Part shown: one piece after another, positions 1 through 64,000 of the stretch
How the letters are laid out: each line of letters begins with the position of its first letter
Numbering within the stretch: the stretch's first letter is position 1
Assembly (NCBI GenBank): GCA_023379025.1
Contig: JAMCTH010000003.1
Location: 103,362 to 167,361, forward strand
From: Patescibacteria group bacterium
Lineage (GTDB): Bacteria; Patescibacteriota; Microgenomatia; UBA10105; UBA927
DNA: 64,000 nt
Direction of reading: 5' to 3'
The notes under the pieces: generated by a model
What the model saw: the letters and a program-made list of their open reading frames with translations, nothing else
Databases searched by the model: none
What the model was told of the DNA's origin: nothing
Position numbers and translations under genes: made by a program

Positions 1-321
1 CTGACGCGAGCCGTTTACGAGAAGTTTAAGCGATCCTTGTTCTTCGTTCACACGGATCAGCCGGTTATATGTTGATGATGTTATCAATCGGGTTTGGGGG
101 TAAAGATAGGACAATAGAGACATAAATAATTGCCGGGCGTAGAAATTGGTTGATAGACATCGGAAATTCGGTAACGAAATTCGAAAATGGAGATGAGAAA
201 CAAAATCTATTATCGATTTTCAATGTTTCATTACGAATTACCGTTTTTATATTCCGATTTTCAAATCGAACCATTCGCTCTATCCGAACAATTTAACAAT
301 ATAACAATTTAACAATTCTCA

Positions 322-1563
322 TTATTCTCTTTTTATGACTTTCAAACCCATATACGGCTGGAGTGCTTCCGGGATATTCACCGATCCGTCCGCGTTCTGG
401 TAGTTTTCGAGGATCGCAAGCGGCGTCCGTGACGTGGCAATGGCCGTACCGTTCAGCATGTGAAGATACCCGACCGCACCTCCCTTTCTACGGACGCGGA
501 TATTGAGATTTCTGGCCTGATAATCCGTACAATTGGACGTAGAAGTCACCTCTCCGTATTCGCCCCGGGTCGGCATCCAGGCCTCTATGTCAAACTTTCG
601 GGCAGCCATGGCGCCCAGATCTCCGGTGCACATCTCGAGCACCCGGTACGGGAGCCCTAACCCCTGGTAGATCTTTTCCTCCATGGAAAGGAGGAGTTGG
701 TGCATGTGCTCTGATTCTTCAGGAGCGCAGTAAACAAACATCTCCGCTTTCGTAAACTCATGGACACGGTAGAGACCTTTTGAGTATTTCCCGTAGGCGC
801 CTGCCTCCTGCCGGAAGCAGTGAGAGTACCCGATATACTTGAACGGGAGATTCCCCTCCGGGATCACTTCGTCTGCGTGTTTACCCGCAAGCGTTACCTC
901 AGCCGTTGCGATCAAGCCTAAATCTTCTCCTTCAAGGGTATATGTTTGTGCTTCATTGCCTCTCGGCATATAGCCGGTTCCCAGATAGTAGCGGGATTTG
1001 GCAACATCCGGGGTAATAACCGGCACAAACCCTTCCCGTGCGAGAAGATCGAAGGCATAGCGGACCAGAGCAAGCTCCATGAGCGCGCCTTCGCGGTATA
1101 AAAAGTAAAACTGCGAACCGGCGACCTTGGCACCGGTGTCAAAATCAAGGATTCCGAGCGCCTTCCCGAGTTCAAGGTGGTCCTTGGGGGTAAAATCAAA
1201 TTTCCTGGGTGTCCCCCATTTGCGGACTTCAACGTTTTCCTTTTCGTTTTTCCCGACCGGTGCATCCTTGGAAGGAAGATTCGGAATCTGCGCGATGGTC
1301 CGACCAAGTTCTTCTTCCGTCTTGGCAAGTTCCGGTTCCCTGGCTTTGATCGCTTCCTTGACGGCTTTTCCTTCGGCAGAAACTTTACCTGCTTTGGCGA
1401 TTTCGTTCCGTTTGGCGCGGAGTTCCTCAAGTTCGCCAATCAGTTTTCGCCGTTTGGCATCAAGCGCCAGGACATCGTCTACAGTGTCCGGGTCAAAACC
1501 TTTGGCGGCAATGCCCTTTTTCACCTCATTCGGATTCTCTCTGACAAGTTTGATATCGATCAT
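322..1563 (-). CDS. serS: Seryl-tRNA synthetase
   Basis: 413 aa. N-terminal coiled-coil tRNA-binding arm (MIDIKLVRENP...), then a class II aaRS core with motifs such as GYSHCFRQEAG and GTAIATSRT. Confidence 0.93.
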   Translation of the reverse strand: MIDIKLVRENPNEVKKGIAAKGFDPDTVDDVLALDAKRRKLIGELEELRAKRNEIAKAGKVSAEGKAVKEAIKAREPELAKTEEELGRTIAQIPNLPSKDAPVGKNEKENVEVRKWGTPRKFDFTPKDHLELGKALGILDFDTGAKVAGSQFYFLYREGALMELALVRYAFDLLAREGFVPVITPDVAKSRYYLGTGYMPRGNEAQTYTLEGEDLGLIATAEVTLAGKHADEVIPEGNLPFKYIGYSHCFRQEAGAYGKYSKGLYRVHEFTKAEMFVYCAPEESEHMHQLLLSMEEKIYQGLGLPYRVLEMCTGDLGAMAARKFDIEAWMPTRGEYGEVTSTSNCTDYQARNLNIRVRRKGGAVGYLHMLNGTAIATSRTPLAILENYQNADGSVNIPEALQPYMGLKVIKRE

Positions 1564-1575
1564 GTTACCTCCATT

Positions 1576-2214
1576 TTAGCAAAAATCCCTCGGCGATTCC
1601 TTAGCCAGTGCAGCCCGTATAAATGGCTTAAGTTCTTCCAGTGCCTTTTTCCTGTGGTTGATCGATTCATTTTCTTCCGGCGTCAGATCGTCATGATTAT
1701 AAAACTTGTTAAACCGGGGAAGATACAAGAGGGAACGGTACGGATACCCAGCGATCCTGGCAGCAGAGGGCGTAAGAGGAATGATGCCGCAAACCGAGGC
1801 TTCGGCCGTATGCATCTTCCCGCCGGGAGTCGAAAAGGCGATGACAACGCGAAGCTTTGCCCCGCGATTTTGGAGCGGGACGCCCTTAAGCCTTTCCATT
1901 GTATACGCGATGAGTTCTTCGTCCTCATCTTCGCGGTCGCCGTGTATCCACCGGTGCGATTTCACCCCGGGCTCTCCCCCCAGTGCGTCTATCTCAAATC
2001 CGCCGTCATCTGCGATGGTTGGCAGTCCTGATTTGTCCGCATAGAATTTTGCTTTAAGCACTGCGTTTTCCTCAAATGTTTTCCCCGTTTCCTCCGGTCT
2101 GTCGATAATGTTTTTATCATCCAAACTCATAAGTTCTATGGGCATATCAGATAAAAACTCTTTAATTTCTGCCAATTTCCCGGGGTTAGTTGTAGCTATA
2201 AGAAGCTGTTTCAT
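1576..2214 (-). CDS. rdgB: Non-canonical purine NTP pyrophosphatase (RdgB/Ham1 family)
   Basis: 212 aa. N-terminal ATTNPGKLAEI signature of the Ham1/ITPase family. 12 nt downstream of serS on the same strand. Confidence 0.8.
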   Translation of the reverse strand: MKQLLIATTNPGKLAEIKEFLSDMPIELMSLDDKNIIDRPEETGKTFEENAVLKAKFYADKSGLPTIADDGGFEIDALGGEPGVKSHRWIHGDREDEDEELIAYTMERLKGVPLQNRGAKLRVVIAFSTPGGKMHTAEASVCGIIPLTPSAARIAGYPYRSLLYLPRFNKFYNHDDLTPEENESINHRKKALEELKPFIRAALAKESPRDFC

Positions 2215-2226
2215 ATTCAGTTTTCG

Positions 2227-2544
2227 TCATTCTGGCAATCCGCCGGCTGGCGGAGTGTCCAGAATCGAGTTATATAAGTCTCTCAGTAATGGGTTATGCT
2301 TTCGGATTAATCCTAACTTTTCACTTCTCTTCATATCCTTAATTTGTTTTTCCCTTATGATAGCATTTCGAATATCGTCAAACACTTCGTAATAGACGAG
2401 CGCGTGTAGACCGTATCTTGCAGTAAAGCCAAATGGGTCAGAATTACGTTTGTGTTGATAAACTCGTTTCACTAGGTTGCTTGTTACTCCTGTATAGAGT
2501 GTTGGACGAGTGTTTGCCATGATATAAACATATCCGGTTTTCAT
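2227..2544 (-). CDS. Stand-alone GIY-YIG nuclease domain protein
   Basis: 105 aa. GYVYIM...LYTGVTSNLVKRVYQHK is the GIY-YIG core seen in UvrC N-terminal-like and small endonucleases. Confidence 0.75.
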   Translation of the reverse strand: MKTGYVYIMANTRPTLYTGVTSNLVKRVYQHKRNSDPFGFTARYGLHALVYYEVFDDIRNAIIREKQIKDMKRSEKLGLIRKHNPLLRDLYNSILDTPPAGGLPE

Positions 2545-2587
2545 ACGGATTCTGGGTGCGCTCGGGGACTCGCTTACCAGAATGACG

Positions 2588-3169
2588 CTACAACCCCAGT
2601 TCCTCGTGGTGAACTTGCATCGAAGAAAGTGTTATTTGTATAAATTCATCAACCGGTATCCCAAGTTTTTCTTCGCATTGTGCTATCTGTTCCCGGGCAA
2701 CCGCGGCTGCAAATGCCTTTTGTTTCCATTTCTTTTGAACTGATTCAACAGTCACAAGATCGAGTTTCTTTTCCGGCCGGACCAAGGCAACGGCGACTAT
2801 AAACCCGGTAAGCTCATCCACCGTTTCAAGCGCCCATTCCATAGCTCCCTCAAGCTCTGCGAGGTGCGTTCTTTTTCCGTTATGGGATTTAAGCGCATGA
2901 ACGATCGGGCCCTCCGTTTCTCCGAGTTCATGAAGCCATGAAAGCGTATGCTTCGTGTGCTCGTCAGGACTGTCTTTCGTTTCTTCCCAATCCGCGTCAT
3001 GGAGTAAGCCGAGAATCTCCCACTGATCCGGGTCGCCACCGAGCTTCTCCGCAAGGGCGCGCATGGCAAACCCTACCGCGTACATATGACGCCGGAGGTT
3101 CTGGTTTTGGGTGTGGGCATGAAGAAGATCAAGTGCCTGATTTCTGGTGATCATAAGCTCATGTGACAA
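2588..3169 (-). CDS. HD-domain phosphohydrolase
   Basis: 193 aa. H...HD motif (LLHDADWEE) and conserved His residues typical of the HD superfamily. Confidence 0.7.
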   Translation of the reverse strand: MSHELMITRNQALDLLHAHTQNQNLRRHMYAVGFAMRALAEKLGGDPDQWEILGLLHDADWEETKDSPDEHTKHTLSWLHELGETEGPIVHALKSHNGKRTHLAELEGAMEWALETVDELTGFIVAVALVRPEKKLDLVTVESVQKKWKQKAFAAAVAREQIAQCEEKLGIPVDEFIQITLSSMQVHHEELGL

Positions 3170-5477
3170 CTCCTGTGAAATCGAGTGTTCCGCCGCAATA
3201 CCGGAGGATGTTCTGTACTGACTCGTTCAGAGAATGTTCGACCATATCCGGTGCAATATCCAATATCCCGTCCACGTTAATCCAGATATCCTTCGTATCT
3301 TCCGTCACCATGGTGCGCTTCGCATCGCGGTAATTAAAGTCAATATTATACCCGCCGACCCGGTCGTAATACGCGAGTTCCGTGGCCTTATATGCGGTAG
3401 GTTCCGTATCCCCAAGCAACAGTATTTCGTCACCCGCCCCGGCGTACCGGAGTACGGCCGGAAATTGCACCATATCCGCATTAAAGGCTCCGATAGATAC
3501 TCTATGACTCATGACAACCAGATTATATGCATCGACACAGGTATTTACGGTGTACAGTCCCTTTCCGAGCGCGACACGACGGAGAAGCGCTTCCGGTGAA
3601 GGCCGTCGGGAATGCCAGTCTATCCCCATATCCCGGTAGAGCTTCCGGTAGCTGATAATTTCCGGATACTTACCCAGTTCCTCTGTCGTCAACCCGGCAA
3701 GGCCGTTCAGGAATTTCTTTTTCTCTTCCTCAAGCCCGCGGTCCGAGGGAGCAATGCGGACTCCCCGAATCAGGGCGATACCGATGGAGACCGTCGGATA
3801 CCGCTCCTTCACCTTCGGATCTATGACAAAATAGTCCGGCTTGTGTATACCGTGAACGTTCTTTTCCCGAACGGTTACCTGAATTTTCGGGGCAAGTGTT
3901 AACCGTCCTATAACGGCGTCTTTCGGAAATTTCCTGAGAAGCCACCCGGCGCGCGGACCGTATGGTTTATCAAGTACTGAACAATAGAGCGCTTCAAAGG
4001 CAAGCTTTGGATCGAGATGCATCTCCTTTACCAGACGGAAGAGCTCTGACTGAAGTTTCTCCGGATCCTCTGCATATTTCCAGACTACTGCTAACTTCCG
4101 TAAGAAATCCCACTGTATGTCGGAAAGAGACAGATTCTCGTACGGCTTCACCGAAAGCTGGTATTTGTAATCATCCGGCGCGAACCTGGACACCCATACT
4201 CTCGCATACGTTTCCCGCTCGCCAAGGCATCGCACTTCTGCTTCGGTCAACCGTAATCCCTTAACGCACTCAAATTTCTGAAGCAAGTCGACGTTCGGCA
4301 ACTGTATGTAGTTGGCTATATCACGAAATCGGGGCAAAAACATCTCCGGATTTTTTGCGGGGGGTTCATGTATCTGAGACAGGAGAAATGCCCTCGATAA
4401 ATTTTCGTCGCCGTCCGTATGGTATGCCGTCCAGCAACGGTCGTATTCGTCAAATAAATCCGGTATTGCCATGGTCCCCGTCGGATCGATCTCTATAGCC
4501 TGCCGGTAATCCGTCCTCGTAAACAAAAACTTTCCGACTGGCGCGGGAAGGACCTTTGTAAGATCCCTTGCCTTAAGCCCCAACCCTTTTGATGAAGACA
4601 TTTTCTTGCCGCCGATGAGGAAAAATTCATACGGAAGATTATATGGCTCCGGTATATGAAAAACCTCGCGGCAGAGCTCCCGTGCTATATCCCGAGATCC
4701 GCCGGCAGATGAATGATCTTTTCCTGCTCCTTCGATCGTGACCCCCATCACTTTCCAATGTGCCGGCCAATCCACTTTCCACGGCAGTTTTCCCGGGTGA
4801 TGCTTCGGATCACCGGAGTCTGTAAAAGGACTGGTTTTCCCGTTATATCCGCATCCTTTTGCCCATGACACCATATCCGGTTCGCAGGTATAGGAAACGG
4901 TTGTACCGTCCCACCCGTGCACCCGCGTTGTGCCGAGTCTGCCGCAGTTTTCGCATACCACCTGAAGCGGGAGCCAACCTTTTTCCCGTTTTTTACTGCC
5001 ACTAACACGCTGATAAATATCCTGAATGAGGTCAGCATGATCGAGTGCTTCGCGAATCACGACATCGAATTTTCCCGCATGATACATATCCCAGGACGAA
5101 AGGAATGTTGCGGAGACCCCAAGCGATGTCAGCACCTTCTTAAAATCATTGGTGAAATACTCTGCAAATGTTGTTTCAGCATTATCCGGCGCACGCGCCA
5201 GCCGGAGCGGTTTGCCGAGTTCACTGGAAAGAGACATGAGTTCCGGGGGCAATCCGTCAACAGGATCGAAATCATTAAGAACAAAGGTAAATGTCACGTC
5301 GACTCCCCTGTCCAGGAGCGCCCGGTAGACAATGTCATGTACAAGCGGTCCCCGGAGTGACCCAATATGCGCAAAGCCGGACGGCGTAAACATATCATCC
5401 ACGTGATATGGCACAAATTTCCCTGTCTCAACGATTTTTTGTGCTACAGCATCTGCCCAAAACATATATACCCCCAT
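3159..5477 (-). CDS. lysK: Class I lysyl-tRNA synthetase fused to a C-terminal B3/B4-like tRNA-binding/editing domain
   Basis: 772 aa. HIGH-type motif FAHIGSLRG, a Zn-finger-like CENCGRL...C cluster and KMSKS motif KMSSSKG give an archaeal-type LysRS-I core of about 520 aa. About 230 extra C-terminal residues (YTVNTCVDAYNLVVMSHRVSIGAFNADMV...DFNYRDAKRTMV) resemble the PheT B3/B4 domain. Confidence 0.85.
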   Translation of the reverse strand: MGVYMFWADAVAQKIVETGKFVPYHVDDMFTPSGFAHIGSLRGPLVHDIVYRALLDRGVDVTFTFVLNDFDPVDGLPPELMSLSSELGKPLRLARAPDNAETTFAEYFTNDFKKVLTSLGVSATFLSSWDMYHAGKFDVVIREALDHADLIQDIYQRVSGSKKREKGWLPLQVVCENCGRLGTTRVHGWDGTTVSYTCEPDMVSWAKGCGYNGKTSPFTDSGDPKHHPGKLPWKVDWPAHWKVMGVTIEGAGKDHSSAGGSRDIARELCREVFHIPEPYNLPYEFFLIGGKKMSSSKGLGLKARDLTKVLPAPVGKFLFTRTDYRQAIEIDPTGTMAIPDLFDEYDRCWTAYHTDGDENLSRAFLLSQIHEPPAKNPEMFLPRFRDIANYIQLPNVDLLQKFECVKGLRLTEAEVRCLGERETYARVWVSRFAPDDYKYQLSVKPYENLSLSDIQWDFLRKLAVVWKYAEDPEKLQSELFRLVKEMHLDPKLAFEALYCSVLDKPYGPRAGWLLRKFPKDAVIGRLTLAPKIQVTVREKNVHGIHKPDYFVIDPKVKERYPTVSIGIALIRGVRIAPSDRGLEEEKKKFLNGLAGLTTEELGKYPEIISYRKLYRDMGIDWHSRRPSPEALLRRVALGKGLYTVNTCVDAYNLVVMSHRVSIGAFNADMVQFPAVLRYAGAGDEILLLGDTEPTAYKATELAYYDRVGGYNIDFNYRDAKRTMVTEDTKDIWINVDGILDIAPDMVEHSLNESVQNILRYCGGTLDFTGVVT

Positions 5478-5536
5478 TGTACCATCTGATGATCTGAACG
5501 ATCAGCATGTCTCTGCGATCGTACGCATCCAATATA

Positions 5537-5563
5537 CCAAAAACCCCGCACTCGGCGGGGGTC
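5537..5563 (-). terminator. Rho-independent terminator downstream of greA
   Basis: The minus strand reads GACCCCCGCCGAGTGCGGGGTTTTTGG: a GC-rich hairpin plus a U-run about 20 nt after the greA stop. Confidence 0.6.
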
Positions 5564-5582
5564 TTTGGAGCTTGCGTATTTT

Positions 5583-6050
5583 TTATTCTATATCGACGAT
5601 TTTGTAGACGAGCTTACCCGCCGGTGCCTCTACCTCAACGGTATCGCCCGGTTTTTTACCGAGGAGTGCCTTCCCGAGCGGCGACTCATGGGATATTTTC
5701 TTCTGTGTCGGATCTGCTTCCCATTCACCGACAACGGAAAACACTTCTTTTTTATTCCCGACATGGAGCGTCACCCTGCAACCGACATTTACCGTTTTGT
5801 TATGCCCGTTGTTGGACACGACTTTTGCCGCCCTGATGATCTCCTCAAGTTCCGCAATCCTGCCGTCGATAAACGCAAGATCCTGTTTTGCTGCGGCGTA
5901 CTCGCTGTTTTCGGACAAATCACCGAGATCCCTCGCATCGGACAGCCGTTTTACGACATCCGGGCGCTTCGTATCCACCAGCTCCTTATATTCAGCTTTA
6001 AGTTCCTCCAGGCCTTCTTTCGTCAGGACCTGTCTTTTGGTTTGATCCAT
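5583..6050 (-). CDS. greA: Transcription elongation factor GreA
   Basis: 155 aa. N-terminal coiled coil (LTKEGLEELKAEYKEL...DLSENSEYAAAK) and a C-terminal FKBP-like domain. Confidence 0.92.
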   Translation of the reverse strand: MDQTKRQVLTKEGLEELKAEYKELVDTKRPDVVKRLSDARDLGDLSENSEYAAAKQDLAFIDGRIAELEEIIRAAKVVSNNGHNKTVNVGCRVTLHVGNKKEVFSVVGEWEADPTQKKISHESPLGKALLGKKPGDTVEVEAPAGKLVYKIVDIE

Positions 6051-6347
6051 AGTCGTATTACGCCGGAAGATGATTCGCTAAATGCGCTGCGGCATTTCGA
6101 AACTCTCCCGACGGCCTCTCAAGACAATCCCGGCCAAGTATTGGGCGAAGCCATGCGACGCCAAACAACATCAACCGGGCTAAAAAAAATCTCCCCTTTC
6201 TGGTTCCGAACCCCAAGGGAGCAGTGGTATAACATCAGCCTCAACTGAGGCTCACGATCATTAGTATCAGTGTACCCGAACCAACTTGAGGTGTCAAGTA
6301 GAAGCTGATAAAATAAAGGCAACCTCCAATTCAGAACAGTCTCTTTT

Positions 6348-6421
6348 GGCGCGTTCGTCTAGTGGCCCAGGACGGCTGGTTCTCAACCAGCAAATCATGG
6401 GTTCGAATCCCATACGCGCTA
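6348..6421 (+). tRNA. tRNA-Glu (anticodon CUC)
   Basis: 74 nt cloverleaf. Acceptor GGCGCGU/ACGCGCU (G1-U72), D-arm UCGUCUAGUGGCCCAGGAC (the tRNA-Glu signature), anticodon stem GCUGG/CCAGC with loop UUCUCAA giving CUC, T-arm AUGGGUUCGAAUCCCAU, discriminator A. No encoded CCA. Confidence 0.85.
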
Positions 6422-6507
6422 CAATTTATTTCACTCAGTACAGATCGTCGGTTCGTTTACTCCGAAAGCGAAGGTATTGGGAGAATCCGACTGTGGGTAC
6501 CAATTTA

Positions 6508-7131
6508 TCACTGATTGTCGCCAACTAATACGACGTCTCTTTCTAATAATCTATCCGGAAACGGTAAACCCCGTTTGACAAACTCAGGTTTGCTCTTCTC
6601 AATAACATCCTCGATTTTTGATTGTGTAATAAGTATTGTGGACGCCTCAACACGATCATCAACACTTATTAGTATTTCACCGGCCGCTACCCTCTCGATA
6701 ATTGTCTGTGCCCAGGAGACCTGTTTTTCCCACCGAATCGCCATCTCCTTTTCTCCCTCATGAAAGTCGGGGGTATGCGCTCTCATGGGATCCGCAATCC
6801 CGGGCATTACGACTGTATTAAATCTATGCCGTGAGCCATACGTATCAGCATAATTAGCTCCTAAAGCATTGCTTAATCTGTCTATCATTCTGGTGGGGTC
6901 ATCGGAAGTAGGTAATAGTCCATGTTCAAATCTAAAGAGAGCTATCAGCCGAGCGATGGGACGAGGGAGTATAGTCATTATTGCCCTATCTATTTTCCGT
7001 AGCTCTGGTGTTGGCGGTAGCATCTGACGAACGGCCCAACCGATTTGGTCACCGAGGTAATCTCTATCCCCTTCTGCCATATATGAGATTGTATCAGTAA
7101 AGAATGAATCGACAAACATGTTCGATTTCAT
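6508..7131 (-). CDS. Hypothetical protein, last gene of the island operon
   Basis: Long ORF of about 200 aa from MKSNMF with no family motif recognised. The start is uncertain (ORF extends to 7230). Confidence 0.4.
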   Translation of the reverse strand: MKSNMFVDSFFTDTISYMAEGDRDYLGDQIGWAVRQMLPPTPELRKIDRAIMTILPRPIARLIALFRFEHGLLPTSDDPTRMIDRLSNALGANYADTYGSRHRFNTVVMPGIADPMRAHTPDFHEGEKEMAIRWEKQVSWAQTIIERVAAGEILISVDDRVEASTILITQSKIEDVIEKSKPEFVKRGLPFPDRLLERDVVLVGDNQ

Positions 7132-7403
7132 CCCAACTTCTGTATACATTATGATATAGAGGAAGTGTGTTAATAAAACCGTACAATTGGTAAAAGTGTT
7201 CAACAATAGAATGACACGTAGTACTAGCAATCAGTAGTGCTCTTACTGCCCACACCCCCGGGGTGTGTAACATTGAGTGCAATGTTCCTTTCTATGTTGT
7301 GGACGATCATTATACCTATCAGTAGCAATATGCCCATTCAGGCATACTTGCATTACGTCATAATATCCCATAAACTTCTCCTAATTTTTTTACTGGCCAA
7401 TGT

Positions 7404-7832
7404 TTATTCATCGATTTTTTCGGTTAGTTTAGAAATCAGTTCTTTTAACGTTTTAATGTTTTCAGGATCATCGCTATATGCGTCAAACCAGTAACTTTTT
7501 TCTCCATTCTCGCCTTTATGGAAATTTAGAAATCTTCCGAACCTTTCTATCCTAAAGCCTTTCTCTCCTCCAATTGAAAATAAATTAGAACGAGCTATTA
7601 AACCAATAAAAAGAATAATTAAGGTAATCCAAAGAAAAAGGTTATTTTGGAGAATAGATTCCCCTAGCAATAATTTCGCTAACTTTAGGACTAAAATCCA
7701 TAAAAGGAGATATAAAATAGGTGCCAAAAATCTAAAAGTTGGAACGATTATATTTTTATATGAACTTTCAATAAATTGTATTAACATAGTCATTTTTACT
7801 GGCCAATTAGTTTTCATAAATAAAAATCCCAC
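7404..7832 (-). CDS. Hypothetical small membrane protein (2 predicted TM helices)
   Basis: 142 aa. Hydrophobic stretches ILYLLLWILVLKLAKLLL and LFLWITLIILFIGLIA. AT-rich codon usage consistent with the island. Confidence 0.4.
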   Translation of the reverse strand: MGFLFMKTNWPVKMTMLIQFIESSYKNIIVPTFRFLAPILYLLLWILVLKLAKLLLGESILQNNLFLWITLIILFIGLIARSNLFSIGGEKGFRIERFGRFLNFHKGENGEKSYWFDAYSDDPENIKTLKELISKLTEKIDE

Positions 7833-8560
7833 AAACCTAAATTACTAAGTATACATATAATAGTTAGATTAAACTTTTGTTTTGGGACACTTTTTTCAAA
7901 ATAAGTTTTCAAATTATTGTAAGTAATATTTTGTAGTCCTATTGGTTGATGTGACCATATAAAAACAATTCCACTTCCAAACTTTTGTATTTGATAATAA
8001 CTTTCTAGTTGGTAAAGTGCTTGGTTATTTACTTTATCTATCAATTTTTGAAAAAACTTTTTCTCATCTAAACCCTGCGGGGAGAGAAGCTTTACCTCTA
8101 CTGGAGTTATTACGCTTCTATTTTTTGCAAGAAAATCTGGTGAGCGATTGTAATTGCTTTTTGGCAAATACTCAACTTCAGAAAAATTGCCAAAAAACTT
8201 AGTATTCACTAATCTAGTTGCAACGTCAAACTCTGCAAACATCTCTTCTACTCTTTGATCGTTTTTATTTCTTGTTATCTCTTTGCTGATATAAAAAATA
8301 GAGTTTGAGTTTTTAATTTTGTTGAGAACAGCTTGTGCACTGCTAACCCAGCTTTGATTTTGTAAATTATTTTTTAGCTTAATATAGATAGGTGAAGTTT
8401 GTAAATCCAATTTTTCATATTTATCCAATATCGGCTGGATTAGTTTTTCAATCTCTTTTTTTACTGAATCACGATTTCCTTTATCTTGCTTCATAAATTT
8501 GTATACAAGGAGCCTTATAAAAATTTTGTAGTTCCTGGAACTTGTTACAATAATATTCAA
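7814..8560 (-). CDS. Hypothetical protein (island)
   Basis: 248 aa ORF in the AT-rich island, overlapping both neighbours by short stretches (operon-like). No recognisable motifs. Confidence 0.4.
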   Translation of the reverse strand: MNIIVTSSRNYKIFIRLLVYKFMKQDKGNRDSVKKEIEKLIQPILDKYEKLDLQTSPIYIKLKNNLQNQSWVSSAQAVLNKIKNSNSIFYISKEITRNKNDQRVEEMFAEFDVATRLVNTKFFGNFSEVEYLPKSNYNRSPDFLAKNRSVITPVEVKLLSPQGLDEKKFFQKLIDKVNNQALYQLESYYQIQKFGSGIVFIWSHQPIGLQNITYNNLKTYFEKSVPKQKFNLTIICILSNLGLWDFYL

Positions 8561-8765
8561 TATCTTCTTCTGATAAATGATGTCCTACTTTTGAGAGTTT
8601 TTCTCTTAACCATAATCCATCCTTTGTTTTCCTACTGTATCGGCAAACGCACTTCACAAAAGCGTAAAATCTCTCCAGATCTAACGGGTGGAAAGATTCC
8701 GGATATTGACCAATCCATAATTTAAAAGATTGATCTATCGGATGTTGGTTATGTATTAAAGTCAT
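8481..8765 (-). CDS. Hypothetical small protein (island)
   Basis: 94 aa ORF directly downstream of the methyltransferase gene. Cys/His-containing (CVCRY...HH...YYC). No family assigned. Confidence 0.35.
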   Translation of the reverse strand: MTLIHNQHPIDQSFKLWIGQYPESFHPLDLERFYAFVKCVCRYSRKTKDGLWLREKLSKVGHHLSEEDIEYYCNKFQELQNFYKAPCIQIYEAR

Positions 8766-8801
8766 ATAAAAATCACTATCTTACCGACCAATTATTTTTC
8801 A

Positions 8802-11800
8802 TTAACTGCTTTCTACAACTGCTATTTCTTCCGTCGTTAGGCCGTAGAGTTTATAAACCAATTGGTCAATTTGCTTTTCGTATTCGATAACCTGTGATTG
8901 CTTAATGGAGTTTCGTAGATAATCCCTGTCTGTGGTAATGACTAGGATTTTATTGACCATACTGACAATCTTTTCTATGTTTATTTTATTTGTATTCTTA
9001 ATTGGGAAAAGTTCAATTTTATATTTTTTCCAACGGCTTGTGCCCATACCCGAACTTGTTGATATTTGCTCAAAATACCAGAGCCCAAGTTTTGAGTTTA
9101 AAATTCCTAGTAAATACTTAAGATTGTCACCCACCATAGCAAAGAGAGTCGCTTCGGCAATAAACCCTTTGTCATCATAAGTAAATTTTGGTTTATCAGA
9201 TAACTCTCCCCAAATAATTTTTGGTTTCTCAAATTCTTCAAAATAAACACAATTTCTAAGATTAGTCCAATGTGAGCCCTTATTGTGTCTAATTTCTAAT
9301 TTATCCCTGTACTGCGCTAAATGTTTATAAATTGCAGGGTAATTTTTCGCCACATCAATTCTTGGAAGCTTGCCTTTTATTCCGTTATGGCTATTTATTA
9401 GCCAGAGGTCTTGCCATTCATAATAATATTTTCCGACATCACGACCCCTCAACATTGGCTTAATTATTTCTGCACTTTTTGGGTCTACTTTAGTCAGTTT
9501 GTTTTTTGTCTCGGTGCTAATTACGAAAGCATCATTATAACCATTTAGAATACCTATATAAATTCGCTGGTTTAGTTGCTTTAGTGGGGTAGAATCTTTT
9601 TCTAGCTTTGCTCTAAGTGAAGCTGTTTCTAAATTGCTTATTATCCATCCGTTGTCATCAAGATTATCAAGAGTCACATAGTTATTGCTGAAATAACTAC
9701 TAATATCTACGTACCGGTTCGAGGTTAAATTAAAACTAAGTGCTCTAAGTTTATTTTGGAATACACTTTTTTCGAGGACAATTACATTACTCTCTACAAT
9801 AGCTGTATCGAATACTTGAGAATTCTCGAAATCAATTAGGATTAAAGGGTTGGTGTTTTCTTTAAAGTATTTTCTCAATAACGCACCATACTTTGTTTTC
9901 ATCCATGAGTTCGAACTGATATAAGAAAGTGTCCCCATATTTTTTAAAAGATTTACCCCTTTTTCATAAAACACACAATAAACGTCCGAAGATTTCGAAT
10001 AAGTCTTAAAATCCAACTTTGATAACTCTTGACTTACTTTTTTATTCTTTTGTAACTGAAAATAGGGTGGGTTAGCTATGACTACATCAAAACCACCGTT
10101 CTTTTCAAACACTTCGCTAAAATTAAGTTTCCAAAGGAAAAATGGCTTGATGTTTGCTTTTTTGAAGCGCTCGATTTCCGGCAAGAGAGATAATTTTTTC
10201 TGCTCCTTAACAGATGCCTCAATCAAATCCCAAGTTAAGTTTTCAATTTCTCTCTTGATTTCGTCTTTCTCAGTTTTGTGCGCAGTCTTAAAGAATTGAG
10301 CTTTGAGTTCTTGTAGTTGCTTGGTAATTCTCTCTGCCTCTGAGATAAGATCAAAGAAGTGTTGTTGTTCTAATTTTGCTTCGGACTCAAAAAGCTTAAT
10401 ACCCTCGTATTCCTCGAGTAAGCTATTGCCCTGCATAATTTTATAATCAAGGTTTGGCAGGGGTTTAATTTGCTTGATATCCTGCTCATCAACAATTAAA
10501 GAAAGCCACAAACGAAGTTTGGCTATTTCCACAGCTCCGGGGTCTATATCTACCCCGTACAGGCAGTTTTGAATGGCGTGGCGCTTGAAGTCATAGATAC
10601 TGCGGCCGTTATCCGATAGGTAATTGGTGAGGATGTTGCGAACTCTAATTACTTCGGTCATCATGCCGACCAAAAAGGCACCGGACCCAACCGCAGGATC
10701 GCAAACATGGATTTTTTCTAATTTTTCATCAAGAAGGTGTGCGTTGTCGCGAATACTTTGTGGAAGTCTAAAGTGATAGTCTTTTGTTTCCCGACCTTCA
10801 TTTATAACCCGTGCTTCGTGCTCAATGGCTGTTTCCCCTAAGCGGATGAGGGTTTCGATATCATCCCGTCTAACTTTGCCGTCTAATTCTGTGAGTAGAT
10901 AGTTAATTAAACTTTCCTGACACATATAGTGGACAATCTCACGCGGGGTGTAGTAAGTGCCTTTGGATTTGCGGTCTTTAACTTCCAAAAGGTTCTCAAA
11001 AACCTTTCCCAGCATCTCCGGATCAACGGCCACCTCACGCTCAAGCGGCTCATCTTCCTTAACCGTGAAGTTGTAGCGGTCAAAAACATCTAAAATCCCG
11101 TCTCCGGTGTCGCCCTCTTTGGTTTTCCTATTATTCGAAAAAAGCTCATCGGGTAAGCGAATATCGGTGTGCACCCAGTCATAGTTTCCAAGGGGATCAA
11201 AAAGTCCTCCGTTTAAGAAGGGAATTTTGCAGTTAAATTTGCTATAAAAATCATCTGTACGCTCAACGGCTAAGGCTTCGTAAAAAAGAGGTTCCAGGGT
11301 GTCGTTGAAGAAATTATCGTAAGGAGCTATCGTTTTTTCAAAAAGCCGGCGTAAAAAGTCTTTTGGACCCGTACCCCAAACGGCATCTCTGGCAACCCCA
11401 AACCAGCCCTTTTTTTGTAAAAAGTAAAGGAAAACAATCTGACCAAGAAGCTTTTTAGCAAAGTCGGTGGTGTCGATATTTTTCTCTTGGAAGTCAGATT
11501 TTATCTTGGCGTCTTTGGCAACCATCGCGTCGAGCGCCTCTTTGGTATCCAAAAACAGCTTTTTATACTTTTCAAAGAAGTCTTTGGTAACAACCTCAAC
11601 GCTGAAAGCTGACTCAAGATCACTAAGAGCGGGTTTAAAGTCCGTGTCTTTGAGAATTGGCAGAAGTTGTCTTTGAGCGGTGTGAGTGTTTTCGTTGGCG
11701 CCAACTAAAAAAGAAAAACGGCGAGCCGGGGTAAGCTCGGTTATGGCCTTTATCTTTCCGGCTTTTGACTCTCCCAAGTGATAATCCATCTTTACTAAGG

Positions 11801-12200
11801 AGAGCCGCCAATCGTCAGAGTCTTTGGTATAAAAAGCCACAAGCGCGGCGTCTTTGGCGATACCGCCTCGACTGCCGTTTAAGTACCAAGCAATAAAGTT
11901 TCTTTGCATGGTACGCGCCCGCTCTAAAGCGCTTTGTTTATTTAAACAAACTGCTAAGACTTCAATTTTATGGCCGTCAACGTCCTCATACTTACCCAGA
12001 CGTTCAAGCGTTTTTATATGTGAGTCGTAGGCGTCGGGTATGAGATTGCCTCGATAGATAAAAGTATCGGTATCTAGGAAGTGAAAGAGGTTTTTGGCAA
12101 AGATTAAAAAACGCTCCCTATCGAAGGGATTTTCAAAAGTGCTCTTAATCAGATTTAATGCCCACGTTTCATTCATGGATGTCTTCCTCCAATAACTCAA
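8802..12200 (-). CDS. Large gamma-class N6-adenine DNA methyltransferase, Eco57I / type IIG / PglX / DrmMI-like
   Basis: 1132 aa. Motif X-like GTYYTPREIVHYM, SAM-binding motif I VCDPAVGSGAFL and catalytic motif IV DVVIANPPY. About 400 aa N-terminal region and about 400 aa C-terminal putative target-recognition region, an architecture shared by type IIG/IIL enzymes and BREX/DISARM methylases. Confidence 0.85.
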   Translation of the reverse strand: MSYWRKTSMNETWALNLIKSTFENPFDRERFLIFAKNLFHFLDTDTFIYRGNLIPDAYDSHIKTLERLGKYEDVDGHKIEVLAVCLNKQSALERARTMQRNFIAWYLNGSRGGIAKDAALVAFYTKDSDDWRLSLVKMDYHLGESKAGKIKAITELTPARRFSFLVGANENTHTAQRQLLPILKDTDFKPALSDLESAFSVEVVTKDFFEKYKKLFLDTKEALDAMVAKDAKIKSDFQEKNIDTTDFAKKLLGQIVFLYFLQKKGWFGVARDAVWGTGPKDFLRRLFEKTIAPYDNFFNDTLEPLFYEALAVERTDDFYSKFNCKIPFLNGGLFDPLGNYDWVHTDIRLPDELFSNNRKTKEGDTGDGILDVFDRYNFTVKEDEPLEREVAVDPEMLGKVFENLLEVKDRKSKGTYYTPREIVHYMCQESLINYLLTELDGKVRRDDIETLIRLGETAIEHEARVINEGRETKDYHFRLPQSIRDNAHLLDEKLEKIHVCDPAVGSGAFLVGMMTEVIRVRNILTNYLSDNGRSIYDFKRHAIQNCLYGVDIDPGAVEIAKLRLWLSLIVDEQDIKQIKPLPNLDYKIMQGNSLLEEYEGIKLFESEAKLEQQHFFDLISEAERITKQLQELKAQFFKTAHKTEKDEIKREIENLTWDLIEASVKEQKKLSLLPEIERFKKANIKPFFLWKLNFSEVFEKNGGFDVVIANPPYFQLQKNKKVSQELSKLDFKTYSKSSDVYCVFYEKGVNLLKNMGTLSYISSNSWMKTKYGALLRKYFKENTNPLILIDFENSQVFDTAIVESNVIVLEKSVFQNKLRALSFNLTSNRYVDISSYFSNNYVTLDNLDDNGWIISNLETASLRAKLEKDSTPLKQLNQRIYIGILNGYNDAFVISTETKNKLTKVDPKSAEIIKPMLRGRDVGKYYYEWQDLWLINSHNGIKGKLPRIDVAKNYPAIYKHLAQYRDKLEIRHNKGSHWTNLRNCVYFEEFEKPKIIWGELSDKPKFTYDDKGFIAEATLFAMVGDNLKYLLGILNSKLGLWYFEQISTSSGMGTSRWKKYKIELFPIKNTNKINIEKIVSMVNKILVITTDRDYLRNSIKQSQVIEYEKQIDQLVYKLYGLTTEEIAVVESS

Positions 12201-13005
12201 TGCGCGTAGCGCGCATCAACGACCTCATTTGATCGATCGCTACCTGATTAAGTGAAGCTAACCGTTTATTTTGCGGCAGCCCCTCTTTTATTAAAAGAGC
12301 ATTCAATGATTCCAAATTTGTCAGACAAACAAGTTGCGCGGCAGTTGCATAATCACGAATATTTCCCGGTTTATGTGGATTGGTATCCCGCCACTCGGTA
12401 GCGGTTATGCCGAATAAAGCTTTGTTGAGCACGTCTGCTTCGCTGGCATAGATAAAATTTATTTGCTGTTGAGAGAGTACCGGAGGGATCAAATGAGCTT
12501 TTACAGCGTCTGTGTGTATTCTGTAATTGATTGCCGCTAAATTCCGTTTCAAATCCCAACCCAATTTTTTCTGCTCGATTTCTTCTTCCTTAAGTCTCTG
12601 AAATTCTTTAATGAGATAGATTTTAAATTCGGGGCTAATCCACATGCCAAATTCAAAAGCGATGTCTTTGTGAGCGTATGTGCCGCCATATCTTCCCGCC
12701 CTTGCTTTCAACCCGATAGCATTTGTTTTTCGAACCCAATCTTTGACGCTGATTTTGTAACTGTTTAGACCAGCCTGGCTTCTAATTATGGCGAATTCGC
12801 CATAATTAAACTGAGGATTATTAATCCGCTCCCAAATGCCCAAAAAATCAACGGTGTTCCTGTTTCTGAGCCAATCTGAAATGAAAAAGTCCCCGTCTTT
12901 GGCTTTAAGCATATCAGTGAGTGAAATATAGTCGCCCTCTTTTGTTTGGAATAAGGTTATTTGTCTGCCCTTGACCGTTAATTGTTTTGAACTAGATTTT
13001 TTCAT
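12169..13005 (-). CDS. KilA-N domain protein
   Basis: About 279 aa from MKKSSSKQ. Central YGGTYAHKDIAFEFGMWISPEFKIYLIKEF matches the KilA-N/APSES-type DNA-binding signature (GTWVHP.LA..FA.WLSP.F). The start lies 13 nt after the helicase stop and the stop overlaps the methyltransferase start. Confidence 0.65.
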   Translation of the reverse strand: MKKSSSKQLTVKGRQITLFQTKEGDYISLTDMLKAKDGDFFISDWLRNRNTVDFLGIWERINNPQFNYGEFAIIRSQAGLNSYKISVKDWVRKTNAIGLKARAGRYGGTYAHKDIAFEFGMWISPEFKIYLIKEFQRLKEEEIEQKKLGWDLKRNLAAINYRIHTDAVKAHLIPPVLSQQQINFIYASEADVLNKALFGITATEWRDTNPHKPGNIRDYATAAQLVCLTNLESLNALLIKEGLPQNKRLASLNQVAIDQMRSLMRATRIELLEEDIHE

Positions 13006-16000
13006 ATAAATATTCGGATAAAATGACTTCTCTTGGTCCGGCAACTTGTGCCGAACTTTCAGCCAATGTTTCTTTGAAAAACTCGCTTGGAATACCAAGT
13101 TTCAAAAGCGACAGCAATTTAAGCGGATTTTTATCTTTCTTGTATAGCTCGTCAAGATTTTTGATTAGTCTTTTGGTTGTGGACTTAGGCAAGGCGCCTT
13201 CTTCCAGACGAGCCATAACATTACGAAGGTAGAGCTCATCTTCTTCGGTATAGCCCTTGAAGTCTTTGACTTCCCGGGCCTTGAGAATGTTAAGAAGCTG
13301 GGCGCTGGTGTCACGGCCTCGTTTACCCTTAACTTCTTGGGCTTCTTCGGTTGTGGCCAAAACAAACGCCTGTTTATTTTTCGAAAGCAGTTTATAAAAA
13401 TCTTCTCCTACCGGTTCCCGTCCGGCTTCTTTGGCAACTTCCAGTTTTTGCGCGGCTGAAATAAAGTCAAGCTCCATCGAATCACCACTGGCAACAGCGA
13501 AGAATTTTTGCAGTTTGCCTTTTCTGAAATAAGTAAGTAAAGAATTGGTTTTATCGTCATCCTTATCAATTCTTGCGGTGCGGGCTTTTTTAGGCAGTCT
13601 TTTGATTTTTTCAAATAAGTCCGGGTTAGTATCCCTAATATCGCGAATGATTGAGAGGTATTTAAGATCGCTTTCTTCTTCCTCGTCCTCACCGGTAATA
13701 ACTTCTTTGGAAGTTAAGCGAATCCAAAGGTCGTGCGACTTAATTTCCTCGCCTTCGGTGAGAAGCCTGGCGTCTGCCCCAAGAAGTTCTATAAAAGCTT
13801 CGATTTTAGCTTCGGCCGCCTCTTTGAGTTTAATTTGGTCGTTTGACTGTTTAGTAGGGAAGAAATTAAACGTATATATTTTGTCAAAGGGAGTATCAAC
13901 GCGGTTAATGCGGCCTGTTCTTTGCATTAAACGGGTAGGATTCCAGGGAATGTCATAATTGATAACCACGTTGGACTGGTGAAGGTTGACGCCTTCTGAA
14001 AGTACCTCGGTGGTGACTAGAATCCGGTAATCGTCTTTGGGGAATCGGGCTCCCGCGTCAAAGTTCTCAATCACTTTCTCGCGCACGCTGGCTCCGGAGC
14101 TTCCATGAAACGAGAGCACTTGTTCGGGGAATTTAGTACTTAGGTTTTTCTCAAGGTATTGGGCGGTTTCTTTAGATTCGGTAAAAATAATAAGTTTACT
14201 CTCACCCAAAATTTTACGAGATAAGAGGATGTCTATAAATTTGGCCAGTTTAGGGTCCCCACTGACACGGCGCCAAAGCTTGGTGATATCTCTTAAAATG
14301 GCCAGGTCGTTTTCGAGATCAACTTTGAAAGAGTCTTCAAAGTCTTCTGATTTATAACGCTGGGCCATATCTTCATCTACCAGCCTTTGTATCGCGGCTT
14401 CGTCGTCCTGCTCCAAAAGCTCGAAGATTTTATTGATATGCTTTTTACTGACATAAACATTGCCTTTTTCAAACTCATCTAAAAACCGCTCGTATGAAGC
14501 GATAAACCTATCAAGCGTATTTCTGAACGCAAAGAAGCTACTTTCCAAGCGTTTAACCAAAAGGATTTTCATAAACTTACCCATGTTCTTCTGACCTTGT
14601 TTGTCTGCTTGAGATACGTCGCCTTTGTAGTAGGTAAGGGGCATGTAACGGGCGTATTTGAATTTTTGTGTTATAGACTCGATAGTTGTGGTAAAAATCG
14701 CATCTTCTTCTTTATCGAGCTGGTATAAAATCGGCTCCGGATCTGCGACATCGGGAAATTTGAGGTTTTGCTTTTCCAGGTCTTTACTAAAATAATTGAT
14801 AATTTCACTGCGGGTACGCCTAACCATCAGATATTTAAGGACTTTTTCTCTTATTTCCTTGGCATTATCACGAACGGTGTCGAGATACTCGGCGCGGTTT
14901 CGCTGACGGTCCAAGCCCTTAAGTCTTTTTTCCAGACTTGAGAAGAAGATTTCCAAGTTGGGAAGGTTAGGAATGGTACTTTTCTTGGGTTTTTGAAATA
15001 GCTTGATTTGGCTCAAGATATCTTTCGGCGAATTGTTATAAGGGGTAGCCGTAACTAAAATTACCCTTTTACCACGAGTAATCTGCGCTAGCTTCTCATA
15101 AGTAATGTTATCCTCGGTTCTGAAGCGGTGAGCCTCATCTACAAACACATTGCTGTATTTATCCGTGCCTCTTTCAATTAACTTTTCCAGCTTTCCCAGA
15201 GATTCAAAGTCGGCGGAGACTTTAAAGTCGGAAAAAACATTCGGCCAAGAGCCCGGATTGTTCTCATCCAAAAGAACCGGCGGCGCTATGACCAAGTTTC
15301 TGCCGTCGAGCTGGTTGGCCAGCATAGCGGCAATATAGGTTTTACCCAAACCCACAACGTCGGAGATGAAAACACCGCCGTATTCATCTAGGATTTTTTT
15401 AGCGTTGAGAACTGCTTGCTCCTGATATTCAAGTTTTTTGAATTTAACGGGGGTGTACTTGTAAAAAACGTCTCCGGTTTGACTGATCTGATCTTTGAAA
15501 TACTCATAAAGGAATTTGAGGTAAAGCTCATAGGGGGTGATGGTGTTATTCAGCCAAGTTTTGTTATTGACCGTTTCGATGTATTTTTCGGAGACATCAA
15601 CGGCGTCTTTCCAAAGCTGGTTAAACTTATCTTGGGCAAATCGGTAATCGGACGCAGTTTTAAGCTCAACATTAAATTCAAGATTATCAACCAAGCCTTT
15701 TTGCGAGAAATTGCTTGAGCCGGTGATAACACGGCCAATGTCTCGGTCTCCTTCTTTGAAAGTGATGATATAGAGCTTGGCATGGATGTTGGCGGTAGGA
15801 TAGGCCCTTATTTCCAGCTTTCCGCTTTTTATCCATTCGATAAACCTAGTTACACCCTGTTCTATGCTCTCGGCGTCCTCGGATTCTTCCAGCTCGGAGG
15901 CAATGAGAGTTGAAAATTCCTCTTTGGCTTCGGCATGCGAGAAGGTGAGCGATAGTTGTTCTTCTGCGGCCTTGATATTCTCAAGCGTTTCGCGTCCGGT

Positions 16001-16189
16001 GCCGATTCCTATTAAAATGCGGATTTTCTCGGTTTTCTCAAGAACCGGATAGAGCTTGTAAAACCCGCTGGTATAAAAATAGCCGACTAAACTATCGAAA
16101 AAACGAGCGTCTTTAATTAAAACCCTGAAGCGGTTTAAAAGGCTTATTTCTTTTTCGTTTGTTATAAACGTTAGGTCTGAAACTTGCAT
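12992..16189 (-). CDS. PLD-family nuclease domain fused to SNF2-family (SF2) helicase
   Basis: 1065 aa. N-terminal HxK PLD motif HAKLYIITF...GSSNFS. Then Walker A GLGKTYIAA, DEAH box VFVDEAHRFR, motif III VTATPYNNS and motif VI QRTGRINR. About 300 aa helical C-terminal tail of unknown function. Confidence 0.85.
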   Translation of the reverse strand: MQVSDLTFITNEKEISLLNRFRVLIKDARFFDSLVGYFYTSGFYKLYPVLEKTEKIRILIGIGTGRETLENIKAAEEQLSLTFSHAEAKEEFSTLIASELEESEDAESIEQGVTRFIEWIKSGKLEIRAYPTANIHAKLYIITFKEGDRDIGRVITGSSNFSQKGLVDNLEFNVELKTASDYRFAQDKFNQLWKDAVDVSEKYIETVNNKTWLNNTITPYELYLKFLYEYFKDQISQTGDVFYKYTPVKFKKLEYQEQAVLNAKKILDEYGGVFISDVVGLGKTYIAAMLANQLDGRNLVIAPPVLLDENNPGSWPNVFSDFKVSADFESLGKLEKLIERGTDKYSNVFVDEAHRFRTEDNITYEKLAQITRGKRVILVTATPYNNSPKDILSQIKLFQKPKKSTIPNLPNLEIFFSSLEKRLKGLDRQRNRAEYLDTVRDNAKEIREKVLKYLMVRRTRSEIINYFSKDLEKQNLKFPDVADPEPILYQLDKEEDAIFTTTIESITQKFKYARYMPLTYYKGDVSQADKQGQKNMGKFMKILLVKRLESSFFAFRNTLDRFIASYERFLDEFEKGNVYVSKKHINKIFELLEQDDEAAIQRLVDEDMAQRYKSEDFEDSFKVDLENDLAILRDITKLWRRVSGDPKLAKFIDILLSRKILGESKLIIFTESKETAQYLEKNLSTKFPEQVLSFHGSSGASVREKVIENFDAGARFPKDDYRILVTTEVLSEGVNLHQSNVVINYDIPWNPTRLMQRTGRINRVDTPFDKIYTFNFFPTKQSNDQIKLKEAAEAKIEAFIELLGADARLLTEGEEIKSHDLWIRLTSKEVITGEDEEEESDLKYLSIIRDIRDTNPDLFEKIKRLPKKARTARIDKDDDKTNSLLTYFRKGKLQKFFAVASGDSMELDFISAAQKLEVAKEAGREPVGEDFYKLLSKNKQAFVLATTEEAQEVKGKRGRDTSAQLLNILKAREVKDFKGYTEEDELYLRNVMARLEEGALPKSTTKRLIKNLDELYKKDKNPLKLLSLLKLGIPSEFFKETLAESSAQVAGPREVILSEYLYEKI

Positions 16190-16237
16190 GAGCTGATTAT
16201 ACGTCTAAAACCCGATGAGGTCGAGAGGGTTTAGAGG

Positions 16238-16771
16238 CTATTTACTCCAAATACCACGCTTCTTTTTCTGTGCTTCTTCTTGAGCTTTCAGTAATTCATC
16301 CTGATACTTCAGCTTTCTCCGATCCTGATAGATAGTAACTTTCACTAAGCCTTGTTTCGCAAGCTCCACCACTACATTTTTCCCTTCGATAAACGGATAG
16401 GCAAGCACCCTGCCGAACCGGTCTGACGTGTAGGCGTCATATTCAAACGTGACGGTTTTTCCCTGAACGAGTTTGATCATCGCTTTCGTTGCATCTTCCT
16501 CGAACGGTTGCCCGGAATCCGGAGCATTCACCCCGACAAATCGGACGATCTGACCATTTGCTAACTCTATAGTGTCGCCATCTATAACTCGTTTGACCGT
16601 TTCCTTTGCTGGAAGGTTCCGGATAGTGGTTGTTGAGACATTGGGTTGTTCGAGTATTGTTTTTACCTGTTGTTCATACTTTGTCCCACCAAGAAAGGAT
16701 AACAGAGCAACGAGGAGTGTTGCCGGCACTAAGACCAGTTTGTTGGTGTTGTACTTCGATTTTGCATTCAT
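16238..16771 (-). CDS. Thermonuclease (staphylococcal nuclease / SNase-like), membrane-anchored or secreted
   Basis: 177 aa. N-terminal TM helix, VIDGDTIEL...RFVGVNAPD catalytic motifs of the SNase fold, and a Lys-rich tail. Confidence 0.85.
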   Translation of the reverse strand: MNAKSKYNTNKLVLVPATLLVALLSFLGGTKYEQQVKTILEQPNVSTTTIRNLPAKETVKRVIDGDTIELANGQIVRFVGVNAPDSGQPFEEDATKAMIKLVQGKTVTFEYDAYTSDRFGRVLAYPFIEGKNVVVELAKQGLVKVTIYQDRRKLKYQDELLKAQEEAQKKKRGIWSK

Positions 16772-17058
16772 GGCGATTTGATAAGACTGGCAAACCGGAG
16801 TTTGTACAGGCTTTCCAGTAAATCAGATCCGGCGTATCCAGCCAAAAGTGACATCCGCCAATCGACGTTCATGATGAGTCCTGACATAAGACCGACGAGC
16901 ATGGATACCAAAATGGTGAATCCGAATTGCTTCCAGGAGAACTGAAATGTTTTGGGGTCAAACTCCTTGGCTTTAGTGATACCAACTAGTCCACGCACAA
17001 AGCCGCCAGTAGCACCGGCAATGGCCTGTCCAATAATAGTCCCGACCATAATTTCCAC
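16768..17058 (-). CDS. Small membrane protein (2 TM), unknown function
   Basis: 96 aa, Gly/Ala-rich TM helices. Overlaps the nuclease start by 4 nt (translationally coupled). Confidence 0.4.
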   Translation of the reverse strand: MEIMVGTIIGQAIAGATGGFVRGLVGITKAKEFDPKTFQFSWKQFGFTILVSMLVGLMSGLIMNVDWRMSLLAGYAGSDLLESLYKLRFASLIKSP

Positions 17059-17071
17059 CCCCTTTCTGTAG

Positions 17072-18424
17072 TTAAAACAGATAGACGGTTGCTTTTCCTT
17101 TACCTTCCATTTTCAGCATACCACGGGAAACAAGAGCAGATAAATAGTCGGTTGCCGTACTTTGTGAGATATGTAACAAATCACGCACCTGTTCGTTTGT
17201 AATTTTCTTTTTTTCCTGGGCAAACGAAAAGATTTTCGATATCGATTCTTCCCGTTTTTTCTTTTTCGCATCATTGCCTTTGACTGAATTTTCTTTCCTG
17301 CGCGCGTCAAACATGGCGGTTGCCTGTTTTTCGATTTCTTCTTGAGAAGGTTGGGGTGGTTGGGGTGATATGGGAGATACGGGAACATCCGGCTGTATGG
17401 GAGGAGTTACCGGCTGCGGTTGTATCACCGGTTCCGGTTGGATGGGTTGTGGCGAAGGTAGCGGTTTGTCCGTGTGTTGGGAGAGATATGGTGACGGATC
17501 AATATACCCCAGATATCCGTTATTTACATCCGGATTGTTTGGTTGCATCCCGAAATGAAGATGCGGTCCGGTCACAAACCCGGTAGCATCGGAAAGCCCG
17601 ATGGCTTGGGCTTTTGTGACGATATCGTTGACCAACACCCCGAAGGATTGCAGATGGCAATAGATACTCGATCCCCAGGAATGCTTGATGGTGATGGAAA
17701 TACCAAAATCCCCGTTGTCGCCAACTTGGGTAACTACCCCATCATCACATGCAAGAACGTCGGTCCCACTGGGTAATCCGAAATCCAAACCGTTATGTCC
17801 AACAATACCCCACTCCTGATATTTTTTCTTGATGGCCTCATTATCCGGTTGGCTCCCGAACCCAAACAAAACGGGAAATTCTGCGTAAAACGGATATGCA
17901 AGGACCGGAATTGCGGGTGGAGTTGGTTGATTTTGGGGCGCTGTAGTGCCCTGCACGGTTTGATTGTCCGGATTTTCCGGTTCAGTTACAGGAGACACAG
18001 TTTGAGCAGATGGAGTACTGATAGCTGGCACGGATGGAGTCGGACTGGGTACAGATGAAGGCTCTGGTGATGATGTGTCGGATGGTTGAGCCGGTGCTGG
18101 TGCGGGAACGTCAGTTGCCACTGGTTCCGGTTGGTCCGACGAGGGTTGATTTACTACTGAAGCTGGATTTGAAGGTGACGGCTGAACTGGTTGGGTATTG
18201 GCCGATTCGACACTGGATCCCGACAAGTCGGATGTCGGTTCCGGCCGATTGGGAACCTCGGACATTACACCGGTATTTGAGCCTGGATCTGGTGGAGAAA
18301 CCGGATCGTCTGCCATGATTCTAGAATACACCCCACCCTTCGCTAAAGCTACGGCGGGCAAGCAAAACAGGAATCGGCCAAAACCGGAGGCTGTACCGAC
18401 AAACGCCAACCGGCAATCGGCCAA
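17072..18424 (-). CDS. M23 (LytM-type) peptidase with Pro/Ser/Thr-rich linkers and a C-terminal winged-helix domain
   Basis: 450 aa. HNGLDFG...D...GPHLHF M23 metallopeptidase motifs. Long low-complexity P/S/T/Q linkers. C-terminus ITNEQVRDLLHISQSTATDYLSALVSRGMLK looks like a DeoR/MarR-type wHTH. The true start may be the internal MADDPVSPP near 18316. Confidence 0.75.
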   Translation of the reverse strand: MADCRLAFVGTASGFGRFLFCLPAVALAKGGVYSRIMADDPVSPPDPGSNTGVMSEVPNRPEPTSDLSGSSVESANTQPVQPSPSNPASVVNQPSSDQPEPVATDVPAPAPAQPSDTSSPEPSSVPSPTPSVPAISTPSAQTVSPVTEPENPDNQTVQGTTAPQNQPTPPAIPVLAYPFYAEFPVLFGFGSQPDNEAIKKKYQEWGIVGHNGLDFGLPSGTDVLACDDGVVTQVGDNGDFGISITIKHSWGSSIYCHLQSFGVLVNDIVTKAQAIGLSDATGFVTGPHLHFGMQPNNPDVNNGYLGYIDPSPYLSQHTDKPLPSPQPIQPEPVIQPQPVTPPIQPDVPVSPISPQPPQPSQEEIEKQATAMFDARRKENSVKGNDAKKKKREESISKIFSFAQEKKKITNEQVRDLLHISQSTATDYLSALVSRGMLKMEGKGKATVYLF

Positions 18425-18550
18425 AACGCCTGCCCGCTGCGCCTATCTACAAACACAATCGGCCAGAACGGTGGGTTCTGGCCGAATAGCAAAATCAGAC
18501 TCCGTGGGCAAGCTATGGCAGGCGGGGTGGGTTCTGGCCGATTTGAAATT
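18365..18550. promoter_or_regulatory. Array of direct and inverted repeats (TCGGCCARAAC / GGGTTCTGGCCGA) between the divergent M23 peptidase gene and the two-component operon
   Basis: AATCGGCCAAAAC occurs twice. A 10-5-10 inverted repeat CGGCCAGAAC-GGTGG-GTTCTGGCCG and a second GGGTGGGTTCTGGCCGA follow, all within about 180 nt. Confidence 0.35.
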
Positions 18551-18948
18551 GGCGGCTCCGCGCCCCCACCCCATTGGAGAGAACGAGCAGATAAGCGCGC
18601 ATTCCGATGTGCACTCTATCCAACACCCGAACGTGGTGCGTAGGGCGCTAAAGATAATCTTAGCGCGAAGCGCCACATTATAGAACAGAGTGGCGGCAAT
18701 TCATTTTTCCCCTTTACCCCTTTTTTCTTGCCGCCACTTTCAGGAATTTTTGATGAAATACGTACGAATATAGTTTTGTAGCGCTACAGACAACAATACC
18801 CCCTTCATCCCGGACGAGTTTTTTGCCTTTGCAGGGAGAGACCTTGCAAACCACGTCCGCCCAAATGCAAAGCTAAGCTTTAAAATTTCCGGGGGGGTAA
18901 CAGAAAAATTCATATTGTTTTCATGTTCGACACGGTATACTACCAGCT

Positions 18949-19623
18949 ATGCAGATATTGATCGTCGAAGACGAGGCGAAAATCGCGAACTTCCTGCGGC
19001 GGGGGCTTCTGGAGGAAAGTTACGCCGTGGATATCGCGCGTGACGGTGAGGATGCACTCTACAAATTCGACATCAATGAATATGACCTTGTACTTCTCGA
19101 CATCCTGCTCCCGAAAGTGGATGGTCTGACCGTCTGCCGGACGATCCGCGAAAAAAACACCAGCCTGCCGATCCTGATCCTGGCTGCCCGCGATTCCGTC
19201 GAGGACAAGGTCGCAGGACTTGATGCGGGCGCGGATGATTATGTCACGAAGCCATTTTCCTTTTCCGAGCTGTCCGCCCGGATCAGGGCGCTTCTCCGCC
19301 GCGGAAACAAGGCAGATCCGGTCGTCCTTACGATTGACGACCTGACGCTTGATCCGGCTACGCGAACGGCGCGCCGGGGCAAAAAAGTTATCGCGCTGAC
19401 GGCAAGGGAGTATGCGCTTCTCGAGTATTTTATGCGCCATGTCGGCACCGTACTCACCAAAACCCAGCTCCTCGAACACGTGTGGGACTATAATTACGAC
19501 GGACTTTCAAACATCGTCGAAACCTATGTCAAGTATCTCCGGCAAAAACTGCGTACGGCCCGCCGACAGAAGGAACTCATCCACACCATGCGCGGGTCGG
19601 GATATATCATGCGTGCCGAATAA
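18949..19623 (+). CDS. OmpR-family response regulator
   Basis: 224 aa. Receiver domain (phospho-acceptor Asp in LLDILLP) and winged-helix output domain (TAREYALLEYFMRHVGTVLTKTQLLEHVW). Confidence 0.93.
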   Translation: MQILIVEDEAKIANFLRRGLLEESYAVDIARDGEDALYKFDINEYDLVLLDILLPKVDGLTVCRTIREKNTSLPILILAARDSVEDKVAGLDAGADDYVTKPFSFSELSARIRALLRRGNKADPVVLTIDDLTLDPATRTARRGKKVIALTAREYALLEYFMRHVGTVLTKTQLLEHVWDYNYDGLSNIVETYVKYLRQKLRTARRQKELIHTMRGSGYIMRAE

Positions 19624-19625
19624 CC

Positions 19626-20639
19626 ATGGATACAGTCACCCGCTTCAGACTCACCGCACTGTTTTCCGTGCTCTTTTTCCTTTTGTTCTGGATCTTCAGC
19701 ATCTTTGTCTATATCTGGTTCTCCCGTTCGCTCGGGGAAGGGTACATAACCAAAGTCATAGAACGGAACGTCGCTCCGGAGCATATCACCGCGGTCCGGG
19801 TTGCGGGCGGGGTCGCTCTCGACCAGCTCCGCGATATATTGCTCGGAATCAATACGGTCATGGTGTTTCTCATACCGCTCCTCGCATGGATTCTGACGGA
19901 CAGAACGCTCAGGCCCATCGAGCAGGTCAATAACCGTCAACGACAGTTTATTGCTGATGCCTCGCACGAAATGCGCACCCCTCTCTCCATATTGCGCGGC
20001 GAAATGGAAATTGCCCTGAAAAAAGACCGGCCCGTCCATGAATACAGGAAAATCCTGAAGAGTGCCAAAGAAGAGATCGACGGTATGACCCGGCTTGTCA
20101 CGAACCTCCTGTTTCTTGCACGGAATAATGCGGACAGTACGGAAGTCAAACCCGAAGCCGTTGACGTAACGGATCTTCTCAATTCCGTACTCTGGAATCT
20201 CCGCGACAAAACACAAGACAAACAGCTTGCCGTAACGCTCGTACCGGCAAAGGAATCACTGGTCATTCCGGGGCAGATATCGATGCTGACGGTTCTGTTC
20301 ACCAACCTCCTCGATAATGCAATCAAATACACCCCGGACAAAGGAAAAGTCACGGTTCGGCTTGCAGCACTCGGAAAAACCGTGGTCATCAGCATCAGGG
20401 ATACCGGATCCGGCATCGACCCGTTGGATCAGAAACGGATATTTAACCGGTTCTACCGTTCGGACTACTCCCGCGCGCACACAAAAGGGTTCGGCTTGGG
20501 CCTTTCCATCGCCCAGTCGATTGTCACATGGCACCACGGAAAGATTGAAGTATCATCCCGTCCCGGACACGGCACTACGTTCACGGTGTATCTTCCCGGA
20601 ATTACCGGGGGGAGACGCTGGAGCCGTACCCATTCATAA
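19626..20639 (+). CDS. Sensor histidine kinase
   Basis: 337 aa. TM segments, H-box ASHEMRTPL, N-box NLLDNAIKYT and G-boxes DTGSGI / GFGLGLSI. Confidence 0.9.
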   Translation: MDTVTRFRLTALFSVLFFLLFWIFSIFVYIWFSRSLGEGYITKVIERNVAPEHITAVRVAGGVALDQLRDILLGINTVMVFLIPLLAWILTDRTLRPIEQVNNRQRQFIADASHEMRTPLSILRGEMEIALKKDRPVHEYRKILKSAKEEIDGMTRLVTNLLFLARNNADSTEVKPEAVDVTDLLNSVLWNLRDKTQDKQLAVTLVPAKESLVIPGQISMLTVLFTNLLDNAIKYTPDKGKVTVRLAALGKTVVISIRDTGSGIDPLDQKRIFNRFYRSDYSRAHTKGFGLGLSIAQSIVTWHHGKIEVSSRPGHGTTFTVYLPGITGGRRWSRTHS

Positions 20640-20711
20640 TGCCTTCACCTGCCTCTCACGAAAAATCCATATCTCCCGCCCTATACTCGTAACAATCAGA
20701 CACCTGTTCCT

Positions 20712-21851
20712 ATGAAAAAAATTACCTTGGCGGCGCTCATAGTCCTTGTTTTCCTGGCGGGCGTCGGTGCCGCAAGCCTCGTCTATACCGGTTTGGGAGA
20801 TATGCGGCTCGCCGGAAACAGAACGGAGATCATAAATCAGCCGATCACCGACGAGAGTTCCGCGGTAACCAGAGCGGTAAAAACCACACTCCCCTCTGTC
20901 GTCACGGTCGGCATCGACACGACCATCGATAATGCTCCCTCATTTCAGTTTGACCCCTTCAATCCGTTCGGTGCGCCCAATTTCGTTCCCGGCGGCACAA
21001 CACAGGTCAAACAGAATATCGGCAGCGGGTTCATCGTCTCCGCAAACGGACTGATCGTTACCAATAAACACGTAGTATCCGATACAACGGCCGCCTATAA
21101 AGTCATCACCAATGACGGCAAAAAATATACCGTCTCCCATATCTACCGCGACCCTTTAAACGATCTGGCGGTGCTTCAGATTCCCGCTTCCGGTCTCAAA
21201 CCGCTGTCCCTCGGAGATTCTTCGCACCTGGTACTCGGACAGCTCGCCATCGCCATAGGCACTCCGCTCGGACAGTTCCAAAATACGGTAACCGTCGGCG
21301 TTATCTCCGGACTGGGCCGGGGCATCACCGCAGGATCACCGTTTGCCGGCGCGGTCGAACACCTCAATAATGTCATCCAGACCGATGCGGCAATTAACCC
21401 CGGCAACTCCGGAGGCCCGCTCCTTAACGCAGGCGGACAGGCCATAGGAATAAATACCGCAGTCGCCTCTCAGGGACAAAACATCGGCTTTGCCATCCCG
21501 ATCAATGTCGTCAGATCGGTGCTGACCAACTTTAAGAAAAACGGGTCCTCCTTCAGCCAGGCCTATCTCGGAGTCCGCTACAGTACGATTGCCAAAAATC
21601 AGGCTCTCATGAATAATACGGTAGCCGGAGCCTATATTGCCCAGGTTATCGGCGGTTCCCCTGCGGAGAAGGCCGGAATCCGCGTCGGGGATATCATCAC
21701 CGGCGTGGATGGCGCACGCGTTGGAAGCACTCAGACGAACGAACTTTCCCTCCTCATATCAGAGAAAAAGGCAGGCCAGACGGTGCGGCTCACGATCTGG
21801 AGAAATAATACGACCATGACCCTTAACGTCACGCTCGCTACCACGCCATGA
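20712..21851 (+). CDS. htrA: HtrA/DegP-family serine protease with PDZ domain
   Basis: 379 aa. Signal/TM anchor, trypsin-like triad contexts TNKHVV, DLAVL and GNSGGPL, and a C-terminal PDZ (GAYIAQVIGGSPAEKAGIRVGDIITGVDG). Confidence 0.92.
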   Translation: MKKITLAALIVLVFLAGVGAASLVYTGLGDMRLAGNRTEIINQPITDESSAVTRAVKTTLPSVVTVGIDTTIDNAPSFQFDPFNPFGAPNFVPGGTTQVKQNIGSGFIVSANGLIVTNKHVVSDTTAAYKVITNDGKKYTVSHIYRDPLNDLAVLQIPASGLKPLSLGDSSHLVLGQLAIAIGTPLGQFQNTVTVGVISGLGRGITAGSPFAGAVEHLNNVIQTDAAINPGNSGGPLLNAGGQAIGINTAVASQGQNIGFAIPINVVRSVLTNFKKNGSSFSQAYLGVRYSTIAKNQALMNNTVAGAYIAQVIGGSPAEKAGIRVGDIITGVDGARVGSTQTNELSLLISEKKAGQTVRLTIWRNNTTMTLNVTLATTP

Positions 21852-22361
21852 GATCACTCTACACCGTACTGTTTGCTTCTTCCGGATTACCTGCTATCGC
21901 GTTCCGTCAACTGAAACGCTCGGATGGATGGGACGGGGTAACGCCAAGAATTCATCGGAACTTTACTTTCATCTCAGCATCTATTCATGTGCAGGGAGAT
22001 ATAGTACGGGTGTAGTAACAATGAGCGGAAAGGAGGTAACCATGTAGCAACTGCTTTCACGACATCCCAACTTTTTGGTAAGTAAAACGGACGGTTTGCC
22101 ATGACCGCCGTTTTACTTTCTGGTCAGACAACCGGGGCCGGGCGTAAGCAATGCGTCTGATCCGGATTGTTCAGGACGCACCCTAAAACGAAACGCCCGG
22201 TCGGCAGGGGAAAGCTGCTGTATACCGTACTGGTTGAATACCAATCATCCGGGGAAGTACAATAAACAATTACTGTTCCGTTCTCACCCGGTCTCAAGCA
22301 CGATATGTTCGCCGCACATACCCGTAGAAAATTTTCCAGAACACCGGGCTGGATTCGGCGT

Positions 22362-23246
22362 ATGGTCATCATGATCCCTCTCGGAGTGGCTCTTCTTTCC
22401 CTTATGGTTATGCATGGAGTCTTTGCAAAACGGCTGACCGGAATGCAGAATCCACTGATGCGTCTCAGGACAGTTTTTCAGATAAAGAAGCCGCCGCAGG
22501 AACTGCGTGCCAAAGTGGAACAAATCATAGGGGGCAAATGGTCTCTGTATTCCGTCTACGTACGGGACCTGACATCGGATTTTTCCATGGGCATCAACGA
22601 ATCGGCAGTATTTACCGCGGCTTCGCTCAATAAAGTGCCGATTCTTGCGGTGGTATACAGCGGAGTAGAGAAAGGGACAATAGATCTCAACCGCACCATT
22701 ACCCTCCAGGAGGAAGACATTCAGGATTACGGCACCGGCTCCATCCGATACGATCCTCCCGGCACGATGTACACCGTCCGCAGCCTTCTTCAGGATATGA
22801 TAGAACAAAGCGACAATACCGCTGCCTATCTCCTGGCACACTATGTCGTCGGTATGGATGCCATCCAGCGGGAAATCGACTCATGGGGGCTTACCCAAAC
22901 ATCCATGGCAGAAAATACCACATCAAACAAGGATATGGCGGTGCTTTTTATGAAGCTCTATAAAGGTGAACTTGCAGACGGCGATGCCACAGAGGAAATG
23001 CTCGGATTTCTCAGGGAAACGGATTTTCACGACCGCCTGCCGGGCCTTTTACCGGACGGGGTAACTGTCTACCATAAAATCGGAACAGCTGTCGGCAGCA
23101 TCCACGATGCCGGAATTGTCGTCCACGGAAATACCCGTTACTATATCGGAGTCCTGACCGGAAATGTTACCGATGAGTCCGATGCCGCACAAACAACTGC
23201 TGCAGTCTCCAAAGCGGTCTATGATTTTATGACGGAAAGCTCGTGA
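22362..23246 (+). CDS. Class A beta-lactamase-like serine hydrolase
   Basis: About 295 aa from MVIMIP. N-terminal TM/signal, S-x-x-K (FTAASLNK), SDN (EQSDNTAA) and K-T/S-G (HKIGTA) motifs in the canonical order. Confidence 0.7.
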   Translation: MVIMIPLGVALLSLMVMHGVFAKRLTGMQNPLMRLRTVFQIKKPPQELRAKVEQIIGGKWSLYSVYVRDLTSDFSMGINESAVFTAASLNKVPILAVVYSGVEKGTIDLNRTITLQEEDIQDYGTGSIRYDPPGTMYTVRSLLQDMIEQSDNTAAYLLAHYVVGMDAIQREIDSWGLTQTSMAENTTSNKDMAVLFMKLYKGELADGDATEEMLGFLRETDFHDRLPGLLPDGVTVYHKIGTAVGSIHDAGIVVHGNTRYYIGVLTGNVTDESDAAQTTAAVSKAVYDFMTESS

Positions 23247-23311
23247 CTTCCGGAGAAACGGTAGGGGTACATGCCGGGTATAAACCTAAACAACCTGACA
23301 GGTTGTATTCG

Positions 23312-25711
23312 TTACGATCTGGCAAGAGCTACCTTCAGGACGTGGTCCATGTGCTCCACAAAGTGAAAGGTAAGGTCATTCAGGACATTTTTAGGAATAT
23401 CCTCCAAATCCTTTTTGTTATTCTTCGGAAGTATGAGCGTTTTTATACCTGCACGGTGAGCTGCAATAACCTTTTCCTTGACCCCCCCGATCTCTAGAAC
23501 CCTGCCGCGCAAGGTTATCTCACCCGTCATGGCTACGGTCCTCCGGACCGGAATTTTCGTGAGCGCGGAAACGAGTGCCGTCGCGATAGCCGCCCCTGCC
23601 GACGGTCCGTCCTTGGGAACCGCTCCTTCCGGAACGTGGATATGGATATCGATCTTCTGATAAAATTTTTCGGCAAGCCCCAACACTTTCCAGCGGCTCC
23701 GGATATAAGAAAGCGCCGCCTGTCCGGATTCTTTCATGACGTCACCCAACTGTCCGGTAAGGGTAAGTGTCCCCCGCCCCGGCATAAGCGCAATTTCGAT
23801 GAAGAGTATGTCTCCTCCGGCTTCCGTCCAGGCAAGACCCGTCGACATGCCGATCTCATCTTTTTTCTCCGCAAAATACGACGTAAACTTGTACGGTCCG
23901 AGGTATTTGGGAAGATCCCTCGGTGTCAGGGAAAATAGGTGTTTTTTCAGGCTGTTTCCTTCCGCAAGTTTTTTGGCCACCTTGCGGAACAGGTTCGCGA
24001 TCTCCCGTTCGAGATTACGGACCCCTGCTTCCCGCGTGTAACGCCGGATGATCTCGTACATGGCCTCGTTTGATAATCGGATCGTATCGGTCGGCACCCC
24101 GCTTATTTCCCGCTGTTTCTCAAACAGGTAATCCGTCCCGATATGGAATTTTTCCTCCTCCGTATACCCCGGGAAGTGGATGATTTCGAGCCGGTCACGA
24201 AGGGCAGGCGGGATCGTATCCAGAACATTGCAGGTGGTGATGAAAAATACGCCGGAAAGGTCGAACGGTACCTCGAGATAATGATCCGAAAAGGCATAAT
24301 TCTGCTCCGGATCAAGGGCTTCGAGAAGCGCCGCAGACGGATCCCCGCGGAAGTCCGTCCCGACTTTATCGATCTCATCGAGCATGAATACCGGATTTTT
24401 GGTTCCGGCCTGCTTAATCCCCTGGATGATCCGGCCGGGAAGCGCCCCGACGTACGTCCGCCTGTGTCCGCGGATTTCTGCTTCATCGCGGATGCCCCCC
24501 AACGACATTTTGACGAACTTCCTGCCAAGCGCCCGTGCGATGGACTTCCCTATCGAGGTCTTCCCGACACCGGGCGGACCCACAAAACAGAGGATGGTCG
24601 GCGCGGATTTTGCCGTATGTTCCTTCTTCTCCGTCTTTCCGTCTTTTTTTTCTTCTTCCCGGGCGGCGATTTCCTCCGCATGGGCGCGGAGCTTCATCAC
24701 GGCCAGATACTCGAGTATCCGTTCCTTGATCTTTTTGAGCCCGTAGTGGTCGCGGTCCAATACTTTCTCCGCGTCTTTGAGGTTCACGTTATTCGGACTG
24801 GCAATAGCCCAGGGCAATTCAACCAGCCAGTCGAGATAACTCCGGACGTACGAGGCTTCCGGATTATACTGGGACATCTGGGCAAAACGTGAAAGCTCTT
24901 TCTCCGCTTTTTCCCGGACATCGGGCGGCATGCCGGCCCTTTTGATTTTATCGGCAAGGAGCTTTATATCTTTATTTTCCGTTTCTTCGCCGAGTTCTTT
25001 CTCTATCGTCTTCATCCGTTCGCGCAGCACCTGCTCCCGCACGTTCTTATCGAACTTTTCCTGCGTCTTATTGGCAATCTTTTTTTCCAGTTCGAGAATT
25101 TTCACTTCGCGGGACAGGTGGCTGATCTCCTCGTTCAGCCGCGATTTGACGGAATTTACCTCCAAAAGGTCCTGCCGTTCTCCGGGCTTGATATCGAGGA
25201 CGCCGGCTATCTGAAACGACAGCTGGAGCGTATTGGCGCCGGACATGATGTTCATGAAGGTCAGAAAATCAACCGATTTGCCGAGATTTACGGCGCGCCT
25301 GAGTTCGTTCGTAAGGTGTCTGGTCAGTGCCCGAACCTCATCGGTATCCTCTACATCGTCTTTACGCTCAAGGACACGTGCGACAAAGTACGGTTCGAGG
25401 GATTCATAGTTGATGACGTCCACACGGGTAATTCCCCGGACCAGGGCATTGATTTCCCCCTCGTTTTTCATCATCTGGACTATTTCCCCGATACAACCCA
25501 CGGTATACATATCCGAGGGGGTCGGGTCGTTGATGTTGGGATTCCGCTGCATGACGAGCACAACGCGTTTTCCGTTCGCCTGCGCTGACTCGATCGCCGA
25601 TACCGACCGCTGCCTGCCGAAGGTCAGGATCATCTCCGTACCGGGAAAAACTATCCCGTCACGTATCGGTACGACGGGCAATACATATTCTGCCGGAGTA
25701 TTGTCATTCAT
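23312..25711 (-). CDS. lon: ATP-dependent Lon protease
   Basis: About 800 aa from [13 protein letters not shown]-domain, AAA+ Walker [10 protein letters not shown] and a C-terminal S16 protease domain ([10 protein letters not shown]). Confidence 0.93.
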
Positions 25712-25777
25712 ATCAGGTATTTGGCACTCAAGTATATCAAGTGCTAAACACAGTGTCAACCATGGACATATGAACCA

Positions 25778-26641
25778 TTAAATAAATTCCGCAAGAAGTG
25801 CATCGAGGTTCGGGACCGTAAGCGGCAACGAGACGAGAGGTCCGCCGGCAAGCGCCGGCTCCCGGTCTTCACTCGTCGGTTTGTCTTCCCGGTAAAAAAT
25901 CCCGACGGGTATTTTGTCCCCCCATTCCATGGCTTTTTCCATGGCATGGAGGCGCGTATCCGGCACGTAACCCGAGCTCTCCAGGGTATACAGCCGCTGC
26001 CGGTACCACATATAGGTGTGGACTTTGTCAAAGGTAACGCAGGGTTGCAGTACATCGACGACGGAAAACCCCTTGTGTTTGATTGCTTCCGCCATGATCT
26101 TTGACAGGCCGGGGATGTCGCCGGCAAATCCCCGTGCCACAAATGTCGCGCCCGCAGTGAGCGCGAGAGTCAGAGGATTTATAGGCTCATCGGTCACTCC
26201 TTCGGGCGTTGACTTCGTCTGAAACCCCGCTTTAGCGGTAGGAGAGGCCTGACCGGTAGTGAGCCCATACACCTGGTTGTCGTGGATAATAACCGTCACA
26301 TCCGGATTGCGTTTTGCCGCATGGATAAAATGATTCCCTCCTTCACCGAGGCAATCCCCGTCCCCGGAAATGACCACCACCGGAAGCGTATGATTGGCGA
26401 GTTTGGCGCCCTGTGCCACCGGAAGGGCCCGGCCATGGAGTCCCGCAAAATCATAGATCCGCATCCAGTCATACATATTGCCGTGACAGCCGATGCCATA
26501 GACCAGCAATCCGTCGTCCGGACCTATGCCGAGCTTGGCGAGTGCGTCCTTGAGGGACATCCAGATTCCGAAATCCCCGCACCCCGGGCACCAGGTCGGC
26601 AGGAAACTTGTCTTAAAAGCATCTGCGGTTAGTGTTGGCAT
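25778..26641 (-). CDS. korB: 2-oxoacid:ferredoxin oxidoreductase beta (TPP-binding) subunit
   Basis: 287 aa. WCPGCGDFG motif and the TPP-binding GDGD...N region. Confidence 0.88.
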   Translation of the reverse strand: MPTLTADAFKTSFLPTWCPGCGDFGIWMSLKDALAKLGIGPDDGLLVYGIGCHGNMYDWMRIYDFAGLHGRALPVAQGAKLANHTLPVVVISGDGDCLGEGGNHFIHAAKRNPDVTVIIHDNQVYGLTTGQASPTAKAGFQTKSTPEGVTDEPINPLTLALTAGATFVARGFAGDIPGLSKIMAEAIKHKGFSVVDVLQPCVTFDKVHTYMWYRQRLYTLESSGYVPDTRLHAMEKAMEWGDKIPVGIFYREDKPTSEDREPALAGGPLVSLPLTVPNLDALLAEFI

Positions 26642-26716
26642 AAGAATGGCTATTTCGCAATGGCATTACTTCAAACGCCCCGTCTCTAACAAATAACGTG
26701 CATTGCGAAGAACGAA

Positions 26717-28474
26717 CTAACGAAAAATCGTCTTAACTTTCACTTTTTCCAGTATTTCTTCCGGGTAAAACGGACGGCCGTCGAACTTCAGGAGCTTTTC
26801 CTGTATTTCAATGCCTGTCGCTTCACGAAGAAGCGACGCAAATTGGGCCGTAGCATTCTGCTCCACATCTATAATACGCTTTTTCCCGCCGAGGAGTTTT
26901 GCGACTTTTCCGGCCGGGAGCGGATAGACCCAGGTAAAATGCACCATATTTGCCTTTTTGCCGCCGATCGTGTAATCTGCCATCTCCAGCGCCTCAAGAA
27001 CCGGGCCTTTTGTCGATCCCCAGGTGAGGAACGTTATCTCCGCCTTCTCATCCCCGTAGACTACGGGAAGCGGCGCTTCGCGTTCTATAGCGGCCAGTTT
27101 CCGTTTCCGTTTTTCCACCATGGCAATGCGTTTTGCCGGGTCTTCCGTGGCATGCCCCACGTCGTCGTGTTCATAGGAGTTGATGAAATACTGCCCGTGC
27201 TTCGTACCGGGAAACGTGCGGGCGGATACGCCGTCCGGACTATCGGCACGATACCGGGGATACGCCCCTTCCGCAGGAAGCGTTGAAGGGTCCGCGACGT
27301 TCCCGCGGTCGATGACGATATCTCCGGTAAAAACGGACTTGGGGACGCACCACTGACTTTCATTAATATATTTATCCGTCAGGACAAATACCGGGGTCTG
27401 GAATGTATCCGCAAGCTGGAATGCACGAACCGTCTCTTTGTATGCTTCCCCCGCATCGCCGGGAGCCAGAACGATCCGCGCGAATTCCCCGTGTCCCGCG
27501 CGTACGACAAAAAGGAGTTCTCCCTGTTCCGTCCATGTCGGCATCCCGGTCGCGGGGCCCACCCGCATACCCATATCGATGACAAGCGGCGCCTCCACCA
27601 TACCGGCAAGAGACAGGCCTTCCACCATGAGTGCAAATCCTCCGCCGGAGGTCGCCACCATGCTCCGCGCTCCTGCCACTGACGCACCGATGGCCATATT
27701 GATGCCGGCTATTTCGTCTTCAGGCTGTTTGTAGACAATCCCGAGGCTTTTGGCGTGATCGGCAAGAAATGTAATGAGTGAGTTTATAGGGGTCATGGGA
27801 TAGATCGCGGCGAACTTAAGGCCCCCGCGTACCGCACCGACACCGACCGCCTCACTCCCGTTTATCATAAGGAGCGGTTCAGACTTTTCCGCAGGATCGA
27901 GATGACAGACGGATAGCACAGCGGCGTCTTTTTTCACGAGGTCATATCCTGCACGGGCAATTTCGACATTCCCGGTAATCACCGTCCCGCCTTTTTTACT
28001 GAACTGATCAGAGATAACCGTAGAAAGGACGTCAAGCGGTGCTCCGAGTAGCGCGACTGTTGCGCCGAGCGCCACGGTGTTGCGCATGACCGGTTCGGCT
28101 TTTTTTTGGGTTACGATCGTCTTGAACGGTATGGCTACAAGATGCACGGGTTTGGGAAAATCCAATGCCTGCCACTCTTGATCGTTCGGATCGTAAACGA
28201 CAATTGCCCCCTCGGAGAGTTCATCCCTATGGAGCGTCACGGTTTCCGCGTTCAGGGCCACCAGGATATGTACCTCACGGTGCATCGCCTCAAAACGTTT
28301 TGTTGCGATCCTGACGGTAATGAGGTTGTGACCGCCGCGGATAAGGGAAGGGTATTCGTTTGTGGCAAACGTATGATAACCGAGCCGGGAAAAAGCGCGC
28401 GCGAGCATGATCCCTGCAGACATGATGCCGAATCCCGCTTCACCGCCGATTTTCCACGTCACCGTCTCTGCCAT
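26717..28474 (-). CDS. korA: 2-oxoacid:ferredoxin oxidoreductase alpha subunit with N-terminal gamma-like domain
   Basis: 585 aa. N-terminal about 180 aa resemble the gamma subunit (IGGEAGFGIMSAG), followed by the alpha pyrimidine-binding domains. Confidence 0.85.
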   Translation of the reverse strand: MAETVTWKIGGEAGFGIMSAGIMLARAFSRLGYHTFATNEYPSLIRGGHNLITVRIATKRFEAMHREVHILVALNAETVTLHRDELSEGAIVVYDPNDQEWQALDFPKPVHLVAIPFKTIVTQKKAEPVMRNTVALGATVALLGAPLDVLSTVISDQFSKKGGTVITGNVEIARAGYDLVKKDAAVLSVCHLDPAEKSEPLLMINGSEAVGVGAVRGGLKFAAIYPMTPINSLITFLADHAKSLGIVYKQPEDEIAGINMAIGASVAGARSMVATSGGGFALMVEGLSLAGMVEAPLVIDMGMRVGPATGMPTWTEQGELLFVVRAGHGEFARIVLAPGDAGEAYKETVRAFQLADTFQTPVFVLTDKYINESQWCVPKSVFTGDIVIDRGNVADPSTLPAEGAYPRYRADSPDGVSARTFPGTKHGQYFINSYEHDDVGHATEDPAKRIAMVEKRKRKLAAIEREAPLPVVYGDEKAEITFLTWGSTKGPVLEALEMADYTIGGKKANMVHFTWVYPLPAGKVAKLLGGKKRIIDVEQNATAQFASLLREATGIEIQEKLLKFDGRPFYPEEILEKVKVKTIFR

Positions 28475-28555
28475 ATATGTAGGCTATCACACGCTCCGCT
28501 CAGTTTCCGGGAACGTTACCGCACTGAGAAACGGATACGTTCCCTGAAACCTCCG

Positions 28556-28813
28556 TCAGGGAAAAAGCTGTTTACCGGTTTTCTTATCAACGACAAATAT
28601 CGCCATGACCGGACAGCCTTTTGCCGCTTCGATAAGGATCTCATCCGATTCTTCTTCTGCCGTATCAAGGATAATCGCTTTCGCTTCGTCATCAAGCACC
28701 CAGGCTTTCGGAGCGATCGCGACGCAGGTTGCGGCGCCGATACAGAGATCCCTGTCTATCCACATCGTAAGGTTTCTGATTGTCCGCTTTACTTTGGGAT
28801 CGTTTGTATCCAT
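28556..28813 (-). CDS. Small ferredoxin (single Fe-S cluster type)
   Basis: 85 aa. DRDLCIGAATCV...CP Cys pattern. Confidence 0.65.
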   Translation of the reverse strand: MDTNDPKVKRTIRNLTMWIDRDLCIGAATCVAIAPKAWVLDDEAKAIILDTAEEESDEILIEAAKGCPVMAIFVVDKKTGKQLFP

Positions 28814-28818
28814 GTCTT

Positions 28819-29229
28819 TTATGCTACACCAGACCGTTCTGCCGTTTCAAGGGTTTTTTCTTTTAAAACTGCTTTCTGTAACACTTCCAGCGGCAACAGC
28901 GCGCACTTTACCCGGGAGGGAGTCAGCGAGGCGCCGAGCATATCGAAGACATACTGTGGAGACAACCGCAGTACTTCCGAAACAGGCCGGCGTAAGACCC
29001 GTTCCGTCAGCATGGATGCGCTCGCCTGACTTATGGCGCACCCCTCACCGGAGAATCGGATATCGGCAACGATCGGTTCTGTTTTCCCGTCCTGGACCAG
29101 AACTTCAATCCTCATTCTGTCTCCGCAGGTTGCGTTGTACTCCTCTGCGGTATGTGTCGGAGACGGAAGCGCGCCGAAATTTCTCGGGTGTTTATAGTGA
29201 TCGAGTATCGCGTCACGGTAGATATCCAT
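28819..29229 (-). CDS. sufU: Fe-S cluster assembly scaffold, SufU/NifU-N type
   Basis: About 137 aa from MDIYRDAILDHYKHPRN. TCGDRM and SGEGCAIS conserved Cys motifs. Confidence 0.75.
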   Translation of the reverse strand: MDIYRDAILDHYKHPRNFGALPSPTHTAEEYNATCGDRMRIEVLVQDGKTEPIVADIRFSGEGCAISQASASMLTERVLRRPVSEVLRLSPQYVFDMLGASLTPSRVKCALLPLEVLQKAVLKEKTLETAERSGVA

Positions 29230-29234
29230 AGGAT

Positions 29235-30464
29235 TTATCGGAATGTTTCCTGCACGCGGAGAAGACCCTGTATCAGCGCGTCTATGTCCGCCTCGGTAGT
29301 ATAGATGTAAAAGGAAGCGCGCACCGTTGGCCCGATATGGAGGCATTCATGAAGCGGCTGGGCGCAGTGAAACCCGACGCGTACACAGATACGATCGTCA
29401 TCCAGTACCTGGGCTACATCATGCGGATGGATGCCCTCGAGACGGAATGCCACCACGCCCCCCCGGTCTTTCGGATCTCGCGGACCATAGACGGTAACTC
29501 CGTCGACCGCTTGCAGTTTCTTGAGCGCATAAGCAGTAATGTCCATTTCATGACGGCGGACATCTTCCATACCGAGATGCTCGAGATACCTGACCGCCGC
29601 ACCCAACCCTATGGCACCGGCAATATACGGGGTACCCGCCTCGAACCGGTGCGGGACATCCTGATATACCGCGCGGTCGCGGTGCACCTCTTTGATCATA
29701 TCTCCGCCGAAGGTAAACGGCGGCAGCCCCTCGAGAAACTCATGTCTCCCCCACAATACTCCGATCCCCGTCGGACCCAGCATCTTATGCGCGGAAAACG
29801 CGACAATATCCGCTCCCCAAGCCGAAACGTCGAGCGGCATGTGCGGCGCAGCCTGCGCTGCATCGACAAGCACGATACATCCAGGGTTTATCCGTTTCAC
29901 CCGTTTCACGATTTCCCCTATGGGCGGAAGCGTACCCAGGACATTGGATGCTGCAGTAAGCGCAACCAGTTTCGTTTTTTTCGACACCAGCGTCTCAAGC
30001 GCATCAATCGGGAGCAATCCGGTTTCGTCCGGCTCCCAGAACATAAGGTCTATGCCCTTTACCCTCCGCAGTTCCAGCCAGGGGACGAAGTTGGCATGGT
30101 GTTCCAGCATGGTCGTCACAACGCCGTCTCCCCTGCCGAGTGCGGGAAGCGCCCACGCATAGTAGATAAGGCTTATGGACTCGTCGGTGTTTCTGGTAAA
30201 CACGACCTCGCGTGTGTCCCGGGCATGGATAAACCGCGCAACATCGCCACGGGCACCTTCATATGCGGCTGTTGCGCGTTCCGAAATGCTATAGATCCCG
30301 CGGAACACGTTGGCTCCGTAGGTAGTATAGTATTCATCCATCGCCTGAAGCACCGCTGCCGGCTTGAGGCTCGTTGCCGTGCTGTCAAGATACACAAGCC
30401 CTTTCCCGTCCGCGGGACGGGAAAGCATGGGGAAATCCTTCCGGATGACTGCCGCGTCAAACAT
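29235..30464 (-). CDS. sufS: Cysteine desulfurase (SufS/CsdA class II)
   Basis: 409 aa. PLP-lysine context SAHKMLGPTGIG and C-terminal catalytic Cys loop RVGFHCAQP. Confidence 0.92.
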   Translation of the reverse strand: MFDAAVIRKDFPMLSRPADGKGLVYLDSTATSLKPAAVLQAMDEYYTTYGANVFRGIYSISERATAAYEGARGDVARFIHARDTREVVFTRNTDESISLIYYAWALPALGRGDGVVTTMLEHHANFVPWLELRRVKGIDLMFWEPDETGLLPIDALETLVSKKTKLVALTAASNVLGTLPPIGEIVKRVKRINPGCIVLVDAAQAAPHMPLDVSAWGADIVAFSAHKMLGPTGIGVLWGRHEFLEGLPPFTFGGDMIKEVHRDRAVYQDVPHRFEAGTPYIAGAIGLGAAVRYLEHLGMEDVRRHEMDITAYALKKLQAVDGVTVYGPRDPKDRGGVVAFRLEGIHPHDVAQVLDDDRICVRVGFHCAQPLHECLHIGPTVRASFYIYTTEADIDALIQGLLRVQETFR

Positions 30465-30473
30465 ACACGCTCA

Positions 30474-30785
30474 TCAGAGTTCTACAAAAACGTCGCCGCC
30501 TTCCACTTTTGTCCGATATGAACGGACATCGGTCGTAGCCGGCAGGGCAAGGACTTTGCCGCTTGTGACATCAAATTTTGCTCCGTGACAGCCGCAGACC
30601 ACCGTCGTCCCGTCAAGCACGCCTTCGCCGCCCAAGGAACACTGATGATGTGAACAGGCGTCGTCTATCGCAAAAAAAGATTCTCCGATATGTGCAAGTG
30701 CGATTTTTTTCCCGGCGGTTTCCACGGTTTTCATACTGCCGTCAGGGATATCTCCGGCGGCGGCTACTTTTACAAAATCAGGCAT
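30474..30785 (-). CDS. Rieske [2Fe-2S] domain protein within the SUF operon
   Basis: About 103 aa from MPDFVKV. Box I CSHHQC and box II CGCHG ligands. Confidence 0.75.
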   Translation of the reverse strand: MPDFVKVAAAGDIPDGSMKTVETAGKKIALAHIGESFFAIDDACSHHQCSLGGEGVLDGTTVVCGCHGAKFDVTSGKVLALPATTDVRSYRTKVEGGDVFVEL

Positions 30786-30823
30786 AGATCCTCCTTTTCC
30801 GTCCCAACATGGGGACAACACTA

Positions 30824-31498
30824 TTATACGTCAAGCCCCAGTACCTTCGCTGTGCGATACTTCACCACCCGATCGTCCACTCCGGTTATGGCGCTCTTCA
30901 GAAATCCGGACAGGATAAGCGTCTCCCCTTTTTTCCGTTCTATCCCGCGGCTTTCCAGATACCACAACTCCTCCTCCGACACCGATCCGATCGTCGCGCC
31001 GTGCGTGCAGCGTACATCGTCCGCCAATATTTCCAGTGACGGCTTACTCTCCGCATGAGCCGTCCGTGAAAGCAATAGATTTTCGTTTCTCTGGTATGCG
31101 TCGGTTTTTGGGGCAGACGGCTCCACCCGGATACCGCCGTCATAAAAAAACTGCGCGTTTTCGGAAAGAACGGTTTTGACAAGCAGATTACTCACCGTGT
31201 CCGGCGCTTCGTGCTGCTGCAGCGTATGCAACCGGATGTCTGCGGTACCCCGTCCCAATACGAGCCCGATAATAGTCGCGCGGGAACCGCTGCCGCATAA
31301 CCGGACCGAGAGATGTACCGCCCGGTTCTCTACACTGTTGATTGCCACGAGTATGGTGCATTCCGTGTTCTTCCCGATGCGGTACGCGTATTGCTCCTCA
31401 GCACCCTGAGGCAGTTCAAGGATGGTTTCCGTATGCGTCACGTCACGGATGCGCATACCGGAATTACTGCTGATTTTGGCTGCCCCGGAACCTGACAT
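30824..31498 (-). CDS. sufD: Short SufD-like protein
   Basis: 224 aa. C-terminal DVRCTHGATIG...ELWYLESRGI matches the SufB/SufD beta-helix C-terminal region. Much shorter than E. coli SufD. Confidence 0.7.
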   Translation of the reverse strand: MSGSGAAKISSNSGMRIRDVTHTETILELPQGAEEQYAYRIGKNTECTILVAINSVENRAVHLSVRLCGSGSRATIIGLVLGRGTADIRLHTLQQHEAPDTVSNLLVKTVLSENAQFFYDGGIRVEPSAPKTDAYQRNENLLLSRTAHAESKPSLEILADDVRCTHGATIGSVSEEELWYLESRGIERKKGETLILSGFLKSAITGVDDRVVKYRTAKVLGLDV

Positions 31499-31515
31499 GT
31501 TGATTTTTGATATGG

Positions 31516-32916
31516 CTACCCTACCGATCCCTCCATCTGCAGCTGAATTAATCTGTTCATTTCTACGGCGTACTCAAGCGGCAATTCCTTGACAATCGGT
31601 TCGATAAATCCGTTGACGATCATGGACTGTGCCTCTGCCTTTCCGATACCGCGGCTTTCGAGATAAAAAAGCTGTTCATCCCCGATTTTGGATACCGTGG
31701 CTTCATGCTCGACGGCAACCTGCTTTTCCCGGATATTCATCGTGGGGTACGTATCCGAACGGGATAAAGGATCGAGAAGGAGCGCATCGCAGACAACGTT
31801 GCTCTTCACCCCTGTTGCTCCGGGGACGACCTCAACAAGCCCGCGGTAAGAGGTTCTCCCCCCTCCCCGGCTTATGGATTTGGAGATAATCCGGGAGCTC
31901 GTTTCAGAAGCGGCGTGGATCGCTTTTCCGCCGGCATCCTGGTGCTGCCCGGCGCCGGCATAGGCAATGGAGAGCACCTCGCCCCGCGCTTTCCTTCCCA
32001 TAAGATACACACTCGGATATTTCATGGTCACCTTACTGCCGAGATTGCCGTCCACCCACTCCATGATCCCCTCTTCCTCAACGCGGGTCCGTTTGGTGAC
32101 CAGGTTGTAGACATTGGTACTCCAGTTCTGGATCGTCGTGTAGCGTACGCGGGCCCCGCGTTTAACTATAATCTCAACCACCGCGCTATGGAGCGAATCC
32201 GTCGAGTAAACGGGCGCAGTACATCCCTCGACATAATGCACAAAGCTTCCTTCCTCTGCGATGATAAGTGTCCGTTCGAACTGACCCATGTTGGCGGCAT
32301 TGATACGGAAATACGCCTGAAGCGGAAGCTCTACCGAAACACCGGCGGGAACATAGACAAACGAACCCCCGGACCAGACGCTGGTGTTGAGCGCCGCGAA
32401 CTTGTTGTCCATGGGAGGGATAATCGTCCCGAAGTACTGCCGGATGATATCAGGATGTTCCCGGAGAGCCGAATCCATATCGAGGAATATAACGCCTTTT
32501 TTCTCGAGTAGCCCCTGGATGCTTTTATAGACGACTTCCGATTCATACTGCGCGGACACGCCCGAAAGGAATTTTTTCTCGGCTTCGGGAATGCCGATTC
32601 TGTCGTATGTGTCACGGATCTCCGGGGGTAATGCCGCCCAGCTTTCCGCTTTTTCCCGGGTCGGCTTTATGTAATAGTAGATGTCGTCGAAGTTGATGTG
32701 CGAAAGATCCGCTCCCCACAGGGGAAGCGGCTTTTTCCGGAATATTTCAAGGCTCCGGAGCCGCATATCCCTCATCCATTCCGGTTCGTTTTTACGCCAG
32801 CTGATGTCACGGACCACATCTTCATCCAACCCTCTTTTGGATTTAAACACATAGTTTTCCGGCTTGTGAAAACCGTATTTATAGGCCGTGTCCATGATGG
32901 GCTGGGTTGTCGTCAT
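31516..32916 (-). CDS. sufB: Fe-S cluster assembly protein SufB
   Basis: 466 aa, full-length SufB with characteristic [23 protein letters not shown]. Confidence 0.93.
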
Positions 32917-33857
32917 ATATTTCCGACCGTTTTCCTACCCGCACTGATGTATCGATACATCAGTGCAGAAGTTACGTAAACCTGCGCATGTTGAGTCAAA
33001 TATCGTTTGTAGCCTTTTTTTTCAATGTCCCGCGAAAGTTCCACTCCTCCGGTATCGACAATTTTTCCTGATACCAGGACGTGAACGGTGTCCGGCTTCA
33101 GATACTTGAGAATCCGCATATAGTGGGTGACAACGATAACTCCTGTCCCTGTCTGGACGAGCCTCCTGACGCCGTTTGCAACTATTTTTAGCGCGTCTAC
33201 ATCGAGTCCCGTGTCAATCTCGTCAAACACGGCGTATTTGGGTCTGAGTACCAGAGCCTGCAGCATTTCCGCTTTTTTCTTTTCTCCTCCGGAAAACCCG
33301 TCATGTATCCCCCGCGACAGGAAAGATTCATCGAGTTTCAGAAATCCGGCTTCTTCTTTCACCTTCGACAAAAAAGCCGGCAGAGACAGGCCGTCTGCCC
33401 GCCATTTACCCGCAAGAAGAGGATTGTGGGGAGTGTTCATAACGCGCTTTCCCGATTCCCCGTAGAGCGACTGATATGCACTTCGGAGAAGATTGATGAT
33501 GGTGACACCCGGCACGGCGACCGGGGATTGCAGCGCGAGAAACAGACCCGCTTTCGCCCGCTCCTCCGGTGACAAATTAATAACCTCAATTCCGTTAACA
33601 ACTATCGATCCGGGATTATTACTTGATTCTTTTGACTTTTTGAATTTTGGATTTGTTTGGGATTTGGTCATTGGGATTTGGGATTTATAGGACGGGTGCC
33701 CCATGAGCGCATATGCAAGTGTTGATTTCCCACTGCCGTTTGGCCCCATAATTGCATGTATTTCGCCCGGCTTTACCGTCATGGAGACACCTTTCAGGAT
33801 TTCTTTGCCTTCGATCCCTGCATGGAGAGTGCGGATAGCGAGTTCCTGCTGTTTCAT
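32913..33857 (-). CDS. sufC: Fe-S cluster assembly ATPase SufC, with a Lys/Ser-rich low-complexity insertion and a C-terminal extension
   Basis: 314 aa. Walker [13 protein letters not shown] signature LSGGEKKK, Walker [11 protein letters not shown]. Insertion [22 protein letters not shown] after the Walker A region. Extends about 33 aa past the usual EKKGY end. Confidence 0.9.
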
Positions 33858-34261
33858 ACTGTCCTGACGAGATGTTCAAGGGTGATCGTCCCGAGACTTC
33901 CGGCGACGGCGCCGTTGACCGTGCGCCGTATATGCTGAGGCAGACACGCCGTATAAAGCGGACACGCGGATGAAGACGCGGCCTGCTCCGGTTTTTTTCG
34001 AAGATCCGTATCAAGAGCCTGCATGATGTCCCAGACGGATATCCTGTCCGCCGGTTTGGCAAGTTCATACCCGCCGCCGATTCCCTCGCGGCTTACGACC
34101 AGGCCCGCTGCTTTAAGCCTGCTTGCAATTTTTTTCAGGAAAAGCACGGAAACGCCATGTTCGCGTGCGACGGAAGAAAGAGGAAGCGGTTTTTCCCCGG
34201 TTCTCCGGCAGAGTTCGCCCATGAAAAGCAGTCCGACATGTTCCTGTCTGGGAATTTTCAT
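33854..34261 (-). CDS. Rrf2-family transcriptional regulator (IscR/SufR-like)
   Basis: About 135 aa from MKIPRQ. wHTH LSSVAREHGVSVLFLKKIASRLKAAGLVVSREGIGGGYELAKP typical of Rrf2. C-terminal Cys residues. Confidence 0.75.
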   Translation of the reverse strand: MKIPRQEHVGLLFMGELCRRTGEKPLPLSSVAREHGVSVLFLKKIASRLKAAGLVVSREGIGGGYELAKPADRISVWDIMQALDTDLRKKPEQAASSSACPLYTACLPQHIRRTVNGAVAGSLGTITLEHLVRTV

Positions 34262-34319
34262 AACTGATACCAATCTAGTATCAGTTTACGGTATTTCCAT
34301 AAAGTGTCAAGGGGTGAGG

Positions 34320-35102
34320 TCAAAGACGGTTGCTGACCCGGTCGTTTTTCCCGAAAAATACTTCACGTGTCCCCTGCATCCTGAGGATAAAAAATTCCTG
34401 CTTTTTTTTCATCGCTCCAGTCATCCGCGTAAAACGGTCGACATCTTCCTCCTGCGATACATGGCAGGAAAGCGCCCTCAGTTTTGTCTTTTCAAACTTA
34501 GTTATATCGATGACAGCAGTAATGAGCTTGTCCGCTGTACCAACCCAGGGTTTGTCAAAAACCTTCTCCGGCAGGATCTTTTTATCCTGCATGTACCGGA
34601 CGAGGCTTGCCGGCTGGCATACGTAGTAAAGTTTCGGTTCCTGGTCCGCCCGAAGCGGCTGTCCGGACGCGCGTTCCCGGTCTTCGGCGTATTTCTGGAA
34701 TGCAAAGGTCGTTGAAAGGGAAATTTTCCTGTGGTCGGGATGGTTCGAAATACCGCCCGGTTCAAACGTGACGACGATATCCGGAGCATATTCCGCCAAA
34801 ATCCGGTATACCGCGTCCTCAAGATCTCCCGGAGTAAGGGAAGACAGTTTGCCGTCCTGATAGTCGAGAAACGTCACGAACGTAATGCCCAGAAGCTCAG
34901 CCGCCGCTTCCAGCTCCTTCTGCCGTATAGATCCGAGCACCACCTTGTCCGTGTTTTTGTAGGGGCCGGTAAGCCCTGCTTCTCCTTTGGTTGCCGTTAC
35001 GAGATTTACTTCCCAACCCGCGGCATGGTATTTGGCAAGCGTGGCACCGCAGCTGAACGTTTCATCATCAGGGTGGGCAAAGACGGCGAGTAGCTTTTTC
35101 AT
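34320..35102 (-). CDS. PIG-L/LmbE-family N-acetylglucosaminyl deacetylase (BshB/MshB-like)
   Basis: About 260 aa from MKKLLAVFAHPDDETF. AHPDDE zinc-binding motif and HPDH second motif. Confidence 0.8.
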   Translation of the reverse strand: MKKLLAVFAHPDDETFSCGATLAKYHAAGWEVNLVTATKGEAGLTGPYKNTDKVVLGSIRQKELEAAAELLGITFVTFLDYQDGKLSSLTPGDLEDAVYRILAEYAPDIVVTFEPGGISNHPDHRKISLSTTFAFQKYAEDRERASGQPLRADQEPKLYYVCQPASLVRYMQDKKILPEKVFDKPWVGTADKLITAVIDITKFEKTKLRALSCHVSQEEDVDRFTRMTGAMKKKQEFFILRMQGTREVFFGKNDRVSNRL

Positions 35103-35183
35103 AGATAGTATGTATGGTAGCTCACCAAGTTGAAAAAAGAAATATCGATGTGCTGTAATGGTAGTGAAGGGAGGTGAACTTAT

Positions 35184-35378
35184 ATGACCAAACTCTTCAA
35201 ACGCGCGGTAACATACATGGGGAAAAATGTGGCATTCAACAGCCTCACGCATCTCATCGGCGGCATCGGTATCGGCATGCTACTTACCTATCCGCTGGCC
35301 GGCGCGCATCCTGTCCGTTGGGGGCTCGTATTCATTGCGGTTGCGCTTGCCGGGCACTGGTGGGCAGCCACACACTAA
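35184..35378 (+). CDS. Small membrane protein
   Basis: 64 aa with strong upstream SD (GGGAGGTG). Two hydrophobic segments. Confidence 0.35.
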   Translation: MTKLFKRAVTYMGKNVAFNSLTHLIGGIGIGMLLTYPLAGAHPVRWGLVFIAVALAGHWWAATH

Positions 35379-35383
35379 TCGGT

Positions 35384-35584
35384 TCAGCCCGCTGATTCCA
35401 GGGCCTGAATTTCCTTTTTAAGGTCGGCAACCATGGCGCGCAGCACCATGACTTCCTGATGCTTCATCTCCGAAGCTGCACTTTCGTGGATGACGCCGCG
35501 GTAGCGCTTCATCCTGAATGCAAGTTTATCCTCATAAAAGGCCAGTCTCTCCTTAAGCTTTTGAAGTTTCTCGAAATCAACCAT
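35384..35584 (-). CDS. Small coiled-coil protein
   Basis: 66 aa, heptad-like Lys/Glu/Leu pattern and a G-rich SD upstream. Confidence 0.3.
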   Translation of the reverse strand: MVDFEKLQKLKERLAFYEDKLAFRMKRYRGVIHESAASEMKHQEVMVLRAMVADLKKEIQALESAG

Positions 35585-35692
35585 AATGTTCCCCCCGGGG
35601 TCTTCGTTAGCTGTTTATATACGATAGAAAGCGAAGCTTTCAAAGAGCAACGCTTAGCTTTCTCAGTTTCTCACCAAAAAAGTAACGCCTAA

Positions 35693-35825
35693 AAGCTATC
35701 TCCAAGCCTATTCTTCGAGCCTCTCGGCGAGAAGTCTCGAGGTAAACTTCGCGAAAAGTTCTCACGGAGTTTACCCTGAGTCTTCCCGAAGGGTTCGAAC
35801 AATATCTTTTCGAGATTTGAGATAA
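35693..35825. repeat. Copy A of an approximately 130 nt intergenic element (candidate ncRNA or MITE)
   Basis: CTCCAAGCCTATTCTTCGAGCCTCTCGGCGAGAAGTCTCGAGGTAAACTTCGCGAAAAGTTCTCACGGAGTTTACCCTGAGTCTTCCCGAAGGGTTCGAACAATATCTTTTCGAGATTTGAGA is nearly identical to 50063..50195. Flanked by imperfect 26 nt direct repeats (CAAAGAGCAACGCTTAGCTTTCTCAG and CAAAGAGCAAAGCTTACTTTCTCATC). Confidence 0.7.
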
Positions 35826-35989
35826 CCTCTCGTTTTCTCGTCAAAGAGCAAAGCTTACTTTCTCATCCCCTACCTATTATATAAGGTTGGTGAGAAAAAA
35901 ATAATCCGGTAGCAGAGCCGGTCCCGGAAGTTATTTTGCATAACCCCGAACGTAATCGTCTCGCCGGAGTCCTGATGTATAATACTCCC

Positions 35990-37252
35990 ATGAAACGAAT
36001 TGCCATGCTTTCTTTCCATACCTGTCCCCTGGCTTCCCAGGAAGGCAAAGAAACCGGCGGCATGAACGTCTATGTCTACGAACTTTCCAAAGAACTCGTA
36101 AAGATTGGATATGCCATAGATGCCTTCACCCGCTGTCAGGAGGAACGGTGTGAAGAAGTCGTAGAAGTGACCCCCGGATTCCGCGTCATACACATCAATG
36201 CCGGCCCCCAGGCGTCCTATCCCAAAAAAGAACTCATGGCACTCCTGCCGGAATTTGTCCGGAATATGGAGGCGTTTCTCTCCCGCGAACAGCTCGAGTA
36301 TGACCTCTTCCATGCACATTATTACCTCTCGGGGCTCGCGGGCATGAGCCTCAGAGAACGTATCCACGCTCCGGCAATACCCATGGCGCTCACCTATCAT
36401 ACCCTCGCGCTTATGAAAAACCTGGTCGCACGGGATGTGATGGAACAGGAAACCCCGGACCGGATCGAAGCGGAAATCCGTCTCTCACAAACGGCCGACG
36501 CCATCCTCGTGCCGAGCAAAAACGACCGGGCGTATCTCGAGTACCTGTACGGATGTCCGACAGATAAACTTGCAATCGTAACCCCCGGCGTCAATACCGC
36601 ACTTTTCCACCCCATACCCAAACCGGAAGCCAAACAGCACATCCATGCAGATCTTGCGCATAAAATAGTGCTTTTCGTCGGACGCATCGAACCGTTAAAA
36701 GGCATAGATACATTGCTTTATGCCATGAAAATCATTAGGGCCAGGCACCGGGATAAAGAGGTGTGCCTTTTTATTGTCGGCGGCGACGTACGCCAGTCCC
36801 CCGATCTCTGGACCGGAGAGCTTAAAAAACTGGAACGCCTGAGGCGGTCGCTTGATCTCGAAACGGTTGTCCGTTTCGTCGGTCAAAAACCCCAGGAGGA
36901 GCTTCCCTACTACTACAATGCCGCGGATGTGGTGACTATGCCGTCCCATTACGAATCGTTCGGCATGTCCGCTCTCGAGGCTATGGCCTGCGGAATTCCG
37001 GTGCTTACCACCAATGTCGCCGGCATTACAAACCTCTGGGAAAAATGGGAGGAAACGCTCGTCGCTTCAGCCAACAATCCCCTTCTTCTCGCCGGTCAGA
37101 TGGAAACCCTCCTGTTTGATGAAAATAAACACCGGGAAATGAGTGAAAAAGTGCTGGAAAAAACCAGAAAGCTCACCTGGCACCATACGGCTCTCCAGGC
37201 CCAGGCAGTATACGAAAAACTGATTCATCCCGAACCTGGCCATGCGGCATAG
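35990..37252 (+). CDS. GT4-family glycosyltransferase, MshA/BshA-like
   Basis: About 420 aa from MKRIAMLSFHTCPLASQEGKETGGMNVYVYELSKEL, the MshA/BshA N-terminal signature. C-terminal GT-B E-x7-E region (ESFGMSALEAMACGIPV). Confidence 0.85.
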   Translation: MKRIAMLSFHTCPLASQEGKETGGMNVYVYELSKELVKIGYAIDAFTRCQEERCEEVVEVTPGFRVIHINAGPQASYPKKELMALLPEFVRNMEAFLSREQLEYDLFHAHYYLSGLAGMSLRERIHAPAIPMALTYHTLALMKNLVARDVMEQETPDRIEAEIRLSQTADAILVPSKNDRAYLEYLYGCPTDKLAIVTPGVNTALFHPIPKPEAKQHIHADLAHKIVLFVGRIEPLKGIDTLLYAMKIIRARHRDKEVCLFIVGGDVRQSPDLWTGELKKLERLRRSLDLETVVRFVGQKPQEELPYYYNAADVVTMPSHYESFGMSALEAMACGIPVLTTNVAGITNLWEKWEETLVASANNPLLLAGQMETLLFDENKHREMSEKVLEKTRKLTWHHTALQAQAVYEKLIHPEPGHAA

Positions 37253-37443
37253 TCCGCGCGGTATGACGGATTTCCTCCGGCGAATGTAGCGGAATCTTAA
37301 AGCCGTTATAAGAGATGACCGATGATACGAACATGAACGCGCTGAGATTAATCCAATTCATGATGCCATTATACCAACGCACCCACCGAAAACGGAGCAG
37401 CATTCAACTCTGCTCCGTTTTCTCCGTATCCCCGCGCAGGGAA

Positions 37444-37875
37444 TTATCTGCCTGCCGAGGGTGTTGCGCCAGCCGGTCCGCGAAATACCGGGTTGATTGA
37501 TACCGACCGGGCAGTAAGACTGCCGTCACTGTTTGCCGTACCGAATACCGCAACCGTATCCCCGACTTTAAGATCCGTCTTTGCCGCTTCGCTGGCCTTG
37601 TTGAAGGTCGTATTGTTGCCAAGGAGTACGATCGTACTGCTTCCGTCACGCATCTCGACCGTTATCGAATTGTCCGTCGTTTTTATGATGTTCCCGTCCA
37701 CCGGACGCATACCGTTTCGCGCACCGGCTCCGAAAGCTCCGCTTGCGCCGCGGAAACTTCCGTTAAGGGAAAAACCGCTCCTTCGCTGTGTCTGTTGGTA
37801 TTTCGTCCCGGCGAAAAAACCGGCTCCCAAACCGACCGCAAGCGCGAGCACTGCCGCTATTGCAGTTTTATTCAT
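37444..37875 (-). CDS. Secreted/anchored protein of unknown function, last gene of the MacAB-like operon
   Basis: About 143 aa from MNKTAIAAVLALAV. Signal/TM anchor, Gly/Ser-rich. Confidence 0.5.
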   Translation of the reverse strand: MNKTAIAAVLALAVGLGAGFFAGTKYQQTQRRSGFSLNGSFRGASGAFGAGARNGMRPVDGNIIKTTDNSITVEMRDGSSTIVLLGNNTTFNKASEAAKTDLKVGDTVAVFGTANSDGSLTARSVSINPVFRGPAGATPSAGR

Positions 37876-37936
37876 ATCCACCTCCTCTCCGTGATGATGC
37901 ACTCATATACGTTGTCATCGTGTAAGCCGCGTTCTG

Positions 37937-39160
37937 TTATTCATACCGTAATGCTTCAATTGGAGACAGCCCCGCGGCTTTTTGCGCCGGATACCAGCCG
38001 AAGAGTATCCCGATACCGCCGGAGACAACGATCGCAAGGACGATCGATGACAGCGACAGGACGAACGGAAGATTGATAATCTTGGCGATGACAAACGACA
38101 GGGCAATCCCCAAAAACATGCCGAACATCCCGCCCATGACCGTCAGGATCACCGACTCCGTCAGAAACTGCGTTATGACGGTCTGCTTTTTGGCGCCAAG
38201 CGCTTTCCTGAGCCCGATTTCCCGGGTCCGCTCCGTCACCGTCACGAGCATGATATTCATAATTCCTATGCCGCCGACAAGAAGTGAGATGGCGGCAATA
38301 CCGGAAAGAAGTGCACTGAACGTACCCGTCACCTGGGTTGCCGCCCCCAATATATCCTGCTGGGACAGAATCTGGAAATCCGCCTGGGCGGGATCGGAAA
38401 TCCTGTGGCGCTGGAGGAGAAGCGTGCCTATCTGATTTTCCGCTTCCGTCATGACGTCGGAAGATTTTGCCTCAACCGAAATGTCGCTCACGTAATCCAC
38501 GCCGAATACCTGCTGCTGAGCCGTCGAAATAGGAATGAATACCATGTCGTCCTGGTTGAAAAATCCGGACCCTCCTTTGGAAACAGGCACGCCTGCCACA
38601 CGGAATGCGATCTTGTTGATCCGTATGCTCTGTCCCACGGGATCGATGCCGTCCCCGAATAAGTCCGTCGCAACCTGCGGACCTATGACGGCAACCTTGG
38701 CAAGGCTGTCGACGTCGCGTTTGGTGATAAACGTGCCTTCTGCCATGGTCATATTGCGGACATCGTCATAGACATCAACCACACCGATGACCTGGGTATT
38801 GGTATTGTTCCTTCCTGCCGTTACCTGCTCCCTCCGGGAAATCTCCGGAGAAACATTCTGAACGGTGGTGATCTGCGGAGAAGACGTGATGGCATTTGCG
38901 TCGGCAATCGTGAGACTCGTCCCGCCTCCGGCCGCGCCGCGGACCGCGCCGCTTCGTTGAGCGCCCGGCAGTACGGTCAAAAGATTTGAACCCAGAGATT
39001 GTATCTGATCGGAAACTGCCTTTTGCCCGGCCTGACCGAGAGACACGAGCGCGATGACGGCACCGATACCGATGACAATACCAAGAGTAGCAAGCGCCGT
39101 ACGCATCTTATTGAGCGTCAGAGCGCCTATAGATTCCGCCAGAAGTTCTCTATATTCCAT
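37937..39160 (-). CDS. ABC transporter permease, MacB/FtsX family
   Basis: 407 aa. N-terminal TM, large periplasmic domain, C-terminal three-TM FtsX-like domain. Confidence 0.88.
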   Translation of the reverse strand: MEYRELLAESIGALTLNKMRTALATLGIVIGIGAVIALVSLGQAGQKAVSDQIQSLGSNLLTVLPGAQRSGAVRGAAGGGTSLTIADANAITSSPQITTVQNVSPEISRREQVTAGRNNTNTQVIGVVDVYDDVRNMTMAEGTFITKRDVDSLAKVAVIGPQVATDLFGDGIDPVGQSIRINKIAFRVAGVPVSKGGSGFFNQDDMVFIPISTAQQQVFGVDYVSDISVEAKSSDVMTEAENQIGTLLLQRHRISDPAQADFQILSQQDILGAATQVTGTFSALLSGIAAISLLVGGIGIMNIMLVTVTERTREIGLRKALGAKKQTVITQFLTESVILTVMGGMFGMFLGIALSFVIAKIINLPFVLSLSSIVLAIVVSGGIGILFGWYPAQKAAGLSPIEALRYE

Positions 39161-39163
39161 ACG

Positions 39164-39880
39164 CTATCCATCCTCCTTGATTTCTTGCAGTTTTACACGG
39201 TTTTGCCTGTTTTTCTTATCCGCAATGATTTTTCCGTCTTTTACCGTGATGATGCGTTTGCTGTGAATGGCTATGTCCGGCTCATGGGTAATCATGACGA
39301 TGGTGTGACCGTCATCATTCAATCTCCGGAATATCGCCATCACCTCTTCCGCCTGCGCGGAAGCGATGTTGCCGGTAGGCTCATCGGCCAGAAGTATGGC
39401 AGGGTTCATGACGAGCGCCCGCGCTATCGCTACCCGTTGCTGCTGCCCGCCGGAAAGCTGATTGGACGTGTGATACAGCCTGTTGCCGAGTCCGACGCGC
39501 GTCAGCATCGCCTTTGCCGTCTCCTCCCGTTTTTCCGCTGCTACCCCGGCATAGATCATCGGAAGCATGACATTCCTTATGGCAGTCGTCCTGGGCAGGA
39601 GGTTAAACGCCTGGAATACAAATCCTATTTTTCGGTTGCGGATATCGGCAAGATCGTCATCTTTAAGTTTTCCGACGTCCTGCCCGTCCAGGATATAGCT
39701 TCCGGAGGTAGGTATGTCCAATGCGCCCAGGATGTGCATAAGCGTGGATTTGCCGGACCCGGAAGGCCCCATAATTGCGACGAATTCTCCCTTATCCACA
39801 TGAAAGGACACGTCGGAAAGCGCCGTTGTTTCAATGGCATCCGTTTTGTAGATTTTTGTAAGATGCGACGCATTGATCAT
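39164..39880 (-). CDS. ABC transporter ATP-binding protein (MacB/LolD-type)
   Basis: About 238 aa from [12 protein letters not shown]. Walker [10 protein letters not shown], signature [15 protein letters not shown], Walker [11 protein letters not shown]. Confidence 0.9.
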
Positions 39881-39890
39881 ACGGGGAGAG

Positions 39891-41177
39891 TTACCGCCCT
39901 CCGAAACCACCCGGCCTCAATACAGCCCCGCCTCCGCCGCCGAAGCGGAATCCGCCGGAGCTACCGAATGACGTAGACGCGGATGAACCGGCTGCAGTCC
40001 CGGTAACGACTTCCTGACCTTCGGTAAGTCCGGACGTAATCTCCGTTTCGGTATCCGAAGAGAGACCCGTGGTAACCGGTACGGTCTGTTCCTGCCCGTT
40101 GACGAGCACCCGGACCACGGACTCTGTACCCTGGGACTGCACTGCGGTTGACGGGACAAGAAGCGCATTATCTTTGGTTGCGACGATAATGTTTGCCGTT
40201 ACTGACATGTTCGGAAGAAGTTCGTTCATGGGTGCATCAAGTTGTATGGTAGTCGGATAATTCGTAACCCCGGAGGATACAATTCCTGCGCGGTCCACGC
40301 CGACTACGGTAGCCGCAAAGGTCTTCCCGGTCAAAGCATCAGCCGTAATTGTTGTCTGTTGCCCCTGCTTGACGCTGTTGACGTCAATCTCCGCAACATC
40401 GACCGTGACTACCGGATTTGCCGTCGTTACGATACTCATGAGCTGCTGGGACGATATGGTCGTGCTTGACGCTGACTGGGCGTTCGATATGATCATACCG
40501 GTCGTAAACGTCACATCGGCGACCGTCCCGGACATGGGCGCAACAACCGTCGGAGACACCAGCTGATACGCTGCCCATGCATTATTGACGGAAGCCTGAG
40601 TCTGCGCGATGACATTCTGCTGATTCTGATAGGCCGCCTCAGCCGCCATCCAGTCATCGTAGGCCTCAATAAATGCCGGAAGCGTCCTGTTGTCCGCATT
40701 TGGCGTGCCGTCGGCATTTTGGTAGAACGAGCTGGTCGCCAGATCATTATATGTTTTCCATTTGCTGAACATCGTCGACCGGAGGCTATAGGCATTGGTC
40801 TGGGCCGATGCCAGGGAATTTTTTGCGGAGAGGTACGAAGACCATGCCTGATTGGCGCGCTGCTGGCCTGTCTGGTCGAGGGACAGGGTCATGAGCGTCT
40901 GACCTGCAGTCACCGTATCTCCGTCTTTCACCAATATTGCCTTTACCTGCCCCGATGCTTCGGTAGATACGGGAAGCCTCCCGGTTGTCGCAACATTTCC
41001 GGACGCGGTGACCGTTGAAACGATAGGCCCTTGGGTCACCGGTGCGGTAGTATACTGGACGGTGCTTGAGGATTTGAGAACCGTCTGCTTAGCGATAAAA
41101 ACTCCGACTGCCGCGATAAGAACGACGACAAAAATTATACCTTTTTTTGCTTTCATAAATTCTATAAATGATTTCAT
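39891..41177 (-). CDS. HlyD/MacA-family periplasmic adaptor protein with Gly-rich C-terminal tail
   Basis: 428 aa. N-terminal TM, coiled-coil hairpin region, beta-barrel domain, terminal FRFGGGGGAVLRPGGFGGR. Confidence 0.8.
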   Translation of the reverse strand: MKSFIEFMKAKKGIIFVVVLIAAVGVFIAKQTVLKSSSTVQYTTAPVTQGPIVSTVTASGNVATTGRLPVSTEASGQVKAILVKDGDTVTAGQTLMTLSLDQTGQQRANQAWSSYLSAKNSLASAQTNAYSLRSTMFSKWKTYNDLATSSFYQNADGTPNADNRTLPAFIEAYDDWMAAEAAYQNQQNVIAQTQASVNNAWAAYQLVSPTVVAPMSGTVADVTFTTGMIISNAQSASSTTISSQQLMSIVTTANPVVTVDVAEIDVNSVKQGQQTTITADALTGKTFAATVVGVDRAGIVSSGVTNYPTTIQLDAPMNELLPNMSVTANIIVATKDNALLVPSTAVQSQGTESVVRVLVNGQEQTVPVTTGLSSDTETEITSGLTEGQEVVTGTAAGSSASTSFGSSGGFRFGGGGGAVLRPGGFGGR

Positions 41178-41677
41178 ATACCTCCCCGTTCCTCAATAAC
41201 AAGTTTTTGTACTATTTCCCGGTGTATCCGGAGAAGCGTACGGAGATCGCTTGCGGGAACGAGGGAAAACATTTTCCGGAATTTTTCCCTGCGCTTTTCG
41301 GCAAGCCGTACCATTTCCTGTCTGCCTTTGTCCGTAATGGCGATCCGGACGATACGACGGTCGTTTGCATCATTTCTGCGCGCTACAAATCCGCTTTTGG
41401 CAAGCCTGCCGATAAGCTGGGTCATGGATGAGAGCGACATGCGGAAATGCTCCGCAATCTCGCCCATCGAGGCGTTTTTACTCTCCTCGATGTACCGGAG
41501 AACTTCACGCTGCAGTATCGTTGCCACCCGGTCCTCAAGCGAGACGCCGTTTCTTTTGTTGAGAATACGGAAAATCTGGCGCGTTGTCGCCATCAGCTCA
41601 TTGATATCAGACGCCTGCACCGAAGGGCTATTTGTTAACATGATAAATATTTTATGACATAAAGTATTTAATGTCAA
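41174..41677 (-). CDS. MarR-family transcriptional regulator
   Basis: 167 aa. wHTH SMGEIAEHFRMSLSSMTQLIGRLAKSGFVARRNDANDRRIVRIAITDKG. Confidence 0.8.
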   Translation of the reverse strand: MTLNTLCHKIFIMLTNSPSVQASDINELMATTRQIFRILNKRNGVSLEDRVATILQREVLRYIEESKNASMGEIAEHFRMSLSSMTQLIGRLAKSGFVARRNDANDRRIVRIAITDKGRQEMVRLAEKRREKFRKMFSLVPASDLRTLLRIHREIVQKLVIEERGGI

Positions 41678-41750
41678 GTATTCCTACGGCAATCCTCATT
41701 CTTGCATACTATTTGTAATCTATGTTACATTTCTAGTAAGGAGGCAAATT

Positions 41751-42212
41751 ATGAAAAATGCCGGAATGTGGATACTTCTTATCGCGGTCGTTGTCCTTGC
41801 GGGATATGCGGGAATGAAACTCCTCCCCAAAACCCAAAAGACAACTCCGGTCTCTCAGGCTCAGCCAATGCCTTCCGGCACACCCGGAGCCATGTCTCAT
41901 ACCCTCTTCAAAATGATGCAGAACGGGACGCTCGGCAGGTACATGACTGATGAGCGCGGAATGACGCTCTATACATATGATAAAGACACCCCGGGTACAA
42001 GTACCTGCACCGGGTCATGTCTCACGAAATGGCCTGCTTTCAGTGCGACGGAGACGACGAACCTGCCGGCAAACCTGTCGGTCATCACCCGTCCGGACGG
42101 AACCAAACAATATGCCTGGATGGGAAAGCCGCTCTACTACTGGCAGGGAGATAAAGCGCCGGGAGATACGACCGGAAACGGCATCGGCGGGGTCTGGCAC
42201 ATCGTAAAATAG
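41751..42212 (+). CDS. Secreted-repeat lipoprotein (two copies of the YT.DKDT..S.C.G.C...WP module)
   Basis: 153 aa. SD AAGGAGG upstream, signal peptide, MTLYTYDKDTPGTSTCTGSCLTKWPAF then a second KPLYYWQGDK module. Confidence 0.65.
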   Translation: MKNAGMWILLIAVVVLAGYAGMKLLPKTQKTTPVSQAQPMPSGTPGAMSHTLFKMMQNGTLGRYMTDERGMTLYTYDKDTPGTSTCTGSCLTKWPAFSATETTNLPANLSVITRPDGTKQYAWMGKPLYYWQGDKAPGDTTGNGIGGVWHIVK

Positions 42213-42352
42213 ATTTTCAGGAATCGGATTAGAATACACAGTAAATCCTGACTCAAGGGGCAGACGTTCTCTCAGGTGTGTTGGTAAAAGCCATTACTAC
42301 TGAGGCTTGTTAATCGAAAATTTTATCCCACAGATCCCCGACCCTGACAACA

Positions 42353-43021
42353 TTACTGTTCCGAAATAGCTACAGACTTCACCGTCACGGGAGAGACCGG
42401 TTTGGACTGCTCCCCCGTACCGGGACTCCCCTCCGTCGGAGCATCGGCAATCGCATCTACCACATCCATGCCGCTCGTCACATGCCCGAAGATGACGTAG
42501 TTATGCGGCAGCGGAGTATCCTCCTGAACGATAAAAAACTGGCTGCCGTTCGTATTCGGACCGGCATTTGCCATGGCGACTGTCCCACGCGTATATGACC
42601 CTTCAAACGGTTCGTCAGGGAACGTATACCCGGGCCCGCCGGTGCCGTTTCCGTCGGGATCACCGCCCTGGATCATAAATCCCTTGATCACCCGGTGAAA
42701 TATCGTATTGTTATAGAAATTTTTCCGGGCAAGAACCACAAAGTTGTTGACCGTGACGGGAGTCGCTCCGGCAGTGAGGGCGACGGTTATATCCCCATCC
42801 GTCGTATGGATAACGGCGGTATATTGTTTGGTTTTGTCTATTTCCATAGCTGGCGGTCCTTTCTCAACCGGCATCGCGGTTGGTGTAATTAATAGATCCT
42901 TTGTCTGTGGCGATTCATTTTTTTCCCCAGGAGATACCGGTTTCGAATTCGTGAAAAGTATTATACCAAAAGCTGCAGCTATAACTATCAACGTACCGAT
43001 AATCTTAAACACCATAGACAA
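42353..43021 (-). CDS. Cyclophilin-type peptidyl-prolyl cis-trans isomerase, membrane-anchored
   Basis: 222 aa. FHRVIKGFMIQGGDP and NGSQFFI cyclophilin signatures after an N-terminal TM. Confidence 0.9.
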   Translation of the reverse strand: MSMVFKIIGTLIVIAAAFGIILFTNSKPVSPGEKNESPQTKDLLITPTAMPVEKGPPAMEIDKTKQYTAVIHTTDGDITVALTAGATPVTVNNFVVLARKNFYNNTIFHRVIKGFMIQGGDPDGNGTGGPGYTFPDEPFEGSYTRGTVAMANAGPNTNGSQFFIVQEDTPLPHNYVIFGHVTSGMDVVDAIADAPTEGSPGTGEQSKPVSPVTVKSVAISEQ

Positions 43022-43034
43022 ATATTATCATATT

Positions 43035-44054
43035 TTAGTCTAAATATTTTTGAATATTTTCCAGGTGTTCCGCGTACGTTGCGGCACAGTGGATTTCCCG
43101 GTTATGGTCGTGGAGATAAAACAGACAGTCCGTTTCCCGGGGATCGAGTGCTGCCATAATCGCAGACATACCGGGACTCGCGATCGGTGTCGGCGGCAAA
43201 CCGGTATGGAGATAGGTATTGTACGGGGAATCGCGTTTGAGGTCAGCTACGTTTACCGGCCTCCACCATCCGCCGTCCGTTTTCCCTTCTATATATTGGA
43301 TTGTGGCATCAATCTGAAGCGGCATCCCGCGGTCAAGTCGGTTCCAGATTATGCCGGATATAAGCGGCATATCGGTCGTTCCTGCTGCTTCCCGTTGTAT
43401 GAGGGAAGCGATTTTTAACCCGGTTGTCCACTTGATATTTTTTTCGGCAAACTTCGGCAGAACATCAGCTGTTTTTTCGTTAAAGCGGGCAATCATCCGA
43501 TCTGCGATCTCCTTCGGGGAACCGTTTCTCGGCAGGAGATAGGTATCCGGGAAATAGACTCCCTCACGGTATTCCGTCTTTGTCGCCGTATATAGTGAAT
43601 TCCATGCGTGTAATCCGTCCTCAGACCAGCCGAGAACGCTTCTTACCGCCTCTCCGATCTGTTCCCTGCGGAGTCCTTCCCGCACGGTGACCCAGAGGTA
43701 ATCCGGTTTGGAAGCCGTAAGTTTTTGTATGATTTCCCAGGTATTCATATGACTATCCAGAGTATATCCCCCGGAGGCAATATCCCGGTGATCCGCGTAC
43801 ATTTCGTAAAGAAACCGGAATGCATCCGCATGGCGGATATAGCGCTCTTTCTCAAGAGCTGCTGCCGCATCAAAGCCTAACCGGTATTGGGGGACAACAA
43901 AAAGCCCCGGTTTGGTGACGGAAGAAACGGGTCCGATTTCCCGCCACACATATAGGGCCGCTGATCCGATCAGGATACAGGACGCGAAGATCACTCCGAA
44001 CAACAATCTTTTGACCATAGCGGCAGCATACCATGATGCGCGGACCGTGAACAT
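43035..44054 (-). CDS. mltG: Endolytic murein transglycosylase MltG (YceG-like)
   Basis: 339 aa. N-terminal TM, YceG-like domain with the conserved region and catalytic Glu context. Confidence 0.8.
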   Translation of the reverse strand: MFTVRASWYAAAMVKRLLFGVIFASCILIGSAALYVWREIGPVSSVTKPGLFVVPQYRLGFDAAAALEKERYIRHADAFRFLYEMYADHRDIASGGYTLDSHMNTWEIIQKLTASKPDYLWVTVREGLRREQIGEAVRSVLGWSEDGLHAWNSLYTATKTEYREGVYFPDTYLLPRNGSPKEIADRMIARFNEKTADVLPKFAEKNIKWTTGLKIASLIQREAAGTTDMPLISGIIWNRLDRGMPLQIDATIQYIEGKTDGGWWRPVNVADLKRDSPYNTYLHTGLPPTPIASPGMSAIMAALDPRETDCLFYLHDHNREIHCAATYAEHLENIQKYLD

Positions 44055-44095
44055 ACCGCCCGCTGCTACCTATAGTATGCTATACTGTCGGTGCT

Positions 44096-44338
44096 GTGGA
44101 TGACATACTGACGATAGCGGAAGCAGCAGAATATCTTCACAAACACGCCGATACCCTCCGACGGTGGGTGCATAACCAGCGGTTACCTGCCAAAAAAATA
44201 GCTGCGGGAGGTAGCGGGGTATGGGTCATTCTTAAAACCGACCTCCTCGAATGCGCACTTAGTCTCTCAAAACGAAACCGAACAAAAGAACTCCTTCACC
44301 CGAAACGGCATACCGCTCAGAGAATGCTTCCGATCTGA
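44096..44338 (+). CDS. Excisionase-family helix-turn-helix protein
   Basis: 80 aa. LTIAEAAEYLHKHADTLRRWVHNQRLPAKKIA matches the excisionase/MerR-like DNA-binding domain. Confidence 0.5.
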   Translation: MDDILTIAEAAEYLHKHADTLRRWVHNQRLPAKKIAAGGSGVWVILKTDLLECALSLSKRNRTKELLHPKRHTAQRMLPI

Positions 44339-44350
44339 CATATTTTCTGG

Positions 44351-44560
44351 ATGAAATTCCGCAACGAAACCCATATCTGCGGCCTTGATGAAGCGGGACG
44401 CGGCGCCTTGGCAGGTCCGTTGGTCGCCGCAGGCGTACTTTGGCCTTGGAAAACGCTTGAGGCGATTTCCCGGAACGTAGGATTCCGTGTACGGGACTCC
44501 AAACTGCTCACGGCGGCACTCAGGAAGCGGCCATCGCATTCTTTCTCTCTTTTTTCCTGA
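44351..44560 (+). pseudogene. rnhB: N-terminal fragment of RNase HII
   Basis: 69 aa. ICGLDEAGRGALAGPLVAAGVL is the RNase HII start including the first DEDD Asp/Glu. The ORF stops after about 65 residues and the downstream sequence is occupied by opposite-strand genes. Confidence 0.5.
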
Positions 44561-44798
44561 GCATGATATTCCGGAGATATATAAAAAGCGCCAGGAATTG
44601 TCCGCTGATAAACACCGGGTCCCTGCGCTCCAGGGCATAGATCAGAATCATAACCGAACCGACAATGCTCAGATACCAGAAGCTCATGGGAACGATGCTC
44701 TTTTTTTCTTTTTCGGAAACGATCCACTGCACGACAAACCGGAGGAAAAATACCCCCTGGGCGAGAAATCCAAATACTACCCACGCATCAAGCTTCAT
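44520..44798 (-). CDS. Small membrane protein of the lipid-A-disaccharide-synthase N-terminal-like (LAB_N) family, GT2 partner
   Basis: 92 aa, three TM helices. Immediately downstream of the GT2 polyprenyl-phosphate glycosyltransferase, as is typical for this pair. Confidence 0.55.
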   Translation of the reverse strand: MKLDAWVVFGFLAQGVFFLRFVVQWIVSEKEKKSIVPMSFWYLSIVGSVMILIYALERRDPVFISGQFLALFIYLRNIMLRKKERKNAMAAS

Positions 44799-44800
44799 AA

Positions 44801-45733
44801 TTATTCGATAATCTCCCGGATGGGGTGCTGCTCCCGGCGGATATTTCTGCTCGTGACCAGTTCCCCGAGAAGCCCCGTGGAAAACAATTGTATGCCAAAC
44901 AGGATGAGAAGTATGCCGAGAAACAGAAGCGGTCTCCGGCCTATCGATTGCCCCAAAAAGTGTAGCCCGGAAAGATACAGAAGGACGAAGGTGCCGAGCA
45001 GGATGCAGATCATCCCGATCCTGCCGAAAAGCTGTAACGGCCGGTTTTTGAAGGCGATGATGAATGCCGTCGTAAAAAGATCAAAAAAAGCATGTACGAT
45101 TCGTCCTGACCCGAACTTGGACGTGCTGTATTTTCTCGCGTGATGCACGACGGGCATTTCCGTAACACGGAACCCCTTTGCCGCAGACAGAACCGGAATA
45201 AACCTGTGAAGCTCGCCATACAGCTGTATTTCCTCGGCTACTTCACGCCGCATGACTTTAAGCCCGCAGTTCATATCGTGAAGGCCGACGCCGCCGACGC
45301 GCCGAACGACCGCGTTAAATATCCGCGAAAGCAGGATTTTCTTTTTCGGATCCTGGCGGTTCACCCGCCATCCGACAATGAGGTCGTACCCTTTCTCAAG
45401 AAGCGCGATCATCTTGGGGATTTCCGCCGGATCATCCTGAAGATCCGCATCCATGGTGGCAATGATATCTCCCCCGGCAACCTGAAAGCCCGCGGCAAGT
45501 GCCGTGGATTTGCCGGTATTTTTCCTCATACGGATGATACGGAAGCGCGATTTTGCGCGCTTTTTAAGCCGGATGAGTTCCTCAAACGATCCGTCGGTCG
45601 AGCCGTCATCTACCCAGACATACTCAAAACCGGGTCCGGAACGCAGTGCCGGCTCGATCGCATCGACGAGAGGGCGAAGGCTTTCCTCCTCGTTATAAAC
45701 GGCAATGACGAGACTGATGCGCGGTTTCTGCAT
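44801..45733 (-). CDS. GT2 polyprenyl-phosphate glycosyltransferase (DPM1/ArnC/GtrB-like)
   Basis: About 310 aa from MQKPRISLVIAVYNEEESL. VWVDDGSTD and MDADLQDDP DxD motifs. Two C-terminal TM helices. Confidence 0.88.
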   Translation of the reverse strand: MQKPRISLVIAVYNEEESLRPLVDAIEPALRSGPGFEYVWVDDGSTDGSFEELIRLKKRAKSRFRIIRMRKNTGKSTALAAGFQVAGGDIIATMDADLQDDPAEIPKMIALLEKGYDLIVGWRVNRQDPKKKILLSRIFNAVVRRVGGVGLHDMNCGLKVMRREVAEEIQLYGELHRFIPVLSAAKGFRVTEMPVVHHARKYSTSKFGSGRIVHAFFDLFTTAFIIAFKNRPLQLFGRIGMICILLGTFVLLYLSGLHFLGQSIGRRPLLFLGILLILFGIQLFSTGLLGELVTSRNIRREQHPIREIIE

Positions 45734-45866
45734 ACGGATAACGGCATAATGATACACGAAACCGTCCCGGACACAAAACGTAGCGATAAACCTATCGGGA
45801 TGACCGGACTCTGTACAACATTCTCAAAACTCCGTAAGATGGTGCCTGTACGGCATACGCCACAGC

Positions 45867-47042
45867 ATGCGCTACCCCATATACATTCTCTCCATCCTGG
45901 CCGGGCTCCTGGCAGGACTTCTCCTGGGCATACTCGGACTGCGTATCGCCGGCGGCACCGGACCGGAAAGCGCGGTATTTCTTTCGCCGCTCGGCAGTCT
46001 TTTCGGCAAACGGGAGGTGATCGGGTTCATGCCGTACTGGCTCCTTTCCAAGGAGACGCCCGGGGTCACGGCGGACCTTACCACTCTTGCCTACTTCGGG
46101 GTAAGTATCGACGCGGACGGGTCGATCCTGAAACTGACCAGTCCGGTTGAGGCGGAACCCGGATGGCACGCGCTTAGGACCGGGATACCGGATCCTTTTT
46201 TCCGGACGGCAAAACAGTCGGGAGATACGCTTTCGCTGGTTGCATTCAGCGGGGACAAAGAAACAATCGACCGGCTGATGGACGACCCGGAAGGACACGC
46301 AAAGACACTTGCCGGAGCGGTTGTCCCCGTGATGCAACAATACGGCATGACGGATCTCAACCTCGATATCGAACGGGTCGGAGAAGCCTCGGCGGACGGA
46401 CAACTTCGCTTTACCCGCTTCGTCCGGAGCTTCCGTGACGCGCTGACCAAACAGCATCCGTTTTCGCTTTCCATAGACGTCACCGCGACGGATTTTGTAA
46501 AACACGATCTTATAGACCCCGTCGCCATATCACCGCTTGTAGACCGGATTATCATCATGGCCTATGATTTCCACTATACCGGCTCAGCCGTCACCGGTCC
46601 GGTCGCCCCGCTCTCCGGCGGCGGGCAGACGTACGAATACGACACCCAAACTGCGGTCCGCTTGGCGGTAAAAAACATTCCGGGCCAAAAAATCATCCTC
46701 GGTCTGCCTCTCTATGGATATGAGTGGGAAACCGTTTCCGATATCCCTCACGCTGCCGTCATTCCCGGGACCGGCATCGTCGCAAGTAACCGGCGGGCGG
46801 AAACGCTCCTTTCCTCATGTGCAAGCTGCAGCGCCGAGTGGGATGCGGAGGCAGCAGAGCCGTTTATCTCGTTCCGGGATGCGGCAACCGGAAGTTACCA
46901 CTGGATCGCCTATCCGGATGCACGCGCGGTACAGGCAAAACTGGATTTTGCTGCGGCTGAACACCTTGGCGGAGTGGCCCTTTGGGCACTCGGATATGAA
47001 AGTCCGGGTCTTTTAACTCCGCTGCCCGGCTATAAGCGCTAG
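45867..47042 (+). CDS. GH18-family glycoside hydrolase (chitinase-like)
   Basis: 391 aa. N-terminal TM, GH18 catalytic motif DLNLDIE (DxxDxDxE), MAYDFHY and LGLPLYGYEW. Confidence 0.75.
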   Translation: MRYPIYILSILAGLLAGLLLGILGLRIAGGTGPESAVFLSPLGSLFGKREVIGFMPYWLLSKETPGVTADLTTLAYFGVSIDADGSILKLTSPVEAEPGWHALRTGIPDPFFRTAKQSGDTLSLVAFSGDKETIDRLMDDPEGHAKTLAGAVVPVMQQYGMTDLNLDIERVGEASADGQLRFTRFVRSFRDALTKQHPFSLSIDVTATDFVKHDLIDPVAISPLVDRIIIMAYDFHYTGSAVTGPVAPLSGGGQTYEYDTQTAVRLAVKNIPGQKIILGLPLYGYEWETVSDIPHAAVIPGTGIVASNRRAETLLSSCASCSAEWDAEAAEPFISFRDAATGSYHWIAYPDARAVQAKLDFAAAEHLGGVALWALGYESPGLLTPLPGYKR

Positions 47043-47713
47043 CGCGTGAGAACGACTGTCCTTGATGCGTCGTCATAGATGAGTCCGCGTCCCCGGGAAA
47101 GCCCGATAATCTTCGTAGTATATGTCCTGTCATTGTATGCTGCCGTGACGTTTCCTTCATTGACGAACAGGCTGATTTCCGGACGCAGTGTGTCAGCGGA
47201 TACCGTAAGGGAACAGTCTTTACAGGCCGACAGAAGTCCCATGGATCGTATACTGACCGTTGAGTTTCCGTGATTGCCGGCCGAAAGCATCCCCGTGGTT
47301 ATCAAAAAAACCATGCTCGCCGGCAGCGTCTGGATGACCGAGATATCGGTCTTGGACATAAGCGTCAGCGTCACGTCGTCGGGAAACGTGACCGTTACGT
47401 TCCCGTCATCGCCCGTCACGAGTCTCCCGCCCTGGACGACGGGAACGGCCTCATGGATTTTTGATGCGGCGGTTGCTGTCCGCGACTCCCATGAAAGCGT
47501 CCCCGAAAACGTCGCGATCGTTCCCGTGAGTGTCCGGCTTGGCGGGGTATCCAAAGAAAAGGTTCCGGGAGTCGGAGACGGGGTCGCCGTATATATCGTG
47601 ATGGGGCCGGCAGCTCTGCTGTCTACCTTCCGGATATATGCGTATACCGCGACAGCTCCGAGACCGACCGCGCATGCTGCACCGAACAAGAGCGTAAGAA
47701 CGGAATATTTCAT
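47039..47713 (-). CDS. Hypothetical Thr/Ser-rich secreted protein
   Basis: 224 aa with N-terminal TM anchor. Preferred over the overlapping plus-strand ORF because of its membrane-anchor architecture. Confidence 0.4.
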   Translation of the reverse strand: MKYSVLTLLFGAACAVGLGAVAVYAYIRKVDSRAAGPITIYTATPSPTPGTFSLDTPPSRTLTGTIATFSGTLSWESRTATAASKIHEAVPVVQGGRLVTGDDGNVTVTFPDDVTLTLMSKTDISVIQTLPASMVFLITTGMLSAGNHGNSTVSIRSMGLLSACKDCSLTVSADTLRPEISLFVNEGNVTAAYNDRTYTTKIIGLSRGRGLIYDDASRTVVLTR

Positions 47714-47776
47714 ACGGGTAATGCCCCGAGTATATCAGTTTTTTTGCGATTCCGTCTTTGACAGGAAGCCATACCC

Positions 47777-48382
47777 ATGCGTACAATACGGCATATGAAT
47801 GCAAAACAGCTTACCCGCTGGAATATCGTCCTGTTTTCCCTCATTATTCCGATTCTTGCGGGCATTATCGGCGGCATGACGGTATTTGTCATCATGCAGA
47901 TCCGTGATAACGAACAGAACGCGCGGATCAGAAATTTTTACGAGGACGAAATGTCCGCGGTCGTGAGTCCCAATACGGTCAAAAAAATGATCGACGCCAA
48001 AAACACGAACTATATCCTGGTGGACCTTCGGACCAAAGCGGAATACGACAAGGAACATATCGTGACCGCGATCAACATTCCGGCACCCGGCATGACTGCC
48101 GACCAGATAGTATCGGCATTCACAAAACTACCAAAAGATAAGGAAATTATCGTGCATTGCTACAGCGCCTATTGCACGCTCGGCAGGACCGTCGGGAAAC
48201 TTCTGTCCGAGCACGGCATCTATGTCCATGAAATGGATATCGGCTGGAGTGAATGGCGGTATTTCTGGCCGCTCTGGAACCCGGGAGCAAAGGCAACAGA
48301 CGGCACAACCTACGTAACCGGCGGCACGTCAACCTCTTCCGCTCTCCCCCAACCCTGTACCGCGGGTGCATTCGGCTGCTGA
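47777..48382 (+). CDS. Rhodanese-domain sulfurtransferase, membrane-anchored
   Basis: 201 aa. TM helix then a rhodanese fold with active-site loop VHCYSAYC. Confidence 0.75.
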   Translation: MRTIRHMNAKQLTRWNIVLFSLIIPILAGIIGGMTVFVIMQIRDNEQNARIRNFYEDEMSAVVSPNTVKKMIDAKNTNYILVDLRTKAEYDKEHIVTAINIPAPGMTADQIVSAFTKLPKDKEIIVHCYSAYCTLGRTVGKLLSEHGIYVHEMDIGWSEWRYFWPLWNPGAKATDGTTYVTGGTSTSSALPQPCTAGAFGC

Positions 48383-48642
48383 CTTCGTCACCTATCGCTC
48401 AATGCGGGATCGGGTGCGGGAAAGCTCACATTGGAGCTTTCATGGTAGACGGAAGCTCATTCTCCAGCAGTGATTTCAGCTTCTGAAGCGTCTGGGCCGT
48501 GAACGGTTCCGGAAGTGATCCGCTGTCGACCCACTCGCTATAGACAAGTTCCGTCACTCCCTTTTCCGGTTCCCGGAAAACCAAAAAACATCATATATTG
48601 GTCTCTTGATCATGATGGAAAGCGTATTTGATGTCATGCGGG

Positions 48643-49527
48643 TCATATGTGTATGCCAAACAGAATCCGGACAACAAATCCGAGACCGAACGTCAGTGCG
48701 GCAACCCCAAGGCTCAATCCGGCCATCTCAAGAAACCGTTTTCGGAACGGGAGATCCTGAGCCACTGATATATAAAAAGTAAAAATAAAGATAATTACCA
48801 AAGCCAGGACCAGCGACGCGGCCAACGCACTGAATACATTCGAAGCGACAAAAAACGGTGAGATGAGAATAAGTACGGTAATAAGATACATAACTCCCGT
48901 ATAAAATGCCGCTTTGGCCGGATCTTTTGTGTCTCCTTCGGAACGGGTGGAAAGATATTCCGATGCTGCCATGGAAAGCGACGCCGCGACACCGCTGATA
49001 AATCCGGTTACGGCGATGAGCTGCATATGCTGGAGCGCGAGTGTCAGCCCCGCAAGCACACCCGTCAGCTCGACCAGCGCATCATTCAGGCCCAGTACCA
49101 TGGAACTTACGTACCGGAGGCGCTCTTCATCAAGAATCGCGAGAAGCTCACGCTCGTGTTTGTTTTCCTGCTCCTCGATCGCACGTGCCTCAGGAATTTC
49201 TTGACCAATCGCATGGTAATTTATCTGTGCAAGCTCTTCCCCCTTTTCCATAAGCTTGACGGCAAAGGTAAATCCGAACAGCCGGGCAAGGATGCCGCTG
49301 ATATATACTTTTATCCAATCCGGCTCAACAGAGGTGTCTGTATAACGTTGCCACGTCTCGGCATGATGCTGTTCTTCCGAGGCGATGGAATACAGAGTCT
49401 TTTGGTTTTGTTTGTTTCGGACCGAGGCTGCAAGACGGCTGTATACGTAATATTCCGTAATCTCATTACGCTGGGCTTTCAGGAGCTCTGTTTTTACAGC
49501 ATGGGGCAGTGAAGCATGTTTCTCCAT
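48643..49527 (-). CDS. Ferritin-like domain fused to VIT1/CCC1 iron/manganese transporter
   Basis: 294 aa. N-terminal rubrerythrin/ferritin-like E..H pairs (EEQHHAETW, EQENKHERE), C-terminal VIT1 TM domain. Confidence 0.8.
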   Translation of the reverse strand: MEKHASLPHAVKTELLKAQRNEITEYYVYSRLAASVRNKQNQKTLYSIASEEQHHAETWQRYTDTSVEPDWIKVYISGILARLFGFTFAVKLMEKGEELAQINYHAIGQEIPEARAIEEQENKHERELLAILDEERLRYVSSMVLGLNDALVELTGVLAGLTLALQHMQLIAVTGFISGVAASLSMAASEYLSTRSEGDTKDPAKAAFYTGVMYLITVLILISPFFVASNVFSALAASLVLALVIIFIFTFYISVAQDLPFRKRFLEMAGLSLGVAALTFGLGFVVRILFGIHI

Positions 49528-49565
49528 AGATGAGGCAATTGTAACACCAACGAAAAGAGTCCGGC

Positions 49566-50003
49566 CTAATCCCTCAGGAATTTACTGCGCATTTCAAAGG
49601 AAAAAATCGTCGGGATATAAAACGTAATATCCGCGGCAAACTTCCCGACCACCAGCCCGAGAGAGAGATTATGAAGAAGTTTGGGGAATAGGTACATCGT
49701 AAACGGGCGTATGATAAAGCCGTCCAGATACTCCGACGGACCGAACTCAACCACCAGGTTCCGGATTGCCTTAACATACGGAACAGGACTCTTTATAGTA
49801 TGTCTCCCTTTCTGAAAATGCACCTCCCGGATCAACATGGTTCCGTAATAGAAGATATTTTCGCCCCAGGTCGCGCCGTATGCCGTGGCAACGGCATTAT
49901 GAAACAAAGCATTGGTAAGTATCCCACCGCCGAGAGCGCCGATGATGGCAAATATCTCTGACGGTACATACCGTTTCACCCAGACGATAGCCCGCTTTCT
50001 CAT
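49566..50003 (-). CDS. Hypothetical membrane protein
   Basis: 145 aa, 3-4 hydrophobic segments. No family recognised. Confidence 0.4.
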   Translation of the reverse strand: MRKRAIVWVKRYVPSEIFAIIGALGGGILTNALFHNAVATAYGATWGENIFYYGTMLIREVHFQKGRHTIKSPVPYVKAIRNLVVEFGPSEYLDGFIIRPFTMYLFPKLLHNLSLGLVVGKFAADITFYIPTIFSFEMRSKFLRD

Positions 50004-50062
50004 AGATAAAGTATACCAAAAACAGGATATCCGTACGGAGAGAACTCAGGTTCGGCTTCTCG

Positions 50063-50195
50063 AAGCCATCTCCAAACCTATTCTTCGAGCCTCTCGGCGA
50101 GAAGTCTCGAGGTAAACTTCGCGAGAAGTTCTCACGGAGTTTACCCTGAGTCTTCCCGAAGGGTTCGAACAATATCTTTTCGAGATTTGAGACAA
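50063..50195. repeat. Copy B of the approximately 130 nt intergenic element
   Basis: Matches 35693..35825 with only 2-4 substitutions over about 125 nt. Lies between two minus-strand genes. Confidence 0.7.
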
Positions 50196-50198
50196 CTT

Positions 50199-51269
50199 CT
50201 ATACTTCCGGTGGGGAGATATCTTTAGGGGACGGAAGGCTGCCGTACACCCGCTGATACGTCGTCGCGACCACGGTTTCGATAAATTCCTCGTATGTCCA
50301 GCCCAGGGCGTAGACCGACGCGAGTGTCGCATCCTGCCCGTCATAGAAATTGAGGCTGGGGTTCATATTGACGTCGACAATATAGGGGCGATCTTTGAGA
50401 TCTACCCGCACATCCATCCGCGCAATATCCCGGCATCCGAATGCTTTATATGCCTTTATGGACTCGCGCTCGATCATACGGTGGAGTTTCGGGGAAAGCC
50501 TGACCGGCGCATGGACGCGGGCATCCCAGTATTCCCACGAGTGTTTATCCCACTTGGCCTCATAGGTATAGACGGCCCAGTTGTTCTCAAAATCACCGCC
50601 GAAGCTGATCTCGCAGTATGGAAATGCGCTTATTGTCCTGCCGTTTCCGATGAGCGTTACATGGATTTCGCGGCCTTCTATATATTCTTCCGCGATGACT
50701 TCTCCGGGATAACCGGCAAAGACATCCCGCACCTGATCCTCAAGTTCACCTTTATCGATGACTACAGAATCCTGGGAAATACCGATCCCTGCGTGCTGAT
50801 GCGAGGGTTTGACGATCACCGGATAGTCCAATCCGCGTACATGCGAAACGTCCGAACGGCGGTTAAAAATCCGGAAGGGCGGCGTGCTGATCCCGAGTTT
50901 TTTCATCCGCCGCTTGATCCATGCCTTTTTCGTCGCGTAAAGAAAACACTTCATGTCATGCCCGACCTGAGCCCGGCCCAGGGTTTCGAGTTTCTGCCCG
51001 ACTTTGACATAAAGCTCCCATGTCTCATCCTCTACCAGATTGAATACCACGTCGCCGGGAGTCCGGACGGCTTTTTTCCAGTTTTTTTTCGTAACGCGGA
51101 CCTTCCGTACCGCATGACCGGTTTTTCGGAGCGCTTTTTCTATGCCTTTGGCGCACTCCATGGTGTCATCGTCATCTTCATGCGTGCCGACATAAACGAG
51201 AATAACAACGGACACCGGGCGTTCGGGGATACAAGGGATAAGTGATTTGTTTCTTGTGTGTTTCCTCAC
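50199..51269 (-). CDS. ATP-grasp enzyme, D-alanine--D-alanine ligase-like
   Basis: 356 aa. YPVIVKPSHQHAGIGIS, EEYIEGREIHV and a Ddl-like C-terminal region. Confidence 0.78.
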   Translation of the reverse strand: MRKHTRNKSLIPCIPERPVSVVILVYVGTHEDDDDTMECAKGIEKALRKTGHAVRKVRVTKKNWKKAVRTPGDVVFNLVEDETWELYVKVGQKLETLGRAQVGHDMKCFLYATKKAWIKRRMKKLGISTPPFRIFNRRSDVSHVRGLDYPVIVKPSHQHAGIGISQDSVVIDKGELEDQVRDVFAGYPGEVIAEEYIEGREIHVTLIGNGRTISAFPYCEISFGGDFENNWAVYTYEAKWDKHSWEYWDARVHAPVRLSPKLHRMIERESIKAYKAFGCRDIARMDVRVDLKDRPYIVDVNMNPSLNFYDGQDATLASVYALGWTYEEFIETVVATTYQRVYGSLPSPKDISPPEV

Positions 51270-51372
51270 CTGAAATTTCGCGGCTCCGGTAATTGGGCGG
51301 GTCTGTACGCGGGCCTACTCGATAAATGATTCGTTCATTCTCCAGTATAGCAGATCATCTCCGCTTGGAACT

Positions 51373-51687
51373 TCACTGCGTCAACAGGACGAGAACAAGC
51401 AGCATGAACACGGTCATGACGGAAAATATACCGAGTGTATGGAATAGGAGACTTACCGCTTCCTTTTTCTTTCCGTCGATATAAAGAAGTGCGGGCTTAC
51501 CGAAGAGAAGATATCCTGTGATTGCCGCCGAACAGACAAAGAGCATGAGAAGCGCTATCGGTACGAGGATCTGGCGTGTCCGGCCGATCCTGATAAGCGA
51601 GCCGTAGTACATAAAAAGTCCGACCGCCGCGATATAGAGAGCGGTGCCGAGTGCATTTACAAACGCCGATTTCTGAATCTTATTCAT
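51373..51687 (-). CDS. Small membrane protein
   Basis: 104 aa, three TM helices. Confidence 0.4.
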   Translation of the reverse strand: MNKIQKSAFVNALGTALYIAAVGLFMYYGSLIRIGRTRQILVPIALLMLFVCSAAITGYLLFGKPALLYIDGKKKEAVSLLFHTLGIFSVMTVFMLLVLVLLTQ

Positions 51688-51754
51688 TCCTCATCCATTG
51701 TATGCAGAAAAAACCGGAATATGCAACTTTTTTCCGGTCCACTCTCCGACAACC

Positions 51755-53131
51755 CTACTTTTCCTCCGCCACGACTTTTATGTTCGTCACTTCGGCAAAC
51801 CCGAACGGACCGTGCGTCCTGCCCATGCCGGATTTTTTGTATCCGCCGAACGGGTTTTCCGGATTCCAGAAACCGATTTCATTTTGTCCGATACTCCCCG
51901 CCTCTATCCGCGAGGCCATGCGGGCAAACCGCTCTTTGTCGTGTGTCAGGATATGTGCGGTCAACCCATATTCCGTATCGTTGGCGAGCCGGACCGCTTC
52001 CTCCTCATCCCTAAACGGGACAACCGGCAGCACCGGCCCGAATGTTTCCTCGCGCCATACTCTCATGTCGCGGGTCACCCCGGTGATGACGGTCGGGAGA
52101 TAATAGGCGCCCCGGAGACCCGCCGGTTTTCCGCCGCCTGTTTCTATCGCTGCGCCTTTTTTCTTCGCGTCCGCAACCTGATCTGCTAACCGGTCTACCT
52201 GCCGCGCCGCAACCAATGGCCCCACGACGGTATCCTCGTTCAGTGCGTCGCCGACTTTGAGGACCGCAACCTCCGAAACCATTTTTTTGAGAAGCGCCGG
52301 ATAGATTGATCTGTGGACAATGAGCCGTTTCATGGCGTCGCAGGCCTGACCGGCGTTTTTAAACCGCCGGTGGACGAGATAGCTGACAAGTTGGTCCGTC
52401 ACATCCATATCCTCAAACACGATAACGGGTGTCGATCCTCCGAGTTCCGTCACGATCGGGATGAATTTTTCCGCGGCAATCCGGGTGAGCTGTCGGCCGA
52501 CTTCGGTACTTCCGGTGAAGGAAATCATGTCGACGTCCTGCCGGGCAAGGAACTCTCCCGCCTTGCTTCCGCCGTAGATGACGGTAAAGACTCCGTCAGG
52601 AATATCCGATGCACGGATGAGATCATCAAGGAGTTTAGAAAAAAGCGGATCTTCGCTCGAATTTTTATAGACGATGGTGTTACCAGCGATCAGCGCCTGA
52701 CCACATTGCCATACGACATTCATAAAAGGGTAATTCCAGGGGAGGATGGCAGCGACGACTCCCCGCGGCTCGCGGTAGACGCGGTGTAATTCGGATGAGG
52801 TTTCGACCGTCACCGCCGGGGACAGGTATCGTTCCGCCATAGCAAGATATGCCTCAAAGTATTCGATCCCTCCGCGGACGTTTCCCCGCGCACTCGTAAT
52901 CGGCCGGCCGGTTTCAAGGGAAATAAGCCGGGCAATCTCCTCGGATCTTTTTTGGGAAATATCGATAAAGGATCGGAGCTTCTTTTTCCTCTCCGAAAGC
53001 GGGGTAGCGGACCAGGAGGAAAAAGTCTTCCTTGCCTTTGTTACGGAAGCAATAATATCTTTCTCCGTTGATACATTCACCGATCCGATCACTTCGAAAT
53101 TTCGTGAAGGATTGGTCGAGGTGAGTTTCAT
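51755..53131 (-). CDS. NAD(P)-dependent aldehyde dehydrogenase
   Basis: 458 aa. ILPWNYP, catalytic Glu ELGGSTP, catalytic Cys NAGQACDA, FTGSTEVG. Confidence 0.9.
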   Translation of the reverse strand: MKLTSTNPSRNFEVIGSVNVSTEKDIIASVTKARKTFSSWSATPLSERKKKLRSFIDISQKRSEEIARLISLETGRPITSARGNVRGGIEYFEAYLAMAERYLSPAVTVETSSELHRVYREPRGVVAAILPWNYPFMNVVWQCGQALIAGNTIVYKNSSEDPLFSKLLDDLIRASDIPDGVFTVIYGGSKAGEFLARQDVDMISFTGSTEVGRQLTRIAAEKFIPIVTELGGSTPVIVFEDMDVTDQLVSYLVHRRFKNAGQACDAMKRLIVHRSIYPALLKKMVSEVAVLKVGDALNEDTVVGPLVAARQVDRLADQVADAKKKGAAIETGGGKPAGLRGAYYLPTVITGVTRDMRVWREETFGPVLPVVPFRDEEEAVRLANDTEYGLTAHILTHDKERFARMASRIEAGSIGQNEIGFWNPENPFGGYKKSGMGRTHGPFGFAEVTNIKVVAEEK

Positions 53132-53168
53132 GCCCCAAGTATACCAAAGCGTAACCCCCGGGGAAAAT

Positions 53169-55271
53169 CTATCCTATCTCAAGTTTTGTCTTCCGGAGGG
53201 ACAGTGCGTTGGCAACAACGATAACCGACGACAGACTCATGAGCAGTGCGCCGAAAGCCGGCGTGAGCCGCAGCCCCCACGGGAGAAAGAGGCCGGCAGC
53301 CGCGGGAATGGCGAGAATATTATATCCGGCGGCCCAAAAAAGATTCTCAAGCATTTTACGGTAGACTTTGCGGGATAAGATGATCAGCCGCGCCAGATGT
53401 TCCGGATTGCTTTGCGTCAACACGATATCTCCGGCTTCCACCGCTACATCAGTACCCGCCCCGATCGCAACACCCGCGTTTGCCTGAGTCAGGGCCGGGG
53501 CATCATTCACCCCGTCCCCTGCCATAACGACGATATGCCCCTGATCCTGAAGTTCTTTGATATGTTTGTATTTATCCTCCGGTAAAACTTCTGCAAAAAC
53601 GGTATCGATGCCGAGCGCTTTGGCAACCGGTGCGGCGGCGGCTTGCGTATCTCCCGTCAGCATGGCCACTTTCACCCCGAGCCTGTGCAGTTCATCTACG
53701 GCTTGTCCGGATTCTTTTTTCACCTGGTCGCTCATACCGAACATCCCGATGATTTTTCGCGCTGTCGCGACAAAAACCGGGGTCTTGCCTTCCCGGGCAA
53801 ATCTATCGATGATCTCCCGGGCTTGACCGCTCATGAGTTTTTTTGTCTCCATAAGCCGCGCGTTCCCCACAAAATACTTCCTCCCCGCGACCGTACCGCT
53901 CATACCCATCCCGGCCAGATTTCGGATGTTCCCTGCCCCGGCATACCGGATATTTTTTGCTTTCAGATAGGAAACGATCGCCTGCCCGATGACATGGGAT
54001 GACTGGCTCTCAATGCCGCCGGCCGCCGAAAGCATCGCGGCTTCTGATCCGTCCAGAACTTCAACATCCGTTATGCCAAAGGCTCCGCGGGTAAGCGTCC
54101 CGGTTTTATCAAATACGACATAGGTCGCTCCTTTGACCACCTCGATCTTCGCCATATCCTTGATGAATACCCCATTTTGTACTGCCAACTTTGTCGCGAT
54201 GGTGGACACCGTCGGAATGGCAAGACCCAGGGCGTGCGGACAGGCGATAACGAGGACCGTGATGGCGAGTGTCGACGCAAACACGAACGGCTGACCGGCG
54301 ACGACGGACCAAAAAAGGAATGCCATGACGGAAACGGAAAGCGCGGAAAACGTCAGCCACCGGGCAGCACGGTCCGCCAATTTCTGCGCCGAAGGCTTCG
54401 TCTGTTTGGCCGAAGCTATAAGGGCCTGGATCTGGCCGATGGTCGAAGAAGCACCGACACGCACGAGCCTCACTTCTACCGAGCCGTCGATATTGATAGC
54501 GCCGGCGATGACCCCGGTACCCACACCTTTTTCTACCGGTTTTGACTCTCCGGTAATATGGGATTCGTTAAAATTGCCGCTTCCTTTGATAATTTTCCCG
54601 TCAGCCGGAACTTTTTCTCCGGGTTTTACGATTACTACATCTCCCTCCTTAAGGGATGAAATTTCCGATTCCCGGACGCCATGTGCGGTCTTGAGGTGTG
54701 CCTGCTTCGGCAGGAGTTTCGCGACTTCCGCCAGGGCATCACCGGCGGCTGCCCCGGATTTTGCTTCCAAAAAATGACCGAACAGAAGGACCCAGATAAG
54801 CGTCGAGATCTCGAGATAAAATTCCGTATGGAGAGACGGGAGGAATGTGGAAACTGCGGAAAAAAGATATCCTGCTCCGACGCCAAGCGAGACCAATGTC
54901 ATCATGCCGTATTGACGCATCGCGATCTCCATCCTGGCATGTTGAAAAAAAACCAAGCCGAAATAGAAAATCCCGCTAGCAATGACAAATTCAAAATAAT
55001 CCCGATAGGGAAAATCCGGTACACCGAGGTATCGAACTGCAGGAGCAGAAAAAAGAACCAAAGGAACCAGCAAGGCCGTAACCATAAAGAAGCGGCGGAG
55101 AAAGTCGCGCGCAGCTTCAGGCGTCGCCATCATGCTAGTGTGATCGTGATTCATGTGACCGTCTGCTCCGGAAGTTTTCTTCACGAGGTCCATACCACCG
55201 CACTTGGGACATTTCCCCGGTTTGTCAGAGATTATTTCCGGATGCATGGGGCAGGTGTACATTTCTTTCAT
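53169..55271 (-). CDS. copA: Heavy-metal (copper) translocating P1B-type ATPase
   Basis: 700 aa. N-terminal CPMHPE...CPKCG metal-binding domain, TM CPH motif, DKTGTLT phosphorylation site, GDGVNDAPAL. Confidence 0.92.
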   Translation of the reverse strand: MKEMYTCPMHPEIISDKPGKCPKCGGMDLVKKTSGADGHMNHDHTSMMATPEAARDFLRRFFMVTALLVPLVLFSAPAVRYLGVPDFPYRDYFEFVIASGIFYFGLVFFQHARMEIAMRQYGMMTLVSLGVGAGYLFSAVSTFLPSLHTEFYLEISTLIWVLLFGHFLEAKSGAAAGDALAEVAKLLPKQAHLKTAHGVRESEISSLKEGDVVIVKPGEKVPADGKIIKGSGNFNESHITGESKPVEKGVGTGVIAGAINIDGSVEVRLVRVGASSTIGQIQALIASAKQTKPSAQKLADRAARWLTFSALSVSVMAFLFWSVVAGQPFVFASTLAITVLVIACPHALGLAIPTVSTIATKLAVQNGVFIKDMAKIEVVKGATYVVFDKTGTLTRGAFGITDVEVLDGSEAAMLSAAGGIESQSSHVIGQAIVSYLKAKNIRYAGAGNIRNLAGMGMSGTVAGRKYFVGNARLMETKKLMSGQAREIIDRFAREGKTPVFVATARKIIGMFGMSDQVKKESGQAVDELHRLGVKVAMLTGDTQAAAAPVAKALGIDTVFAEVLPEDKYKHIKELQDQGHIVVMAGDGVNDAPALTQANAGVAIGAGTDVAVEAGDIVLTQSNPEHLARLIILSRKVYRKMLENLFWAAGYNILAIPAAAGLFLPWGLRLTPAFGALLMSLSSVIVVANALSLRKTKLEIG

Positions 55272-55319
55272 AGGGTGGTTACTCCCGTAATTTCAGTATA
55301 CCAATGGTGTCAATGAGCT

Positions 55320-56504
55320 TTATGTCCCGCAGGCTGAACCCGAACCGGAACGCCAGGGCAGCTCACCGACGTTGGCGGCGATCGTTGCCGCGCCTTTGCC
55401 GCTTGAGTACGTCTCGCCCATCACTTCTTTGGCATCGACGTTTTTCCACGCTACTCCCCGACGCGCAAAATAGACCGCAGTCGTCACGTACGTATCCGGA
55501 AACCAAAACGAGTTAAACCCAAGGAGGTACTTGTAGATGTCCGCATCGTCCATATGGTTTGCCACCATGAGTTCGATAAGGGCAAGCGCCGCCATGCCAT
55601 GGTTGCAATCGGGGAAATACGTCGGGTTTCCGCAGCAGGGCCGGTAGACGGTTTTTGCGATGGCCGCAACCTTTTCCTGCTCCGCCTCCGACAAATTCAG
55701 GATATTGTTGCTGTTGAGATATCGGAGTGCATTCCCCCGCCCGAGCGTCCAACCGCCGGTCGAGGCGAAATTACCGGCTTCAGCCTTATACTCCGTTCCC
55801 ATCGGTCCGTCGGTATACACGGGACTTTGTTGTGCCAGTCCCAATGCCCAAAGCATATCGACGACAAACTGCGCGTTTGACCGGTTGATCGTAACGGATT
55901 GATCCGAGTGATCCGACAGAATGGACGTCTCCCCGGATGTAGGCTTAACGGCAGCCTGAAATGCGTCAGGGTCTATGACCCCAAGAGATACAAGGGTCGG
56001 ACCGATATCTCCCCAGGATACGGGAAGGGTCACGCCTTTTGCGGGCAGGACGTCTGCCGTTATGCCGGAAAGATCCAGAAGTTTTCCTCCGGCCTTCTTC
56101 CATGCCGCCATCCCTCCGGCCAGTTCGCGTACATTGGTATATCCAAGCTTTTTCATCGTTTCGAGAGCCTCTCCGCTCATCCTGCCGCTCCGGCAATAGA
56201 GGATGACCGGCGTATGTTTATCTTTCGGCAGACTGGAAGAATAAGCGACCACCTGATCGTAGGGTATAAACGTATCGGTGCCGGGTATTTCGCCTTCATA
56301 CGGTGTATGGACATTGATGAGGACAAAATTTTTGGTCTTCATAAGGGTTTTGAGAGCCGAAGCGGAGACTTCCTCCGGATTCGGACGGAGGAACGAAAGG
56401 ATTGCCCCGGTTCCTCCCATCCTGTCCGCATTCACGCCTGCCGCAAAGCTGCCCAGAATAAGTAGCACGATCAGAATATACCGCAGCACGACGGTTGTTT
56501 TCAT
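55320..56504 (-). CDS. Secreted rhodanese domain fused to a Cys-rich domain of unknown function
   Basis: 394 aa. Signal/TM, rhodanese loop ILYCRSGRMSG, C-terminal about 230 aa containing CCGNPTYFPDCNHG. Confidence 0.6.
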   Translation of the reverse strand: MKTTVVLRYILIVLLILGSFAAGVNADRMGGTGAILSFLRPNPEEVSASALKTLMKTKNFVLINVHTPYEGEIPGTDTFIPYDQVVAYSSSLPKDKHTPVILYCRSGRMSGEALETMKKLGYTNVRELAGGMAAWKKAGGKLLDLSGITADVLPAKGVTLPVSWGDIGPTLVSLGVIDPDAFQAAVKPTSGETSILSDHSDQSVTINRSNAQFVVDMLWALGLAQQSPVYTDGPMGTEYKAEAGNFASTGGWTLGRGNALRYLNSNNILNLSEAEQEKVAAIAKTVYRPCCGNPTYFPDCNHGMAALALIELMVANHMDDADIYKYLLGFNSFWFPDTYVTTAVYFARRGVAWKNVDAKEVMGETYSSGKGAATIAANVGELPWRSGSGSACGT

Positions 56505-57343
56505 GACATCCCTTTCCTGATGACGGCAATAACCGCAAGAACGATAAGAATGCCAAACACATATTCGCTTCCGGGAATACTTCGGATAATCTCCACGATA
56601 TGCATGACGTTGACCCCCGCCATCTGTTCCGGGGTTTCCGAGGTACCCATCGTGATTCTTCTGGTCAGGGCAAGTACGGAAAACGTAACACCAACCGCGA
56701 TATAGAGAACTCCGGCAATGGCATCGGTGAGCGGGATCGTTTTCCCCGCCAGTGTCAGTTGTTTAGTGCGTATACCGGAGACCTTCGACCAGTTCACCCG
56801 GTCCAGAATAAGCGCGAGGATAACGAGGGGAACAACCATGCCGAACACATACGATGTTCCGGCTAAGCCCGCCCAGAGAAACGTCGGAGAGAGAAAACTC
56901 AATGTCAAAACTCCCGCCAAAACCGGCGTGCAGCAGCTGGACGTAATGCCGGAAAATACCCCCAGGACATAGACTGCCCCGGTACTTCGGTGAGCCGAAA
57001 GATCGATCGTCAGATGAATCATGGGGAGGGTAATTTTCTTCCCTGTGAGCTCCATAACGCCGAGAAGGACCATAAAAAGGCTCCCCACTAGGTATGTTCC
57101 GGTATGAAAACGGGTAAAAAGCTCTCCGACCGCCCGGATACCGAGAGCTGTCGGAACTAATACGGTTGCTATCCCCAGACCGAATACAACGGTCATCGCG
57201 AGAATATGGGCGCGGCTCCGGAAAATATTCGCCAGGTACGAAGGGAGAAGGAACGTAATACAGCAGGGAGCAAACAGAGCAACCATCCCGCCGGCAAACG
57301 CGGTGATAAGCGAAACCCCCTGAATGAAAAAGAGACTGCTCAT
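56501..57343 (-). CDS. ccdA: CcdA/DsbD-type thiol-disulfide electron transporter (membrane)
   Basis: 280 aa, 6-8 TM, with the two conserved Cys pairs (APCC and SSCCTP). Confidence 0.8.
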   Translation of the reverse strand: MSSLFFIQGVSLITAFAGGMVALFAPCCITFLLPSYLANIFRSRAHILAMTVVFGLGIATVLVPTALGIRAVGELFTRFHTGTYLVGSLFMVLLGVMELTGKKITLPMIHLTIDLSAHRSTGAVYVLGVFSGITSSCCTPVLAGVLTLSFLSPTFLWAGLAGTSYVFGMVVPLVILALILDRVNWSKVSGIRTKQLTLAGKTIPLTDAIAGVLYIAVGVTFSVLALTRRITMGTSETPEQMAGVNVMHIVEIIRSIPGSEYVFGILIVLAVIAVIRKGMS

Positions 57344-57360
57344 ATCATGATATCTGCAGG

Positions 57361-57864
57361 TTAACTTTCGACATTTGCCGCAATCGAAACTTCAAGGTCC
57401 GGATTATTCGGATCATTGGTGGAAAACGTGACCTGCCGCGTAATTGGTCCTGAAACCGGCATGACGCTGGGTCGGTATATGACCGTGAGTACCGCGCTTT
57501 GCCCCGCCGGAATCTCACCGATCCAGTTGGTGAGGCTTGATCCCATCATCCCTTTCATGGTAAATTCCGGCGACACCTCGCCTCCTATTTTTACCGTCGC
57601 AAACGTACAGTCGCAGGATGTTCCGACATTCCAGAGGCGGAGGACGGACTTACCCGTATTGGTAATCTGAAAATCGGCATGGCGCTCATCGCTGACTTTC
57701 ATGGTTCCGAGGTCGGCTGATGTTCTGTCGATCCGCATACTTGCGGTTCCGAGTGTTTCACGCTGAGGTGCCGGTTTCTGATTGCCGAAGTAAAGAATTG
57801 CTCCGCTCATAACGATGAGGTTCGCGGCAATCGCACCGATAACAAGTTTCGTATCCGTATTCAT
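57361..57864 (-). CDS. DUF1573-like secreted protein
   Basis: 167 aa. TM anchor, GTMKVSDERHADFQITNTGKSVLRLWNVGTSCDCT is the DUF1573 core. Confidence 0.6.
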   Translation of the reverse strand: MNTDTKLVIGAIAANLIVMSGAILYFGNQKPAPQRETLGTASMRIDRTSADLGTMKVSDERHADFQITNTGKSVLRLWNVGTSCDCTFATVKIGGEVSPEFTMKGMMGSSLTNWIGEIPAGQSAVLTVIYRPSVMPVSGPITRQVTFSTNDPNNPDLEVSIAANVES

Positions 57865-58007
57865 GGTTCCTCCTTCCGTACGCTTATCCGCTGTACCTTT
57901 TTTATTTAAGCTGACCGGATATTAAGATTTCGTGAATAAGGACCCATGGTTCCCGTTGAATAACCTTAATGATTTCTTCATTTTCCTGCGGTATACTATC
58001 CCCGCCT

Positions 58008-58682
58008 ATGCGTATCCTTCTTATAGAAGACGACCGTCGGCTATCTACAGTTATTGTTAAAGGGCTCGTGGAGGATGGGTTTGCCGTGGATACGGCATAC
58101 GACGGGGAAGAAGGTGAATATCTTGCCGGGTCCGAACCCTATGACCTGATCATCCTCGACCTTATGCTCCCGAAAAAAGACGGTATTTCCGTCACGAGAA
58201 ACCTCCGGGAAAAAGGCGTCCGGACGCCCGTACTTATTCTGACCGCACGGTCCGAGATCGGAGACAAGGTGAAGGGATTGGACGCAGGTGCAGATGATTA
58301 TATGGTCAAACCGTTTTCCTTTCTGGAACTCCGCAGCCGCATCCATGCACTCATGAGAAGAGACGGCACGGACCGTTCTCCCGTACTTCGGCTCGATACG
58401 CTTGAGGTCAACCCCTTAGAACACACGGTCCGTCGGACGGGCCGAACCATATCCCTGACACCCAAGGAGTTTGCGGTACTCGAGTTACTGATGCGCCACA
58501 AAGATGAGGCCGTCACGCGCACCATGATTACGGAGCATGTATGGGACTATAATTTTGACAGCTTCAGTAACGTCGTCGATGTTTTTGTCTCCACTCTCCG
58601 GAAAAAAATTGACCGGGGATCCGTAAAAAAACTCATCCATACCGTGCACGGTGTCGGCTATAAGATAGGAACGTCTGCATGA
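58008..58682 (+). CDS. OmpR-family response regulator (second two-component system, metal/redox cluster)
   Basis: About 224 aa from MRILLIEDD. Receiver plus winged-helix domain. Confidence 0.9.
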   Translation: MRILLIEDDRRLSTVIVKGLVEDGFAVDTAYDGEEGEYLAGSEPYDLIILDLMLPKKDGISVTRNLREKGVRTPVLILTARSEIGDKVKGLDAGADDYMVKPFSFLELRSRIHALMRRDGTDRSPVLRLDTLEVNPLEHTVRRTGRTISLTPKEFAVLELLMRHKDEAVTRTMITEHVWDYNFDSFSNVVDVFVSTLRKKIDRGSVKKLIHTVHGVGYKIGTSA

Positions 58683-60109
58683 AAAACCTTGTACCCTCCG
58701 TCCGCACCAAGACCATCCGTTTCCGGCTGCTTTTCTGGTACACGCTGACGTTTACCGTTTCGTCGCTTATCATATTTACGGGATTTTATCTCGTCACCCG
58801 GAATGTCCTCTACGCACGGACGGACGACTTACTCCGTTCACATGCCGGGACTATCACGGGCATCGTGACGGCAGAGCGCATGGATATGCATCAGATGCTG
58901 TCGCGGCAGATACTTTCCGCCCAATTTTCCGAGACGCCGGGCATGCTCATCACCATCATGAACGGAAGCGGCCAGGTAGTAAACGCTTCCCAAGAAACGC
59001 GGTATGCCGATACGCTTTTTGCAGGTCTCTATGCGCGGGCAAAGGATCTGGGCCAAACTTTCTATACAAACGGCATCATCGGTTCTTCCCGGTTTCGTTT
59101 CATCGTAACTCCGGTCAAAAACACCACGGAACTTGAAGGAGTGGTCATCGTGGGACATCCGATAGATGTGATAGAAAACGCGCTCCGGAGCCTTTTCGTC
59201 ATCCTGTCCATACTGTTTCTCCTCCTCATTATCCCGACTACGGCTGTCGGATACCTGATCGCGGGAAATGCCATGCGGCCTATCGCGGATATATCGGAAA
59301 AAATCAGAAATATCGGATCGGATAATCTGACCGAACGCGTACCTGATCCGGACACCGATGACGAAGTGGAAGAACTTGCCGGCTCGTTTAACAGTCTCCT
59401 CGACCGGCTCGGCGATGCATTTGACCGGGAACGGCAGTTTATTTCCGATGTCGCCCATGAACTCAAGACTCCGCTTGCCACGATGCGGAGCCAGATCGAA
59501 GTAACGCTTACCAAACCGCGCACAGTACCGGAATACCGCAGTGCGCTTCATGAAACGCTTATTGACACAAACCGTATGGCGGCAACGCTGAAAAACATCC
59601 TGGATCTGGCACGGTCTTCTGCGGACGAGGAGACGGGAGGAAGATTGTTCGATTTCTCCGGGCTTGTAGCGGAAACCAGGGAGACCGCAGAAAAACTTGC
59701 GCTGTCCAAACATGTCGGGATAGACGTTTCTCAGGAACCGGGACTCTGCGTCTTCGGCAAACGGGAAATGCTAGTCCGGGCAATACTGAACCTGGTCGAT
59801 AACGCGGTAAAATTTACCCCGGAAGGAGGGAACGTTTTCCTCACGCTTCGCCGTCAGAAGAATTACGCCGTTTTTTCCATCCGCGATACCGGGGTCGGTA
59901 TCAAACGGGCGGATCTTCCGCATATTTTTAAACGCTTCTATCGCGGAGGGAAAACATCGAAAACGTTCGGTTCCGGACTGGGACTTGCGATAGCCCGGGC
60001 CGCGGTCACTACTCACCACGGCACCATATCCGTTACGAGCCGGCCCGGAAAAGGATCGGTATTTACCGTACGGCTCCCGCTTTCTGCTCCGTCTTCGAAG
60101 TCTTCATAA
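58679..60109 (+). CDS. Sensor histidine kinase with periplasmic sensor domain and HAMP
   Basis: 476 aa. Two TM helices, H-box VAHELKTPL, N-box NLVDNAVKFT and G-boxes DTGVGI / GSGLGLAI. Start overlaps the response-regulator stop. Confidence 0.88.
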   Translation: MKNLVPSVRTKTIRFRLLFWYTLTFTVSSLIIFTGFYLVTRNVLYARTDDLLRSHAGTITGIVTAERMDMHQMLSRQILSAQFSETPGMLITIMNGSGQVVNASQETRYADTLFAGLYARAKDLGQTFYTNGIIGSSRFRFIVTPVKNTTELEGVVIVGHPIDVIENALRSLFVILSILFLLLIIPTTAVGYLIAGNAMRPIADISEKIRNIGSDNLTERVPDPDTDDEVEELAGSFNSLLDRLGDAFDRERQFISDVAHELKTPLATMRSQIEVTLTKPRTVPEYRSALHETLIDTNRMAATLKNILDLARSSADEETGGRLFDFSGLVAETRETAEKLALSKHVGIDVSQEPGLCVFGKREMLVRAILNLVDNAVKFTPEGGNVFLTLRRQKNYAVFSIRDTGVGIKRADLPHIFKRFYRGGKTSKTFGSGLGLAIARAAVTTHHGTISVTSRPGKGSVFTVRLPLSAPSSKSS

Positions 60110-60139
60110 ATCTTTAATGTTTCCCATGGTAGACTGGAG

Positions 60140-60790
60140 ATGAAGACAAGGAAGTATCTATCCATGAATATCCGCCATTCATTCCCGACAGTTTTGATCC
60201 TTACCGGATTACTTTTCTCGGCAGCCGCGCTGATCCGTCCCGCCCACATCTATGCCCAGGGCATGATGGGAAGTTACTATGACAACGACACGTCTGCTTC
60301 CCGGTCCTCAACCGCCGACCCCGACGGGCAGGAAGGACAAAAACTATACGAAGAGCTCCAAAACAAACAGATCCAATGCCAGAATCTGACGGACGATGAC
60401 TTCGACAAACTCGGAGACTACTTCATGGGGAGGATGATGGGCTCAGCACACGACGCAATGGATCAGGTGATGACTGACAGGCTTGGCGCCGACGGAGAAC
60501 GGGCCATGCACATCGCCATGGGAAAACGCGGCTCAGGCTGTGATACCGCGGCAGACTATCCCGCAAACGGATCGAAGTTTCTCCCGATGCTGGGCGCGCT
60601 CGGAGGGACGAATGGTTCAACCGGACCGGCCGGCATGATGAACGGGTGGTTTGGACCCGGAAACAATGCTTCCTCCGGAAATGGGAATATTTTGAATCAG
60701 ATCATTACAGCGTTGGTTATAGTATTTCTGATTCTTGGTATCGTGTATTTCTGGAAAAGCATACAGAACGGTCATACGAGACGCTCATAA
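60140..60790 (+). CDS. Secreted Met/His/Asp-rich protein with C-terminal TM anchor
   Basis: 216 aa. Signal peptide, GRMMGSAHDAMDQVMTDRLG Met-rich segment, C-terminal TM. Confidence 0.5.
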   Translation: MKTRKYLSMNIRHSFPTVLILTGLLFSAAALIRPAHIYAQGMMGSYYDNDTSASRSSTADPDGQEGQKLYEELQNKQIQCQNLTDDDFDKLGDYFMGRMMGSAHDAMDQVMTDRLGADGERAMHIAMGKRGSGCDTAADYPANGSKFLPMLGALGGTNGSTGPAGMMNGWFGPGNNASSGNGNILNQIITALVIVFLILGIVYFWKSIQNGHTRRS

Positions 60791-60818
60791 CAAGTGCCGC
60801 GCGGAGTATAATAGGGAC

Positions 60819-61205
60819 ATGTTTAACCCCCTTACGGATGAAGAACGGCAGGTAATTGAGGGAAAAGCCACAGAACCGCCATTTTCCGGCGAGTACGATA
60901 ATTTTTACCGGGAAGGGACCTATATCTGCCGGAAATGCAACGCTCCCCTTTTTTCATCACGGGCGAAGTTTGATGCAGGGTGCGGCTGGCCCGCATTTGA
61001 CGAGAACTACCCGGATGCAGTATGCCGTACACCCGATCCGGACGGACGCCGAACCGAAATATCCTGCAAACACTGCGGAGCCCACCTGGGACACGTATTT
61101 GTCGGAGAACGGTTCACCCCGAAAGATACGCGCCACTGCGTCAACTCACTGTCCATCAATTTCATCCCTACCGGATCAATGATTCCGGAGCTCATAACAT
61201 CGTAA
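60819..61205 (+). CDS. msrB: Peptide-methionine (R)-S-oxide reductase MsrB
   Basis: About 128 aa from MFNPLTDEE. CxxC ...CxxC zinc pairs and catalytic RHCVNS. Confidence 0.9.
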   Translation: MFNPLTDEERQVIEGKATEPPFSGEYDNFYREGTYICRKCNAPLFSSRAKFDAGCGWPAFDENYPDAVCRTPDPDGRRTEISCKHCGAHLGHVFVGERFTPKDTRHCVNSLSINFIPTGSMIPELITS

Positions 61206-61210
61206 ATTCC

Positions 61211-61229
61211 GGTAGTGGGTCAATTTGAA
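61211..61229 (+). repeat. Left terminal inverted repeat of the transposon
   Basis: GGTAGTGGGTCAATTTGAA, immediately after the TAAATTCC duplication that includes the msrB stop codon. Confidence 0.75.
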
Positions 61230-61230
61230 A

Positions 61231-61431
61231 TCAATCAACGGAAGGTTTGAGTGAGACAATCATTTCCCGATTGATAACTACCGAATGCTCGGTATGCTTT
61301 TGTTCGAAGGTAACGAAGCGGTTTTGTTCAATTTTCTTCCGGACAGTTAATAAATCATCTTTTACCGTTACGCTGTCTTTTGTAACGAGTTCAATAATAG
61401 TACCCATACATATTACATTATAGCAAAACAA
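61231..61431 (-). CDS. Hypothetical small protein inside the transposon
   Basis: 66 aa ORF. No motif. Confidence 0.25.
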   Translation of the reverse strand: MFCYNVICMGTIIELVTKDSVTVKDDLLTVRKKIEQNRFVTFEQKHTEHSVVINREMIVSLKPSVD

Positions 61432-61992
61432 TAATAGCGATCATTTTCTCATCTCTTTTTTCCAAAATATATAAACTATATACGATAAGCAGCCCACAAC
61501 CACAAGTTCAAATCCAAATAACTTCCATACGATAAGAGAGAGTATAAGTGTAAAATAGAAACTATCTACAAAAGACTCGAAAAACTTTTTCATTAAAATT
61601 GATTATACCACTTTTCCTCGAGGCTAAAATTTGACACTCAAGAAAAATGATGTAGTATACTGGTTTTGTAACCGGAGACGGCTCACCTAATAACTGTTAA
61701 CACCTAGTCAGTGTTAAAATTGCGGGTTATACCGCACTATTACATACCGCTTCAGTCCGTCTTTTGACGGAGGAAGCGGTTTTACTTGTGCAAATACGCA
61801 CACCGCATCTCACCTCCTTTACAGTATGGGTAACTACGTGCCCATAAATCCCCAAAAAATAGGCTGTAGGCCACTTCTGTAAAGACAGTTTTCGGTGAGC
61901 CGCTCCGATGCGGAGTATACCACTTTTTACCAGTACTTTCGAGGCTAAAATGACGTTTTTTGCACGACTTATAAACGGCTTGCTAAATCAAT

Positions 61993-62835
61993 CTAATCTA
62001 CAATTTTTATTATATCCTCAATCTTCCAAATCCTATCGGTTACTCCCGCCGCCATTGCCGGTGTTTTTCCGAACGAACGTTTCAGGTTCAAAGACTTATG
62101 CGCTCGGCAGAAGTTGTAGTACATGAAATGGAGCGCTACGGCGGCTTCTAGGTTCTGTATTTTCTTTGAGAATGCGTTTGTCAGACGGGTGAAACGCCGC
62201 ATACCCATTCTCATCGTGAGATTTTGCCGCTCTACATAACTTGTGGATACTTTCGTCATATCGGGCTTTCCTTGTATGACATGCTTTTCTGAAGCGATAC
62301 ATTCTGACGGGCTGTATCGTGTATCACCTTCTTGTTGCGGCCCGTACAATTTTACCAACGTGCCATAGTCTACTTCAGAACCAAACGCTTCTTCTATGGC
62401 CCAGAGATATGGTCTATGACCATCCGTAGTAATCTGTACCCGATTAGCAAGCCGACTCTTGAGGTCTTGCATAAACTCGTTTGCGCAAACGGCGTCTCGT
62501 CGTCCGATAAGCCAGCTTGGTACGAGTTTCGTATCAGCATCGAGCGCCGTCCATGTCCATACGTCCCCATATCCGAACTCGCCTTTATGTGCTTCCGGTA
62601 CATTTTTGTCTTTGGCATAGCAGAATGACCAGATTTCATCACACTGTATGTGTTTGCATGGGAGGTTACGAAACACTTTGTCCTGATATTCGGCACATGC
62701 TTGGCCAACAGAGGCAAGAAGACGGGTTACAGTCCCTTTCGCTATCCCCGTCATACGGCACGTGGCACGGATTGAGTTACCTTCTACAAGGCATGTAATT
62801 ACTCTTGTTTTCTCCTCAAGGTTTAATGCGTTCAT
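61993..62835 (-). CDS. IS1-family transposase (fused InsA-InsB type)
   Basis: 280 aa. N-terminal HTH VITCLVEGNSIRATCRMTGIAKGTVTRLL (InsA-like), IQCDEIWSF (InsB DE..WS motif), ITTDGHRPY, and C-terminal ERQNLTMRMGMRRFTRLTNAFSKKIQNLEAAVALHFMYYNF resembling IS1 InsB [24 protein letters not shown]...HY. Confidence 0.85.
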   Translation of the reverse strand: MNALNLEEKTRVITCLVEGNSIRATCRMTGIAKGTVTRLLASVGQACAEYQDKVFRNLPCKHIQCDEIWSFCYAKDKNVPEAHKGEFGYGDVWTWTALDADTKLVPSWLIGRRDAVCANEFMQDLKSRLANRVQITTDGHRPYLWAIEEAFGSEVDYGTLVKLYGPQQEGDTRYSPSECIASEKHVIQGKPDMTKVSTSYVERQNLTMRMGMRRFTRLTNAFSKKIQNLEAAVALHFMYYNFCRAHKSLNLKRSFGKTPAMAAGVTDRIWKIEDIIKIVD

Positions 62836-62903
62836 ATGGTCTTATTATACTTGACCGCTCAAGCATTGTCGGGGGGTATTTTCTAATGTGGTACAATGCG
62901 GGT

Positions 62904-63194
62904 ATGGTCGATATTAAAAAACCCACAGACGTTGCGAATGATATTGCTAAAGCGCAAAAAGTCTATGAAAGCTTAGGAGAAGAGTTTGTTAAGGCTAATA
63001 ATGGTAAGTTCATTTCTGTTGAACCAACCTCTGGAGAACATTTTGTAGGTAATACAAGAGAAGAAGCTGTTAAACTCGCAAACGCTAAATATAAGGGAAA
63101 AGTAGTTTTTACTCGAAGAATAGGAACATTAGAAAAAGTTGCCCTTCATTCTTCCCTAACTTTGGGCGGAAACGTATATGCTAGCTTATTTTGA
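62904..63194 (+). CDS. DUF5678-like small protein (cargo)
   Basis: About 96 aa from MVDIKK. NGKFISVEPTSGEHFVGNTREEAVKLA...GKVVFTRRIG resembles the small partner proteins found beside clan AA aspartic protease genes. Confidence 0.45.
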   Translation: MVDIKKPTDVANDIAKAQKVYESLGEEFVKANNGKFISVEPTSGEHFVGNTREEAVKLANAKYKGKVVFTRRIGTLEKVALHSSLTLGGNVYASLF

Positions 63195-63588
63195 CGCCCA
63201 AGATGGAAGTGCAAAGGTAGTCATAAAAATTAGAGCCTCTAAACGAAAGCCAAAGGAAATAATCGCCTTATTAGATACAGGTCATAATGGTAGTTTATCT
63301 TTACCTCTTTGGGATTTAATTGAAATTGGGGCAAAGCTAAAAAGCTTTGAGCCAGTAGGCTTAGCTGATGGAAGAGAAGTAATAATGTACTTCTTTGAAG
63401 TAAAAGTCGAAATGGATGGCGTTGAAAAAGTAGTGTTAGCCAGTATGATAGAAAATCCTAAAATTAAGGAGGCTATTGTCGGGTTAGAATTACTTTCGCC
63501 ATATATTGCCTTTATAGATTTCAAAAATAAGAAGATTGATATTACTACGGAAGCACAACTTAAGAAGGATTTAGTCGCTAAAAAATAA
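63178..63588 (+). CDS. Retropepsin-like (clan AA) aspartic protease (cargo)
   Basis: 136 aa. ALLDTGHNGSLSLP contains the D-T/S-G catalytic motif in the expected N-terminal position of single-domain retropepsin-like proteases. The start overlaps the upstream gene. Confidence 0.6.
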   Translation: MLAYFDAQDGSAKVVIKIRASKRKPKEIIALLDTGHNGSLSLPLWDLIEIGAKLKSFEPVGLADGREVIMYFFEVKVEMDGVEKVVLASMIENPKIKEAIVGLELLSPYIAFIDFKNKKIDITTEAQLKKDLVAKK

Positions 63589-63777
63589 TTATTTACCCCA
63601 ACGCTTTATAGCAGCTTTTTTTGCTATTTCTATTCTTCTTTTTTCAGTTAATTTTGCCGCCCGTGCTTTACCACCAACCAAACCGCCAAGCCTTCCAAGA
63701 GCAACAGCCGCAGGATTTTTCTCATGTGTTGCCTCTCGCACAATTTTTCCAGCGAGTTTGTTTATATCCATGACCAT
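63589..63777 (-). CDS. Small basic Ala/Lys-rich protein, possible DNA-binding (cargo)
   Basis: 62 aa. ALGRLGGLVGGKARAAKLTEKRRIEIAKKAAIKRWGK is a basic helical tail. Confidence 0.35.
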   Translation of the reverse strand: MVMDINKLAGKIVREATHEKNPAAVALGRLGGLVGGKARAAKLTEKRRIEIAKKAAIKRWGK

Positions 63778-63818
63778 AGGGTATCATGAGGATACATGAG
63801 CGGTCAAGAAGCCTAGAG

Positions 63819-63837
63819 TTCAAATTGACCCACTACC
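63819..63837 (-). repeat. Right terminal inverted repeat of the transposon
   Basis: TTCAAATTGACCCACTACC on the plus strand is the exact reverse complement of the left TIR. Followed by TAAATTCC. Confidence 0.75.
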
Positions 63838-64000
63838 TAAATTCCGTATTTCTCGATAAGCACCCGTTTACAGTGATATAATAATCCCGTCAGAAAGCTA
63901 CATTGCCGGATCGTCTAACGGCCTGCCCGCAGTGCTACGCAAGCGTTGCAGGCGGGTAGTATTTATGAAATTTTATTATACGTATGTTCTGAAAAGCTTA

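Follow-up and report, generated by a model that had tools for sequence, protein, structure and literature searches.

MITEs are typically AT-rich. Correia elements (Correia/NEMIS, the MITEs of Neisseria, ~100-155 bp) carry defined 26-bp terminal inverted repeats (TIRs) and a TA target duplication and number in the hundreds; direct repeats or target-site duplications (TSDs), together with TIRs, can be recognised in QMITE2 of Coxiella burnetii and in RUP/SPRITE of Streptococcus pneumoniae, some of these families also having parent IS elements; REP/BIME repeats (RAYT) and the IS200/IS605-derived PATEs are handled as single-stranded DNA, and G.T pairs are tolerated. Prokaryotic MITEs and ERIC-like repeats measure 50-800 bp, carry TIRs, give rise to stable stem-loop transcripts and lie in intergenic regions or 3'-UTRs (PMC10969869; PMC11602168). 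ERIC, an imperfect palindrome of ~127 bp that is classed as a MITE, is usually transcribed, can have a low or variable copy number and alters mRNA fate when located at gene 3' ends; Correia/NEMIS transcripts form long hairpins which are cleaved by RNase III, and QMITE2 and RUP/SPRITE show a preference for 3' UTRs and intergenic regions and give very stable stem-loop transcripts (PMC10969869). A survey of MITEs over ~1,700 prokaryotic genera does not mention Patescibacteria (PMC11602168), a search of full-text papers for MITEs in Patescibacteria yielded just two incidental mentions, and small palindromic repeats are little described in Patescibacteria/CPR.

We analyzed a stretch of 64 kb from a Patescibacteria genome (the window), for which the original prediction had described an element of ~130 nt present twice with more than 96% identity. 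Pairwise comparison bore this out, giving two copies of 139 nt (copies A and B, Table 1) in the same orientation and ~96% identical; a repeat search of the window recovered the pair at 35693-35830 and 50063-50200 (138 nt, 96% identity), and this was the only family of long repeats that it found. When compared position by position, the copies differ at 35692, 35697, 35706, 35755, 35823 and 35827, six transitions out of six changes, and in an alignment with 100-nt flanks the similarity collapses abruptly outside 35692-35830, the flanks being unrelated, as had been noted before. The match between copies A and B is not due to chance, given its length and a blastn E value of 2e-64, the rest of the window giving noise. 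Moreover, when both copies were used to build a covariance model and the window and a further 1.7 kb of flanking DNA were searched with it unfiltered, two loci only were detected; both scored best on the - strand (Table 1), the + strand giving 56 and 51 bits, and the next best hit had 12 bits. The copies are separated by 14.4 kb filled with ordinary genes; the element runs from AAGCYATCTCC to GAGAYAACYTCT and has a GC content of 46% versus 50% for the genome, thus it is not AT-rich relative to the genome.

Table 1. Positions of the two copies, of the repeats around copy A and of neighbouring genes in the window.
Feature	Position	Strand	Details
tRNA-Glu(CTC)	6348-6422		only RNA gene detected in the window
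Defence-type cluster	8802-16771	-	members: 1132-aa MmeI/Eco57I-like type IIG/IIL restriction-modification fusion; 1065-aa PLD-nuclease + SNF2/ResIII helicase protein; staphylococcal-nuclease homologue
66-aa ORF	35384-35584	-	gene call in Logan assemblies; no Pfam match
Left 26-nt imperfect direct repeat	35640-35665	+	TCAAAGAGCAACGCTTAGCTTTCTCA; 26 nt from the left end of copy A
11-nt inverted repeat, left arm	35667-35677	.	TTTCTCACCAA; perfect
Copy A	35692-35830	-	hairpin -58.6 kcal/mol on -, z -4.55; covariance model 170 bits
Apical stem-loop, copy A	35741-35775	.	GGTAAACT (35741-35748) pairs with AGTTTACC (35768-35775)
Right direct repeat	35841-35865	+	TCAAAGAGCAAAGCTTA-CTTTCTCA; 10 nt from the right end of copy A
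11-nt inverted repeat, right arm	35887-35897		TTGGTGAGAAA; perfect partner of the left arm
GT4 glycosyltransferase gene	35990-37252	+	
145-aa membrane ORF	49566-50003	-	no Pfam match
Copy B	50062-50200	-	hairpin -64.5 kcal/mol on -, z -5.72; covariance model 173 bits
Apical stem-loop, copy B equivalent	50111-50145		
ATP-grasp / D-Ala-D-Ala-ligase-like (Ddl-like) gene	50199-51215	-	stop touches the 5' end of copy B (- strand)
IS1-like transposase, 280 aa	61993-62835	-	PF03400 DDE_Tnp_IS1 (25 bits), HTH_28, IS240-type DDE

The whole element is one long imperfect palindrome, which folds as a single hairpin of ~53 bp on either strand. Folding energies on the + strand were -55.1 kcal/mol for copy A and -60.8 kcal/mol for copy B, and those on the - strand (Table 1) were lower by 3.5-5 kcal/mol in both copies; shuffled sequences had means of -34 to -41 kcal/mol, yielding z-scores between -4.5 and -7.1, and none of 200 shuffles equalled the element. 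Aligning the left arm with the reverse complement of the right arm gave 46-47 matches over 58-60 positions (~79%) and placed an asymmetric internal loop near the base of the hairpin, while the terminal 11-12 nt are inverted repeats with 8 of 11 positions identical and transitions at the other three. The self-complementary CGAG/CTCG blocks that had drawn attention to the sequence are real and constitute the two sides of this one imperfect stem. The T-loop-like GGTTCGAAC is also present, but it pairs with TTCGAGCC as part of the long stem, and since neither ARAGORN nor the Rfam tRNA model detected a tRNA-like gene at the element, a tRNA-like reading was discarded. At the top of the hairpin, the 19 nt enclosed by GGTAAACT and AGTTTACC in copy A hold one of the differences between the copies (35755).

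In these features the element resembles ERIC, which has a similar size (127 vs 139 nt) and is likewise an imperfect palindrome over the whole unit, intergenic and with no cognate transposase known (PMC10969869). However, the two share no sequence similarity, as none of 5,426 E. coli genomes (28 Gb), each of them carrying ERIC, gave a match in blastn (word size 11), and ERIC identity was discarded on this ground; the phylum is also unrelated, and here only two copies are observed. The element is small, non-coding and dispersed, as are Correia/NEMIS, but differs from the Correia elements in having no TSD, in pairing over its full length and in the low copy number seen.

The element is open in three reading frames, but the earlier statement that no ORF with sensible coding potential spans it held: a concatenated peptide query from the six frames found no homologue among 5.8 billion proteins, the ORFs had no Pfam match, and in the open - strand frame the substitutions between copies A and B are mostly non-synonymous. 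A hidden protein-coding gene was rejected on the basis of the peptide search and of these substitutions. A functional RNA had also been proposed, with Rfam as the check, and at the gathering threshold the scan of the whole window gave nothing at the element, its sole match being the tRNA-Glu at 6348; a permissive scan of the locus (E<=10) gave only hairpin noise from miRNA precursors, with 13-26 bits against gathering thresholds of 80-95, and a known RNA family was rejected accordingly.

The flanking gene coordinates confirmed that both copies are intergenic. Copy A lies in a divergent intergenic region of 405 nt, with the starts of the 66-aa ORF and of the GT4 gene on either side, and the start of the 66-aa ORF is 108 nt downstream of the copy on the - strand. 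Copy B takes up most of a 195-nt spacer that extends from the stop of the ATP-grasp/Ddl-like gene to the start of the 145-aa membrane ORF, the latter 59 nt downstream on the - strand; with its last 2 nt the shared sequence reaches into the TAG stop (50199-50201) of the ATP-grasp/Ddl-like gene, and with an overlap of only 2 nt with one stop codon the pair is not a duplicated gene 3' end. In abutting a stop codon copy B is similar to QMITE2 and RUP/SPRITE in 3' untranslated regions, but none of the direct repeats, TSDs or parent IS elements of those families was found. Both copies thus share the same orientation relative to a downstream gene on the - strand.

This arrangement would suit a structured cis-acting RNA or small RNA on the - strand that controls the expression or processing of the 66-aa and 145-aa genes, a hairpin in a 5' UTR or intercistronic spacer which was duplicated because both genes are co-regulated; we consider this explanation unlikely. 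Speaking for it, besides the common orientation upstream of the two start codons, is the better fold of the - strand, which contains 8-9 G.U pairs against 4-5 in the + strand fold. In addition, the differences between copies in the terminal stem (35697, 35823 and 35827) and at the boundary (35692) all keep pairing on the - strand, where A-U pairs become G.U, or G.U pairs become A-U or G-C, while the terminal stem of the + strand has three A.C mismatches in each copy; and a perfect TATAAT (35881-35876, - strand) is located 46 nt upstream of copy A, with no good -35 partner. The asymmetry in pairing favours a single-stranded form of the - strand, either RNA or ssDNA, and copy A was assigned to the - strand in Table 1 because that strand pairs better, the repeat being near-symmetric as DNA. 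Nevertheless, the excess of G.U pairs (9 against 4) lacks statistical significance, and two copies out of two would share their orientation by chance in 50% of cases. The set for covariation consists of two copies at 96% identity, too alike to show real covariation. Paralogous regulatory RNAs within a single genome usually show identities well below 96%; furthermore, no functional link is evident between the 66-aa and 145-aa genes, Rfam gave no match past generic hairpin noise, and a consensus scan revealed no promoter or terminator at or bracketing the element. We regard as very unlikely the stronger version of the RNA reading, according to which the element represents a so far undescribed class of cis-regulatory RNA, a long hairpin, from Candidate Phyla Radiation bacteria, acts from the - strand upstream of small membrane/coiled-coil genes after RNase III processing or factor binding, and owes the near-identity of its copies to strong selection or gene conversion instead of recent transposition.

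A second perfect TATAAT is found on the + strand of the same intergenic region (35978-35983) and ends 6 nt before the ATG of the GT4 gene (35990); given this distance and the lack of a Shine-Dalgarno sequence, the GT4 mRNA may be leaderless.

Copy A had also been described as bracketed by imperfect direct repeats of 26 nt. These repeats are real (score 40 versus a shuffled maximum of 23, with 0 of 300 shuffles reaching 40), but they do not abut the element; because they are spaced 26 and 10 nt away from its ends and are missing at copy B, where no comparable counterpart was found, they do not represent a conventional target-site duplication, and no TSD abuts the ends of either copy A or copy B. 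Copy A is also flanked by a perfect inverted repeat of 11 nt of borderline significance (4 of 300 shuffles reach its score). These repeats specific to copy A, in the divergent PIG-L/66-aa versus GT4 promoter region, may be operators of that region, or else remnants of a longer form of the element or of a long target duplication.

The palindrome might also act at the DNA level as a protein-binding or recombination site, such as a lineage-specific regulator's operator, a site bound by a nucleoid protein, or the target of a site-specific or single-strand recombinase (cf. attC, REP/RAYT). The long imperfect palindrome with conserved bulges and the position of copy A in a divergent promoter region with its 26-nt direct and 11-nt inverted repeats agree with such a role, and a one-strand folding that tolerates G.T pairs is what single-strand recombinases recognise. 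REP/BIME and PATEs are, like the element, hairpin-forming intergenic repeats without TSDs, and their single-strand handling would fit its strand-asymmetric pairing; in contrast, REPs are 20-40 nt long, GC-rich and begin with 5' GTAG, while the element has 139 nt and 46% GC and contains neither GTAG nor CTAC. Integron attC sites (Vibrio VCRs, ~123-126 nt) resemble it in length, in their imperfect palindrome, in following directly after a stop codon and in the high identity of copies within one genome, but the element has no R''(RYYYAAC) or R'(GTTRRRY) cores on either strand and comes with no cassette array and no integrase. REP identity was therefore rejected (no GTAG, and no Y1 (RAYT) transposase in the window), as was attC identity (no core motifs, and ordinary genes across the 14.4 kb between the copies). 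For a DNA site in general, the missing attC and REP motifs and the absence of integrase, Y1 or RAYT transposase genes from the window weigh against the idea, as do the 139 nt, which far exceed typical operators, and the location of copy B directly after a stop codon between co-directional genes, which is no promoter context; overall, this explanation appears quite improbable.

The Logan Pfam tables and a scan of the remaining ORFs revealed no Y1/RAYT, IS200/IS605 or integrase genes in the window, and the sole transposase, an IS1-like gene (Table 1), is present in both Logan samples (see below). Its flanks showed no clear terminal inverted repeats, and the gene was discarded as the parent IS, as neither its ends nor its surroundings resemble the element; a 13-nt match at 63112-63124 was also set aside, lying inside an unrelated ORF. 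Next to the IS1-like gene there are small ORFs (129, 136 and 62 aa; 63178-63777 and 62805-63194) with no Pfam match and lower GC, possibly cargo of a mobile island.

When compared with the usual definition of a MITE, the element has the size and non-coding nature (139 nt, within 50-800 bp, with no transposase gene) and terminal inverted repeats of at least 10-15 bp, though imperfect, whereas a TSD of 2-10 bp is absent and no cognate transposase with matching ends occurs in the window. The conservation of the direct repeats of MITEs wanes with time (PMC10969869), but copies A and B are young.

The copy number could be further approached through metagenome assemblies. The window DNA is found at 100% identity in the Logan assemblies of two runs, SRR10278331 and SRR10252151, and all Logan contigs approaching the element stop inside it; the element hence fragments short-read assemblies of this organism, and it could serve as a strain marker. 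Contig breaks were predicted from a k = 31 graph containing copies A and B only, in which 35707 and 50077 mark the start of the repeated 31-mers. On the right-hand side the observed break, 50163, agrees exactly with the prediction; the left-hand contigs, predicted to end at 35736 and 50106, end in both samples at 35727 and 50091, that is, 9 and 15 nt earlier than two copies would produce. It follows from these early breaks that one more predecessor exists in the graph both for the A-type 31-mer starting at 35698 (G at 35706) and for the B-type 31-mer starting at 50062, and this assembly behaviour implies at least two further junctions with A-type and B-type element in the same populations. The copies seen directly are two, the extra ones being deduced from the contig break points.

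These data bear on whether the pair could be a one-off segmental duplication or gene-conversion patch with neither mobility nor function, or else an artefact of MAG assembly. The two directly seen copies, the lack of a TSD and the lack of a transposase in the window would be accounted for by such an event; however, an artefact is ruled out for the joins between flank and repeat, four of the junctions having been reproduced at 100% identity in the two independent Logan assemblies, the contig break points imply extra copies, and a random event is unlikely to match a complete, self-contained hairpin exactly. We thus hold a one-off origin to be highly improbable. A separate break, at 36006 in contig SRR10278331_5348, falls among the opening codons of the GT4 gene, 175 nt rightward of copy A, and is not explained by a two-copy repeat; it suggests that a second sequence in the sample shares the next 31-mer, for instance a variant from another strain, a paralogue or a different arrangement upstream.

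Beyond these samples, a DNA-pattern search with a 20-base split pattern across the apical stem gave one match in 185,579 species genomes (Enterococcus) and six in JGI metagenomes, all of which were dismissed as chance, having nothing in common beyond the pattern itself. Three scans of viral contigs with patterns yielded nothing related, and blastn against phage and plasmid collections gave noise only. This absence of relatives fits a young, lineage-specific repeat, the family having n = 2.

The flanking genes do have relatives, the named closest homologues belonging to Amesbacteria, Gottesmanbacteria, Levybacteria and Microgenomates. The closest non-self homologue of the GT4 protein shows 57% protein identity, and those of the ATP-grasp protein 73%, 71% and 69%; the relatives examined showed no synteny at the sites of copies A and B. 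In the two closest ones (L138 and JGI 3300075153) the next gene is convergent and overlaps the ATP-grasp stop by 4 nt; since they have no such spacer, the 195-nt spacer with copy B is not ancestral to the 3' end of the ATP-grasp gene. The C-terminal tails of ATP-grasp/Ddl-like proteins are highly variable, some ending in ...RVYGS and others continuing for ~20 more residues (LPDRIRERQLLL...), and with tails this variable in the family their comparison revealed no clear truncation by the element. The covariance model, run on 39 kb of the relatives' DNA, found nothing credible; a hit in L138 (5002-5075, 18 bits) was rejected, being a short hairpin of generic type in which 69 core positions are deleted.

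Taken as a whole, the near-identity of the copies, their abrupt ends and their unrelated flanks point to recent copying rather than to an anciently conserved regulator. Between the two options of the original prediction, a functional RNA or a recently active MITE, the second fits the anatomy better, as the copies are near-identical and sharp-ended, form a full-length palindrome, are non-coding and seem to have further copies, even though the TSD and the cognate transposase are missing. The size of the element, its stable stem-loop and its intergenic placement, in one case right at the 3' end of a gene, likewise agree with what has been published on MITEs (PMC10969869; PMC11602168). On balance, and with moderate confidence, we interpret the element as a lineage-specific, non-autonomous, palindromic dispersed repeat of the MITE/ERIC-like kind. 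Most likely it is a small DNA that is, or once was, selfish, residing in an uncultured Patescibacteria (Microgenomates-group) genome, and it has probably been copied recently into at least two intergenic sites, and likely four or more; it is not a proven MITE, there being neither a TSD nor a cognate transposase in the sequence available.

Such a repeat could have spread by transposition in trans, or by copying based on recombination or repair, with the enzyme presumably encoded outside the window; a single-strand route (IS200/IS605- or REP-like) or a recombination route would fit both the missing TSD and the strand-asymmetric pairing. Judging by gene directions, both copies are probably transcribed on the - strand, as the genes on either side of copy B both run on that strand and copy A precedes a gene that does so as well; copy B must be so transcribed if the ATP-grasp and 145-aa genes are co-transcribed. 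The RNA of the element would form a long double-stranded hairpin of ~50 bp, which by analogy could act in mRNA stability, RNase III-type processing or termination, effects that have been described for Correia, ERIC and QMITE2 (PMC10969869). If co-transcribed, the element would add 50 bp of double-stranded RNA to two mRNAs and may affect their stability; any such effect would be a by-product and not the reason why the element exists. A repeat family that persists in tiny, compact genomes and fills their spacers is modestly informative on mobile DNA and genome plasticity in reduced, episymbiotic bacteria; it is an ordinary type of feature in an under-studied lineage and leaves current understanding unchanged.

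Regarding the wider neighbourhood of copy A, the region 33854-37252, beside a SUF Fe-S operon (25.4-33.9 kb), comprises an Rrf2 regulator, a PIG-L family deacetylase and the divergent GT4 gene, whose JGI name is D-inositol-3-phosphate glycosyltransferase (MshA/BshA-like); PIG-L and GT4 look like a biosynthesis pair for a low-molecular-weight thiol of the mycothiol/bacillithiol type.

What the first reader, a model, noticed from the sequence alone, without database searches (positions are those of the whole stretch)
61203..63845. Complete IS1-family transposon with TSD, perfect TIRs and three cargo genes inserted at the msrB stop codon
The 8 bp direct repeat TAAATTCC flanks a 2627 bp segment bounded by the 19 bp perfect inverted repeat GGTAGTGGGTCAATTTGAA. 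The left duplication contains the TAA stop of msrB. The only transposase inside is IS1-like (InsA HTH plus InsB DE..WS and C-terminal ERQNL...HFMYYNF). TIRs starting GGT and 8-9 bp duplications are IS1 hallmarks. IS1 elements are normally about 0.8 kb without passengers, so a 2.6 kb IS1-bounded unit carrying a DUF5678-like gene, a retropepsin-like protease and a basic protein is unusual. An intact TSD suggests recent insertion.
Basis: partly seen in the sequence, partly recalled or inferred. Interest (0 to 1): 0.7.

Follow-up and report, generated by a model that had tools for sequence, protein, structure and literature searches.

The report
Cargo-carrying IS1-family transposon in Patescibacteria
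This is a complete, intact jumping gene of the IS1 family that carries extra genes; it belongs to a large, little-described group found in many bacterial phyla, so it is real but not unique.

Summary
A 2,627-bp segment (61211-63837) is bounded by perfect 19-bp inverted repeats and a perfect 8-bp duplication, TAAATTCC. The left copy of the duplication holds the msrB stop codon.

The element is one member of a very large clade of IS1-related elements. In 106 complete relatives from more than ten phyla, the same terminal repeat (GGTAGTGGGTCA[A/G]TTTGAA) bounds elements of 1.8-5.0 kb, and 92 of 103 have a perfect 8-bp duplication. Cargo is therefore the rule in this clade.

- The 62-aa basic protein is not cargo. 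It is a conserved core gene next to the left end (60 of 61 relatives).
- "DUF5678-like" is not supported. The protease call is weakly supported.
It holds an exceptionally structured 235-nt non-coding region (z about -7 to -9, no Rfam match, no homologue) and two orphan small ORFs.

Cargo in relatives is mainly toxin-antitoxin-like modules. About 30% of relatives carry tRNA genes.

Verdict: new member of a known kind, with family-level features I did not find described in the papers searched.

The parts
61203..61210 (.). Target-site duplication, copy 1 (TAAATTCC). It contains the msrB TAA stop codon.
61211..61229 (+). Terminal inverted repeat at the transposase-distal end (IRR), GGTAGTGGGTCAATTTGAA.
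   Evidence: conserved in relatives
61231..61407 (-). Orphan 58-aa ORF (annotated hypothetical M1555_01095). Its stop lies 1-2 nt from IRR.
   Evidence: only itself among 5.8 billion proteins; absent from 169 related loci
61441..61593 (-). Orphan 50-aa hydrophobic ORF with two hydrophobic stretches and charged ends.
   Evidence: no family; absent from relatives
61601..61630 (-). Direct repeat copy B, an extended -10 promoter-like box (TGGTATAAT) just upstream of the 50-aa ORF.
   Evidence: (D5, D8)
61631..61658 (+). Promoter-like site TTGACA-16-TAGTAT reading into the structured region on the + strand.
61674..61908 (.). Highly structured non-coding core (235 nt). A 13-14-bp closing helix encloses a multi-hairpin junction. 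The strand is undecided.
   Evidence: no Rfam match; no homologue
61913..61951 (-). Direct repeat copy A, promoter-like TCGAAA-17-TATACT with a TG extension, reading into the structured region on the - strand.
61993..62835 (-). Single-ORF DDE transposase, 280 aa, with an N-terminal helix-turn-helix. D66, D138 and E202 align with the IS1 InsB catalytic triad.
62844..62872 (-). Transposase promoter (CCGACA-17-TATAAT). Its spacer holds the clade-conserved 14-bp palindrome CTTGAsCGsTCAAG (62850-62863). The ATG follows 8 nt after the -10 box, which implies a leaderless mRNA.
62904..63194 (+). Cargo gene 1: a 96-aa protein of unknown family, whose end overlaps the next gene by 17 nt.
   Evidence: pair shared with L011, L014 and L172
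63178..63588 (+). Cargo gene 2: a 136-aa retropepsin-like aspartic protease (DTG motif).
   Evidence: (TIGR03698, 2.4e-9, below cut-off)
63589..63777 (-). Core gene: a small basic all-helical protein (62 aa; the likely start is the third codon, MDINKLA). Motif KNPAAVALGRLGGLxGGKARAxKL...KAAxxRW.
63803..63808 (-). Conserved -35-like CTTGAC, 30 nt inside IRL, the presumed promoter of the small basic gene.
63819..63837 (-). Terminal inverted repeat at the end upstream of the small protein and transposase (IRL).
63838..63845 (.). Target-site duplication, copy 2 (TAAATTCC).

Best explanation
The segment 61211-63837 is a complete, apparently intact member of a widespread clade of IS1-family transposable elements that always carry extra DNA (a "transporter IS", or small unit transposon).

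Shown here:
- Its single-ORF DDE transposase is remotely but specifically related to IS1 InsB.
- Its 19-bp ends are the clade's conserved ends.
- Insertion duplicated 8 bp of an A/T-rich target that matches the clade's preferred S-A-A-A-W-T-T-S octamer. The msrB stop codon was regenerated.

Architecture, in transposase orientation:
1. IRL.
2. A promoter and a conserved small basic helical protein.
3. Variable slot 1, here an antisense two-gene operon of a 96-aa protein and a retropepsin-like protease.
4. An operator-bearing promoter and the leaderless transposase gene.
5. Variable slot 2, here a 235-nt highly structured non-coding region with its own promoter-like boxes, plus two orphan small ORFs.
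6. IRR.

Inferred, not shown:
- The transposase binds the ends through its N-terminal helix-turn-helix and makes 8-bp staggered target cuts, as in IS1.
- The small basic protein, the transposase N-terminus, or both repress through the 14-bp palindrome in the transposase promoter.
- The protease pair is an addiction or defence-type module, like most cargo in relatives.
- The structured region is a cargo RNA gene.
For: Ends and duplication.

Transposase family:
- NCBIfam IS1 model, E 9e-17; Pfam DDE_Tnp_IS1 above its gathering score.
- A profile of the clade aligns to the InsB of IS1 from plasmid R100 at probability 81%, E 1.3e-5. The invariant residues D66, D138 and E202 fall on the IS1 DDE residues.
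- Homologues are named "IS1 family transposase" (one as ISNisp5) by NCBI and JGI.

Clade behaviour:
- 106 complete elements are 1,781-4,969 bp long with the same terminal repeat; 92 of 103 have perfect 8-bp duplications; the duplications share a consensus.
- Only the transposase and the small basic protein are conserved.
- Cargo includes P63C, SocA/Panacea, Xre-HTH, Gp49/HigB, NYN, ImmA/IrrE, PIN and RES-Xre.
- The same protein-protease pair occurs in three other elements (L011, L014, L172).
- The transposase promoter with its palindrome is present in 83 of 105 elements.

Structured region: a unique outlier in folding energy, z -8.6 and -7.1 against -3.6 to +1.6 for the 45 windows outside 61600-61760.

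tRNA genes inside relatives: 31 of 106 by ARAGORN, with 11 matches above the Rfam gathering score in the 16 loci searched. RNA genes are therefore ordinary cargo for this clade.
Against: - No empty site and no second copy was found, so mobility of this particular copy is inferred.
- The NCBIfam IS1 score is below the curated cut-off (61.6 vs 100). Pairwise BLAST to InsB aligns only the C-terminal motif.
- The transposase -35 box is degenerate in this copy (CCGACA, against TTGACA in relatives).
- The functions of the small protein, the protease pair and the structured region are untested.
- The structured region folds equally well on both strands with few G-U pairs and has no homologue, so there is no covariation support for an RNA.
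Confidence: 0.9

Rival explanations
1. The transposase belongs to a shorter IS with its own ends close to 61.9-62.9 kb, and the outer 19-bp repeat and 8-bp duplication are coincidental.
For: None found. Classical IS1 is about 0.8 kb (background knowledge).
Against: - No inverted repeat flanks the transposase alone.
- The outer repeat is conserved in 106 relatives with 8-bp duplications.
- The distance from IRL to the transposase start is never below 643 bp.
- The 19-mer occurs only twice in the window; 0 of 100 shuffles gave two or more matches.
Confidence: 0.01
2. The structured 61600-61960 segment is not an RNA gene. It acts at the DNA level or is junk: a nested palindromic (MITE-like) insertion, a recombination scar or a duplicated promoter region. 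The two small ORFs are then non-coding.
For: - The two strands fold almost equally (-97.5 vs -99.8 kcal/mol), with only 2-5 G-U pairs.
- A 13-14-bp outer inverted repeat is flanked by imperfect direct repeats.
- There is no homologue in 169 related loci, viral contigs or the rest of the window.
- p58 is an orphan.
- The colinear relative L172 diverges exactly at the transposase stop.
Against: - It is single-copy, which is not MITE-like.
- Promoter-like boxes point into it on both strands.
- Relatives carry genuine RNA genes in the slots next to the transposase.
- The fold is a multi-branched junction rather than one long palindrome.
Confidence: 0.3
3. The right-hand module is a type I toxin-antitoxin-like cassette. 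The 50-aa hydrophobic peptide is the toxin, translated from a long structured leader that starts at the 61942-61914 promoter. A convergent antisense RNA from the + strand promoter (61631-61658) is the antitoxin.
For: - The peptide is 50 aa with two hydrophobic stretches.
- Promoter-like sites face each other across a region that is fully base-paired on either strand.
- Cargo in relatives is dominated by addiction modules.
Against: - A second promoter-like box (TGGTATAAT, 61604-61612) sits directly before the peptide and would give an mRNA with no antisense target.
- There is no similarity to any known type I family.
- There are no homologues.
Confidence: 0.12
4. The copy is a fixed, no longer mobile relic (or is domesticated), and its intact look is fortuitous.
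For: - It is the only copy seen.
- The identical insertion appears in two independent sequencing runs.
- Its transposase -35 box is weakened relative to the clade consensus.
Against: - The ends and the duplication are perfect.
- The transposase is full length and keeps all residues that are invariant in the clade.
- Its G+C is still about 10 points below the host's.
Confidence: 0.1

Closest known systems
IS1 of Enterobacteriaceae (copy in plasmid R100 fetched here, L175)
   Same: - A DDE catalytic core that aligns residue for residue at D, D and E.
- A shared ERxNL...FSK motif.
- Ends that start GGT(A/G)(A/G)TG.
- 8-9-bp target duplications.
- A small basic gene next to IRL, expressed from a promoter at that end.
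   Different: - IS1 is 768 bp and has two frames (insA, insB) fused by a -1 frameshift.
- InsA has a zinc finger.
- Here there is one 280-aa ORF with no zinc finger.
- The small IRL-proximal protein is unrelated to InsA.
- The element carries 1.6 kb of extra DNA.
- Pairwise similarity is confined to 46 residues.
Single-ORF and long subgroups of the IS1 family in ISfinder (ISMhu11 group, listed as 0.9-4.6 kb; ISNisp5). The subgroup description is from my memory of the ISfinder/TnPedia tables, not checked here.
   Same: - NCBI names a 72%-identical homologue "IS1 family transposase ISNisp5".
- Single ORF, 8-bp duplication, greater length, passenger genes.
   Different: I could not consult ISfinder. 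I do not know whether the conserved small basic protein, the operator-bearing promoter or the tRNA cargo are recorded there. None of these appears in the papers searched.
Transporter IS (tIS), as defined for the IS1595 family and others (Siguier, Gagnevin and Chandler 2009, cited in PMC3129680 and PMC7986276)
   Same: A single transposase and one pair of IS-type ends enclose passenger genes unrelated to transposition.
   Different: In most families a tIS is an occasional variant of a short IS. In this clade every one of 106 complete elements carries extra DNA, in two defined slots.
Toxin-antitoxin-carrying unit transposons (Tn3 family). This comparison is from background knowledge.
   Same: A transposon used as a vehicle for addiction modules.
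   Different: There is no resolvase or res site, no 38-bp ends and no 5-bp duplication. The transposase belongs to a different family.

Membership tests
IS1 family | DDE transposase homologous to IS1 InsB | tested here: met
   - NCBIfam NF033558, E 9.3e-17 (below the curated cut-off: 61.6 vs 100).
- Pfam PF03400, 25.4 bits against a gathering score of 24.1.
- hhalign against R100 InsB: probability 80.7%, E 1.3e-5, with the DDE residues aligned.
IS1 family | Terminal inverted repeats starting GGnnnTG | tested here: met
   The repeat starts GGTAGTG and is conserved in 106 relatives. The family consensus itself is from background knowledge.
IS1 family | Target duplication of 8-9 bp | tested here: met
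   8 bp here; 92 of 103 relatives also have 8 bp.
IS1 family (classical IS1 group) | Two reading frames, insA and insB, joined by a programmed -1 frameshift | tested here: not met
   There is a single uninterrupted 280-aa ORF, and homologues are 278-284 aa.
IS1 family (classical IS1 group) | N-terminal zinc finger followed by a helix-turn-helix | tested here: not met
   A helix-turn-helix is present at residues 4-41 (Pfam HTH_28, E 0.0017). There is no CxxC...CxxC motif and no alignment to InsA.
IS1 family (classical IS1 group) | Length about 0.7-1.2 kb with no passenger genes | tested here: not met
   The element is 2,627 bp, and the clade ranges from 1,781 to 4,969 bp.
Transporter IS (tIS) | One transposase and one pair of IS ends enclosing genes unrelated to transposition | tested here: met
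   The protease pair and the right-hand module lie inside the ends. Cargo is variable among relatives.
Compound transposon | Two complete IS copies flanking the cargo | tested here: not met
   There is one transposase gene, and the only long repeat is the 19-bp end.
Type II toxin-antitoxin pair (for 62904-63588) | Two small co-directional overlapping genes, one from a recognised antitoxin or toxin family | tested here: inconclusive
   - The two genes overlap by 17 nt, and the pair is conserved in four elements.
- Neither protein matches a toxin or antitoxin family.
- The protease gives weak peptidase hits in PADLOC (3.5e-5) and in the PDB (0.014).
   There is no Pfam hit at E<=0.1, and none is precomputed for its three homologues.
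Any described RNA family (for 61600-61960) | Match to an Rfam covariance model or a tRNA/tmRNA detector | tested here: not met
   There are no Rfam hits at E<=1 and only noise at E<=10. ARAGORN finds nothing there.

The most novel reading that the evidence does not exclude
The window copy may represent an IS1-related clade that spans many phyla and has not been described as such. Its features would be:
- an obligatory small helical basic protein at the left end;
- an operator-controlled, leaderless transposase gene;
- two cargo slots used as a shuttle for addiction or defence modules and, unusually for an IS, for RNA genes.

The RNA cargo would include tRNAs in about 30% of members, among them UUA-anticodon (ochre-suppressor) tRNAs, and in this copy a new 235-nt structured RNA.
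Probability: 0.3. Interest if true: 0.65.

Novelty: new member of a known kind. Interest (0 to 1): 0.45.

Why it matters
For this genome, the finding explains a low-G+C, 2.6-kb block of hypothetical genes downstream of msrB as one mobile unit and sets its exact limits.

More broadly, the comparison defines a very abundant group of small transposons. More than 8,000 transposase relatives were scored, and 106 complete elements were analysed. These elements have conserved ends, a target preference, a second core gene and a regulated promoter.

They move toxin-antitoxin-type genes and tRNA genes between phyla, including the reduced genomes of Patescibacteria. Copies in cultured Mesorhizobium and Acidiphilium plasmids make the group open to experiment.

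Tried and rejected
- **Empty site.** Exact look-ups of the transposase and of msrB returned only the same insertion, in two sequencing runs. No empty site was found.
- **Homologues of the structured region.** nhmmer and blastn against 169 related loci, the later loci and the whole window found nothing. A 23-mer scan of viral contigs found nothing. Rfam at permissive thresholds gave only noise.
- **The 58-aa ORF.** A protein search found only the protein itself.
- **The small basic protein.** There was no Pfam or PDB sequence match. The AlphaFold model is four helices at mean pLDDT 70, and Foldseek against the PDB gave no match.
- **Strand of the structured region.** Energy and G-U counts did not decide it.
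- **Literature.** ISMhu11 and ISNisp5 do not occur in the library, and the 2009 IS1/IS1595 paper is not held.
- **The 12-bp repeat CTTGACCGCTCA.** I considered it as inner ends of the cargo. I rejected this: it is part of the conserved promoter-operator sequences of the small gene and the transposase.
Full report
**1. The observation**

The 19-mer GGTAGTGGGTCAATTTGAA occurs at 61211-61229 and, reverse-complemented, at 63819-63837. These are the only two matches in the 64-kb window even with three mismatches allowed, and none of 100 shuffles gave two matches. TAAATTCC abuts both repeats on the outside, at 61203-61210 and 63838-63845.

The msrB ORF (SelR domain, E 4e-41) ends with the TAA that opens the left duplication. 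The insertion therefore left msrB intact. The enclosed 2,627 bp have 31-49% G+C, against 48-57% in the flanks. The host is an NCBI metagenome-assembled "Patescibacteria group bacterium" (locus tags M1555_, contig 236,824 bp).

**2. The transposase**

The 280-aa ORF at 61993-62835 (-) matches the NCBIfam IS1 model at E 9e-17, which is below its curated cut-off (61.6 vs 100 bits). It matches Pfam DDE_Tnp_IS1 just above the gathering score, and it has a weak N-terminal helix-turn-helix.

I fetched a real IS1 from plasmid R100.
- Pairwise BLAST aligns only the ERxNL...FSK motif.
- There is no similarity to InsA or its zinc finger.
- A profile of 35 clade members aligns to InsB over 116 columns (probability 81%, E 1.3e-5). 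This places the invariant D66, D138 and E202 on the IS1 DDE residues.

More than 8,000 database proteins match at E<=1e-5 (the scoring limit was reached). Many are named "IS1 family transposase" and one "ISNisp5". The transposase is therefore a remote, single-ORF branch of IS1.

**3. The outer repeats are the real ends, and the clade always carries cargo**

Close relatives from groundwater and lake metagenomes (L003, L007) carry the identical 19-21-bp repeat at both ends of 2.6-2.7-kb elements with different inner genes. Scans of the genome and metagenome collections gave 160 further loci with 58-88% identical transposases. They come from Patescibacteria, Desulfobacterota, Dehalococcoidia, Acidobacteriota, Planctomycetota, Omnitrophota and others.

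| Measure | Value |
|---|---|
| Complete elements with GGTAGTGGGTCA[A/G]TTTGAA at both ends | 106 |
| Length range (median) | 1,781-4,969 bp (3,120 bp) |
| Perfect 8-bp duplication | 92 of 103 |
| Duplication consensus | S-A-A-A-W-T-T-S |
| Window duplication in transposase orientation | GGAATTTA |
| Distance from IRL to transposase start | never under 643 bp |
| Distance from transposase end to the outer end of IRR | 18 to 1,937 bp |

This disposes of the "shorter IS, coincidental outer repeat" alternative.

Copies also exist in cultured bacteria, on a Mesorhizobium loti plasmid and an Acidiphilium multivorum plasmid. Both are annotated "IS1 family transposase".

**4. What is core and what is cargo**

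Clustering all ORFs of the elements shows only two conserved genes: the transposase and a 60-110-aa basic protein. The basic protein starts about 65 bp inside IRL on the transposase strand (60 of 61 elements in the first set). The window's 62-aa "basic protein" (63589-63777) is this core gene.

- It has 3,832 cluster representatives at E<=1e-3.
- It has no Pfam or PDB match. A weak PHROG match covers only its C-terminal motif.
- Its predicted structure is four helices at mean pLDDT 70, with no fold match.
- In Mesorhizobium it is annotated "histone H1".
- Its position mirrors IS1 InsA, but it is not homologous to InsA.

The transposase promoter is conserved across the clade. It reads TTGACA-17-TATAAT, with the 14-bp palindrome CTTGAsCGsTCAAG in the spacer (83 of 105 elements). 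The ATG follows 6-8 nt after the -10 box, which implies a leaderless mRNA. The window copy has it at 62872-62844, with a weakened -35 box. A related half-site sits in the promoter of the small gene, 30 nt inside IRL. I infer autoregulation by the small protein and/or the transposase helix-turn-helix. This is not shown.

**5. Cargo slot 1 in the window**

The 96-aa ORF (62904-63194) and the 136-aa ORF (63178-63588) overlap by 17 nt and lie antisense to the transposase.

The 136-aa protein has a DTG motif and gives weak but consistent aspartic-protease matches:
- TIGR03698, E 2.4e-9, below the cut-off.
- PDB "retroviral-like aspartic protease 1", E 0.014.
- PADLOC peptidase, E 3.5e-5.

The 96-aa protein has no family and only three homologues, so the label "DUF5678-like" is unsupported.

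The pair recurs in three other elements of the clade: L011, L014 and L172. L172 is colinear with the window element from IRL to the transposase stop at 71% DNA identity, and diverges exactly there.

Cargo in other members is dominated by addiction or defence-type genes:
- P63C
- SocA/Panacea
- Xre-HTH
- Gp49/HigB
- NYN
- ImmA/IrrE
- PIN
- RES-Xre

By analogy the pair is probably such a module. This is an inference.

**6.

The region 61230-61992 holds a 58-aa orphan ORF, a 50-aa hydrophobic ORF and a non-coding stretch.

The non-coding stretch folds far better than shuffled sequence (z -6.9 and -8.1). In a 240-nt sliding scan of 60.0-64.0 kb it is the only outlier. It scores -8.6 and -7.1, while the 45 windows outside 61600-61760 range from -3.6 to +1.6.

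The core (61674-61908) is a multi-hairpin junction closed by a 13-14-bp helix. Imperfect direct repeats that look like extended -10 promoters flank it. A good promoter-like site also points into it on the other strand.

It has no Rfam, tRNA or tmRNA match. It has no homologue anywhere I could search. Both strands fold almost equally well. I rate "cargo RNA gene" as the most likely reading. A DNA-level palindromic insertion and a type I toxin-antitoxin cassette remain open.

**7. RNA genes as cargo in relatives**

ARAGORN finds tRNA genes inside 31 of the 106 elements. Most lie 75-130 bp upstream of the transposase on the same strand. Rfam searches of 16 loci confirmed 11 of these matches at the gathering threshold. 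Two elements (L007, L147) carry a tRNA with anticodon UUA.

This lies outside the window. It does show that RNA genes are ordinary cargo for this clade.

**8. Verdict**

This is a real, complete IS1-family cargo-carrying transposon, inserted cleanly at the msrB stop codon. It is one member of an abundant clade whose transposases public annotation already labels IS1 family.

The concept of an IS with passenger genes is established (PMC3129680, PMC7986276). From memory, ISfinder lists IS1-family members of up to 4.6 kb. I therefore file it as a new member of a known kind.

The family-level features were not found in any paper I could search. These features are the second core gene, the operator, the target consensus, the tRNA cargo and this copy's structured region. 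They are the part that deserves follow-up.

Noticed in passing
Related loci, e.g. L026:3823-3914, L043:3746-3819, L034:3816-3888, L025:3807-3899, L052:3801-3892, L027:1636-1708: ARAGORN finds tRNA genes inside 31 of 106 complete elements of the clade. Rfam searches of 16 loci confirmed 11 matches at the gathering score. Most lie 75-130 bp upstream of the transposase on the same strand. The common predicted anticodons are UAU, GCU, UAG and UGC.
   Followed up: partly
L007:7051-7136 and L147 (element coordinates 1989-2064): These are element-borne tRNAs with anticodon UUA, which would read the UAA stop codon (ochre-suppressor type). The L007 copy ends in CCA.
   Followed up: no
L003:~6930-7010 and L007:~6850-6935: A long conserved hairpin (…CGTACGCTCTTG…GGGCGTACAC…) lies between the transposase stop and the tRNA in two elements from different metagenomes. 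It has no Rfam match.
   Followed up: no
window 62844-62872 (-) and the same position in 83 of 105 relatives: The transposase promoter TTGACA-17-TATAAT is conserved, with the 14-bp palindrome CTTGAsCGsTCAAG in the spacer. The ATG follows 6-8 nt after the -10 box, which implies a leaderless mRNA. A related half-site lies 30 nt inside IRL.
   Followed up: partly
Flanks of 92 related elements: The 8-bp target duplications share the near-palindromic consensus S-A-A-A-W-T-T-S, with a mean G+C of 41%. This points to a target preference.
   Followed up: partly
L174:2075-2284 (Mesorhizobium loti plasmid CP050295): The clade's small basic core protein is annotated "histone H1" in a cultured organism. 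The same KGGxARAxxL...AAxxRW motif opens the P63C-domain cargo proteins of several elements.
   Followed up: no
L028 (contig JAHDQN010000097.1, 3,132 bp): The whole contig runs from one terminal repeat to the other (positions 2-3132). This is the pattern expected when an element is multi-copy, or excised, in that assembly.
   Followed up: no
window 62887-62906: The cargo operon has an extended -10 box (TGGTACAAT, 62889-62897) 6 nt before its ATG. It too would be leaderless, as would the 50-aa ORF behind TGGTATAAT (61604-61612).
   Followed up: no
L170:4001-4511: A homologue of the 96-aa protein (57% identity) occurs with a shorter 78-aa partner and no IS ends nearby. It sits next to a Mg-chelatase/Lon-like ATPase gene. 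The pair can therefore exist outside this transposon.
   Followed up: no
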